Shown in pieces: positions 1 to 64,000 of a stretch of DNA of 64,000 nt (the stretch's first letter is position 1; each line of letters opens with the position of its first letter). Position numbers and translations under genes: made by a program. The notes beneath the pieces are model-generated. The model worked only from the letters and a program-made list of their open reading frames with translations. It ran no database searches and was not told the origin of the DNA. Source of the stretch: Octopus sinensis (lineage: Eukaryota); assembly GCF_006345805.1 (NCBI RefSeq), contig NC_043021.1:13702001-13766000 (forward strand). Reading direction: 5' to 3'.

Positions 1-1432
1 GTCCATCGCAGGATTACTCAATTTTGCCAGCTGAGTGGACTGGAGCAATGTCAAATGAAGTGTTTTGCTCAAGAACACAATACGTTGCCTGGTCCAGGAA
101 TCGAAACCACAGTCTTCCAATCACAAGTCCAACACCCTAATCACTAAGCCATGTGCCTCTTTTTCAAACATACACATCATCATCGTTTAATGTCTGTTTT
201 CCATGCTGGCATGGGTTGGATGGTTCGACTGGGGTCTGGGAAGCCAGGAGGCTGCACCAGGCTCCAGTCTGATCTGGCAGTGTTTCTATAGCTGGATGCC
301 CTTCCTATAACGCCAACCACTCCGTTAGTATAGTGGGTGCTTTTTACGTGTCACCAGCACAGGGGCTAGAGGAGGCTGGCAAACGGCCACGATCGGTTGC
401 TGCCTTTTACATGTCACCAACACTGCCGCCAGCTACGTTTGGACGGTGCTTTTTACGTGTCACCGGCACAGGTATCTTAACTACACGCGAGTTAGAAAAT
501 GAATGAATATAACACGTTTTATTTGGTACAATTGTTTCTATACACCTGCGTGTAAATGATTCCTTGTGAAAAGTTATGCAATATGTATGAGGTTGACTAT
601 AGCGGAGTGGTACTTCATCAGACTAGCAATGTGCAGAATGTAAAATTGCATGATTTCCTGCTGGTCTGTTGGAAAATCTTTCTTGAATTATTTGTTCATG
701 AAATCTGTTCAGGTTTGGCAGGAAATGTTTAGGTTGCATGTGGCTGATGTTTTTGGTGTGGTTGTGTGGTTAAGAATTACCTCAGCAGATATATTCCTTG
801 GTAAAGGTATACTGCAGCAGTTCTATGACTGAAAAGAGTAAAATAACAAGAGACTATGCTGTTTGTAATTTTAATTTCTATGTACTCATTCTTTATAGTT
901 ATATATGTTCTACTTTTAGTAAGTAATATAGGAAAACTTAGCCTAGAATAAGCTTACTAAGAGGTTGTGTACAAACCTAAGGACCACTTCTATGTGTGGT
1001 TTCTTTGGAAAGTATGGGGGTCATATAACACATATAGATGATAATGGGAGTGTATGTTTGATGTGATTGTTGTCTGTGAATGTTGTATTTCTATCTTGTG
1101 GGCTCATTGCTCTAAGTTGATCTTCATTGTTATAGGGCTGAACTTATAGTTTCTTGGTTTATGGCAGTTTTGCTGTCTCGATTTTACCCTACATTGATAT
1201 TGTATGACCATCCTTCATAAGGATTCCAAATTTTGGCTAGGGTAATATTTACCTAAGGGTTTGTAGTTTATGGGGTTTTGTTGCAAGATGGCTACTGAGG
1301 ATAGGGCTGTTATTCGTCAAGGTAGGTCACACAGTATAGTTGATAATAATACTGAAATATCAACAACATGAAATACAATCAAATAAAGATCTCATTCTAT
1401 ATTTCTTGGACTGCATGGCTGGATTGGATAGG

Positions 1433-1467
<35 letters not shown>

Positions 1468-3030
1468 ATATATGTATAAAGGTAAAGGTTACATTCTCAA
1501 GTCATGCCAACTCATAAAGGCTGGTTTCCCATTTCCAAAGTGTATAAATTCCTCACTTGGACAGGATGTTGGTCCATCGCAGGATTACTCAATTTTGCCA
1601 GCTGAGTGGACTGGAGCAATGTCAAATGAAGTGTTTTGCTCAAGAACACAATACGTTGCCTGGTCCAGGAATCGAAACCACAGTCTTCCAATCACAAGTC
1701 CAACACCCTAATCACTAAGCCATGTGCCTCTTTTTCAAACATACACATCATCATCGTTTAATGTCTGTTTTCCATGCTGGCATGGGTTGGATGGTTCGAC
1801 TGGGGTCTGGGAAGCCAGGAGGCTGCACCAGGCTCCAGTCTGATCTGGCAGTGTTTCTATAGCTGGATGCCCTTCCTATAACGCCAACCACTCCGTTAGT
1901 ATAGTGGGTGCTTTTTACGTGTCACCAGCACAGGGGCTAGAGGAGGCTGGCAAACGGCCACGATCGGTTGCTGCCTTTTACATGTCACCAACACTGCCGC
2001 CAGCTACGTTTGGACGGTGCTTTTTACGTGTCACCGGCACAGGTATCTTAACTACACGCGAGTTAGAAAATGAATGAATATAACACGTTTTATTTGTACA
2101 ATTGTTTCTATACACCTGCGTGTAAATGATCCTTGTGAAAAGTTATGCAATATGTATGAGGTTGACTATAGCGGAGTGGTACTTCATCAGACTAGCAATG
2201 TGCAGAATGTAAAATTGCATGATTTCCTGCTGGTCTGTTGGAAAATCTTTCTTGAATTATTTGTTCATGAAATCTGTTCAGGTTTGGCAGGAAATGTTTA
2301 GGTTGCATGTGGCTGATGTTTTTGGTGTGGTTGTGTGGTTAAGAATTACCTCAGCAGATATATTCCTTGGTAACAGGTATACTGCAGCAGTTCTATGACT
2401 GAAAAGAGTAAAATAACAAGAGACTATGCTGTTTGTAATTTTAATTTCTATGTACTCATTCTTTATAGTTATATATGTTCTACTTTTAGTAAGTAATATA
2501 GGAAAACTTAGCCTAGAATAAGCTTACTAAGAGGTTGTGTACAAACCTAAGGACCACTTCTATGTGTGGTTTCTTTGGAAAGTATGGGGGTCATATAACA
2601 CATATAGATGATAATGGGAGTGTATGTTTGATGTGATTGTTGTCTGTGAATGTTGTATTTCTATCTTGTGGGCTCATTGCTCTAAGTTGATCTTCATTGT
2701 TATAGGGCTGAACTTAATAGTTTCTTGGTTTATGGCAGTTTTGCTGTCTCGATTTTACCCTACATTGATATTGTATGACCATCCTTCATAAGGATTCCAA
2801 ATTTTTGGCTAGGGTAATATTTACCTAAGGGTTTGTAGTTTATGGGGTTTTGTTGCAAGATGGCTACTGAGGATAGGGCTGTTATTCGTCAAGGTAGGTC
2901 ACACAGTATAGTTGATAATAATACTGAAATATCAACAACATGAAATACAATCAAATAAAGATCTCATTCTATATTTCTTGGACTGCATGGCTGGATTGGA
3001 TAGGATATATATATATATATATATATATAC
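1..3030. repeat. Direct tandem duplication, period 1571 bp
   Basis: 1..~1430 recurs at 1572..~3004. The differences I saw are single-base indels and (TA)n length. The unit holds a minus-strand SINE-B head, an RTE 3' tail and unique sequence. Confidence 0.95.
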
Positions 3031-3722
3031 TAGGGGAAGGCAAAAATTATCTGTGCTTTTGCCATAGCATATCTTTATTATTGTCACACTGCCTTCTGTG
3101 CATGCATGCTTATAGTTGGTACTGTTGTAGTCAAATGATCGAAGTTTGAGCCTAATCGCCCCATTTTTCTTTCCGGCTTTACATTGTAAGCATGGCTGCT
3201 CCATTAGCAATGTGCACCAAAGAAGAACAAGAAACAGTGATCCGATTTCTCTGGTCGGAAGGTATGTCAGGTACTGAAATTCATCAGAGGCTTTTAACAC
3301 AATTGGGTAATGGTTTCAATGGTCTGGGCTGCCATGTATGGGTGTGCATTGTCATGCAACAACAAAACTTTCTTCAACAATAGGCTTCGATGTTTGGTGC
3401 AAATTGCTGGCTTCAGTTTGTTGGCCAGCAAAACACTGTATCTTGCACCATTGATTGTACACTCCCTTTCCAAGTAGTCTTCAGTATAGGTCCTTTTGAG
3501 TCCCAAGAAGGGGTTAGCATCATTTTTCCCACGGAAGACTGAGTTTTGAATTTCTTAGTCGCTGTTGAGCCAGGAGGTTTCTATTCCATACTCTGTCTTT
3601 TGGATTCTACCTCATAGTGATGGACCCACATTTCATCTCTGTGACTATTCTGCTCAAAAATTCCTCACCGTCATTGTTGTAGTGATTGAGTAAACATTGG
3701 CAGACCTCAAGACATCCATGTT
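3030..3722. mobile_element. Rearranged mariner transposase relic
   Basis: TA + CTAGGGGAAGGCAAAAATTATC TIR-like start. + strand HTH MAAPLAMCTKEEQETVIRFLWSEG (3192-3308). Minus strand catalytic motifs DEMWVHHYEVESKRQSME and LLLHDNAHPY (3300-3722). Confidence 0.88.
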
Positions 3723-3760
3723 AAGTAGGACACACGGACACACACACACATATGTATATA

Positions 3761-3935
3761 TAGGGAGAGTTCACGAAAAAAACAAAAGATGAAGACAGGT
3801 GGTGTACAAAACAAACAGATGTATTAGTATAACGCTCAAGAATAGAAAAAGTTTTTAATGTTTCGAGCCTACGCTCTTCTACAGAAAGGGACACAGAAAA
3901 AAACAAGGAGAAAAAAATGTGTGTAGTGGCTACCG

Positions 3936-3940
<5 letters not shown>
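3761..3940 (-). mobile_element. Penelope-derived short element with minimal hammerhead-like motif (copy 1)
   Basis: Homologous to 14150-14325 and 29665-29860. Minus strand CTGTAGA-A-GAGC-GTAG-GCTC-GAAA-CATT-AAAAA. Flanked by TA-rich microsatellites. Confidence 0.65.
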
Positions 3941-4017
<77 letters not shown>

Positions 4018-4061
4018 CTGGCTTATACAGATGAGAAAAATATACATAAATATGTAGCTAC

Positions 4062-4425
4062 TGATATGACTGTGTTTTAAGTTTGCTTCTCAACCACATG
4101 GTTCCAGGTTCAATCCCACTGCATTGCAACTTGGGCAAGTGTCTTCTACTGCAGCCTTGGGTCAACCAAAGCTTTTTGAATGGATTTGGTAGACTGAAAT
4201 TGAAAGAAGCTTGTCATATCTATCTTTCTACATTCACACAACCATATACACAAATATTTATAGATACAGAGATAAATATATGTGTGTATATATCTAAATG
4301 TGTTTATCTTTAAGTTTGTCCTCATAGCTGCTTCACAACTGGTATTGGTTTCTTTATGTCTCTGTAACTTAGCAGTTCAGCAAAGAGATTAATAGAATAA
4401 AAAAGGAAGTACTGGGGGTTGACTT
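4062..4425 (+). mobile_element. SINE family A (tRNA-derived head), degenerate
   Basis: B-box-like GGTTCAATCCC, CTTGGGCAAGTGTCTTCTAC core and downstream body shared with many copies. Confidence 0.75.
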
Positions 4426-5274
4426 ACACACACACATATACATATATTATACAACTGTATTAATTATTAATATCACAAAGTGTAGCCTGGAGCAAATTTA
4501 ATCCATATTTTTTTAAACAAAGAAGTTCTGTAGGAATATCAAGGTTTTGTTGTACTATATGATTGTATTATATATGGGGGTAATGTTTTGTAATCAATAT
4601 GGTTAAATGAGGCCCAGAGCAAGGTTAAGAAGGGGTTGTGCATGATGCTTTTAAGAACAAAGACCACTTTAAGCTTTATCTCCAACAGAGTGTGGGCTGA
4701 TGGTGACATTTTAGTAATCAATATAGCAAAACCAGCCTGGAGCTAGGTTATGTTGAGGTTTATTATGTGGTCCTATTCAAAACAGGACCATGTCTAGGTA
4801 TGCCTGAAACGCAACTGTCAAGGTCTTGTGAATCATGAGGGGCTTCATTGTATATGAGGTAACATGTTTATTATTGAAATTACAGCATTGAAAACACATA
4901 TTAGTCATTCAAAAAATCTGATAACTTTGTGTAAACATTTATGATTCGGTGTCAAAATTTTCATCATACCGATTGCAGCCTGGTCACTGACATGGTTTAA
5001 TTGCATATGGTTTAAGACAAGGCTGTGGGCCAGTACATATTTGTATGTATGTATGTGTGTGTGTGTGTGTATGTATATATATATATATATATACTCACAC
5101 ATGCACACACACATATATATATACATATATGTATATAGCAAGTGAAACAGAGCCAGATCATCGATAATTTCAGATTTGATTGATTCTCATCAGTGACTCT
5201 CATCCAGTTGCCAAGGTGATATATATAATATGCAATGTTTTGGTATCCAAAAGACCCTATATATATATATATAG

Positions 5275-5460
5275 CAATGTAACTACATGTGTTGTTGGCA
5301 ATTTCTTTTCCTTCTTTGGACTTTTCCCTTTCTTCTTACTGATGAAGAGCTATGCTCAAAGCGTCAAAAACTCTCTTTACTGAGCGTCAAACTAATACAT
5401 TCCTTGTGCATGTCCTCTTCTTCTCAGTGTTGTTCATTGTATTGTTCATCTATATGAATC
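5275..5460 (+). mobile_element. Penelope-derived short element, second subfamily
   Basis: CTGATGA-A-GAGC-TAT-GCTC-AAAGCGTC followed by ACTAATACAT similar to the other copies. (TA)n on the left. Confidence 0.5.
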
Positions 5461-5487
5461 GACTATACACACACACACATATATATA

Positions 5488-5723
5488 CAGGGTGGCCCCA
5501 AAATAAGTTTACAGTTATCACATTGGCACTTTGAATTTCATATAAAACATTTTATTATATCTGAATTTCTATTTTACAAACTGAAAAGGGAGCTTGAGAA
5601 AATTAACTAAATTAGCATAGAATAATGGTTTCGTATTTTTTTTTATAATTAAGATCTAAATGTTAATGTATGGATGCGAAAGAGATAGTTTAATAACTGT
5701 AAACCTACTTTTGGTCTACCCTG
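5488..5723. mobile_element. Tc1/mariner-type MITE
   Basis: Imperfect ~30-bp TIRs CAGGGTGGCCCCAAAATAAGTTTACAGTTAT / ATAACTGTAAACCTACTTTTGGTCTACCCTG with TA on both sides. Confidence 0.8.
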
Positions 5724-7764
5724 TATGTTATGCTATATATGTATATAATGTACAGGGTTTTTAAATATTTGCATGCTTCAGTGAGTGGACTGCAACCATG
5801 CTAGGGTACTGTTTTGAAGAGTTTTACCTGAGCGAATTGACCCTAGTACTTTTTTTCCCTTAAGCCTGGTGCATATTCTATAAATCCTTTTTTTTTTTTG
5901 CTGAACCACTAAGTTATGAGGATGTAAACAAACCAACCCCAGCTTCAAGTGGAAGTGGTGGGTGGGGGGGCGCAATCTCAAACGCAAAGCCACACATACA
6001 GACACACATGTGTCTAGTGAACTTCTTGTTTTAGTTTGTCTGTCAAATCTATTCATGACGCTTTGATTGGCCTGGGCCTCCTCCTCCCCCTTCCTCCTTC
6101 CTTCCTTCCCTCCCTCCTCCCCTCCCCTCCCAGTCACCCCTCCTTTGTTGTTGTTGTTGTTCTTTGCCTTCTTCTTTTTCTTCTTTCTTGCTGCTGCTGC
6201 TGTTGTTCTTTTTCTTCTTCCTCCCTAATAAAATTTATAGGCTCTGCCAGTTTAATATGCTCAACCTATACCGCATTTCACGAATGCATTCCCCTACAAC
6301 TTCCATCAAGAGTCAGGTGCTCCTGGATGGGTGGGTGAACCGAAGCCAACAGGCTTAGAATCATATGACAATTAATATTTCACCCTTAAAAACGAGCTGC
6401 TGGGTTTCATTTAGTTAAACAATATATTAAAACAAAAATTGGGCTGTTGAAAATGGAAACTTTACTAAACATCTCAATTAACTGTTAATTGCAAGCTTAA
6501 TTAGCCAGGAATGAAAGTTATTTTTAACTCTTTTGTTACCATATTTCTGTTGAAATATGCTGCCTTTGTTTCAATTAATTTTAAGAATGATTATTTTGGT
6601 AGGATCTACTTTGAGGGAAATTTGGCCGCTATTTCTAGCAGATCAAGCCACCACGTACAGGTTCTCTCTTTAGCTTGTATCTGTGTGTAGCAACTTAGGT
6701 GAAAAGAACACAGGAGATGTTGTGACCTTCATGCCTTTCCTAAGGGCATCAGAGGAATGAAGTGAAGGTGGGGGGGATATCGTTAACAAGAACCCTCCCC
6801 TCCAAAACCTAGTTGATGGGTACCGCATTTAACTCTTGCTTCCATTGTGTTTAGTCAATAGAAATCAATATTATCTGTGCTATCAATATTTCCAGCCTTA
6901 TGTTTGGTCTCCATGGCAACATTTGTTAGTAAAAAGCTAAGGGGTGGGGCGATGGCAGTGATTACATTGCTGGGGAGGGCGGCGGTGGTGGTGTCATTAG
7001 CAGCAGCGGTGGTGGTGGTGGTAGTACATATAGGAGTGGCAGCTGTATTTATGGTAGTGAGGATAGGGTTGGTGGTGGTTTGTAGCTTTGTAATTAACAT
7101 AATGATTTTTTTTTTGTTAGCTCTTTATTGTTTTTGTTCAACATATGCATTTTTCTCCTCCTTCAAATAAACTTTCTATTCCACCTCCCACCACCCAATT
7201 ATTTACCCCACCTTCCTCCCTCCGTAAGTGCTGGATTCCACCCCTCCCTACCATCGACTAATTATCCCTCCCCCTTCTCCTCCTGCACTAAACACTATTC
7301 ACACTTGTCTCTCCTCCTACTACTAATTATTTTTTTAGTCCCTGTTTAGGTCTGACATTCATTGCTTTGATGTTTCCAGGAGAAAAATATGCAAATATAT
7401 ATAGCCATTTACTCATTTACATGTTTCATTCATTGGGACAGTGGCCATGCTGGGGCATCACCTTGAGTAGTTTCAAGTCAAAGAAATTGATCCCTGTACT
7501 TATTTTTTCAAAGCTTGGTGCTTCTTTTCAAACTCTTTTGCTAAGCTGCTAAGTTATGAGGGTTTAGATAAACCAACACTGGTTGCCAAGTGGTGACAGG
7601 GGACAAACATTGACACACATCTATATACATATATATTCTTTTATTCTTTTATTCTTTTATTTGTTCCAGTCGTTTGACTGCGGCCATGCTGGAGCACCAC
7701 ATTTAGTCGAGCAAATCGACCCCAGGACTTATTCTTTGTAAGCCTAGTACTTATTCTATTGGTC

Positions 7765-8185
7765 TCTTTGAAGTTATCATTATCCATGCAGCGGAGTATG
7801 ATAACTTCATTTCTTTCAAGCCTTTGCAAGTCCTCTGGAGTCAAAGCCCATGTTTCACTGCCATATAGTACAGCTGTATATACACAGGTATCATACAATC
7901 TGCCTTTCACTCTGAGGGAGAGGCTCTTAGTTACCAACAAAGATAAAAGCTCTCTGAATGTCACCCAGCCTGTTCTTATCCTAGCAACTACAATTTCAGA
8001 ACTTCCACCACCACTGCTAACTTGATCTCCTAGGTAACAGAAGGCATCTACTACTTCTAATGATCCCTCTGAGCATTTGAGGGAGCCTATTGTCTGTGCA
8101 TTTTTAGTGCTTATTGTGCCTACACATTTGCCACACACAAAGACTATATTCTCCATTAACCTTCCTGTGATACCGCTACATTTCT
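7765..8185 (-). mobile_element. RTE-clade LINE reverse-transcriptase C-terminal fragment
   Basis: Translation ...LEVVDAFCYLGDQVSSGGG...KGRLYDTCVYTAVLYGSETWAL...LERNE, typical RTE motifs (F.YLG, YGSETW). Confidence 0.88.
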
Positions 8186-9109
8186 TATGTGTCCAAAGCT
8201 TGCACTGAGTACAACATTTGGAGTTTCTGCCAACACCCTCCTTACATATTGAGCAAGGCCATCTCCCAGAAGGGACTTATGATTTTTCAGTTTTCCTACT
8301 TATTAGGACTTTGCTTATATATATATAAACACATGTATAATAGGAAAGGAAGGAAGGAAACAGGGAGGGAGGGAAGAAAGGAAGGAGAGAAGGAAGACTG
8401 GAAGGAGGGAAGACAGGAAGGAAAGAGGGAAGGATGCTAGGAAGGACGGAAGGAAGGAATTGTTTTAGGATTAAAGAAACCAGAATGCTTGCAAGAGTGT
8501 AAGATTCTGCTGTAACTCCACCCATGGGCCAGGTAGCGTTGGTGTTAAACCAGGCGAGATGCTAAGTCTAGCATTCAAAACCAAGACTGGCAATGGCTCC
8601 ATCAACGGACTTCTCTGCAGCAGTCAATCACAAGGCATTGGACGAGCCGAGGCTGAGACGGAAGACACTCGTCTGCCTGCTGGTATTAATCTGAAGACAT
8701 CAAAGAAAGTGATACATTGTTTGCTTGACATATACACGGCAAATTTATGCGTCGTCATGTGATTACTCCAGATGTTATGCTATGAATTATGCATATGACT
8801 TAATTAAACAATGCTGTTCTTCAAATTACCAGAAAACCCTTAAGATATTGAGTTGAGAGCTTGCCGGAAGCATTTTAGTCTACTTGCGTGAAATCAGGAT
8901 TAAGTAAAAGACAAACAGATGAAGCATCTTCCCAATTGGCTTCTTGTTTTAGTATTTTGCATTCTTTTTCTCCCCCCCCCCCTTTTTTTTTTTTGAAATT
9001 CTGGTTGTTGTTTTAGCCCCCAGTCAGACCTGATCTGGCAGAGTAATGATCAAAAGACCTCTGCAATCTTAAATCAACTCAGTTTAATTTAATTTTTTTC
9101 CACCCCCCA

Positions 9110-9735
9110 CCCGTAGCTGTGTAATAAGAAGCTTGCTTCCCAAGCACATAGTTCCGGGTTCAGTCCCACTGTGAGGCACCTTGGGCAAGTATCTTCTACT
9201 TTAACCTTGGGCAAGTGTCTTCTACTTTAGCCTTGGGCTGACCAAAGCCTTGTGAGTAGATTTGATAGACAGAAACTCAAAGAAGCCCGTTGTATGTCAT
9301 CATCATCATCACCATCGTTTAACGTCCGCTTTCCATGCTTGCATGGGTTGGATGATTTGACGGAAGTCTGGCGAACCAGACTTCAATCTGATCAGGCTGA
9401 GTTTCTACAGCTGGATGCCCTTCCTAATGCCAACCATTCCGAGCGTGTAGTGGATGCTTTTACGTGCCACCGGCACGATATATATATATATATATATATT
9501 TATGTGTGTGTGTGTGTTTTTGTCTGTGTTGTTTGTCCCCCCTACCATTACTTGACAACCGATGTTGGTGTTTTTATGTCCCTAAAACTCAGTGGTTCGG
9601 CAAAAGAGAACAATAGAATAAGTACTAGGATTATAGAGAATAAGGCCTGGGGTTGATTTCTTTGACTAAAACCCTTTAAGGTGGTGCTCCAGCATGGCCA
9701 TATTCAAATGACTGAAACGTGTAAAACAATAAAAG
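9110..9735 (+). mobile_element. SINE family A interrupted by a minus-strand RTE 3' tail (~9300-9480)
   Basis: Head 9110-9290, tail 9500-9735, and an inserted CATCAT...GCTGGATGCCCTTCCTAATGCCAACC segment. Confidence 0.75.
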
Positions 9736-9759
9736 GATTAGTATATCTAAGATTAAGTT

Positions 9760-9912
9760 CCTTTCAGTTTCTGTCTACCAAATCCACTCACAAGGTTTCA
9801 ATCAGCCCAAGGCTATAGTAAGAAAACACTTGGTCAAGGTGTCACACAATGGGACTGAACCCAGAACCATATGGTTGGGAAGCAAGCTTCTTAACACACA
9901 GTCACACCTGCA
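9760..9912 (-). mobile_element. SINE family A head, inverted relative to the 9110 copy
   Basis: Reverse complement of the head (GGGACTGAACCCAGAACCATATGGTTGGGAAGCAAGCTTC). Confidence 0.75.
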
Positions 9913-10477
9913 CCTGTTTGTAGTTAGCTCTTCAGTACTCCATGCATTAAATAATAATGTGTTGAATATATTAACTCACTGAATCTTCTTCTGGATTAAA
10001 GGTGAGATGGCCTCTAAGTGTCTCTGTGTCTGCTCGTGACGACATTCACTCCTAAAACAACGTGTGAAAGCATGGCACATGCTACCAGTAATACTTGCTT
10101 GCATGTCATGGCTGGTTGTACTTTAAACTTATGTCCTCTATCTGACTCTCTCTCCTTCTCTACATCTATCTATCTCTCCGCAAGTGTCTGTTTGTCTGCC
10201 TGTCCATCTATTTATCTCTGTTTATCTATCTTTCTCTCACTCTATGTCTGCCATTCTATCTGTCTTTCTGTCTAATAGCTATCTGTCCATCCGTCCGTCT
10301 GTCCGTCCGTCCATCCATCTCTGTCTATTTTTCTATTATTCTGTCTGTCTATCTTTCTAATTATTCTCTGTGTGTGTGCATGTGTCTGTCTGTCTGTCTT
10401 TCCATCTATCTATCTCTTACTAACCTTATCATTTTATTAGCTTTTTAATGCTTTAAGTCATTAAATAATAAAGTATG

Positions 10478-10765
<288 letters not shown>

Positions 10766-11176
10766 CAGTATCTACCCATCATCTATCTGTTTGCTTGCTT
10801 GTTTATATATTTCTTCTGCCCAGCTTAATTAATGCTGCATGCAAACAGATATGATAACCTGGACTTACCTATACTTTAAGGTGCCATCTAGTGTTCAGCT
10901 TGGAATTGTACTACGAGAGTATTCGATTGCTCATTAGTGACAGCACCTGTAATAGGAGGAGTGGAGGGAGGGAGGGAGGAGTAGAGGAATGGCTTGATTT
11001 TTTTTTTTTTTTCCTTCCTCCCATGTCCAAGAAATCAACCAGTTATGTGTGCATTGTTGAATAAATATTAAATGAATAATATTTGTATTAATCATTAGAT
11101 GACTGTGCGCTGGCAGGCATGGCTAGTTCAGGAGACTGACGATGATAACGTTGATGATGATTGTTGTTATTTAATT

Positions 11177-11208
<32 letters not shown>

Positions 11209-11235
11209 CACACACGCAGATATGTATTTTATATA

Positions 11236-11597
11236 GGTGCAAGAGTGGCTGTGTGGTAAGTAGCTTGCTTACCAACCACATGGTTCCGGGTTCAGTCCCA
11301 CTGCGTGGCACCTTGGGCAAGTGTCTTCTACTATAGCCTCGGGCCAACCAAAGCCTTGTGAGTGGATTTGGTAGACGGAAACTGAAAGAAGCCCGTTGTA
11401 TATATTTATGTGTGTGTATGTTTGTACCCCCAACATCGCTTGACAACCAATGTTGGTGTGTTTGTGTCCCTGTAACTTAGCGGTTTGGCAAAAGAGACTG
11501 ATAGAATAAGTACTAGGCTTACAAAGAATAAGTCCTGGGGTCAATTTGCTCGACTAAAGGCGGTGCTCCAGCATGGCCGCAGTCAAATGACTGAAAC
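11236..11597 (+). mobile_element. SINE family A, near full length
   Basis: tRNA-like head (GTGGCTGTGTGGTAAG...GGTTCAGTCCC), internal TA/TG tract, tail GCGGTGCTCCAGCATGGCCGCAGTCAAATGACTGAAAC. Confidence 0.88.
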
Positions 11598-11715
11598 ATG
11601 TAAAAGAGTAAAAGAATATATATATATATACACACACACACATATGTATATATACACACACACATGTATGTACGTGTGTATGTATATATTATATATATGT
11701 TGTGTATTTTATATG

Positions 11716-12170
11716 TAGGTGCAGGCATGGTTGTGTAGTAAGAAGCTTGCTTCTCAACCACATGGTTTTGGGTTCAGTCCCACTGTGTAGGCCCTTGGGT
11801 GAATGTCTTCAACTATAGCCGCAGGTCAACCAAAGCCTTGTAAGTGGATTTGATTGCTAGAAACTGAAAGAATCTCATTCCTAAATATATATATGTGTAT
11901 GTGTGTGTGTGTTTGTGTATGTGTGTGTCTGCTTGTCTTGGCATCACATGATTTGTTGTAAATGATTGTCACTGTCATACACGCAGTGTCATTCATTTGC
12001 AATATTTTGTGAGAACATTTCTGGTCATGGGGAAATATCACCTTATTTGGAAACAGGTGAGGTCTGGTAATGGCAGGGCCGTCCAGCTGCAGAAAATCTG
12101 CTTCAAATTAACTCTGTCCGATCCATGCAAGCATGAAAAAATGGATGTTAAATAACGATGATGATGATAA
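11716..12170 (+). mobile_element. SINE family A head with alternative RTE-like tail (A2)
   Basis: Same head as 11236. After the TG tract the sequence differs and ends CCATGCAAGCATGAAAAAATGGATGTTAAA(TGA)n like RTE tails. Confidence 0.7.
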
Positions 12171-12477
12171 TATATCTATGGTAAGAAAGAACAATGACAG
12201 ACCCTTTATTGTTGTAGTTCTCGTAAGTTTTACTGGTTTGGTTGATGTCCCCTAGCAACAAAATCTATTGTGGGATATCTGGATTCAAAGCATGAGAAGC
12301 TTCCCCTCTTTTCAAAGATGTGGAATTGTTAAAGTGTCAGTCAAAATGCTTTGCTGTATATTTTCTGGTTCTATTTATTCGGAGTTTAAATCTTATCCTT
12401 TTGGGTTAATAAAATAAAATGCCAGTCAAGTACTGGAGCCCTGTATATTTTACTCTTTACTAAATAAATAAGTTAAT

Positions 12478-12810
12478 AGGGTTCAGTCCCACTGTGTGGC
12501 ACCTTGGGCAAGTGTCTTCTACGATAGCCTCAGGCTAACCAAAGCCTTGTGAGTGGATTTGGTAGATGGAAACTAAAAGAAGCCCATCATATATATATAT
12601 ATGTGTGTTTGCGTGTCTGTGTTTGCCCCCACCTTCGCTTGACAACTGATTTGGTGTGTTTATGTCCTCACAACTTAGCGGTTCAGCAGAATTGACTGAT
12701 AGGATAAGTACTAGGCTTACAAAGAATAAGCCCTGGTGTCGATTTGTTCGACTAAAGGTGGTGCTCCAGCATGGCTGCAGTCAAATGACTGAAACAAATA
12801 AAAGAATAAA
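12478..12810 (+). mobile_element. SINE family A, 5'-truncated
   Basis: B-box onward through tail, homologous to the 11236 copy. Confidence 0.82.
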
Positions 12811-13234
12811 TATCTGGCCTTGTACCTAATTAAGATATAATAATTATTAATGTTGTTGGTATATTCTGCAATTAGTTGTGTGTTGTTATGCTCTGAGTTT
12901 GAATTTTACCATGCTCGAAGGCTGTGAACTGGTTGAAGCCGCAGCATGCAGGACAAAATGAAACTGCTGAGGTCAACTTCCCCTTTATTCCTTCCAGGGA
13001 GATATCATCATCATCATCATCACTCAATGTCCACTTTCCATGCTGGCATGGGTTAGACGGTTTGACTACAACTTGTAACCAGGGAGCTGCACCAAGTTTC
13101 TGTCTGATTTGGCACAGTTTCTCTGGCTGGATGCCCTTCCTAATGCCAACCACTCCAAGATTGTAGTGGGTGCTTTTTACGGGCCATTTACATGACTCTG
13201 GCGACACACACACACACACACACACTCATTATAT

Positions 13235-13525
13235 ATTGAATAATAAGGGAACAATAAATATGTAACCAACTTCATTAGCTTACAGCTGTTTCTGCTGTTA
13301 GAAGTAGTGCACTCAGATCTGAGTGCTTGTGCAATGTCTGTAGCTTCCTCAGAGCCATTAAAAGGAAATGAAGTGTATGTTTATTTCAAAAAGCGTTTTT
13401 ATGGCTCTAAGAAAGCTATAAAATGTTGCACAAGCACTCAACTCTGAGTGTACTGCTCCTTATAGCAGAAACAGCTGCAAGCTAATGAAGTTGATGATGT
13501 AATTCCTGTTGCCTTGTCATTCAAT
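13235..13525. repeat. Long inverted repeat / fold-back MITE
   Basis: CAACTTCATTAGCTTACAGCTGTTTCTGCT (13267) versus AGCAGAAACAGCTGCAAGCTAATGAAGTTG (ends 13493). Arms ~100 bp, short spacer, degenerate outer extension. Confidence 0.88.
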
Positions 13526-13533
13526 AATTATTA

Positions 13534-13929
13534 CTGGTTCTCATCGACTTACGACCTTAATTGGTTCTGACTAACTGGTCGTAAGTCAGCCTGTAGGCCT
13601 ACATAGCTTCATTTTATATTTTTACATTCTTAAGGTATATTCTCAGGTAAAAGTCACACACAGCATTCTGTATTATACTATTACACTGGCGTTCGTCAAA
13701 AATTTCAGTCTTAAACAGTTGTCTTATAAACAAATACGAGGTAGCCTCGATGTCTCTGTGACGGGAAGTGTTTGTTAGCTGACATCATCCATAGATGGGT
13801 TAATTCTAAGAAATTAAATCTATTAGATTTCAACTGGACTATTTATTATTGCTGCCAGGAGCTAGCACACCAATTGTCATAAAGTCGATTGGTCATAAGT
13901 CAGAGAGGTCGTAAGCCGATGATGACCTG
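13534..13929. mobile_element. pogo/Tigger-like MITE
   Basis: TIRs CTGGTTCTCATCGACTTACGACC / GGTCGTAAGCCGATGATGACCTG (19/23), TA on the left, subterminal repeats GGTCGTAAGTC. Confidence 0.72.
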
Positions 13930-14149
13930 TTTTATACTCTGTAATTGCCTAAGTGCTAACAACCGTTTATTAGTATATAGTTATTAGCTATCCCTCAGTG
14001 AAATCATAAGATATATAGCCTTCTTCCACATGCACATACAAACTCTCTTATACATACGCATGAGCGCCTTTGTTTTGGGATCACCACTACTTTACTCCCC
14101 CTTCTCCCTAGCTCTCCTGTGTGACCCTTCTGTCCGGCATTCACCATGA

Positions 14150-14325
14150 TAGATCACTAGCCACTACACATTCTTTATTTTCTCTCTTGTTTCTTTCTGT
14201 GTTCTTTTCTGCGGAAGAGCGTAGGCTCAAAACGTTAAAGACTTTTTCAGTTCCTGAGCATTATACTAATACATCTGTTTATTGTCTACACCACCTGTCT
14301 TTGTCTTTTGTTTTTTTGTGACCCC
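14150..14325 (+). mobile_element. Penelope-derived short element with minimal hammerhead-like motif (copy 2)
   Basis: CTGCGGA-A-GAGC-GTAG-GCTC-AAAA-CGTT-AAAGA at 14209-14241. (TA)n on the right. Confidence 0.65.
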
Positions 14326-14326
14326 C

Positions 14327-14362
<36 letters not shown>

Positions 14363-14411
14363 CAAGCATAATATATATATTGACAATGACTTTGAAGACT
14401 TGGTCAGTTAA

Positions 14412-14615
14412 CCCTTTTGTTACCAACCTGGCTGAAACTGGCTCTGTCTTGTTTTCGTAAGTTCTGAATTAAAATCTTCCACCAAAGCTTAGTCACAATT
14501 TATGTTCCTAACACTAGCTTAATGATAACTAAGTTATTTTACTAAATACTTTGTTATATTTAAAGTAATTGAAAGAAACACAGAGCATCTCAAAATAAAT
14601 GCAGTAATGAAAGGG
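14412..14615. mobile_element. piggyBac-like MITE
   Basis: TTAA (14408-14411) CCCTTTTGTTAC ... GTAATGAAAGGG TTAA (14616-14619). Confidence 0.85.
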
Positions 14616-14761
14616 TTAAACCATCATTGCATTTCTTAACTGGCTGACATTGGCTTAACTGGCCAAAACTTTAAGGTCCCTATCAACAACATTCTTGTAT
14701 AAGAAGATAAATTTGTACTCTAGAAAAGGATAGGTTATTGTAAAATAGTTTTTATAGTTAA

Positions 14762-15155
14762 CTAGCAGTATCGCCTGGCGTTGCTTGGGTTTGTTTCGAC
14801 CCTTTAGAATTGGAATTTTTGAAAAGTAAAAATTTTGCATTATGTAGCTTGTTATTCTCTTTAAGTGAACATTTTTCTGGTTGAAATACACCGAAAAATG
14901 GCGATACAGCAGTAAAAAAATCGTAAAAAATAGGGATTTTCATAGAAAAAAAAAGCACCTTTTTGATGTAAATAATTTTTGGTGTTAACATGGTCGGATT
15001 TGAATTTTTTCTTCTATGGAAGGAGGAGCAAGCCTTCTTCTATCATACTCTCAATTTTGGTCAACTTGCGCCCCAGGGTCTCGGAGGAGATAGTGTTAGT
15101 TGAAGGCTACCAAACCTTCCATACACAGACAACTTCAGCTTTATATATATATAGA
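14762..15155 (-). mobile_element. Non-autonomous Helitron
   Basis: Minus strand begins TCTATATATATATAAAG and ends with GC hairpin CCCAAGCAACGCCAGG + CTAG. Inserted between A and T. Confidence 0.8.
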
Positions 15156-15344
15156 TAAATACAAAAACAAACGTTGATTATTAATCTCCAAGACCACATT
15201 ATCAAGTGTGTCCTTTCCTTTTTAAGATAGTAGGATGTAATTTAAAGGAGATAGGGCTGCTATGTCTAGGAGGGTGAGCAACCACATAAAGCCCCCTTCC
15301 CACCCTGTAAGGTTGTACTGATAGGCTTGTTGGTGGTAGTGACA

Positions 15345-16060
15345 TTATCACACACATACACATACATGCAATTACCTATGCATGCATTTAATTAAACATG
15401 TTGTTGCATGCACATACAAACATGCACACATACATATTCACTTGACTATACACATGCACAGTCACTTGCACACACATACACACACAGTCACTTACATAGA
15501 CATACATATATATAGAAACACAATCATGCACACAGTCATATACACAGGCAAACACAATGGCACACACGTGCAATCACATGCACAAATGCAATCAGAGACA
15601 CACACACACACACACACAATCACATACAGACTCATACAAAGAGTCACATATACACACATGCAAGCACATTCACACACACATGCAAACACATTCACACACA
15701 CATGCAAACACATTCACACACACATACAAACACGGTCACTTACACACACATGCATACAAGGACACAGTCACACGCACATACACACACACACACACACAGT
15801 CACACACATATACAAACACAATCACACACACACACACGATCAAACCCAGTATCATGCATGTACATACACAGACATATCATGCATTTATCCTCTCCCTTCT
15901 CCTCTTTCCCCCCAGTCACTCCTACTCACACAGAAACGCAAGGAAATTATCTTGTCTCATGTCACATGAATATAAAAGTGCAATCAAAAGGCATATATAT
16001 ATATATGTGTGCACATCTGTACACAGTTGCCATATGCATGCATATGTGCACACATGTGCA
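15345..16060. repeat. Degenerate (CA)n-rich low-complexity tract
   Basis: Directly visible. Source of His/Thr pseudo-ORFs. Confidence 0.9.
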
Positions 16061-16356
16061 TCTCTGCATATGTCTTCGTTGACACTACTTGTTCATGTCC
16101 CACATAGACGCAGAGGTCTATTTTTATTAGTGAGACTAAGAATGTGTAAATTTAACATGACGCAGGATATGTGGCACTTTTGATTATCGTGGATATTTTT
16201 CTTTCTTTTTTTTTCTGTTTCGAAAATTCTATAACGCTTTATTGATTATGCATTGATTATGACTAAAAGCTCAATAGTAGAAATCAGCTATTAAGCTAGG
16301 TATGAGAGACTGTGCAAGAAGACAGTAGAAACTGAGAATTAATGCAAAGCTTCAAT

Positions 16357-17360
16357 CAGGGCTTCTCAACCATTCGTTATCTATGAACCCCTTTGATTAC
16401 CATTTTATTCTTGTGGACCATCTCCCCCTAGCTATTTGATATTTAAAAACTAGTTTTATGGAAATTTCTTTCGAAATTCCTATTTTGTTTCTCACACATT
16501 AACTTGTGTAGTTTGAACTATGTAAAATGTTAGAGAAAGAATCCTAGCTATTTCTTGCAATACATACATCTTAAGCTGGGGTTCTCAACCATTTTTTTTC
16601 TATCTATGGACCCCTTTGATTGCTATTTTAATCTGGTGGACCCTCATAGCCATTTGATATCTAAAAACTAGTTTTATGGAAATTTCTTTTGAAATTCCTA
16701 TTTTATTTTCCATACATTAATTTGTGTAGTTTGAACTATGTAAAATGTTAGAGAAAGAAACCTAGCTATTTCTTGCAATATATACATCTTAAGCTGGGGT
16801 TCTTAACCATTTTTTTTTCTATCTATGGACCCCTTTGATTACTATTTTAATCTGGTGGACCCTCATAGCCATTTGATATCTAAAAACTAGTTTTATAGAA
16901 TTTCTTTCAAAATTCCTATTTTGTTTTTCACACATTAACTTGTGTAGTTTGAACTATGTAAAATGTTAGAGAAAGAAACCTAGCTATTTCTTGCAATACA
17001 TACATCTTAAACTGGGGTTCTCAACAATTTTTTTTTTTATCTATGAACCCCTGATTACTATTTTAATCTGGTGGACCCCCATAGCCAGTTGATATCTAAA
17101 AACTAGTTTTATAGAAATTCCTTTCAAAATTCCTATTTTGTTTCTCACACATTAACTCATGTAGGTCGAACTAAGTAAAGCGTTAGAAAGAAACCCAGCT
17201 GTTTCATGCAATACACACCAGTACACACATCGAAAGCAAAATTTTTTCAGGGTCCCTTAAAATATCATTGTGGGTCCCCAATTTACTATTTTGTTGTGTG
17301 AACCTCCAAAATCTTATATGGATCCCCAAGGGACATATGGATCCCAGTTGAGAAGCACTG
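16357..17360. mobile_element. hAT-like MITE with tandemly amplified left 218 bp (4 copies)
   Basis: TIR CAGGGCTTCTCAAC (16357) / GTTGAGAAGCACTG (17347-17360). 8-bp flanks GCTTCAAT/ACTTAAAT (6/8). Units start 16357, 16576, 16794, 17012. Confidence 0.85.
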
Positions 17361-17725
17361 ACTTAAATTAATGCTTTGGGTTGTCAGATAAAGTCATAGT
17401 TTTTTTTGTTTAGATGGCATTCTGTCATCATGTGTCTGGAAAGGTAAAATTTATTCAAATTTCGAAAATGATAAGCAAAATTTGTAGAGGAAGATTAGAG
17501 CTACAACCAACCACTAAACACTGTCTTTTATTTTTCTACTTGTTTTAGTCATTAGACTGTGGCCATGCTGGGGCACTTGCATTGAACACTACTGAACCAC
17601 TAAGTTATGAGGACATAAACACACCAGCACTGCTTGTCAGGCGGTGGTGTTGGGTGGGTGGGGGTCACACAAACACCGACACAATGATTCTCACACACAC
17701 ATGCATACATATTTATATATATATA

Positions 17726-18060
17726 TCATCATCGTTTAACATCCGTTTTCCATACTAGCATGGGTTGGATGGTTTGACCAGGGTCTAAGAAGCCAGGAGG
17801 TTGCACCAGGCTCCAGTCTGATCTGGCAGTGTTTCTACAGCTGGATGCCCTTCCTAACACCAACCACTCCGTGAGTGTAGTGGGTGCTTTTTACGTGCCA
17901 CTGACACAGAGCCAGAGGGGGCTGGCAAGGGCCACAATCTGTTGGTGCTTTTTACATGCCACCAGCACGGAAGCCAGCCAAGGCAGCGCTGGCATCAGCC
18001 ATGCTCGGATGGTGCTTTTTACATGCCACCGGCATGGGTATCACAACTACAATTTCCATT
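17726..18060 (-). mobile_element. RTE LINE 3' tail
   Basis: (CAT)n...GCTGGATGCCCTTCCTAACACCAACCACTCC...GGTGCTTTTTACGTGCC, same family as 177-482, 36200-36505, 43975-44360. Confidence 0.8.
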
Positions 18061-18099
18061 AAGTGGGAGATAAATAAATCCTTTTAGTATTAATACTGC

Positions 18100-19070
18100 T
18101 TCTCATCATCTTTGTTTAACATCTGCTTTCCATGCTGGCATGTGTTGGATGGTTTGACATGGAGCTGGCTAACAGAGAGCTGTCCAGACTCCAGCTGACT
18201 GTTGTGGCATGGTTTTTACAGCTGGATGCCTTTCCTAATGCCAACCACTTAACAGTGTGTGCTGGGTGCTCTTTATGTGCCTTTGGCACAGGTGTGTTTA
18301 TGAAGCACTGGCATCTGAAGGGACAAGCCTGTACATGTGAAAGACAGCAGTTTTACTTAGCTTGATGTGTCTTATCAAGTACAGCAAATCGCCACATCTC
18401 CTGGTCCCTTGTCATTTCCTCAGTGAAGCCCAGCATCCAAAGATTCTTTCTCACCACTTCATCCCATGTCTTCCAGAGTCTACCCCTTCCACAGGTACCC
18501 TCTACAGTTGGAGCTCAGCACTTCTTTATGCAGCTGTCCTCATCCATATGCATCACATGACCAAACCAATGCAGTCTCCTCTCTTGCACACAACATCTGA
18601 TGCCTCTTTACTCAGTTTTCCTCTAAAATCCTTTTCACTCTGTCGTGCATGCACACTGACATTATTGATGCAGTGGAGCATGATAACTTCATTTCTTTCA
18701 AGCCTTTGCAAGTCCTCTGTAGTCAAAGCCCATGTTTCACTGCTATCTAACATAGCTGTACATACACAGGCATCATACAATCTGCCTTTCACTCTGAGGG
18801 AGAGGCCCTTAGTTACCAACAAAGATAAAAGCTCTCTGAATGTCACCCAGCCTGTTCTTATCCTAGCAACTACAATTTCAGAACTTCCACCACCACTGCT
18901 AACTTGATCTCCTAGGTAACAGAAGGCATCTACTACTTCTAATGATCCCTCTGAGCATTTGAGGGAGCCTATTTATGTCTGCGCATTTTTAGTGCTTGTT
19001 GTGCCTGCACATTTGGTACAAACAAAGTCTGTATTCTCCATTAGCCTTCCTTTGATATTGCTGCACTTCT
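18100..19070 (-). mobile_element. 5'-truncated RTE LINE (RT C-terminus plus 3' tail)
   Basis: ...TFRELLSLLVTKGLSLRVKGRLYDACVCTAMLDSSETWAL... continuing to the ORF end and tail. Closely similar to 7765-8185. Confidence 0.88.
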
Positions 19071-19474
19071 TATTTTATGTATATACTAACATACCCATGT
19101 CATAAAAAATGTTGAAAATTTTATTATTGATGCAAAATGGCACAGCATCAAAATGAGAGAAACATGGATAAATATTCGTACATATAATAAATACATGTAT
19201 GTACACAGAATTAGTGCACTTGAAGAATTAGATACATTTGTAACATCTTGGTTGAAAATATTACATGTATGTGTGTGTGTGTGTGTTTGTGTGTGTGTAT
19301 ATGTAATGCATACATATGCACACACACACACACACACGTATATGTTCATATACATGCATATATTTATACATGCACAAGTGCATACATACATATGGAAATC
19401 CTCTTTCAGTTTTCATGCACCAAATCCACTCACAAGGCTTTGGTTAGCACTGTGATATAGTAGATGACTATATA

Positions 19475-20171
19475 TATATAAATGCGTGTGTATATATATA
19501 TGTGCGTGTGTCTGTATGTGTACGCACACACACACACAAACATTTGTATATAGATATCTCTTTCGTTATCTCTCTCTATATATAAACATACGCATACATA
19601 TTTATAAAAACACCTTTGCATGTGCGTACATATACATATGTGTGTATGTGAATGTGTGCATGTGCTCGTATGTTTGTTTACATTTTTTAGATTGATGAAA
19701 TCAGTAAGATATATTACCATTCACATAATATTTATATATAGGCTATGTTATGTGAATGATAATATTTTTGTAAACAAAAGCGTTTAATATTTAATTTCAT
19801 ATATATATATTTATATATATATATGTAGTGTGTGTATGGAGGCACATGATTCAGTAGTTAGAGTGTCGGGCTCACAATCATGGGGTAGTGTGTTCGATTC
19901 CTGGACCGGGCTGTGTGTTGTGTTCTTGAGCAAGACACTTTATTTCATGTTGCTCCAGTTCACTCATCTGTAGAAATGAGTTGCGACGTCACTGGTGCCA
20001 AGCTGTATCAGTCTTTACCTTTTCCTTGGACAACATCAGTGGCATTGGAAAGGGGAGACAGGTAGGCATGGGCAACTGCTGGTCTTCCATAAACCCCCTT
20101 GCCCAGACTTGTGCCTTGGAGCACTCCCATGGTCATTCATGACTGAAAGGGGTCTTTTACATATGTGTGTG

Positions 20172-20213
<42 letters not shown>

Positions 20214-20863
20214 CGCACACACACACAACATTTGTATATAGATATCTCTTTCTTTATCTCTCTCTATATATAAACATACGCATACATATTTATAAAAACA
20301 CCTTTGCATGTGCGTACATATACATATGTGTGTATGTGAATGTGTGCATGTGCTCGTATGTTTGTTTACATGTTTTAGATTGATGAAATCAGTAAATATA
20401 TTACCATTCACGTAACATTTATATATAGGCTATGTTATGTGAATGATAATATTTTTGTAAACAAAAGCGTTTAATATTTAATTTCATATATATATATTTA
20501 TATATATATGTAGTGTGTGTATGGAGGCACATGATTCAGTAGTTAGAGTGTCGGGCTCACAATCATGGGGTAGTGTGTTCGATTCCTGGACCGGGCTGTG
20601 TGTTGTGTTCTTGAGCAAGACACTTTATTTCATGTTGCTCCAGTTCACTCATCTGTAGAAATGAGTTGCGACGTCACTGGTGCCAAGCTGTATCAGCCTT
20701 TACCTTTCCCTTGGACAACATCAGTGGCATGGAAAGGGGAGACAGGTAGGCACGGGCAACTGGTGGTCTTCCATAAACCCCCTTGCCCAGACTTGTGCCT
20801 CGGAGGCTAAGTGTCTTGGTGCACTCCCATGGTCATTCATGACTGAAAGGGGTCTTTTACATA

Positions 20864-20898
<35 letters not shown>

Positions 20899-20900
20899 GT
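19475..20900. repeat. Tandem duplication, period ~691 bp, each unit ending in a SINE-B copy
   Basis: TACGC at 19521 and 20212 start matching blocks. Several substitutions and a ~16-nt indel. (TA)/(TG) tracts at the junctions. Confidence 0.92.
19836..20160 (+). mobile_element. SINE family B (tRNA-derived)
   Basis: AGTAGTTAGAGTG A-box-like, GTTCGATTCC B-box-like, TTGAGCAAGACACTTT core. Twin at 20522-20860. Confidence 0.82.
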
Positions 20901-21263
20901 ATGCTTGTCAGATAAATTAATACATTTCTTACAACTTGGCATTCCATCATCATACATCTGAAAAAAAAAAAAAAGGTAAAATTTATTCAAATTTCAAAAA
21001 ATTTGTAGAGGAAGAACAGAGCTCCAAAAACATATAAAACATGACAAAAAAAAATAAAAATTTGTGTGCTAATTCAGTAACATTTGAAAGGATTAAATAA
21101 AGAACAAGAAAGAAAATAAAAATGAATTAACTTATCTGACCACCTAATGATTCACATTGAATATATATAGCACAAATAGTGAATTGGCAGAGGTGTGAGC
21201 TGTTAGGACATTGTGATATTTATTTTGAGTCTCTGCTCTCTGAAATCAATTTTTCCTTATATA

Positions 21264-21480
21264 TAAGGGAGTGCTGAAAAGTTCCTGACTTTAAGAGTAT
21301 CATAAAAGGCTTGGTTGGAAGCCCGACCTTCCAAGTTCTTTTACAGCGCTTATAAAAACTGAAGATTCTCTGCGATAAGTTTGTGAATCTGAGAGAGGAA
21401 TATGTTGAGTAAAGTCATAATGAAATGGTCCTCCTGTATCTTCTTTTACCCGAAGCCAGGAACTTTTCAGCACCCCCTTG
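21264..21480. mobile_element. mariner-type MITE
   Basis: TIRs TAAGGGAGTGCTGAAAAGTTCCTG / CCAGGAACTTTTCAGCACCCCCTTG. Second copy at 56312-56500. Confidence 0.8.
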
Positions 21481-21482
21481 TG

Positions 21483-21521
<39 letters not shown>

Positions 21522-22488
21522 AAAAAAAGTCAAGATAGAAAATGCTAATATAATTTTATAAAAAACATTTCAGTACCAGTTTCAGTTATTGAGACTTTTT
21601 CATACATACATATATAGATAAGACAGGCTTCTTTTAGTTTCCAAATCCACTCACAAGTATGTGTGTCTTTGTGCCTGTTTTTGTTGCCCACCACCACTTG
21701 ACAACCAGCACTGGTGTATTTATGTTCTTATAACTTAGTGTTTCAGCAAAAAAGACCAATAGAATAAGTACTAGGCTTTAAAAAAAGTCCTGGTGGGGGC
21801 GATCTGTTCAATTAAAACCCTTCAAGGTGGTGCCTCAGCATGGCCACACTCGAATGATTGAAACAAGTAAAAGATAAGAGATAATATTTGTAACTCTTAA
21901 TGTGTTGAGTGCTTCTTTCTTTTCTTTGTCCGCTTGTGTCATCATCATCATCATTCATGGAAAGCGGATGTTAAACGATGATGATGATATATATATGTAT
22001 ATATACACACATATATATTACGTAGTGTATGAGGAGTCAAGTGCCATTGAATCTTGTATTTATTGTTTTCAATTACAATTGAACATTTAATGTAATTCAA
22101 AAATGTATAAATATATTTATTTTAGGAGGTACCCCTCCTCCTCTGCTGCCACTCTTCCCCTCCTCTCCCCCTTCACTTCTCATTAATCTCTCTCATAGAA
22201 GAGATGTATTCATTCGTTTATTTATTTATTGAACAACCGAAGAAAACTCCTCACAGAGCTTTCATTTGTGTGTTTTATTAAACAGTTTGATGCTTATTAT
22301 CCGTGGGAAGATTATTAAACGATAATTAAGTCGCGTTATTTAAACATTCTAGTCTTAACGAGAGAGTCTTTTTTTTTTTTAAATATTTATTTTTTTATTT
22401 TAGACATTGTAATCAAATTAATGAAATGGGGTGAGGGGGTTAAGTGGCAGATTATAAAGAAAGTTTTAATTTTGTATGTATGTATGTA

Positions 22489-22525
<37 letters not shown>

Positions 22526-23029
22526 TAATCTGGGATTGAACAAAACACACGTATTCTTTGTTCAGTTGCTAGATTATCCCTCCACCATCATCTCTCATTT
22601 TTACAAATGTGTAATTTATAGGTTAGGATGTGACTCAGTGGTTGAGAAACTTGCTTCCCAACTATGTGGTCTTTGGCTTAGTCCCACTGTGTGGCACCTT
22701 GGACATAAGATTGCTCAGTGAAAAATGAATTATTTTATTAAGTATAGTCGAGGCTAATGTTAGTACAGATATTCTGTTTTACATTACCTTAAATTTAAAT
22801 ATGAATAAATGTTGTCCTTACTGAAAGCTTAATGGTAGCTTATTTTATATTGATAAAAAATGCTGTCACCTAGCTAATACTCTTTGAGGTTTAATCCCTA
22901 ATATTAGTAAATCTACGTCATTTACTGGTTGCACTTTACCATATCATTCATCATCAACGACAATGATAATTTCTATTGAGCAAATATGTATACATATATA
23001 ATTTTCAAATGTTGGGCCTCATGGAGGCA

Positions 23030-23335
23030 GTGACATGTGACCTACACCTTTGACAATATGCCATGCTTGAGAAGATCTGTCAAGCCAAGTGAAATTGTAG
23101 TCATGGTTTGCCAGTGTTGCATAACTGGCATCCATGCCAGTGGCATCCATGCCAGTGGCATGTAAAGGGGACACCCACTACACTTTTGGAGTGGTTGGCA
23201 TCAGGAAGGGCGTCCAGCCGTAGAAACTGTGCCATATCAGATTGGAACCTGGTGCAGCTCCCCAGCTTACTGGTTTTCAATCAAACTGTCCAGCCCCATG
23301 CCAGCATGGATAGTGGACATCAGATGATGATGATG
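23030..23335 (+). mobile_element. RTE LINE 3' tail
   Basis: GGTTGGCATCAGGAAGGGCGTCCAGCCGTAGAAAC...CCATGCCAGCATGG(ATG)n. Confidence 0.78.
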
Positions 23336-23344
23336 AGGTAAAGT

Positions 23345-23650
23345 GAAGGCATGTTGGTTAGTGCTTAGGGTATTCGGCTCACAGTCATAACATTGTGGGT
23401 TCAATCCCTGTTGGTACGTTTATGTTCTTGAGAAAGACACTTTATTTCTTGATGCTCTAGGCCACTCAGTTGGCTAAAATGTGTTGTACTTGTATTTTCA
23501 AAGGGCCAGCCTTGTCACATTCTGTGTTGCTCTGATCTCTCTGAGAGCTGTGTTAAAGGTCTGCATGTCTGTGGAGTACTCAGCCGTTTGCACATTAATT
23601 TCATAAGCAGGCTGTTCCATTGATCAGATCAACTGGAACATCCTTTGTCA
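23345..23650 (+). mobile_element. SINE family B variant with different tail (B2)
   Basis: B-type head/core, then CAAAGGGCCAGCCTTGTCAC...GCACATTAATTTCA...GCTGTTCCATTGATC. Reverse copy at ~48790-49030. Confidence 0.7.
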
Positions 23651-24547
23651 TACATACACACAGCCTTGTTTTAGAATGAGTACACTATGTTCTTGGGTGG
23701 TAAGAAGAGCTGAAAAGGGTTGGTGTTAGAAAGGGAATCTGGCTATAAAATGTTGCCTCAGAGAACCACTCCGACTTATGCCAGCATGGAGAGGTGGATG
23801 TAAAAAGCAATGATAATGAAGATGCAAACACATTTTTATATATTGCTGCCATCATCATTTTACATCTGCTTTTCATACTAAACTGTGTGTGCGCATAAAT
23901 ATATATATATATATATATATTTATACACACACACACACATGCATGTGCATGTGTGTATATATATATATACACTTATATGTGCGTGTGTGTGTATATATAT
24001 ATATATATATACACATATATACATACTAACATGTGTGTATATATACTTATATATATCTTGATATATTTGTGTGTGTATTTACATGCTCGAATAATATGCG
24101 CATACACATATCAACACATACACCCATACATAAATCTACTAATATGACAAGTCCCACCTCCAGAGCCTCGACGGAACACCACCACCCACAGCCCTCCTCG
24201 ACCAATCACCCAACCACCCACCCACCCACCCATCTGCTCAACAAAATATTGAATTTGGCATGTTGTTCCTTTTAGTTCTTGCATTAATCAACTTAGCTTG
24301 TTACTTACATCGATGTACTTTGTCTTAGTTACACTACGAGACACGGCTGTAAGATGAAAATAAAACCAACAAGACTAGGAGAGTAGTGGTGGTGGTGGTG
24401 GTGCCGTAGTTGATAATTTTGGCTTGATGTAGATTTTGGAGAGCTCTTCCTCTCTCTTGTGTTGGTTTTAAGTTGTAACTTAACAAGACTTTTAAACATC
24501 TTTCATTGACTGTCTGACAATATCTCCTCCTTGCCACCCACTTTCCT

Positions 24548-25010
24548 TTCTTGTTCCTTGCCAGTCTTGCCTCTCTAAGATTTGTAAGAGAAAGCATGTC
24601 CAGTAGTGATGTATGTATGTATGTACGTACATATGTATGTATGTATGTATATATGTATGTATGCATGCATGCATGCATGCATGCATGTATGTATGTATGT
24701 ATGTATGTATGTATGTATGTATGTATGTACGTACATATGTATGTATGTATGTATGTAGGTAGGTAGGTGTGTGTGTGTGTATGTATGTATGTATGTATGT
24801 ATGTAGGTAGGTAGGTGTATGTGAGTGTGTGTGTATGTATGTATGTAGGTAGGTAGATATGTGTGTATGTATGTATGTATGTAGGTAGGTGTATGTGAGT
24901 GTGTGTGTATGTATGTAGGTAGGTAGATATGTGTGTGTATGTATGTATGTATGTATGTATGTATGTAGGTAGGTAGGTGTTTGTGTGTATGTATGTAGGT
25001 AGGTAGGTAT
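24548..25010. repeat. (TATG)n/(TAGG)n compound microsatellite
   Basis: Directly visible from ~24608 onward, including a (CATG)n block. Confidence 0.9.
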
Positions 25011-25024
25011 TAATAAATGAATAC

Positions 25025-25355
25025 CATGTCTCAGTGGTTTGAGCGTCAGGCTCACAATCACAAGGTAGTAAGTTCGATTCCCAGACTGGGCTGTGTGTCA
25101 TGTTCTTAGGCAAGCCACTTTATTTCACATTGCTCCAGTTCACTCAGCTGTAGAAATTTGTTGCAGTGTCACTGGTGCCAAGCTGTGTCTGCCTTTTCCT
25201 TTCCGTTGGATAACATCGGTGGCATGGAGAGGGGAGGCTGGCATACATAGGCAACTGCTGGTCTTCTATAAACAACCTTGCCTGGACTTGTGCCTTGATG
25301 GGTAATTTTCTAGGTGCAATCCCATGGTCATTCATGACCAAAGAGGCTCTTTACC
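25025..25355 (+). mobile_element. SINE family B
   Basis: Homologous to the 19836 copy. Confidence 0.8.
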
Positions 25356-25949
25356 CTATTTTACCCCATGCTCTACACCTATCTATCTTTCCTAAGACCT
25401 TGGGGGTTGAACAGTTTGACAGGATCCGATGTGACCAAGAATCACATGGTGTTCCAATGTCTCTTTAGATTTAGTTTCTACAGCTGGATGCCCTTCCTAA
25501 TGCTAACCACTTCACAGCACAGCTTGGGTGTTTTTTTTTTGTGACACCTGCATTATTGAGGTTGCTGTGCATCTCACAGAACTACAAACCCTGGGTGGGT
25601 TGGGGATTAGCTTCATGCGAGGAGATGAGGGGATTGAACAGTTTGAAGGTGGGGGCAAGATGCTGATCTGTCACAGGATTACTCATTTTTGCCAGCTGAG
25701 TGGACTGGAGCAACATGAAATGAAGTGTTTTGCTCAAGAATACAACACCTCACCTGCTCCAGGAATCAAAACCACAATCTTGTGATCATGAGTCTAACAC
25801 CCTAACCACTAAGCCATGCCCCTCCTCAGGGAAGATGGTACCTTCAAATGGTACCCTGATCTGAATGCTTGCAACAGAAGGGGCACTGCTTAAGACATCC
25901 AAGGTGTCGGGATATGGTGTTAAACTGGGTGATGGTCACCATCATTATC

Positions 25950-26362
25950 ATCGAACGTCCACTTTTTCATGCTTGTATAGGACGGACAGAATTTCTTGAG
26001 ACAGCTGATTTATTTTTTACAGCTGGATACCCTTCCTGTCACTAACCCTCACCTGTTCCCAAGCAAGGTGTCATTTTCCCATCGCTATACATGTTTTTCA
26101 TGGAATGAACAACCTTACTTGTATGATGGTGATGCTTGTTTACAACCATCATGTGATGTCTAGACAAGTGTATGCACAAACACATGTGTACATATGCACA
26201 TGCACACACACACAAATTTCTTTTAGTTACCATCTATCAAATCCATTCACAAGGCTTTGGTTGGCCCCAGGCTATAAACAGAAAACATTTAAAGTATTTG
26301 CAGTGGGCCTGAACTGGAGGCCATACGGTTGGAAATCAAGCTGCTTGACTGTATGGCCACAC
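25950..26362 (-). mobile_element. SINE A2 (A head + RTE-like tail)
   Basis: Reverse complement of the 11716-12170 architecture. Confidence 0.68.
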
Positions 26363-26779
26363 TTCTTTAATTGTAGTTTGTTTTACATGTGTTTTTACAT
26401 GTGGTAAGAAGCCAAGTGCAGGTGTGGCTCTGTGATAAGAAGTTTGCTTCCCAACCACATGGTTCCAGGTTCAGTCCCACTGTGCAGTACCTTGGGTAAG
26501 TGTCTTCTACTATAGCTTCGAGCCGACCGATGCCTTGTGAGTGAATTTGGTAGGTGGAACTGAAAGAAGCCCATTGTATTTGAATTTTTCTTACAAGAAA
26601 AATATTGGTTTCTATCAAAGAAAGTGCTATGAACTTCACTAAAGTTTTGCATGGCCCCAGCATGGCCTCAGCCTAAGGGCTGAAACATACAAAATAAAAG
26701 AATGTAGGTGCCTGGACTTGTGCCTTGGAGGGGAACTTTCTAGGTGCAATCTCATGGTCATTCATAACTGAAAGGGTCT

Positions 26780-26825
<46 letters not shown>

Positions 26826-26961
26826 CATTGCTTTCTGCTGAATATATGAGATAAGAGTGCTCAGTACATATTGTTGAGGACGTGGGTTTCTTTTTTATTG
26901 AAACTGAAGCTGAGAGTTTGTCACATGACTTGAGTTTCAATAAAAAAAATATATAGATATC

Positions 26962-27340
26962 AGTGCAGGCATGGCTGTTTTGTTTAAGAAGCTCAATTTC
27001 TATGTTTTGGGTTCAGTCCCACTGCGTGGCACCCTTGGGCAAGTGTCTTCTACTATAGCCTTGAGCTGACCAAAGCCTTGTGAGTGGATTTGGTAGTCGG
27101 AACTGAAAGAAGCCCATTGTATATGTGTGTGTGAGTGTTCGTGTTTGCCCCCTCCCATCGCTTGACAGCTGATGCTGGCTTGTTTATTTCCCCACAACTT
27201 AGCAGTTCAGCAAAAGAGACCGATAGAATAAGTACTAAGCTTAGAAAGAATAAGTTTCCGGGTCAATTTCTTCGACTAAAACCCTTTATGGTGGTGTTCT
27301 TACATGGCTGCAGTGAAATGACTGAAACAAATAAAAGAAT
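26962..27340 (+). mobile_element. SINE family A
   Basis: Head, TG tract and tail homologous to the 11236 copy. Confidence 0.82.
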
Positions 27341-27354
27341 ACTTATTATTATTA

Positions 27355-27570
27355 AGGCAGCGAGCTGGTAGAATCGTGAGCACACCAGATGAAATGCTTT
27401 CGTCTGTCGCAATGTTCTGAGTTCAAATCCTGCTGAGGTCGACTTTGCCTTTCATCTTTTGGGGTGGGGGTGGGTCGATAAAATTAGTACCAGTTACGCA
27501 CTGGGGTCAATGTAATTGACTTAATCCCTTCCTCCAAATTTGGGGCCTTGTGCTTCCAGTAGAAAGGATT
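27355..27570 (+). mobile_element. SINE family C
   Basis: AAGGCAGCGAGCTGGTAGAATC...GAGTTCAAATCC...GAGGTCGACTTTGCCTTTCATC...AGTACCAG...CTGGGGTC. Confidence 0.78.
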
Positions 27571-29664
27571 ATTAGTGGAGATGTACTTGCATAGCAAGTG
27601 ACCTGATCTGAGATCATGTGCTGGAACGAAAATAATTGCAGCGTGGAAGGTGTTTATAAGCCTTTTAAGAAACGCACAAAAACTGTTATATTCACTTCAA
27701 CATTTAAATTTAATTTGCTAAAATATTTATTTACATATACATATATGCAGAAAATATTTGTTTACATACATATATGCACAACATTATATATATATATATA
27801 TTACACACTTGTACAACCACTAAAGGACATAAACATGTAAGCCTAAAGACCTTATGAACTTTTTTCCTTTTTCTTTTTTTCTCTGTCAACCTTCGTTCTC
27901 CTATCAATATTCCTCTGATAAAGTCCAATTCATTCTGACGATGTTTGTTACATGAAACAAGATAAATGCAAATTTATCTCAAAAATAACAAAGTGAAACA
28001 GCTGTAAATTCAATGATCAACTTCTAATCGTTAATTGTTGCTCCACTTCTTATCTATCTATCTATCTATCCATCCATCCATCCATACGTATATATATATA
28101 TATACATGCATGTAAAAAGCACCCACTACACTCACGGAGTGGTTGGTGTTAGGAAGGGCATCCAGCCGTAGAAACAGTGCCAGATCAGACTGGGCCTGGT
28201 GCAGCCTTCTGGCTTCCCAGACCCCAGTTGAACCGTCCAACCCATGCTAGCATGGAAAGCGGACACTAAACGATGATGATGATGATGATATAGTTTCCAT
28301 TTACTAAATCCACTATCAGAGTTTTGTAGACCCAAAGCTATAGTGGAAGATGCTTGCCCTAGGTACTGCACAGTGGGACTGAACCCAGAACCATGTGGTA
28401 GGGAAGCAGAGTAATTCTTTGTAGTCCAGCAAACTGGACAAATTCAACAAAATCTAAATCTGTTTCTTCACTGGAGAAAATTTTTTTGCTTGTTTATTTC
28501 TTGTTCTACTTTGCTTAGGACATAAACTAACATCTGTTGTAAAGTAGAATTATTCTACCATTTAGCCTGTTACCATTTCTGAACGACAGCCAAACATTGC
28601 CCACCATAATCAATAATGGCAGTGAATAACTTTGTACATTAAGTTCATGATTCTTGTATTACCAGAAGAAAAAAAAAACATATAGAGAAGGAAATGTCTT
28701 GGCGTGTGAATGACTCAACAATGCTATATTAATAATGCGAAAGAAGTAAATCTTGTTCTGAATCCGGAACTAAATGTCAAAAACGAACCAAAAAATTAGT
28801 CATCGATGACCCAAGACAAGTCTTGTATTTTGTGGTTAACAAAAAGGAGAAAAAATGTCTTAGTACTAAGATTAAGGTGCTGGTGTACATGCATAGATCT
28901 CTGGTACCAACACTGTATTGGTTCTTTGGTACCAACATGTATATTTCTAGTGCCAACTTTATAGTAGGACTGTTACCAACACTCCAGTAGAACTCTGGTG
29001 CCAATACTATAGTACATATCTGGTGTGGATTCTGTAGAAGATCTCTGGTGCCAATCCTCTTGTAGATCCCTGGTGCCAATACTCATCACCACTACCATTT
29101 AATGTCTGCTTTCCATGCTGGCATGGGTTTGACATGGAGCTGGCCAGCTGGGAACTGTCCAGCTGGGAGCTGTCCAGACCCCAGCTGTCTGTTGTGGCAT
29201 GGTTTCTATGGCTGGGTGCCCTTCCTAACACCAACTACTTAACAGAGTGTGCTTGGTGCTTTTTACATGCTACCAACACGAGTGTGTTTATGCAGCACTG
29301 GTACAGGTGCATTTTATGTTAAAAGTTAAAAAATGAGTACCATTTGAGCACTGGGGGCCAATATAGTCAACTTAGCCTGTCCCTCAAAATTGCTGACCTT
29401 GTGCCAAAATTGGAAACCAGTATTTTTATCATCATCATGAAGGTGGCAAGCTGGCAGAGCCATTAGCATGCTGGGCAAAATGCCTAACAGCATTTCGTCT
29501 GTATGTTCTGAGTTCAAATTCCATCCTTTAGGGGCCAATAAAATAAATACCAGTTAAACATTAGGATTGATGTAGTCAATTCCCTCCCCTGTAATGTAAT
29601 CAATTCCCTCCCTTGGAATTGCTAGCCTTGTGCCAAAATTTGAAACCAATATATTTATATATAT

Positions 29665-29860
29665 AGGGAGAATTCCCCCCCCCCCCCCGAAAAAAAACAA
29701 AATATGAAGACAGGTGGTGTCTAATACATCTGAAGACAGATGTATTAGTATAATGCTCGGGAAGTGAAAAAGTCTTTAATGTTTCGAGCCTATGCTCTTC
29801 CACAGAAAGAAACAAAGAGAGAAAATAAAGAATGTGTACTGGCTAGCGATCTATCATGAT
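29665..29860 (-). mobile_element. Penelope-derived short element with minimal hammerhead-like motif (copy 3)
   Basis: Minus strand TCTTT-CTGTGGA-A-GAGC-ATAG-GCTC-GAAA-CAT-T-AAAGA (29773-29810). Confidence 0.68.
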
Positions 29861-30541
29861 ATATATATGATCACTTCCTCCAATGTCCCTTGACCTCTCA
29901 AATGACTTTTGTCATGCAAGTTACTTGGTGACCCTGCCAGTGCTGGTGCCACTTAAAAAGCATCCAGTCCACACTGTAAAGTGGTTGGCATTTGGAAGGG
30001 CATCCAGCTGTAAAAACCTTGCCAGAACTGAGCTCGCCTGTGCTTGTGCAATGTAGAAAGCACTCAGTCCACTCAGCAGGGTGGTTGTTCTTAGGAAGGG
30101 CATCCAGCTATAAGAACCTTGCCAAAACTGACACAGATGCCTGGTGCAGGCTCCTATCAAACCATCCCACCCATGCCAACCTGGAAGGCAGACGTTAAAT
30201 GATGATGACCATCATACTTATCATCACCACCATCATCATCATTATCACCAAGGTGGCAGAATCATTAGGACACTAGACAGAATGCTTAATGGGATTTCTT
30301 CTTGCTTTATGTTCTGGTTCAACTTCTGCTGAAGTCGACTTTACTTTTCACCCTTTCAAGGTCAATAAAATAAGTATCATTTGAGCACTGGGGTCAGGGT
30401 AATCAACAAGCCCTTTCTCTAAAATTTCTTAAAATGAAGATGTTTGTCTGTTGTTTCTATAAAAATTGTATTTTGTGTATGAAGGATTTCTTTTGTCAGT
30501 ACGGTAATTCATGACTATTCTTTTTTTTTTCTGATTTACAG

Positions 30542-30625
30542 GCAGTCAGCGATGATGATGAGGCTGAAGAAGTGGCTGTCCAAGTTGAGAGTGGAGGTGG
30601 GTTCATGGAAGAATTTTTCGAACAG
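30542..30625 (+). CDS. STX1: Syntaxin-1 (neuronal t-SNARE) internal coding exon 2, phase 0/0, 28 codons
   Basis: T-rich tract + TTTACAG acceptor (AG 30540-30541), 84 nt translating to AVSDDDEAEEVAVQVESGGGFMEEFFEQ, donor CAG|GTCAGT. Matches the recalled squid/Aplysia syntaxin N-terminus (...AAVSD..EEVAVQV..GGGFMEEFFEQ) and the exon-2 boundaries of vertebrate STX1A. Confidence 0.93.
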
Positions 30626-30769
30626 GTCAGTTGAATCATGGCTTTCAATTTTTTCACTTTTTTTTTTCTTTTTTTATTTCCATCTCTTTCTCTTTATTTA
30701 CACAGCAAACCTTTCTTTTTGTCAATTACTCCTTCAGCCTGTTTATTTTTTTTTCTGTCCATCAGTGAG

Positions 30770-31110
30770 TCTGTCAGTTCATCTGCTGAGTCTTTCAGTC
30801 CATTTATGAGTCTGTCAGTCCATTTGTGAGTCTGTCAGTCCATTTGTGAGTCTGTCAGTCCATTTGTGAGTCAGTCAGTCCATCTGTTAGTCTCTCTGAC
30901 CTTTTGTGAATCTGTTAGTCTGTGAGTCGCACTGTCCACTTGTGAGTCTCTCTATCCAATAGTGAGTCTCTCTGATACTGAGTCTCTCTGATACTGAGTC
31001 TCTCTGATACTGAGTCTCTCTGATACTGAGTCTCTCTTGTACTGAGTCTCTCTGGTACTGAGTCTCTCTGGTACTGAGTCTCTCTGATACTGAGTCTCTC
31101 TGCTCATCAG
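30770..31110. repeat. Two related minisatellites (~20-bp TGAGTCTGTCAGTCCATTTG, then 16-bp CTGAGTCTCTCTGATA)
   Basis: Directly visible ~150 nt downstream of the exon. Confidence 0.9.
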
Positions 31111-31467
31111 TGAATCTCTCTGTCTCACTCTCTGTCTACCCTTGTCTAGCAGTCTCTCCAAATCATTTCAATACAACCCTTTATGTCTCTCATTTCCATG
31201 TGTCTGTCACTGTCCATTTTTTTTTTGTCCAAATGTCTCCCTATTCATTTATTTGATTGAGTGTCTCTGTCCATTCATCTCTGTATCTTAGCCATCCATT
31301 TTTGTGATTGTCTGCTTATTTCTATGTCTGTCAGTCCATCTATGTCTTGTCAGCCCTACCTAGCTGTCTGTCTGTATTAAGCTACTAGTATCTGTCTGTC
31401 TGCCTGTATGTCTGTTTTCCAGCCTATTTATCTCGCCACAGTTTAGTGCTCCATCTCACTGCTTGTG

Positions 31468-31644
31468 ACCATTTAGTATTTCTCTCTCTCTTTCTCTCCC
31501 CCTCTCTAATATTTCCTCTACACATTCATTAGGCCAGGCCAAATCAGTCCAGTTATATATCTTCTCGTTACTAACCTTGTTCCCTATGCAAAGGTCATGC
31601 TGCTTGTTAAACCTCTGGTACTTAGTTTTCTGATCTGTTAATCC
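31468..31644. repeat. ~170-bp segment duplicated at 42702-42872, possible LINE RT fragment on minus strand
   Basis: Core nearly identical in both copies. Minus-strand translation ...CIGNKVSNEKIYNWT... resembles the LINE K.SNE.(L/I) motif. Confidence 0.8.
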
Positions 31645-33239
31645 GTCTTCATACACACACAAACACACACACATATATATGTACACATGTGCATATATAT
31701 GTGTGTGTTTATGTGTGCATATATATATAAACATATTCCATCTTCACACATACATACACATATATATGTACACAGTCACATATATCTATACATACAATCA
31801 CATATACATGTTGATATACACATGTATGTATAAACACATTCTCATATACACATCCACATATGATGGCCATCCTTGTACAATATATACATAATACATGTAC
31901 ACACACACACACCCAACATACAGATAATCACACACAACACACACTTGTTCACAACTGTGTATACACACATACACATGCACACATTTGATATATACATGTT
32001 CGCACATTCTCAATTACATAGAGGTGTTGATAAATGTTTTAACAGAGGTGGATTTTAACATTGCAGGTCACCAGGATCATTATTTTCTTTCCAGTTACTC
32101 TTAGCCTCCCTTATATGATGCAAAGTAACCATGTGTCTCCTCTATAACAAGACACCTGTACCTATCCCCCAGTGATACTTTAGCCTCTTGACACTTGGTA
32201 TAAAGCCACCTGTCTCAATACTACAATGCCACTCAATCGAGGTGTGTCTTTCTTGTCTTATGAGTTACCTGGCAACCCCACTAGTGCCAGTGCCACAAAT
32301 GAAAGCAGCCCATGTACACTATAAAGTGGTTGGCATGAGGGAAGGCACCCAACTCTAGAAACCATTCCAAAACCAACATTGGAGCTCAACACAGTTCTTT
32401 GGCTCATAGGATCCAGTGGAAACTCCAGACCCATATCAACATGGAAGGCACATGTTAAATGATGACGATGATGGTTAAAGTGGTATTTTATAATTATTGG
32501 TATGGCTGATGTTTTACATCTTGTCACTGGGACTGTGTTGTGATTGAAACACTTATCTCTCAGCAATTCCAGTTCATGAAGACAGCTGCATGTCAGTATG
32601 GGTCACTGCATGTAGGTCCAGGTAGCTACATGTTAGTTCATGTAGCTGCAGGTATGGCATTAGGTGTTGATATGGTTATGTGGTTAAGAAGTTCGGTTTG
32701 CAACCATGTGGTTTTGGGTTCAGTCCCACTGCACAGTGTCTTCTACTATAGTCCTGGGTCAGTCAATGCCTTGTGAGTGAATTTAGTAGATGGAAACTGT
32801 ATGGAAGTCTGTTGTGTATGTGTGTGTTTGTCACCCCCCCCCCAACCACTTGACAACTGTAACTTGACTGAGAAAATAAGAACCAAACTTAAAATATATG
32901 TAAGTACTAGAGCTGGGTTTTTTGACTAAAATCCTTCATGGTGGTGCCCCAGCATAGCAGCAGTCCAATGACTGAAACAAGCTAAAGATAAAAGATGAAA
33001 AGAATCATTATTACCATTAACTAGAAATTTTAAGAATTTTGTAATAAGCAAGCAACAACAACAAAAATAAATATGTGCAGTCTATAGTTTTTTTCCTTTA
33101 ATTTCAAATTCAAATTGTTAATCCCATAAAAAATTATGAAAATACAATTATCTCCTTTGTGTTCACTGTCCACTAGGGGACACCATATGTTTAAAAAAAA
33201 TGCTAATGCTTCTTATGTCAAAAGATACTTATGAAAATG

Positions 33240-33560
33240 TCACAGCCAAAACATTCAGGTTTCCTTTGACAACACAGAACAAAACATTGGGAACCTTAGA
33301 ATAAAAGAAGCCATCATCATTAGCAAGACCAAACAACATATTAACAACAGAATCAAGTTGCATGCAGCTGATTGGCTATTATAGCAACGCCACCCTATGC
33401 ATACAAAGCAACCCTCCATATACAAAATCTACAGAACAGATAAATCAGCTTGAAACAGCAAATTTTCAAAAATTTCCTGATGAAGGGGTCCTAACCCCAA
33501 AATATTGAAATACAAGATAGAAGTACCAACCACCAACTTGTATAACTTGCATTGTTTTGG
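33240..33560 (+). mobile_element. Penelope-like element 3' relic (GIY-YIG C-terminus + pLTR hammerhead)
   Basis: Translation NTEQNIGNLRIKEAIIISKTKQHINNRI resembles the PLE endonuclease C-terminal L.IKEA..I motif. Followed by ATTTC-CTGATGA-A-GGGG-TCCTAA-CCCC-AAAA-TAT-T-GAAAT. Confidence 0.68.
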
Positions 33561-33640
33561 TTTTTTGAAAAGCATTAAAAACATTTGTCTATATCTGACA
33601 ATACATGTAACCTGCTTTACTCTAAAAAAGAAATGATTAT

Positions 33641-33863
33641 CTCTTTAATATTTAAACTGGCCATATCCAGCTCAAATAATGTACCTGTTTTATGTTAGAT
33701 CTAGCCAGATCCAGCTTCTTACATCTGCCTTACAACGTCATTTTAAAAATAAACAATTACATCATCAAAATCTCAAAGCTACAAGATAAAGCATGATTAA
33801 TTCAAAACAATGTGAATAAATAAGCATTACATTTGATAGAGTAACCTGAATAGTAAAGGGTGA
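33641..33863. mobile_element. Degenerate piggyBac-like MITE
   Basis: Ends resemble CCCTTTA...TAAAGGG with corrupted TTAA. Confidence 0.4.
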
Positions 33864-33909
33864 AATGTCATCAAAGACAGGTCGATGGACTTTGACTTTG
33901 TTTTTAGTA

Positions 33910-34440
33910 GGTGTGGTGGTGGTGGTGGTGGCAATGGGGAGAGAGGAGGAGTGTTGGTCTTTTATTTTTATCTGAAAGTTATCTGTTGTACCTCGTCCCA
34001 ACAGCACCATACATGATGATGATGATGATCATCATCATCATCGTTATCAGTGTCATCACAACCATCGTTATCTTTATCAATGCTCTCATGATTGCCGCTG
34101 CCACCACTGCCATCACCACCAATATTACCGTCACTGCTACTTCCACCACTACTGCCCACACCACCCCAACCACCACTATTAGACCTAACACTAACACTAT
34201 CATCATCATCACCACCACCACCACCACCACTACCAACAACAACAACACTACCACCACCATCATCACCACCTCCACTACCATGACACCCTGCTCCCACCAG
34301 TCACCATCACAAACACCACCACCATCATAATCAACATCATACTCTATGACTGCCACCATCCTCCCTTCGTAACTATTGGTAGTGTCATCCTTGCAGGTCC
34401 CAATGTAAACATATAACAGCAACAACAACAATAATCACCA
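33910..34440. repeat. (CCA)/(CAT)/(CAA) triplet low-complexity tract
   Basis: Directly visible. Confidence 0.9.
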
Positions 34441-34757
34441 CAAGCCAACAGGCAAGCTTCTACATGGTTGCTTGACCTGTTAGTCATAGCTGTCAAATCA
34501 GCCTCAAATCATACCTTACTAACTTAGAAAAAAAAAAAAGAAAGGAAAATGGGTGTTTTTAGATATTGTTGTCCTACATGGATTTGTAGAGATGGTAGGA
34601 GGTGAGCACAACACACACACACACACACACATATGCACACAAGTTCAATCAGAAATTCTTAAGCACTGTTATACACAGAGGTTTGGCCATATACACACAC
34701 ACATATGTCTACATATATACACACACATTATATACTAACACATACATACACACACAC

Positions 34758-34812
<55 letters not shown>

Positions 34813-34927
34813 ATATATACATTATATACAAAGCATACATGCATATACGCACATACATTTATACATGCACACACAAATACACACACACACACACACATAT
34901 ATTATATACAGACATTCATGCATACAT

Positions 34928-34992
<65 letters not shown>

Positions 34993-35229
34993 CACACATA
35001 TATACATACACACATGTATACACATATACATATACACACACATGCATGCATGCATGCATGCATAGACAGTTTTTCTAAATCTGCTTGTTTAAACCTGTGA
35101 AAATTGTACAGAAATATTCAACCCGTTGATTATTATCTGGATTATCTCTGTAATTAACTGTTGATTGTCTCTGTTAATTAACAGCCATTTTAGTTGCCGT
35201 TGTATTAGTATTAGTTAAGATTACTAACT

Positions 35230-35450
35230 GTCCAACATTACCACCACTACTACTATTACTACTGCCTCCACTCTACTGCTTATCACCACCATGGCCACCA
35301 CCACCACTACTACTACCACTACCACCACCAAACTAATATTACCACAACCACCAGTCTACAACATCCACTGCTATCACCAGAATCAATTAAGACTACTACT
35401 ACTACTTCTACCACCACCACCACCACCACTATCACTAGAATCAATTTAAG

Positions 35451-35491
<41 letters not shown>

Positions 35492-35760
35492 AACCACCAC
35501 CACCACCACCACCACTGCTATCACTAGAATCAATTTAAGATGACTACTACTACTACTACTACCACCACCACCACCACTATTGCTATCACTAGAATCATTT
35601 TAAGATGACTACTACTACTACTGAGTTACTATTACTACTATTACTTTCACTCCTACTGCTGCTGCTGCCGCCACTACCACCTCCAACATCCGTCTCAACA
35701 GCTATTGCTGTCACTAGAATCAATTTAAGACTTCTACTACTACTACTACTACTCATCACC
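35230..35760. repeat. Composite minisatellite: (CTA)n(CCA)n + TATCACTAGAATCAATTTAAGA, ~5 units
   Basis: Unique spacer recurs near 35375, 35435, 35520, 35585, 35712. Confidence 0.85.
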
Positions 35761-35814
35761 CTAACATCACTGCTGTCAGCATCACCATCAATCTCCGAGG
35801 CACATTACCTATTT

Positions 35815-36030
35815 CTTTACTACCCACCAGGGGCTAAACACAGAGGGGACAAACAAGGACAGACAAACGGATTAAGTCGATTACATCGACTCCAGTATGT
35901 AACTGGTACTTAATTTATCGACCCCAAAAGGACGAAAGGCAAAGTCGACCTCGTCTGAATTTGAACTCAGAACGTAACGGCAGACGAAATACCGCAAAGC
36001 ATTTTGCCTGGCGTGCTAACGTTTCTGCCA
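35815..36030 (-). mobile_element. SINE family C
   Basis: Reverse complement of the 53045 copy. Retains CpGs. Confidence 0.82.
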
Positions 36031-36199
36031 TTACCACCACCACTACCACCACCGTCATGGCCCTAGCATTATCACCTTCATCTTTAATTTACTAATCAAC
36101 ATTGTCCTAATGTCAAAACTACCACACTAAGCATCCTAACATCTCCACCACAACCACTACAACCAGACTAACACCACTGCTACAACCCAAACATTCGAC

Positions 36200-36505
36200 T
36201 GGCCTCATGCCAGTGGCACGTAAAAAGCACCATCCGTCCGTGGCCGTTGCCAGCCTCGCCTGGCCCCTGTGCCGGTGGCACATAAAAAGCACCATCCGAT
36301 CGTGGCTGTTTGCCAGACTCATCTGGCACGTAAAATGCACCCACTACACTCATGGAGTGGTTGGCATTAGGAAGGGCATCCAGCCGTTGAAACATTGCCA
36401 GATCAGACTGGGCCTGGTGCAGCCTTCTGGCTTCCCAGACCCCAGTTGAACCATCCAACCCATGCTAGCATGGAAAGCGGACGCTAAACGATGATGATGA
36501 TGATG
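36200..36505 (+). mobile_element. RTE LINE 3' tail
   Basis: GTGGCACGTAAAAAGCACC repeats, GGAAGGGCATCCAGCCG, ends (GAT)n. Confidence 0.82.
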
Positions 36506-37511
36506 ATCTTCATCATCACTACCACCATCAAGATCACCTCCATCATGATCATCATTGCCACAGCTATCACTATTACTCTAACACAATTACCATAAAACCA
36601 CTACTCTACTAACACCACCGCCACAACTTAAATATCACAGCTACAACCCAAACATCATCGCTACAACCCCAAAATCACCACTGCTCTAACACTACTACTA
36701 CTACCACTGCCACAACCACAATCCAAATACCACAGCTACAATCCAGACATCATCACCACCGTCATCATTAAGCTAATAATCAATCTCCACTAGTTTCTTT
36801 AAACCACTAATCCATCACACCACCACCACCACCACCACTACCAATCTATTAATCCACCATCTGTATTGTCCTAGCATCACTATCATTAATTAATCTGCTA
36901 TTAATCCAACACCAATTCACTATATGTCCATCAAGCCATCCGTTTAATCCACAACCCCCTTTGCATCCAATCTATGACCAGGCTGTTTGGTAAGAAGCTT
37001 GCTTCCTAAGCACATAGCTCCAGGTTCAGTCCCACTGCATGGCACCTTGGGCAAGTGTCTTCTATTATAGCCCCAAGCCAACCAAAGCTTTACGAATGGA
37101 TTTGGTCGATGGAAACTGAAGGAAGCCTGTTGAATATATATATCAACATCATCATCATCCTCATCATCGTTGTTGTTTAATGTCCATTTTCCATGCTGGA
37201 ATGGGTTGGATGGTTTGACTGAGGACTGGCAAACAAGAAGGCTGTATCAGGCTCCAGTCTGATCTGGCAAGGTTTCTATAGCTGGGTGCCCTTCCTAATG
37301 CCAACCACTCCAAGAGTGTAGTGGGGGCTTTTTATGTGCCATCAGCATGAGGGCCAGTCAGGTGGTAATGGTTCTTTTTATGTGCCACCAGCACATGACC
37401 CAGTCAGGCAGCACAGGCAACGACCCATGCTCCAATGGTGCTTTTTACGCGCCACTGTCACGGGAGCCAGTCAGATGGCACTGGCAATGGTCACGAACAG
37501 TGTTTTTTATG

Positions 37512-37558
<47 letters not shown>

Positions 37559-37929
37559 CTGATGTCTGTGTGTCTGTGGTTGTCTCCCACCGCTGCTTAA
37601 CGACTGGTCTTGGCCTGTTTATGTCCTTGTAACTTAGCTGTTCGGTAAAAGATACTGATAAAATCAGAACCAAGCTTAAAAAATAAAAATGAGTTAAATT
37701 CATTCAACTGAAAATTTTTCAAAGCAGTGCCCCAGGATGGTCACAGCCTAATGGCTGAAATGAGTAAAAGAATAAAGAATTATTATCTACATTGCCTACA
37801 TAGTTTCTAGACCTGCTAGAAATAGTAGCCAATGTCAAACCTCACTACTGTCTTAACCCATGTTTTTACCATATTTCTCTTGAAATACCCCTTTTTCTTT
37901 CAATGAAGAGTATTCTTTTCTACTCTTGG

Positions 37930-38395
37930 TACAAAGCCCGAAATTTTTGGGGAAGGGGTACAGTCGATTAGATCAACTCCTGTATGCAACTGGTGCTTAA
38001 TTTACGAACCCCAAAAGGAAGAAAGGTAAAGTTGACCTCAGTGGAATTTGAACTCAGAACGTAAAGACAGACCAAATACCGCTAAGCATTTCGCCCGGCA
38101 TGCTAATGTTTCTGCCAGCTCGCTGCCTTTTTAATGGAGAGTATCATAAAATAACTGTCATTATTAAGCTAGTGTGGTGGCAGTGAGCTGGCAGAATCTT
38201 TAGAGTGCCAGGCAAAATGCTTATCAGCTTTTTGTCAATTTTCATGTTCTGAGTTCAAGTTCTGCTGAGGTTGACTTTGCCTTTTATCCTTTCAGAGTCG
38301 ATCAATCAAGTACCAGTCAAGTACTGGGGTCGTTGTAATTGACTATCCTGCTCCTCACTGATTCCAGGCCTTGTGCCTTTAGTGGAAGGGGTTAT
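37930..38395. mobile_element. Head-to-head pair of SINE-C copies
   Basis: Minus copy ~37930-38130 and plus copy ~38176-38395, ~50 nt apart. Confidence 0.78.
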
Positions 38396-38415
38396 TAAGT
38401 TGGTATGAAGGTGGC

Positions 38416-38745
38416 GGATTCCATGGACAGCGAGGCTCACCAATGGAGAAGTTCTTAAGCAGATCAGGCCGAAAATGTTGCTAGAAGCTAGGATCACCAA
38501 GCATAGATTGGCATATTTTGGTCATATTATGCGGAGAAAATCCCTGGAGAAGGACATCATGCTCGGAATGGTCAGTGGCAAGAGAGGAAGAGGCCGACCA
38601 AGAACCAGCTGGCTTGACACCATCAAGAGTGATACCGGAATGGACATAGCCAATCTGAAAGAAGCGGCCCAGGATAGAAATGACTGGAGGACACTGATCC
38701 ATCGAGTAACTGAGAGTCGACTTCGACTGAGCGGATAGATAGATA
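38416..38745 (+). mobile_element. Young 5'-truncated RTE (BovB-like) insertion with 9-bp TSD
   Basis: Uninterrupted frame WRIPWTARLTNGEVL...RLAYFGHIMRR...GKRGRGRPRTSWLD...DRNDWR...RLSG*. TSD GAAGGTGGC at 38407-38415 and 38746-38754. Confidence 0.9.
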
Positions 38746-39344
38746 GAAGGTGGCAAGCTGGCAGAACCTTTAACATGCTATAAGAAATGCTTAGTGGCAT
38801 TTTGTCTGTTGTTATATTCTGACTTCAAATTGTGATGAGGTTGATTATTTTGTCTTTCATCATTTTCGGTTTGATAGAATAAGGTACCAGTTGAACACTG
38901 GCATAAATGCAATCAACTTAGCCCCTGACCTGAAATTGCTGGCCTTGTGCCAAAATTTGAAACCCGTCATTAAGCTCATAGAACTGTTAGGATACCAGAC
39001 AAAATGTTTAGCAGCATTTCGTTTGTCTTTCTATTCTGAGGTCAAATTCTGCTGAGGTCAACAACTTTGCATTTCATCCTTTCAAGGCTGATAAAATAAG
39101 TACCAGTTGAGTACTGGGGTCTATATAATCAACTTCCCCTCTTCTCTCAAAAATTGCTGGCCCTCTGCCAAAATTTGAAACCATCATCAAGTTGGAGTTT
39201 TGAACATAAATTATCAAATTTCAATAGGAACTTTTAAAACCACTTTAAAACAGGAAGGTTGCACTAGAAAACCAGGCGTGTCTTAGGCAGATTGCTATCA
39301 AAAGAGCTAAGGGAAGGACATATTCAATAACATTACTCTCTCTC

Positions 39345-39563
39345 TTTTACTTGTTTCAGTCATTTGACTGTGGCCATGCTGGAGCACCACCTTTAGTCGA
39401 GCACATCAACCCCAGGACTTATTCTTTGTAAGCCTAGTACTTATTCTATCGGTCACTTTTGCCGAACCGCTAAGTTACGGGGGATGTAAACACACCAGCA
39501 TCGGTTGTCAAGTGATGTTGGGGGGACAAACACAGACACACAAACATATACACACACACACAC

Positions 39564-39606
<43 letters not shown>

Positions 39607-39780
39607 TATATACATACATACAACGGGCTTCTTTCAGTTTCTGTCTACCAAATCCACTCACAAGGCTTTGGTTGGCCCAAGGCTATAGTAGAAGACATTT
39701 GCCCAAAGTGCCATGCAGTAGGACTGAACCCGGAACCATGTAGTTCGTAAGCAAGCTACTTACCACACAGCCACTCCTAC
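39345..39780 (-). mobile_element. SINE family A, full length
   Basis: Reverse complement of the 11236 copy including head and tail. Confidence 0.88.
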
Positions 39781-40559
39781 GAGGTGTTCAGTCCAGTGTT
39801 AACAAAATTTAATTTTTTTTTTTGTCTTTGGTCAGCAGTAAGTGTTATTTCCTATTTGCCTCTATCTAGAAATCAAAGGAAATCATGACTGTTCCCTTCA
39901 AACTTTGCTTACTGACCTTTTTCCATTACATTTCAGACAGATTCAGCACTGAGTTGCTGAAGCAGAAATATCGTTATAGCAAATATTCTGCTCAATACCA
40001 CAGTTTTACTTATCAGTTGTTTGAGCATGTCCCTTACTGACTGACAATATGTGCATCTCTGATCATGAGTAGCAGAAGTAGTTGGGGAGCATGATAGCCA
40101 CGTGTTGAGAGGAATTCTTTGGGCTTTGAATAACTGTAACAAAAGGAAATTTTGAAGGGAATATTAACCAGTTTTCATAGTCTCTAGAGGAAAACCAATA
40201 GGAAATAACAGTTGTTACTCAAGGACAAAAATCATGTTACTCTGAAGTAAAAGGTAACTGATACGACAGGACAGTCATAACTAGATTGTCTATGGTCATT
40301 GTTATTGTATTACTAAAGGCTACAGTCACTCCTCACCACATTCTGCATTTAATCAGTTAAAACTTGATATTGTCTCCCCTTTGCTCCTCTCCTCTTTGTT
40401 TTTTTTAAACCAGTATGAGTCATTCTTGTAATGTTTGTTCTCATTAGTAAATGTGTAATTTTATTAATTTGTAAAAAAAAAATTTACGGCAGTGCATTGG
40501 CAGAAGTTTCAGAGCATCAGACAAAATTCCTTGGAGTACTCGATCCATATTTTCATGTT

Positions 40560-41065
40560 CTGCTTTCCAATCCTGCTGAAGTTGACTTTGCTTTTCATCC
40601 TTCTCAGGTCGATGAAATAAAGTACCAGTCAAGTACTGGGTTTGATAAAGAAAGTACCAGTCAGATATTTTTTCCTACTCTAGGCACAAGGTCCAAAATT
40701 TTTGGAGAGTTGGGGGAGGGAACCAGTCGATTAGATTGACTCCAGTATGCAACTGGTACTTAATTTATAAGCCCCTGCTGAGGTTGACTTTGCTTTTCAT
40801 CCTTCTCAGGTTGATGAAATAAAGTACCAGTCAAGTACTGGGTTTGATAAAGAAAGTACCAGTCAAATATTGAGGACAATAAAATGAAGTACCCGTCAAG
40901 TACTGGGATTGATAGAATAAAGTATTGGCTGAGTATTACAGGTCTATAAAATAAAGTACCAATGAAGTACTGAGGGCAATAAAAAATGATATCAGTTAAG
41001 TACTACATGTCAATAAAATAAAGTTCCTGTCAAGTACTGCAAATCAATAAAATGAAGTACCCAAT
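40560..41065 (+). repeat. SINE-C-derived duplication decaying into ~30-bp tandem repeats
   Basis: AATAAAGTACCAGTCAAGTACTGGG motif repeated ~10 times with progressive divergence. Confidence 0.8.
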
Positions 41066-42543
41066 CCTTCCTTTTTTTGTGTTCTCCATTGGTTGTGATG
41101 ACAAGTATTGCTTTCCCAAGTGACCTATATCTCATATACCTTTAACAAGGTCTTTACACAGTCCTCGAATTGTAGTCTTGGTTTCTACTGGGAGGTGAGA
41201 GTGCTTTCTGATTATTCATCGGAACGAGATGTCCAGTCCAGTGTAAACTATGCTTGTACACCATTGTGTACACATCTGCAAGTGTGTGTATGTGTGTGTG
41301 TGTGCCTGCCTTCAGAACTGAAGAATACTGTCACCAGACCAGGTTTAATGTCCAGTCAGCCGTGTCAAATCACAAGCGACCAGACAGCTGAGAGAGAGAG
41401 GTGGGAAGGAGGATATGACATTACAATTTATTAATTGAACACGACTGATGGAAACACTTTCCCTCTTCTTATATATATAAAGAGAAATATCCTTATAAGC
41501 CTAAATAAGAGAGAGAATAAGAGAAATCTCAAAACAAAAGCACCATTCCAAATGTCTGGTGGCAAATAAATCAGCATCAAATTATCATCATCATCATCAT
41601 TTAACATCTGTTTTCCTTGCTGGCATGGGTTGATTGGTTCAACAGAATCTGATGTGTCCAGGGACTGTGCTGTGCTCCAATGTCTGCTCTGATATGGTTT
41701 TTATGGCTGGATGCCCTGCCTAATGCTGACCACTTTACAAATTAGACTGGGTGCTATTTTTTTCATACCACCTGCTCTATTGAGGTTGCCATGCAGTTTA
41801 CAGGACTATAGACCCTGGGGGATATGTGCGTGCATACACACACACACACGCACGCACGCGTGTGTGTGTGTGTGGGTCAACTTCATGTTGAGGGATGATT
41901 TGAGGGATGATGAGATTACTATGAGAGGTGAGTGTTCCCAGAGCAGTTCTTGTAGAGGTGGGAAACATTGAAAAGACAGCTGTGCCAAAACATCTCATAC
42001 CAAGTTCAAGTTTATCTTTCATCCTTTCAGAGTTGATAAAAATTAGGTCCTACTGAAATAATCAGGTTCATTTAATAATTCATAACTCCTTCAAAACATA
42101 TATCTCCTCCATTTATTATAATAACATTCTAACCTGATAACCTAGGTTTTCAACATAACATCATTCATAAAGTCTGTCTAATCTCTGACCTTGGTTTCTG
42201 CCATTACACCACTTGTAATGTCTTCTAAATGTCTTCCTGCGCTTGACATATTTCATTGTGAAAGTCCTTCTAATTTATGGCCTTACATCAGCCACATGTT
42301 GTAATGTCCCTTTGATCTGTGACCTTGGCTCCTGCCTGTCGTATATCATTGGAATGACCTCCAAATCTGTAACTGCTCACCTAATCTGTATATCTGTCTA
42401 TTTTTCTCTTTCTTTCTTTATACATATGCTTATCAGTTTGTCTGTCTCATCTGTCTATCTATCTATCTATCTGTCTGTCTAGCTAGCTAACCATCCATCC
42501 ATCCATCATCATCTGTATATCTGTCTGTCTCTCTATTTAGCTA

Positions 42544-42575
<32 letters not shown>

Positions 42576-42595
42576 TCTATCTCTCTTACACTCTC

Positions 42596-42632
<37 letters not shown>

Positions 42633-42701
42633 GTGTGTCTATCTATCTGTCTGTCATCAGGTTTGTGTCTGTCTACAGTTAACCATTCAAGTCTGCCTGT
42701 C

Positions 42702-42872
42702 ACCATTTAGTCTCTCCCCCTTTCTCCCCCTCTCTAATATTTCCTCTACACATTCATTAGGCCAGGCCAAATCAGTCCAGTTATATATCTTCTCGTTACT
42801 AACCTTGTTCCTTATGCAAAGGTCATGCTGCTTGTTAAACCTCTGGTACTTAGTTTTCTGATCTGTTAATCC
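42702..42872. repeat. Second copy of the 31468-31644 segment
   Basis: Same orientation, 11.2 kb downstream. One substitution seen in the core. Confidence 0.8.
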
Positions 42873-43355
42873 ATCTACACACACACACACGCACACACAA
42901 AAGCACAGGTGCACTCATTTTTATGCATGCGCACACATTCACATATGCATGTACAATGCACATACTATAAGCATTGTACACAAGCAATTATACAAAACAC
43001 ATATTTATGCAATAGATATGCATATGTGCACTGAACAGATGCACAATGTATGCACCCAATACAGGTAGACATACACATACAACACACATGTACAGATACA
43101 TACATGTGTGTTTGTACACACACAGTGGCTGTGTGGGTAATAAGCTTTCTTCCCAACCGCATGGTTCTGGGTTCAGTTCTACCGTATGGCACTTTGCTAC
43201 TATAGCCTCGGGCCAACTAAAGCCTTGTGAGTGGATTTGTTAAATGGAAACTGAAAGATGCCTATTGTGTATGTGTGTGTATATATATTTGTATGTGTGT
43301 GTATATATATTTATATATATATGTATGTATATATATATATATATATTATGTGTGT

Positions 43356-43645
43356 GGAGGCGCAATGGCCGAGTGGTTAGGGCAGCTGACTCGCGGTTTC
43401 GATTACCAGACCGGGCGTTGTGTGTGTTTATTGAGCGAAAACACCTAAAAGCTTCACGATGCTCCAGCAGGGGGTGGTGATCCCTGCTGTACTCTTTCAC
43501 CACTCTTTCTCCCACTCTTTCTTCTGTTGGCCTGCTCACTTAGCCAGCGGGGTGGCGTCATTCGAAGGCTAAAACAATGCGAACGCATTGTGACCAGCGA
43601 TGTGTAACAACATCTGATAGTCTGGTCGGTCACATAATCACGTGA
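43356..43645 (+). mobile_element. SINE family D (CpG-rich, single copy in window)
   Basis: GGCGCAATGGCCGAGTGGTTAGGGC A-box-like, GGTTTCGATTACC B-box-like, TTGAGCGAAAACAC core. Inserted in TG/TA microsatellite. Confidence 0.72.
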
Positions 43646-43974
43646 TATATATATATATATATTAGATAGATGAGACACACAGACAGATTGATTGATAGAT
43701 AGTAATTTGAAATAAACATTGAAAACAAAAATGAAAGGTAAAAAAAGGAAAATAAATTCAGAAACACAATGTGAAGACCAAGTAAAACAATTTGCTGCAT
43801 ATATGGTGTTTGCTCCAGTATGGTCAGTAACCAACTCTTCACACTCACAAAAGAATTGAAAGTAATAATCTCAGTAGCAGTTCCTCCTGTGTTCTGAAGC
43901 ACATTAATCTACTGGTTAATTCCACTGGTTTCTGGGTGGTTTTGGTTTTCTCTAAATCGGGATCACTGCCAGAG

Positions 43975-44360
43975 CAGCTGTCTGGCACGTAAAGAGCACC
44001 ATTTGAACGTGATCGTTGTCAGCGTTGCCTCACTGGACTTGTGCTGGTGGCACGTGTACAAAACATTCGAGCGAGGTCATTGCCAGTGCTGCTGGACTGA
44101 CTCCTGTGCAGGTGGCACGTAAAAAACACCATTTTCGAGTGTGGCTGTTGCCAGTACCACCAGACTGGCCCCCGTGCCGGTGGCACTTCAAAAGCACCCA
44201 CTACACTCTTGGAGTGGTTGGCGTTAGGAAGGGCATCCAGCTGTAGAAACTCTGCCAGATCAGACTGGAGCCTGGTGCAGCCATCTGGTTCGCCAGTACT
44301 CAGTCAAATCGTCCAACCCATGCCAGCATGGAAAGCGGACGTTAAATGATGATGATGATG
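43975..44360 (+). mobile_element. RTE LINE 3' tail with internal ~60-bp repeats
   Basis: TGGCACGTAAA..GCACC repeats then the common tail and (GAT)n. Confidence 0.82.
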
Positions 44361-44658
44361 GTCATGTGACATGGTCTCTCTCATGTCGGTTATGAATGTT
44401 CTGCTGTGTCATTTAGTTTTCCGTCTTCCTCTCTTTCTTTTGCCATCCAGTTTTGTCCGTTTGAAAGCTGTTTTAGAATAGCATTGTTCTGCAAGCAGGC
44501 GTATGTGACCTGCATGTTTTAATTGACACTAGTTGGACTGGCTGGGCAATCCGCCTGTTATGATGATGAGTGATCTAGTTGATTTGATGAATGGAACAGC
44601 CTGCTCATGAAATTAATGTGCAAGTAGCTGATCACTCCACCAACGCACATACCCTTAA

Positions 44659-44843
44659 CCCTTTCGATACCAACCTGGCTGAAACCGACTCTGGCTCTGA
44701 GTACAAATGTCTTGTTTTCATAAGTTTTCAATTATGATCTTCCACCAAACCTTAGTCACAATTTATGTTCCTAACACCAGCTTAATGATAACTAAGTTAT
44801 TTTACTAAATTCTTTGTTATATTTAAAATCAATTGAAAGAAAT
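44659..44843. mobile_element. Truncated copy of the piggyBac-like MITE
   Basis: TTAA CCCTTTCGATAC... homologous to 14412-14580. Right TIR missing. Confidence 0.78.
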
Positions 44844-46362
44844 ACCATCACTTGACATCTAGCGTTGCTCCTCTTAACTTACAAATTAACAGTGGTCGAT
44901 GTAATTGAATGGCCCCCTCCCCCAAAATTTCAGGCCTTGTGTCCTTTAGTAGAAAGGCTTATTATTTTAGAAAGTGGGTAAAGGCAGTGAGTTGGCAGAA
45001 TCGTTAGCATGCTGGATGAAATGTTTAGTGGTATTTTGCCCATCACTATGTTCTGAGTTCAAATTCTGTTGAGGTTGACTTTGCCTTTCATCCTTTCGGG
45101 GTTGATGAAATAAGTACCAGTGAAACACTGGGGTCAATTTAATCGACTACTCCCCCCCACAATTTCAAGCCGTGTGCCTATTGTAGAGAAGCTTATTTTA
45201 GAAAGTGGGTTAGCAGAATCATTAGAACATTGGACAAAATGCTGTGATAATTGTTCCAGCTTTTTTCATTGTGAGTTCACATCTTACTGGGATTGACTTT
45301 GCTTGTCTATGTCTATATAGGTTATACTTTCTCTTTGTGCAGATCCTGTGTGCATTTTGATATCACAAGTATGATATAATTAAGTCCTATACTATTTCAC
45401 CCTCAAGTTATTTCACCCTCTTAAAATTACATGCCTTGTGCCTAAATTTGAAACAACTGAAGCAATTTTTGGCTGGCAAAATAACCAAAAGAAATGATAT
45501 AATGGAAGAAATTGTTGTATACAGTGCTCAGGTGCACTACAACTAAAAGAAAAGGCAACCAGGTGTGCTGTTGGCAGATTTCAGGAAGCATGGGAGTTTT
45601 GGGGGATGTAGTGTCTCAACGGCTAACAACTGATGTAGGTAGTTTATTCCATGCTTCACCAATTCTGAGCGTGAAAATAATGTTTCTGAAAGTCATAGGT
45701 GCTGTGTTGTTTTTTGATGTTGCTAACCATTTTGTGTGTCACAATAACGGTTCTGCCAACTTAGATAAAAACAAAGAAAAAAAAAATAAAAAGGTGGGGG
45801 TGTAAATTAGACTGAACTGGCCTTCCTCATTATAAAAAGAGGAAGTTACAAAGTCTTTTGTAGCATATCCTCTTGTGATTTTGTGATTATATTATTGTCC
45901 TTATCATTTTCATCATCATCGTTGTCATTATTCTCTTCCTCCTCCTTATTATCACCGTCATCGCCACAATTATCGCTACCACCCCATCATCATCATCATC
46001 TCCATTACCACCACCACCACCACCAACACCACCACCATCGCCACCACCACCACACCCACACCCACCACCAACACCACCACCATCATCGCCACCACCACCA
46101 CCACTGTTATTGTGATATCTGTTTCATCAAATCATATTTTGGTGATTTGTTTGTCTAACGTGTGTGTGTGTGTTTCTGCTTGTATATGTATATGCATGCA
46201 CATCCATGTATACTTTTATGTATGTGTATACATCTATATGTATATGTATGTGTGTACATATGTGCACATCTATGTAGACTTTTATACATGTGTATGCATC
46301 CATGTGTATGTGTGCATGCCTTCTCCCATTTGTCCATCCATCCATGTCTGTCTGTATGCATA

Positions 46363-46430
<68 letters not shown>

Positions 46431-47596
46431 CATCATCATCATCAAGCACATATATGTGTATGCATGTGTATGTATATATTTGAGTGTATGTGTAATGACA
46501 TTCCTGTACTATTCTCTGTGTTTACCTCTTCCTCACTTCTCTCTCTCTCTCTCTCCCATAATTAAACGTTAATCATTATCTGTGGTAATTGCAGCAACAA
46601 CAAAAACACAAAGCTAGAACAGCACCCCACCCTTCCCTCTTTACCCCTCCCCTCTTCACCCCTCCCCTCCCTCCAGACCCACCTAGATAAAATTATGACA
46701 TTTAAATGTTTTTGTTTTTAGCAACAGAGAGGAGAGAGAGTGGTTTGGCGGTTCGTGGTCCATAGTGGCCTGCCTGCCTGACTGACTGACTCATTTGCTC
46801 TCGTTAATTTAATTAGTTTAATAAGTTATCAGTCATTTGAGAGAGTTAAGGGATTTTTATTTTCTTCCTGCCAAAATAAACCTGCTACGATAATGATGGT
46901 GATCGTTGCTGAGGTGATTGTGGTGGTGGTGGTGGTGATGGTGGTGGCATCAGCAATGGTGTTGGTGATTGTGTTGGTGGTGAGGGTGCCAGGATGACTA
47001 AATGAATAACTGAGAATTATTACCGCCACCACCACCATCACCTCACCAACGCCTGCACAATCACACTCACCATCGCCACCACTATCACCAACACTACCAC
47101 AGCACAACAACTACATTATCTCTGCCACCACCACCACTACTACACTTAGCAGTGTTATCTCTGCTCATACCACTACTACCACCACTATTTGCATCATCCC
47201 TAACCACTCATTGCTGGCTGTTTGTTACTGGGTCAATGTTGACTGTTCTGTTCAGTTGGAACAAAATGTCTTTGGACGGCAAGCGAGGCAGTTGGTGTCT
47301 CCCCACTCATCAGGCTGCTTTTCTGGGCCTCCACACCTAGTACCAAGTGGTGTACAAGAGTGCAATGAGCAAGTTCAACACCGAGGTTGCCCTAAAGTAG
47401 CGTTTTACTTACTAGTTAACACCCAACCATTGTCTGATGGTACAGAGCTTCTGCTTGGACACAATAACCTTCAAGCTGCTGGGCTAAGACTACTCTGCCT
47501 TTCCAGTTATCCAAGTTCACCATCTTCAATTCACCCCAGGGAATGTTCACTGCAAGGAATCTATTAATGGTGAGATACTATGAATGTATTTTGTCA

Positions 47597-48011
47597 GTAA
47601 ACTTTTCTCATGGTGAACTTCCTTCGCGGTGAACTTCCTTCGCGGTGAACTTCCTTCGCGGTGAACTTCCTTCGCGGTGAACTTCCTTCGCGGTGAACTT
47701 CCTTCGCGGTGAACTTCCTTCGCGGTGAACTTCCTTCACGGTGAACTTCCCCTTGCAGTGAACTTCCCCTTGCAGTGAACTTCCCCTCATTGTGAATTTT
47801 CCTCGCAGTGAACTTTCCTCGCAGTGAACTTTCCTCACGATGAACATTCCTCGCGGTGAACATTCCTCGCAGTGAACTTTCCTCACGGTGAACTTCCCCT
47901 CATTGTGAACATTCCTCGCGGTGAACATTCCTCGTGGTGAACTTTCCTTGTGGTGAACTTCCCCTCGCGGTAAACTTTCCTTGCAATGAACTTCCCCTCG
48001 CGGTGAACTTT
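47597..48011. repeat. 16-bp CpG-rich minisatellite GTGAACTTCCTTCGCG, ~25 units
   Basis: Directly visible. Perfect units at the 5' end, diverged units 3'. Confidence 0.95.
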
Positions 48012-49035
48012 GTAGTTAATTGATGGCATGGAAGGCTAAGTTGCCCAAGGTGCCATCCCAGTCTGTGAATGGATGGCATGACTTAGTCTTCCTTTTATAG
48101 CCTGCCACTGATGTGGGTGCCATACTGTACCATAGCCACTACAGCTACATTCACATTATCACCACTACCCAGTACCACCCAATTTCACAGCTAAGGGCAC
48201 TGTCTTTTACTTGTTTTAGTCATTAGACTGTGACTATACTGGGGCACCATCTTGAAGAATTTTTGTTTTAGTCAAATGAATTGGTACATCCCACTCCAGG
48301 GCTTATTTTATTTTTATAGCTTGGTATTTATTCTGTTGGTCACTTTTGCTGAACCACTAAGCTATTAGTACATAAACACAAGTACGTAAAATGCATATGT
48401 AAATGTGTGTGTATACACAACAGGCTTCTTTCAGTTTCTGCTTACCAAATCCACTCACAAGGCTTCTGTTGGCCCAGAAGACATTTGCTCAAAGTGCCAT
48501 GCAGTGGGACTGAAACTAGAACCATTTGGTTGGGAAGCAAACGTCTTACCACACAGCCATGCCTGTGCCTATCCCCAATGTTTTTTCACTAATCTCTGTC
48601 TTGTTTGTCTCTCAGCATGATGAGGACCATCTAGTCATCCTGGGCCCAGGTTTTGGGTTGTAGTTGAGCTTCACAGGTGCATAGGTGACTGATCAAAGCC
48701 ATACCCAGAAGGTTCTGTAGCAGTGTGGACATATGTATGTAATATATGTAGTGTATATAAGTAATGTTTATATATAGGAGCACTCCGTCAATTATGACAA
48801 TGAAGGTCCCAGCTGATACGATCAATGGAACAGCTTGCTTGTGAAATTAATGTGCAAGTGGCTGAGCACTCCACAGACACATGTACCCTTAATGTAGTTC
48901 TCAGGGAGATTCAGCATGACACAGAGTGCGACAAGGCTGGCTCTTTGAAATACAGGTACAACTCATTTTTGCCAGCTGAGTGGACTGGAGCAACATGAAA
49001 TAAAGTGTCTTGCTCAAAGACAGGGCGCTTCACCA

Positions 49036-49087
<52 letters not shown>

Positions 49088-49964
49088 TATGTGCTTTATA
49101 ATATAGGACAGGGTAACTGTACTTTGAAAGGTCAAAGGTGAAAAATGCAAAATAAAGAGTATCAGAGTTGTTGCTATGTTAAAGAGTACATTATTCTTAA
49201 TGTCACCTTCTTGTCTATGCCCCTCCCCCCCACCTAACAATTATCTTGGCTTTGTAATAATGACAATAACCATTAGATAAGACGATAAACCTATTATCTC
49301 ATTAACTGAATTAATTTAATTGTCTGAAAGTCTTCACCCCACCCCCCGTTGATGTTGTTGCTGTTGTTGTAGTTATTATTATTATTATCATTATTATTAT
49401 TATTGGTCATGCTTCATTTGGTTTGGCTAATTTAGGTGGATCTCAAGTGTAGAAGAAACGAAGCGAATTACTTCATTTTTAATTAGAGAGTTAGTCTAGG
49501 GAAAATGGTGTTGGGGGTCACACTCATGACCTTCGCAGGCCATCACATGATTGGTCAGATTTGAACATGGGTGATGGTCATATGAAAGGGTTTATCATCA
49601 TTGTCATCCTCATCATCATCATCATCAGCGAGAGAAACCCTTAGGTAGAAAGAGTGAGGGAATTGCTGCAGGCTTGACCAATTAGAAGGAGAAAGTGCAA
49701 GCTTGTATTGTCATTGGTTAACTCTGAATAGCAGTGACTTTTATAGTGTTTACAATGACTTTTCCACTAATATTTACCGTAATTTCTACAATGATGTTTT
49801 CACTGGTTTTTACAATGACAACTTGAAAACGTTTTTCTTTTTTGTTTAGTTCAGTAATTTTTCCAGTGACTTTTACAATGAATTTTTGGGAAGTCTTTTA
49901 GGATGATATTTACATTGACTTTTATGCTGACTTTAACAGTGATTCGTTTTTTTTTCATGATGGT

Positions 49965-50470
49965 TATGGTAAATTGTATAGCTGCTTTGGTGATTTTTAT
50001 GGTAGCTTATATGTATGTTTAGTGAGGTGTAGTGTGGAAGTGTCTGTGTCTGTAGGTTTAGCAGGGTGAGATGTGGAAGCACTTGTTAGTGTTTGTTTAG
50101 TGAGGGGGTAATGTGGAAGTTTGTATGTTTAGTGAGATGCAGTGTGGAAAATTCTGGTTAGCAATGTAGTATGGAATTTTTTGTGTGTGTGTGTGTTTAG
50201 TGAGGTGTAGGGTGGAAGTTTCTATGTGTGTAGGTTTAGTAGGGTGGAATGCGAAAGCACTTGCTAGTGTTTGTATAGTGAGGGTGTAGTGTGGAAGTTT
50301 GTATGTTTAGCAATGTAGTGTGGAAATTTGTGTGTGTGTTTAGTGAGGTGTAGGGTGGAAGTTTGTGTGTATGTAGGTTTAGTGCTGTGTGGAAATTTGT
50401 GCATTTAGTGAGGTATAGTGTGGAAATTTGTAAGTTTGTATGTGAGTGTGTATTTAGTGAGGTGTTGTGT
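49965..50470. repeat. Degenerate ~35-bp GT-rich minisatellite (TTTAGTGAGGTGTAGTGTGGAAGTTTG...)
   Basis: Directly visible. Confidence 0.85.
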
Positions 50471-51085
50471 GTTACCCTTGCTTTCCCATCATGAGAAATC
50501 CTCAACAGTTCCTAGTCCTTAGGGAGTCAGTATGCAGCATACTACCACCACTTCTCTCTTCTTCTTCCCTCTCTGTCTCGCTGTTTCCACCCCACAAATC
50601 TGATGTTACTCATCTTTCCATTACTCCTCATCATTTTTCTCAGCTTGCACCTCTCCCCCCCATGACAAACAAACCCTGTAATAAACACTCTTTTGTTACC
50701 TTTTTTATCTTTCACTTGTTTCAGTCATTGGACTGTGGTCATGCTGGAGCATCGCCTTTAAAGATTTAATTGAACAAATCAACCCCAGTAGTTATATTTT
50801 TTTTTCAAGTCTAGTACCTATTCTATTGGTCTCTTTTGCCAAACTGCTGTGTTACAGGGATGTAAACAAACCAATGCTAGTTGTTAGACAACACCAATTG
50901 TTAGAGGGCAAACACAAGAGAAACACAAAGACATGCACAGACACTTAGCACACACACCCACACACTCTTCCTCATAGTTTGCATCTACCAAATTCATTCA
51001 CAAGGCATTGGTTGGCCCCAAGGCTATACAAACTGCACAATGGGACTGAACTTGAAACCACATGGTTGCAAAGCAAATTTCACAA

Positions 51086-51124
<39 letters not shown>

Positions 51125-53044
51125 AAACTTCCTTACAGTTTCCATCTACCGAATTCACTGACAAGGATCTGGGGTCATAGTAGAAAACAGTTTCCCATGG
51201 TATGTGCCATAGGACTGAACCTGAAACCAGATTGCTGCCAATGAACCTTCTTAACCTCACAGCCATGCCTGCATTGTCTCCTCATCTTTCATCCTCCAAA
51301 ACATCCTCCTTCACCATCTTTCCATTTTGGAAAGTACCAGGCACATATTTGAATGCGCAAGCATGGGTGAAAGGGTCTGTAGAGGTTAAGAGCTGTGGCC
51401 TTCCTGTCCTTTATCTTTCTCGTTGGACTTAATAGTTAATAACAAAGAAAGCAATCTGGAACAGCCCTCCTTGCCTCCGCATCCTGCCTACATCTCATTC
51501 CACCCACATAATCTGTCAATCATCAACCGTATCTCATCAGATATCATCTCTGTTGCTGGATCAGGAAGACTAAAAAGTGAATGGAAAATAAGTGTGTGGG
51601 TGTGTATGTAGATAGACACATAGAGAGAGAGAGAGACACACACACACACACACACACACACACATTACTAATATACTCAGACATATAAGACACACACACA
51701 CATATGCATGTACAGACAGACAGACAGACAGATAGACAGACAGACACACACACACACACACATGTATTGCTAATATACTCTGACACGTAAGATACACACG
51801 CATATGTGTATACAGACACAGACACAAAGTGGCGCACATACAAATACACACACATACAAATGCATACACATACAGATGCAGAGGCATACACATTCAGACA
51901 CACACACACACACTCACTCACTCAGACAAACACTCACTCATACACACATCCACACACCCACTGACACACACACACACATGCACTGAGTGAGATACATTGA
52001 CATACACACACAGACATACAGGTTCATAAGATACACAAGAGCCACTTATTACTGTTCCTCTCTTTCACTCTCTCTCTCTGTCTGTCTCTCTCCAAGCAGC
52101 TCCGTTTCTCTACAACAACCATCATCAAATGCCATTCTTCACATATCTACATACAAACTCCTCTCCCCACCTCTACAACATCCACTTAACATTCCCCCCC
52201 TCTCTATCTCTCTCACACACACACACACACACACGTTTCCTCCTCCCACCACCTGTTAATGTCTCTTTAGTCATGTGACATCTGTCCTCATATTGTCCTT
52301 ATCTGTGACATTGGTGGGTTTCACAGGTTTTTGCTTTTTCGTGATTTTCTTCTAGTTGTAAAACCCCCAGGTGTTGTTGTTGTTGTATTGGTTCTTATTG
52401 CCGTGGTGATGGTGGTTGTGATGGTAGTTGCGGTGTTGGTTGTGATGGTGGTTGATAGTGGTTGTTGTGGTGTTGCTTGTGGTAGTGGTTGTTGAGGTGA
52501 TGGTGATTGTAATGATGGTTATTGTGGTGATGATGATGGTGGATGTTGTTGTTGTTGTAGTAGTAGTTGTGGTGTGGTTGTTGCATATCACTCTCATTGA
52601 TTATTGAGAACCACATACATTTGGGAGAGTAACAGGAGGAGAGGAAGCCAGCTTTGAGTGTCAAGAAAGGAGAGCAAACTAGATGTGGTGAGAGAGGAAG
52701 CAAGTTTGGAATGGCAAAAGTTGAGCAAACTTGAAGTGGTATAAGAGAGAGTAAATTTGGAATGGCATGAAGGAGAGCAAGCTGGAACAGAGAAGGAGAG
52801 CCAGGCTGGAATGGTGAGAAGGAGAGAGGTAAATGGGAGAGTTTCTTCTAGAAATCTAGCTGTAAGCTATGGTGTTTTGTAATGTCATAATGGTTGTGGT
52901 TGGTGTCATTATTGTGGTTGCAGCATATATCTAGTTGAACTGGTATAGTGGCAGTAAATTTTTCTCATCTCTGAGAGAATCTGGCTGCAGTGATGGCTTG
53001 TGTTGGTCAGCCACATGCTGTATAGTCAAGATGGATGAGGAAAT

Positions 53045-53469
53045 TTAAGGTGGCAAGTTGGCAGAAACGTTAGCACGCCAGGCAAAATGCTTAGTGGTAT
53101 TTTGTCTGCCGTTACGTTCTGAGTTCAAATTCCGCTGAGGTTGACTTTGCCTTTCATCCTTTCGGGGTTGATAAATTAAGTACCAGTTACACACTGGGGT
53201 CAATGTAATCGACTTAATCCGTGTGTCTGTCCTTGTTTGTCCTCTCAGTGTTTAGCCCCTTGCAGGTAGTAAAGAAATAGCTATTTTGTCTGCCTCTACG
53301 TTCTGAGTACAAATTCCACTGAGGTCGACTTTGCCTTTCATGCTTTTGGGGTTGATTAAATAAGTACCAGTTACACACTGGGGTCGATATAATCGATTTA
53401 ATCCATTTGTCTGTCCTTGTTTGTCCCCTCTGTGTGTAGCCCCTTGTGGGCAGTAAAGAAATAAGAAAT
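53045..53469 (+). mobile_element. SINE family C with duplicated 3' half and 17-bp TSD
   Basis: AAGATGGATGAGGAAAT at 53028-53044 and 53470-53486. Tail AAGAAATAAGAAAT. Confidence 0.88.
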
Positions 53470-54130
53470 AAGATGGATGAGGAAATAACTTTCCGAGATG
53501 GAAACTGAGAGGACACTGCTCAGAGGAGTGGTCAGGAAAACCTGAGTAGATACCAAGAAATAGTGGAAGCAACAATGCACTGCAACAGCACATGCCTCCC
53601 CACCCATGTCTGACTTGACTTGTGGTTTTGTAGTGAGATAAAAGTGATATAAGTAGTATAAAAGTATAGAGGTGGAAAGAAGTGATATAAATGGGATAAA
53701 AGTGATATACATGGGGGAAGCCTGCCATCTGGTGAAGGAAGTATGCCGCCCAGTGGTGGAAACTTGCCACCTGATGGAGGAAGCTTGCAGCTTGGTGGAG
53801 AAAGCTGTAGGATGCCTGCTACCCAAAGTGCTGAGCCGTGCTGGGGGATTCTAATAACTACTGCAAGAAACTGTAGCAGAGTGCCACATTCTTCGTCTGA
53901 CTGATCAGTGGTACTTGGGAAACATCCATGACTTGTGCACCACTTATTGGCAGACATGAAAGGAGGCAGGTTGAAGGTCACTTGGCAGTGGACATTTCAA
54001 GATGGGCTGAAGACACTGTGTGGAATGGGTGGAGGAAACCTGAGGAAGGAAGCTTGCCAACATATTTATTTATTGTCAGTAGTGTAGTTTTAGTATTAGT
54101 GCTTCGTCTATATCATAATAATAATAATAC

Positions 54131-54955
54131 ATCAGATGTGGTGTGCAAGAGAGATGATTGCGCTAGTATGGTTATGCGTTATGAATGGATGGGGATGGCT
54201 GTGAAAAAATGTCACACCCTAGCAGTTGAGGGAACCTGTGGAAGAGGAGACTCAGGAAGACCTGGGATGAGGTGGTGAAGCACGACCTTTGAATATTGGG
54301 CCTCACCGAGCCAATGACAAGTGACCGAGACCTTTGGAGATATGCTGTGCTTGAGAAGACCCAGGAAACCAAGTGAGACCATAACCGTGGCCTATGCAAG
54401 GGCTGTATAACCAGCCAATTTAAGAGTACCCTTCAGTCATTGGGCAATAAATTACACTTGTGAAGACCTGTTGAGACAAGTTAAATCATTGTCGTGGCAG
54501 ATGACAGTAGAATGTTAAAAGCACCATTCGAGCATGATCGTTGCCAGGGCTGCTGACTGGCTCCCATGCTGGTGGCATGTAAAAGGCACCATTCAAGCAT
54601 GATTGTTGCCAGCATCGCCTGACTGGCTCCTGTGCCAGTGGCATATAAAAAACACCATTTGAGCTTGGTTGTTGCCAGTGCTGCCAGACTTGCTCCTGTA
54701 CAGGTGGCATGTAAAAAGCACCATTTGAGTGTGGCCTATGCCAGTACTGCCTGACTGGCCCTTGTGCCAGTGGCACGTAAAAGCACCCACTACACTCTCG
54801 GAGTGGTTGGTGTTAGGAAGGGCATCCAGCCGTAGAAACTTTGCCAGATCAGACTGGAGCCTAATGCAGCCTTCCGGCTCGCCAGCCCTCAGTGAAACTG
54901 TCCAACCCATGCCAGCATGAAGAGCATATGTTAAATGATGACGACGATGATGATG
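54131..54955 (+). mobile_element. RTE LINE 3' end (ORF C-terminus, internal repeats, tail)
   Basis: ...KKCHTLAVEGTCGRG(R)P.KTWDEVVK..DRDLWRYAV then repeats and GGAAGGGCATCCAGCCG tail, (GAT)n. Confidence 0.85.
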
Positions 54956-55868
54956 AATCCTTTCTACTAAAAGCACAAGGCTTGACATTTGGAGTGGGTA
55001 TTTGATTACATTGACCCCAGGACTTATTTTGTTTAAGCCTGGTACTTATTCTATCAGTCTCTTTTTCTGAATCACTTAAACTGCAGGAATGTAAACATCA
55101 AGTGGTGGTGGGGGACAAACGCAAACATATATATATACATATATATATAGAGAGAGAGAAAAAAAGAGAGAGAGAGAGATGACAAGCTTCTTTCAGTTTC
55201 CATCTGCCAAATCCATTCACAAGGCTTTGGTTGGCTTGAGGCTATAGTAGAAGACACTTGCCCAAGGTGCCATGCAGTGAGACTGAATCTGGAACCATGT
55301 GCTTAGGAAGCAAAACTTCTTATGAGACAGCCACGCCTGAACCTATATATATATATAGAGAGAGAGAGAGTATGTGTCAGTGAGGTAGCAACAAGATGTA
55401 TGGGAGGTGGGTGCGATGACGGAGGTTGATCAGAGGAGTATGAAATAAACAGTCAATATGATTTATAGAAGTTAGATAAACTCACAATTTCCGACATATT
55501 GTAACGGTCACATTGGACGAGTATCGATGGTGTAACTAGTGAGAGAGAGAGAGAGAGAGAGTTTTTGCTGTGTAGTTAGTAGAAGTGTAGGTGATCAGAG
55601 GAGGGTGTGTACGGTATGGTACGGTATGGCGAAAACATCGATATGATTTATAGGAGTTAGATATACTGACAATTTCCGACATATTCACTGCATGACAATT
55701 ATCTCGGAACACAATTGCTGTCATTGCTACAAGTTATTTGCTCTTCCTTCTCCTCCTATACTTACTACTACTACTACTACTACTACTACTCTGTATTGTT
55801 TTCTGTTAATCTAACCCACACACCATTCTTTTTCTTTCTCTCTCTATAAATCATATCGATGGTGTAAC

Positions 55869-55899
<31 letters not shown>

Positions 55900-56243
55900 C
55901 AATCTTTCTTTGAGCAATCTCTATATGAAGTTCTTGTTAGTCTAAAACTCTTCTGGCCTTCTCTTGTTCTCTCCCTCCCTCACTCCCTCACTCCCTCCTC
56001 TCCATATCTCTTGTCTTTGCTCCACATCTCTTGCTCTCTCTCTCTCTCTCTCTCTTCATTACTGTCTCTCTCTTTCTCCTTCCCTCTCTCTCTTCACCAT
56101 CCTTCTCTCTCACTCTCTCTTGTAGATGTGCATTCATTGTTTCTCATTTTCTGTCTATATCTCCTTCTCTCTCTTTCTCTTCCACACTTTCACCTTCTGG
56201 TTAGAGAAGCACACAAACATACACACACACACACACACACATG

Positions 56244-56297
<54 letters not shown>

Positions 56298-56311
56298 CAT
56301 TTATGCATATA

Positions 56312-56500
56312 TGAGGGGTTGATGAAAAGCCTGGTTGGAGGCCCAACTTTTCGAGTTCTTTTACAGGGCTTAGGAAAACTGAAGGACCACTACAGTAAGT
56401 GTGTGAATCTGAGAGGGGAACCTATTGGATAAAATTATAATGAACTGACCCTCCTGTATTTCCTTTTACCCAAAGCCAGGAACTTTCCAGCACCCCCTCA
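56312..56500. mobile_element. mariner-type MITE (deleted copy of the 21264 family)
   Basis: Right TIR CCAGGAACTTTCCAGCACCCCCTCA. Shared internal sequence. Confidence 0.75.
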
Positions 56501-57247
56501 TGTGTGTCTGTGTATGTGCGCGCACACACACATGCGCACTACCCCTTCATGTACCATTAACTCATTTCTCCTCCCACTTCCTTTGTACTTTCCTGTCCCA
56601 CACAAGAAAAAAGTGAGAGAGAGAGAGAAAGCCATCCATCCGGCCATCCATTCATTCCTGCAGCCATCCATCAATCAATTAATGTAATGATGTCCAGCCC
56701 CCCCCCCCCCTTTCCGATAAAAAAACACAAACAATAACAGCAGCAAAAACAGGCTGCTGCTGATCACCTTTAAGGCCTGTGTTGTTACTTGAGTGTCCAG
56801 CCGGTCATTGTTATAATAATGTAGTAGCAGTGATGATAGTGTAGAGGCGGTGGTGGAGGTAGATGTTGGGGTTTACAGAGAGGATGGGACAGTGGCGAGT
56901 ATGGGGAGAGCAGGGGTTGCCAGCAGATTATCATGATGGTAGTAGCAGTGATGGTGATAGAGATTATGATGCTAATGATGGTGGTGGTGATGGTGGTGAT
57001 GGTGAGGTGTGTGAGGGGAGGGAGTAAGGGGTGTTGGGTCATAGGGATTATGGTGATGGTGATGGTGATAAAAGTAGGTGATATGGGTTACTGTAATGTT
57101 GATAGTGGTGATGGTGAGTACGATGCTGGCTGAAAGTTGTGCTGATGAGGATGTTGATAAAGATGATGGTCTTTTATTTTTCTGTCTTTTATTTGTTTCA
57201 GTCATTGGAGTGTGGCCATGCTGGGGCCAACACCTTGAATTGACCAC

Positions 57248-57415
57248 ATGATAAAATTAGCATACCACGAAGTTAGCATATCATAAAGTTAGCACGTCAT
57301 AAACTTATCACTTCATAAAATTAGCACATCATAAAGTTGGCAAATCAAAAAATTAGTTTGTCATAAAGTTATTATATCATTAAGTTAGCATGGCATCTCA
57401 AAGTTAGTGAATAAT
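57248..57415. repeat. ~17-bp tandem array (ATAAAGTTAGCATATC), resuming at ~57830-57960
   Basis: Directly visible on both sides of the LINE fragment. Confidence 0.82.
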
Positions 57416-57419
57416 AAAA

Positions 57420-57815
57420 TGAATGTATCATAGAGTTAACAAATACAATCATTCATCAACAGATGCTTGCGTAGTGTACTTAAAATTAGATGGCCCGACA
57501 CATAAGCAATATGGAGCTATGGCAAAGAACAAATGAAGTTTCGATTAGGGAGCAAATATTTAAGAAAAACTGAAAGTGGATTGGTAGCACAATTAGAAAA
57601 GGAACACCAACTGTAGCGAAAAGTGCTTTACAGTGGAAACTGGATGGATATAGAAGGAGAGGTAGGCCTTAGAATTCGTGGCGTAGGTCAACACAAAAGG
57701 AACGAGAGAAAGGGGGATATTCATGGCAGAGTATAAGTACAGAAGTGAAAAATTATGCAAGATGGAATTCAACTATAAGTGGCCTATACTCCGCGTTGGA
57801 GGGCTAAAGGTAGGA
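57420..57815 (+). mobile_element. Degenerate LINE RT C-terminal fragment (different family from the RTE above)
   Basis: With one frameshift: FINRCLRSVLKIRWPDT(I)SNMELWQRT...KWIG..IRK...ALQWKLDGYRRRGRP*NSWRRS. Confidence 0.78.
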
Positions 57816-58086
57816 CAAAAATCATAGAGTTAAGGAGTTATAAAGTTAGCATTTTATAAAGTTGACACATTCTGCATTTAGTCCATTATAAAGATAGTAT
57901 TTCAAAGTTAATACTTCAAGAGAGTATTACTCATAAAGTTGACACATCTTAAATTTAGCATGTTGATTAAAGATGATGGGCTCTGTTCCTTACTCACCAA
58001 TAAGAGTAGAAAGTGATTATTCTGTCATATGTTAAGATGTGTGTGTTGCAATTTGATGATGAAGAATTTTGTCGAATGTTGTTTTG

Positions 58087-58127
58087 TGCTAAAAATTTGT
58101 TTTTTTTTCTCCTATTTTTAGGTAAGT
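58087..58127 (+). promoter_or_regulatory. Candidate recursive splice site (3'ss directly abutting 5'ss)
   Basis: TGCTAAA branch-like motif, TTTGTTTTTTTTTCTCCTATTTTTAG (AG 58120-58121) immediately followed by GTAAGT (58122-58127). No other AG for ~55 nt upstream. Confidence 0.5.
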
Positions 58128-60944
58128 GTGTGTTTGGATTTCTTGCGAAAACTACTCGGGTGGCACAGCTGGAGATGGTTCTCACCGCCTGTCTTGTTGT
58201 GGAACAAAGCGGATGCCAAAAAAAAAAAAAAAGAAGTAACTAAGATGGTTTTTGGCTGTGGTTTTAGCTTCCTTCATTTCAAGTAACTTTTGTTTCTATT
58301 TTGTTGTTATCAATGTGATCAGTAGTGTCATTATTATCATCAGTCAATATGACCATGAACACCAGTCATCATTCATGATCATGAACACCAGTCATCATTC
58401 ATGATTGTCCAGTGTCTTCATCACCGTCCTGTGTCTTTGTTGTCCACTGTTAGCCTGACTCAGGGCATTCATCATTATTCCATATCATCATCATCATCAT
58501 AATAATCATTATTATTGTTTGTCACTTGAGTCATAAAACATACCAGTAATATACTGTGATACAAATTTGTGTTTTAAAGCAAAAAAAAAAAGTGAATAAT
58601 GTTTTGCAGTGTCTCTGTTGTTACTGTTTAAAAATATCGACCAAAATAGGAGGCCAGAAGATGGGGAATGGGGAAAAATAAAATTTCAATCCCTGCATGC
58701 AAAGCTAAATTTAACCCTAACCCCATTAGACACTGATCTCTTCTGTGCTGAAGGGGTGGTGGTGGTGGTGAATCTGAATGATTAGTGGAATTACACACAC
58801 ACACACACACACACATAGAAATACACATACACATATCTTCATGTATATATATATATCTGTGTGTATGTGTATATATGTGTATATATGTGTGTGTATATGT
58901 GCATGTGTGTGTGTATAGATGTGTATGTGTATGAATGTATGTCTATATGTGTGTATGTATATATGAGTATATATATGTGTGTATATATATATTATATTAT
59001 ATATACAAGTGTAATTATATTCCTTTTTTCAGAGCCTGCTTCCCTCAGCAATATGTGCTTGTGTCCTTGAGCACACCATTTTGTGTGTGTATGTGTGTGT
59101 GTGTGTGTGTGTTGTTATTGTCCATAGATTTGTGCACAACTCCTTAATCCATTAAAGATTATCCATATTAAATCCCCCCTACTTTTTATAGAACTAAGAT
59201 AATACAATTGAAAGGTACTAACGTCTGTGGTTATAAGAATGATGATGGTGGTGGTGGCGATGATGACGGTGGTAGTGGTGGTGGTAATAGTTGTAGTAGG
59301 ATGGGTATAGACAGACAGACAGACAACTGGGAAAATAAACAAGGGATCCTCCTCATGGTCACACTGTCTATTAGAAACAATGTCTAAAACTTCCTCATTA
59401 CCCCACTGTACTATCTCAAAAGAAGAAAAAATAAAGACAGTCTCATTGGATAATGTAGTCCTCTCTACCTATCCTTCTCCTCCTTCAATGCATCAGCCTC
59501 TCCACCTCTATCACTTCCTCCCTCTCCTTCAAATGCTCTTCTTTACTCACCCTTATTCCCTCCAGTCTTCTCTCTTACTCTATTTCTCTTTCTCTCTCTC
59601 TCTCTCTCTCACTGTACCTTTCTCCAACTCAGTTCTTCATTGCCTTGTCTTTTCTCTATTCTCATTGTCTCTAAAAAGTCTCTCGCAACCTGTCTCTCTT
59701 CCCTTTTTTCTCTCCCCTCTGTTGACTTCTCTCTCTCTCTCACTCTCTTTTGACCTAACCCTCTCCTTTATCCCTTCTTTTTCTCTATCCCCAGCTTCCC
59801 CTCTACTCTAAACCTTATCCCTCTCTTCAACTTACCCTCTCTTTACTTTCAACCTTTGCTTCTCTCTCTCACCCCTCTGTTGACTTCTCTCTCTCTCTTT
59901 CTCTCTGTTGACTTCTCTCTCTCTCTCTCCTCTGTTGACTTCTCTCTCTTTCATTCCTTCTCTTTTTACTGTCTCGCTCTCACTCTCTTTTGGCCTAACC
60001 CTCTCCTTTATCCCCTCTTTTTCTCTATCCTCAGCTTTCTCTTTGCTCTAAACCTTCACCCTCTCTGACTTCAACTTTTCCTCTCTTTACTCTCAGCCTT
60101 CCCCCTCTCTCTTAACCCTTTCCTCTCTACCTCTTTGTCTTCCTAATTCTAGTACCTCTTCCCCCTGTACACACACTACATCATGTATAAGAGACAGGAT
60201 CTTCTTAAGCTTTGACCCAGTTAAGGTCTGTAGGTGGTGGTGGTACTTGCACTGGTGGTGTCTCTCTCCAGTGTAATACTCTACTCTTAAAAATCACAGA
60301 CTGTATTGACCCAACTGTTCAGATATTAGACACTTAGAGTTCAAATCCAGCTCCAGGCAGTCTATTTTGAAACTTCCAAGTTCATGACCAGTTTCAAGTA
60401 ACCTTCTTTGAATCTTCCACGTTTACGTATGGCTCCAGGCAGTCTATTTAGAAACTTCCTGGTCACGAGTATTGATTTCACATCCAGCTGCAGACTGTCT
60501 ACTTCTAAACTCCCAAGTGACTGACATCCCATCCAGTGTCAGATTTGCCTCTCATCTACTTTGAACCTAGGGTCGAGCAGCCAGACATCAGCTGCTCTGG
60601 GTTACGAGGGTCTCATGAGCGTTTTTCTACGGCTCTTGTGGTTAGTTCTTGAGGTTGTTTTAACCACTGCAGCAAGACCAGGCTGGAGCAGTAGTTTCAA
60701 AGTGGTTCATGAAAAGGATTTTTGTTTTGTTTTTAAAGACTTATTCATTGTTTACTACTTGTGCATTTTTCTAAGTATTTTGACTGAGTTTTAGCATATC
60801 TGAACATTGTATACAACAGGTTCATTATTTATAAGTGGGATCCACCTTTGTGTCATGTTTTCTATCTTCTTGCCCATCTTGTCAAACAGCAAATCCTGGG
60901 TCATTGACATCATTGAGTATCAAAACAGGATATCTGTGTAGTGT

Positions 60945-61290
60945 GTGAAAGCACATGGCTCAGTGATTAGAGCATCAGGCTCACAATCACAAGGTAGTGA
61001 GTTCAATTCTCAGACCAGGCTGTTGTGTTTGTGTTCTTGAACAAGACATTTTATTTCATGTTGCTCCAGTTCACTCAGCCGTAGAAATGCGATGTGACAT
61101 CACTGGTACCAAGCTGTATCAGCCTTTGCCTTTCCCTTGGATAACATCAGTGGCATGGAGAGGGAAGCTGGTATGCATGGGCAACTGCTGGTCTCCCATT
61201 AAAAAACTTGCTCAGACTAGTGCCTCGGAATGTAACTTTGTATGTGCAATCCCATGGTTATTCATGACCAAAGGGGCCTTTACCCTTTTA
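60945..61290 (+). mobile_element. SINE family B
   Basis: Homologous to the 19836 and 25025 copies. Confidence 0.8.
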
Positions 61291-61419
61291 GTGGCCTGTA
61301 TATCTATGCAATATCTCAAGTGTTTGTTGTGTTACAGTATCATGGAGCAGAAGGGCTACATTAGATAATGTAGTCCAGGAGTATCTAATCTTGGGTTCTT
61401 TCTGACCTCTAGGAACCTA

Positions 61420-61770
61420 TTCTTTTATTGTTTTACTTGTTTCAGTCATTTGACTGTGGCCATGCTGGAGCAGTGCCTTTAGTCGAGCAAATCGACCCTA
61501 GGACTTATTCTTTGTAAGCCTAGTACTTATTCTATCAGTCTCTTTTATCAAACCACTAAATTACGGGGATGTAAACACACCAACATCGGTTGTCAGACAA
61601 TGGTGGGAGGACAAACACAGACAAACACAGTTTCCATCTACCAAATCCACTCACAAGGCTTTGGTCGACCTGAGGCTATAGTAGAAGACACTTGCTCAAT
61701 GTGCCATGAAGTGGAACTTAACCTGGAACCATGTGGTTGGGAAGCAAGCTTCTTACCACACAGCCACCCC
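61420..61770 (-). mobile_element. SINE family A lacking the internal microsatellite
   Basis: Tail and head joined directly (GACAAACACAGACAAACACAGTTTCCATC). Confidence 0.8.
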
Positions 61771-61789
61771 TGATATGCCTCTCACTGCC

Positions 61790-62265
61790 CTTCTTCTTAA
61801 GAATCTCGGATGAGCTGCAGAAGAGAGAAGAGATGTCAGCAAATTGTCAGAAGCTACTGAGAAAGCAGGTCAATGCATCTGGCTCAAGAGAGAGACAGTG
61901 AATGATGCAGCAAGAATGAGCATTGATGATGGTAGGAGGATAGAAAGATCTGACTCATTGTCATGAAATCTGATTCAGCATAGTTCATGTTATTGTGTGA
62001 GAGTTTTGTTGCTTACATCAGTGGGTGCCCCAGGGGCAGTTTTGTTGTCACTTGTGGAAAGGGGTCAAAATGCCTGCAGAATTGCTTCACCACCTGATGA
62101 GGCATTGACCCTCTTGCATTCAAAGACAGAATAGAATACAGCAGAACTCTCACCACACAAACGTTTACCGTAAATGTAGATAAGGACTTGTATTTTCTCT
62201 CGTCTCTTCAAGAGTCTCAGATTAGCTGCAAAGAAGAGGAAAGATGTCAGAAAATTGTCAGAATC
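61790..62265 (+). mobile_element. Restriction-like-endonuclease non-LTR retrotransposon (HERO-like) C-terminal relic, partly duplicated
   Basis: LKNLG*AAEERRDVSKLSEATEKAGQCIWLKRE at ~61797-61895 and FKSLRLAAKKRKDVRKLSES at ~62205-62265. Resembles the recalled LS.AAE.AS.WLW.KR motif. Confidence 0.5.
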
Positions 62266-62269
62266 ATTA

Positions 62270-63180
62270 CTGTCATCACCACTACCATCATCATCACCAT
62301 TGCCATCACCATTGTCATCACCACTGCCATCATCATCATCGCCATCACCATCATCATTGTCATCACCACTGCTACCGTCATCATCATCTCCACTACTCTT
62401 CCTGCTACCATCCTAACCACCTATACCACCACCACTATAGTTGTCGTCATACGTCAGTCAGCAGGTTTTTTTTTATATATTTCGTTCAATATATCAATTT
62501 TTTTTTCCTTCCATATTTCTTTTTTAATGTGGAATTAATGTGATGATAGGATATTGGGGAAGAGAATCGGCTCAGCACCACTTACTACAACAGCAACAAC
62601 CCAACACTACCACCACCACCACCAGCACCACTGTCACTGCCACCAATACTGTGGTTGCTAGCACCGCTATCACCACCACCACCACCACCACCATTACAAA
62701 TACTGTTGTTAGCAGCATCATCACCACCAACTCTGTCACTAATACTGTAGATACTAGCACCTTTACCACCACCACCAATACTGTGGTTACTAGCAATACT
62801 ATCACTGCCACCACCACTACAATTACTGCCACCTATACCATCACCATCTTAAATATGACCATTAATACTACCTTCAGTACCACTTCCACCACCAACATCT
62901 CTACTACGACTATTATCGTTGGAAACAGACTGATGTTACCACCACCACCACCACCACCACCACCACCACCACCTCTACTACCAATTGCTCCACTGATATG
63001 ATTGAGTGTTATGATACACCACCACTCACACCAGCTTTTTCTCCAGTGACTACAGCAATATCAATATAATATATAATATAATACAATACAGCAACATACC
63101 ACCACCACCACCACCACCACTACTGGCACCAATACCATAACCACCACCACCCAGCAGCAACAACAATGGCAGCAACATCA
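62270..63180. repeat. (CCA)/(CAT)/(CTA) triplet low-complexity tracts
   Basis: Directly visible. Source of Thr/His-rich pseudo-ORFs. Confidence 0.9.
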
Positions 63181-63415
63181 TCAATATGAACAGAGCATAA
63201 ATGAAATTGTTACTTTCTCACAAACAATTTTTAACCAGCGCTCAATAGTGCACACATGCAGATATCGCATATCCATACGCATGGCAACATATCACATACG
63301 AAGCTATTACCCATTATGATAGCATATCTTATGTGAGATTGATGCGGCTATTAACCCATACGTAGCTTTTGGTGTGATGATACGCTCTCATATCACATCC
63401 CCATACACATACACG

Positions 63416-63487
<72 letters not shown>

Positions 63488-64000
63488 GTGCGTGTGTGTG
63501 TGTATACACACACATATATATATAATATATACATGTGTTTGTATGTGTGTGTGCCGCATCATACGCAACCATCACACATTCACACTCACATCCGCATGGG
63601 TGTATCATGCGCTATCGTATGTATCATATGCGTAACCAGCAACTATTGACAGTCACATCCATCACTTGTGTGTGTGTGTATGTATTCAGGTTATGTATAC
63701 GATTAACTGTACCCCTCTGAGCATATCAATAGTCTTGAGGCTAATCAAGAAACACACATTGTACTAAATGCCTGGTTCATAATATGCTTTGGATTTATGC
63801 AAGGAATAGGTTCTGATTGATGGAGACATTACATCATAATGAAAAACTGTTTTCATCAGGTGAATACATGAACCACAAAATTCAAGAACATTCAGAATCT
63901 AATGGGACGTGCACCTTTATGATTCCATGACCCTTGTTGGTCATAGAATTCTATATATATATCATCAACATTACCCTGTCCACTGTCAGTTGGAATTTGT

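What the first reader, a model, noticed from the sequence alone, without database searches (positions are those of the whole stretch)
58087..58241. Strong recursive-splicing (ratchet point) candidate in the giant syntaxin intron
Seen: branch-like TGCTAAA, a long pyrimidine tract, a ~55-nt AG-free zone, then TAG|GTAAGT, i.e. a perfect donor regenerated at the acceptor, 27.5 kb from the exon-2 donor, in unique sequence on the gene's strand. It is the only site of this quality I found. Downstream, 114 nt of GC-richer sequence (58122-58235) is stop-free in frame and ends at a weaker GTAACT, like an RS-exon (the count depends on a 15-A run). Established: AG|GT ratchet points subdivide long introns in Drosophila and vertebrate neural genes. 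I am not aware of a description in cephalopods. Inference: this intron is removed stepwise.
Basis: partly seen in the sequence, partly recalled or inferred. Interest (0 to 1): 0.74.

Follow-up and report, generated by a model that had tools for sequence, protein, structure and literature searches.

The report
Candidate recursive splice site, octopus syntaxin
A near-perfect back-to-back acceptor/donor splice signal lies 27.5 kb into a giant intron of an octopus syntaxin-1 gene; it is far better than chance gives for this stretch and looks like a fly-type ratchet point, but no RNA or cross-species evidence could be obtained, so its use is unproven.

Summary
At 58120-58127 (+) the sequence reads TAG|GTAAGT. 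It follows a 24-nt, roughly 90% pyrimidine tract, a 55-nt AG-free zone and a branch-like CTAAA 26-30 nt upstream. It lies on the sense strand, 27,496 nt after the donor of Octopus syntaxin-1 exon 2, in an intron of at least 33.4 kb.

The bare 8-mer occurs at chance level. The full acceptor-plus-donor motif scores 20.8 bits against 13.3 for the next best site on either strand. Only 0-0.75% of simulated introns reach that score.

It meets the sequence criteria of fly ratchet points: TT at -5/-6, a segment size within the known range, and a regenerated CAG|GTAAGT stronger than the native GTCAGT donor.

The "RS-exon" details carry no weight. All three frames are open, and the GTAACT donors are no better than 7-10% of random GTs.

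Annotated octopod isoforms join FFEQ directly to VEEIR, and no database protein contains the segment.

Conservation and RNA evidence could not be tested, because orthologous genes span 202-302 kb and no DNA was returned.

My verdict is a good but unverified candidate, with a probability of about 0.45 that it is a working ratchet point. If real, it would be a new member of a known kind.

The parts
30542..30625 (+). Syntaxin-1 coding exon 2 (AVSDDDEAEEVAVQVESGGGFMEEFFEQ), phase 0 at both ends. This is the upstream exon that would be ligated to the ratchet point.
   Evidence: It is an exact match to Octopus vulgaris/sinensis/bimaculoides syntaxin and 80% identical at nucleotide level to a decapodiform-like cDNA, L001.
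30626..30631 (+). Native exon-2 donor GTCAGT, with an unusual C at +3.
   Evidence: PWM score 9.3 bits, against 12.9 for the regenerated CAG|GTAAGT.
58087..58095 (+). Branch-point-like TGCTAAAAA. The candidate branch A residues lie 26-30 nt upstream of the AG.
   Evidence: It is a 4/5 match to yUnAy. These are the only A residues between -7 and -26.
58096..58119 (+). Polypyrimidine tract TTTGTTTTTTTTTCTCCTATTTTT, with TT at -5/-6.
   Evidence: The acceptor scores 11.9 bits, against 12.3 for the real exon-2 acceptor.
58120..58127 (+). AG|GTAAGT core, the putative ratchet point. The junction lies between 58121 and 58122.
58122..58235 (+). Putative cryptic RS-exon of 114 nt. Its body, 58128-58217, is 52% GC against about 35% in the flanks.
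   Evidence: All three frames are open. No protein homologue was found, and no intra-window repeat.
58218..58232 (+). A15 homopolymer, the longest A run in the window.
58236..58241 (+). Weak downstream donor GAA|GTAACT (4.1 bits).
58283..58288 (+). Second weak downstream donor CAA|GTAACT (5.0 bits). Using it would give a 161-nt RS-exon.

Best explanation
This is a candidate intronic ratchet point (recursive splice site) in intron 2 of an Octopus syntaxin-1 gene.

Proposed mechanism, inferred and not shown:
1. Transcription passes 58.1 kb. The strong acceptor (branch A near 58091-58095, T-rich tract, TAG) is recognised, probably helped by the GC-richer 100-160 nt downstream and one of the weak GTAACT donors acting as a cryptic RS-exon.
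2. Exon 2 (ending ...GAACAG) is ligated to 58122, removing the first 27.5 kb as a lariat.
3. The ligation creates CAG|GTAAGT, a perfect U1 site that is stronger than both the native GTCAGT donor and the downstream GTAACT donors.
4. That regenerated donor is used for the next step towards exon 3, so nothing from 58122 onward remains in the mRNA.

Shown: the sequence anatomy, its statistical rarity in this intron, the gene context, and the absence of the segment from annotated products.

Inferred: every splicing step.
For: - The motif is as described.
- The combined acceptor and donor score is 20.8 bits, against 13.3 for the next best site on either strand of the 64 kb.
- A site this good arises in 0/0.25/0.75% of order-1/3/5 Markov simulations and 0-0.33% of local block shuffles.
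- The acceptor (11.9 bits) is as good as the real exon-2 acceptor (12.3). The regenerated donor (12.9) beats the native donor (9.3) and the downstream donors (4-5).
- The site is on the sense strand of an intron of at least 33.4 kb, in a neuronal gene spanning 202-302 kb in octopods.
- TT at -5/-6 is present, as in 196/197 fly ratchet points. The 27.5-kb segment falls inside the fly range of 2.6-64 kb (bioRxiv 10.1101/006163).
- It lies in a repeat-free block of a window that is 44.5% intra-window repeat.
- Mature isoforms read FFEQ|VEEIR, as expected if the RS-exon is always skipped.
- In all five invertebrates tested by Shepard et al., sea urchin included, such motifs are 4-22 times commoner on the sense strand of large introns than on the antisense strand (PMC2773006).
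Against: - There is no RNA evidence of any kind.
- Conservation could not be tested.
- The downstream donor needed for RS-exon definition is at background strength.
- The acceptor is TAG rather than the preferred CAG.
- The putative RS-exon is in frame and stop-free, whereas fly cryptic RS-exons are generally out of frame (PMC8605326).
- The motif is built from low-complexity parts: a T run followed by GTAAGTGTGTGT.
- At about 1e-7 per nt, a genome of more than 2 Gb should contain roughly 100 equally good chance sites on intron sense strands.
- In vertebrates, whose repeat-rich long introns resemble octopus introns, such motifs show almost no sense-strand excess (PMC2773006), and only nine intronic ratchet points were firmly established (PMC8605326).
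Confidence: 0.45

Rival explanations
1. It is a chance juxtaposition. A T-rich tract, an AG and a GTAAGT followed by a short GT microsatellite happen to abut in a repeat-poor patch of a very long AT-rich intron. The site is not used, or is used only as occasional splicing noise, and has no function.
For: - The 8-mer core is at chance frequency.
- T runs of 9 or more occur 20 times in the window, and acceptor-grade tracts occur about once per 5 kb on the + strand.
- The RS-exon features are at background level.
- No transcript or protein trace of the segment was found among 5.8 billion proteins.
- Vertebrate long introns carry such motifs at about 0.1 per 100 kb on both strands with no function (PMC2773006).
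Against: The per-intron probability of a site this strong is only about 0.2-0.8%. No comparable site exists in the remaining 94 kb of control sequence, meaning the antisense strand plus intron 1. All tested invertebrates show strong sense-strand enrichment of such motifs.
Confidence: 0.4
2. It is the acceptor of an unannotated expressed or poison cassette exon (58122-58235 or 58122-58282), i.e. an 'expressed RS-exon'. Its inclusion would insert 38 residues into the syntaxin Habc domain, or would mark aberrant transcripts.
For: The acceptor is strong, the exon-like segment is GC-richer, and the 114-nt version preserves the frame.
Against: - All Octopus and Argonauta isoforms retrieved join FFEQ directly to VEEIR.
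- A six-frame peptide query of the segment found nothing.
- The downstream donors are weak, while the competing regenerated donor is perfect.
- The encoded peptide ends in a lysine run from a homopolymer and has no homologue.
Confidence: 0.06
3. This is an explanation of origin and does not exclude use as a splice site. The GC-richer ~95 nt plus A15 would be a retroposed fragment with a poly(A) tail, and the GTAAGT / GTAACT pair at its two ends would be an imperfect target-site duplication. The motif would then be young and lineage-specific.
For: A15 is the longest A run in the window and directly ends a segment of 52% GC set in 35% GC flanks. AGGTAAGT at the 5' edge resembles AAGTAACT at the 3' edge.
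Against: - No second copy exists in a window that is 44.5% repeat.
- There was no Rfam or tRNA match, no protein-level match and no metagenome match.
- The putative duplication has 2 mismatches in 8, which is weak.
Confidence: 0.1

Closest known systems
Drosophila intronic ratchet points (zero-nucleotide recursive splice sites with a cryptic, always-skipped RS-exon; Hatton 1998, Burnette 2005, Duff 2015, Joseph 2018, Pai 2018)
   Same: - A juxtaposed strong acceptor and consensus GTAAGT donor.
- A prominent T-rich tract with TT at -5/-6.
- Sense strand of a very long intron of a neuronally expressed gene.
- A segment length of 27.5 kb, within the fly range.
- A regenerated donor stronger than any downstream donor.
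   Different: - The lineage is a cephalopod mollusc, and no recursive splicing in molluscs was found in the paper library.
- The acceptor is TAG rather than CAG.
- The candidate RS-exon is in frame and stop-free.
- The downstream donor is at background strength.
- Ultraconservation and RNA intermediates, which define the fly sites, were not tested here.
Vertebrate RS-sites with RS-exons in long neuronal genes (Sibley 2015; Blazquez 2018)
   Same: The YAG|GT core lies in a long first-half intron of a long brain gene. The model is the same: exon definition first, then competition between the regenerated donor and the RS-exon donor.
   Different: Vertebrate RS-exons usually carry premature stop codons and have a recognisable downstream donor. 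Here there is no stop and only a weak donor. Vertebrate sites were defined by saw-tooth and junction reads, which are not available here.
Silent pseudo-splice sites and pseudoexons of long introns
   Same: It is an isolated good splice-site motif deep in an intron, with no trace in annotated mRNAs.
   Different: The combined motif is far stronger than any other pseudo-site in 128 kb of sequence counted on both strands.

Membership tests
Intronic ratchet point / recursive splice site | Juxtaposed strong 3' splice site (branch point, polypyrimidine tract, YAG) and strong 5' splice site around AG|GT | tested here: met
   The acceptor scores 11.9 bits against 12.3 for the real exon-2 acceptor, and the donor is GTAAGT. 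Chance probability is 0-0.75% per intron.
Intronic ratchet point / recursive splice site | Sense strand, deep inside a very long intron | tested here: met
   The site is 27,496 nt after the exon-2 donor. The intron is at least 33.4 kb and runs off the window. The gene spans 213-302 kb in Octopus assemblies.
Intronic ratchet point / recursive splice site | Ligation to the upstream exon regenerates a functional 5' splice site | tested here: met
   By sequence only. Exon 2 ends in CAG, giving CAG|GTAAGT at 12.9 bits against 9.3 for the native donor.
Intronic ratchet point / recursive splice site | Fly-type signature: TT at -5/-6 and an unusually prominent pyrimidine tract | tested here: met
   T is present at -3 to -7, and 19 of the last 20 nt are pyrimidines. 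The criterion comes from bioRxiv 10.1101/006163.
Intronic ratchet point / recursive splice site | A downstream cryptic donor that defines an RS-exon and is weaker than the ratchet-point donor | tested here: inconclusive
   Only GTAACT at +114 (4.1 bits) and at +161 (5.0 bits) are available. Of all GTs in the intron, 10% and 6.6% score as well. They are weaker than the ratchet-point donor, as required, but not distinguishable from background.
Intronic ratchet point / recursive splice site | The SA|SD core is much more conserved than flanking intron across species | not testable with these tools
   Orthologous genes were located in O. sinensis, O. vulgaris, O. bimaculoides and Argonauta hians. 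No DNA was returned because the gene ranges are 202-302 kb. Look-ups of ORFs spanning the site found nothing.
Intronic ratchet point / recursive splice site | RNA intermediates: exon-to-ratchet-point junction reads, segment lariats, saw-tooth nascent RNA coverage | not testable with these tools
   No read-level data were available. The only indirect check was a six-frame peptide query of the segment against proteins predicted from public assemblies, Logan transcript contigs included, which gave 0 hits.
Expressed RS-exon / cassette exon | The exon is present in some mature transcripts or annotated isoforms | tested here: not met
   All retrieved cephalopod syntaxin isoforms and the cDNA contig L001 join FFEQ directly to VEEIR. 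No protein contains the segment.

The most novel reading that the evidence does not exclude
The site is a working ratchet point. It would then be the first recursive splice site described in a mollusc or any lophotrochozoan. That would imply that the fly-type zero-nucleotide mechanism is ancestral to bilaterians, or was re-invented, and is used to process the giant introns of cephalopod neuronal genes.
Probability: 0.42. Interest if true: 0.6.

Novelty: new member of a known kind. Interest (0 to 1): 0.4.

Why it matters
Octopod genes such as this syntaxin span 200-300 kb for a 292-residue protein, and it is unknown how cephalopod neurons splice such introns accurately. Recursive splicing is documented in flies and in a few vertebrate genes. 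Motif enrichment suggests it also occurs in other insects and sea urchin, but no mollusc has been examined. A verified site here would extend the mechanism to a third major bilaterian branch. It would also give a concrete locus for testing whether ratchet points accompany intron gigantism. As it stands, this is one good motif and a hypothesis that public octopus genomes and total RNA-seq could settle quickly.

Tried and rejected
1. **Coding cassette exon.** Rejected as unsupported. All three frames are open, a six-frame peptide query found no homologue, and no isoform carries an insert.
2. **Structured or known RNA at the site.** No tRNA was found. No Rfam hit covered the site; the only nearby hits are sub-threshold miRNA models on a TG/TA microsatellite at 58.8-59.0 kb.
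3. **High-copy repeat or SINE.** There is no second copy in the window. A 22-mer from the segment found nothing in JGI metagenome contigs. A low-copy retroposed origin remains possible.
4. **U1 snRNA gene on the minus strand.** The reverse complement ACTTACCT resembles the U1 5' end, but there is no Rfam match.
5. **Fetching orthologous intron DNA.** Syntaxin look-ups returned no DNA because the gene ranges exceed 100 kb, and one isoform was not on record. Exact look-ups of three ORFs spanning the site found nothing.
7. **TE domains.** A Pfam scan of the longest window ORFs, looking for TE domains, found none.
8. **Paper look-up.** Sibley 2015 is not held in the library.
9. **Limitation of the scoring.** The absolute bit scores are approximate, but the rank of the site and the simulations use the same matrices throughout.

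Full report
**What is there.** The + strand reads ...tgtgctaaaaatttgtttttttttctcctatttttAG|GTAAGTgtgtgtttgg..., with the AG at 58120-58121 and GTAAGT at 58122-58127. The last 20 nt before the AG are 95% pyrimidine. The preceding AG is at 58063-58064, so the AG-free zone is 55 nt. The only adenines between -7 and -26 are the five at 58091-58095, inside TGCTAAAAA. That is a 4/5 match to the yUnAy branch consensus at a normal distance. Downstream lie about 95 nt of 52% GC sequence, set in flanks of about 35% GC. Only 6.5% of 90-nt windows in the intron are as GC-rich. After that come an A15 run (58218-58232) and GAA|GTAACT at 58236.

**Gene context.** Positions 30542-30625 encode AVSDDDEAEEVAVQVESGGGFMEEFFEQ, bounded by a good acceptor and by CAG|GTCAGT. 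This peptide is identical to residues 12-39 of syntaxin from Octopus vulgaris, O. sinensis and O. bimaculoides. It differs by one residue from Argonauta hians. A decapodiform-like cDNA contig (L001) is 80% identical over the exon and shows that it is coding exon 2, with exon 1 encoding MTKDRLAALKA. Neither exon 1 nor exon 3 (VEEIR...) is in the window. Intron 1 is therefore at least 30.5 kb, and intron 2 is at least 33.4 kb and runs off the end. The annotated gene spans 302 kb in two Octopus assemblies, 213 kb in a third and 202 kb in Argonauta. The site is on the sense strand, 27,496 nt into intron 2.

**Is it more than chance?**
- The 8-mer AGGTAAGT alone is not: 2 occurrences against 2.7 expected.
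- The whole motif is. With generic acceptor (-20..-1) and donor (+1..+6) weight matrices the site scores 20.8 bits. The next best AG|GT on either strand of the window scores 13.3.
- A site this good appeared in 0%, 0.25% and 0.75% of 400 order-1, order-3 and order-5 Markov simulations of the intron.
- It appeared in 0-0.33% of 600 shuffles confined to 30-, 60- or 120-nt blocks, which keep local T-richness.
- The acceptor half (11.9 bits) equals the real exon-2 acceptor (12.3). Only 11 other AGs on the + strand of the window reach it.
- The per-intron probability is thus about 0.2-0.8%.
- That rate is roughly 1e-7 per nt. It still implies on the order of a hundred equally good accidental sites on intron sense strands in a genome of more than 2 Gb. 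The genome size comes from my own knowledge of octopus genomes.

**The RS-exon argument.**
- It does not hold as evidence. All three + frames are open across 58126-58235, so the in-frame open reading, and its dependence on the A-run length, mean nothing.
- The GTAACT donors at +114 and +161 score 4.1 and 5.0 bits. Of all GTs in the intron, 10% and 6.6% do as well.
- They are weaker than the regenerated donor (12.9 bits), as the recursive model requires, but they are not detectable above background.
- The local GC rise is a mild point in favour of an exon-definition unit.

**What it is not.**
- No tRNA or Rfam family covers it.
- It has no second copy in a window of which 44.5% is intra-window dispersed repeat. 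The whole 58-59 kb kilobase is repeat-free.
- A 22-mer from the segment is absent from JGI metagenome contigs.
- A query made of all six reading frames of 58122-58218 found no protein among 5.8 billion, including proteins called on Logan transcript contigs and NCBI isoforms.
- Every cephalopod isoform retrieved joins FFEQ directly to VEEIR.
- So it is not an annotated or detectably expressed cassette exon. That is what a fully skipped cryptic RS-exon predicts, and equally what an unused site predicts.
- A retroposed origin remains a low-probability idea with no positive support. It would make the A15 a tail and GTAAGT / GTACT-like GTAACT an imperfect target-site duplication.

**What could not be done.** Conservation is the most informative test after RNA data. 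The orthologous genes were located in four octopod assemblies, but their DNA is not returned for gene ranges above 100 kb. Exact look-ups of ORFs spanning the site found nothing.

**Comparison with the known.**
- Fly ratchet points are juxtaposed acceptor/donor motifs with a prominent pyrimidine tract. They have TT at -5/-6 in 196 of 197 cases, segment sizes of 2.6-64 kb and strong conservation of the core (bioRxiv 10.1101/006163).
- They occur in 63% of fly introns longer than 40 kb (PMC6110457).
- They require a cryptic downstream exon that is always skipped, poorly conserved and usually out of frame. More than 500 are known in flies, against nine firmly established intronic ones in mammals (PMC8605326).
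- The candidate meets every sequence criterion I could test, except that its cryptic-exon donor is at background level.
- Shepard et al. counted such motifs per 100 kb of large introns against the complementary strand. The sense/antisense ratios were 21.7 (fly), more than 10 (mosquito), 8.0 (beetle), 4.0 (bee) and 8.2 (sea urchin), but 0.9-1.5 in eight vertebrates. Background was about 0.1 per 100 kb (PMC2773006). No mollusc was included.
- I found no paper describing recursive splicing in cephalopods or other lophotrochozoans.

**Probability.**
- If octopus behaves like the tested invertebrates, a sense-strand motif of this strength in a long intron is real in well over 80% of cases.
- If octopus behaves like vertebrates, whose repeat-laden long introns its genome resembles, the figure is perhaps 10-25%.
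- Weighting the two regimes about equally, and discounting for the weak cryptic-exon donor and the low-complexity make-up of the motif, I put a functional ratchet point at about 0.45. An unused chance motif gets about 0.40. The remainder goes to an unannotated or poison exon and other readings.

**Verdict.** It is a well-defined, cheaply testable candidate rather than a finding. If confirmed, it would be a new member of a known kind in a lineage where the mechanism has not been described.

Noticed in passing
L001:105-3560 (Logan SRR31864756 contig, 3871 nt): This decapodiform-like syntaxin transcript follows the normal coding sequence up to ...IRKTQ, then diverges (LFIKAVTDFRR, stop). It is followed by a separate 987-aa ORF with no Pfam match. 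It could be an alternative 3' end, a retained intron carrying an unknown element, or a chimeric assembly.
   Followed up: partly
window 30626-30631: The native donor of syntaxin exon 2 is GTCAGT, with the rare C at +3. It is 3.6 bits weaker than the donor that ligation to 58122 would regenerate.
   Followed up: partly
window 1-64000: 44.5% of the window is covered by dispersed repeats that recur within the window itself. Several families carry splice-site-like ends: 40607 and 40809; 44111 and 54703; 12056(+), 26053(-) and 25754(-). No long ORF in the window has a Pfam domain.
   Followed up: partly
window 57245-57960: A 16-bp tandem repeat (CACATCATAAAGTTAG, about 9 copies at 57245-57390), with degenerate copies extending to about 57960, ends roughly 130 nt upstream of the candidate branch point.
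   Followed up: no
window 58790-59010: A TG/TA microsatellite produces many sub-threshold Rfam miRNA hits (mir-3149, mir-5014, mir-297 and others) on both strands. All are far below the gathering scores and look like compositional artefacts.
   Followed up: yes
P0012/P0013 (ENA contigs of 42 and 135 kb) and P0086 (Logan): In some non-cephalopod relatives the FFEQ|V(D/E)EIR junction has no intron: the genomic ORFs P0012 and P0013 read straight through it. P0086 shows a short in-frame intron of about 72 nt at the same phase-0 position. The intron that exceeds 33 kb in Octopus is therefore absent or tiny elsewhere.
   Followed up: no
window 1-30541: Syntaxin exon 1 (MTKDRLAALKA) is not found upstream in the window, so intron 1 is also at least 30.5 kb. 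Its best AG|GT motif scores only 13.3 bits, at 18291.
   Followed up: partly
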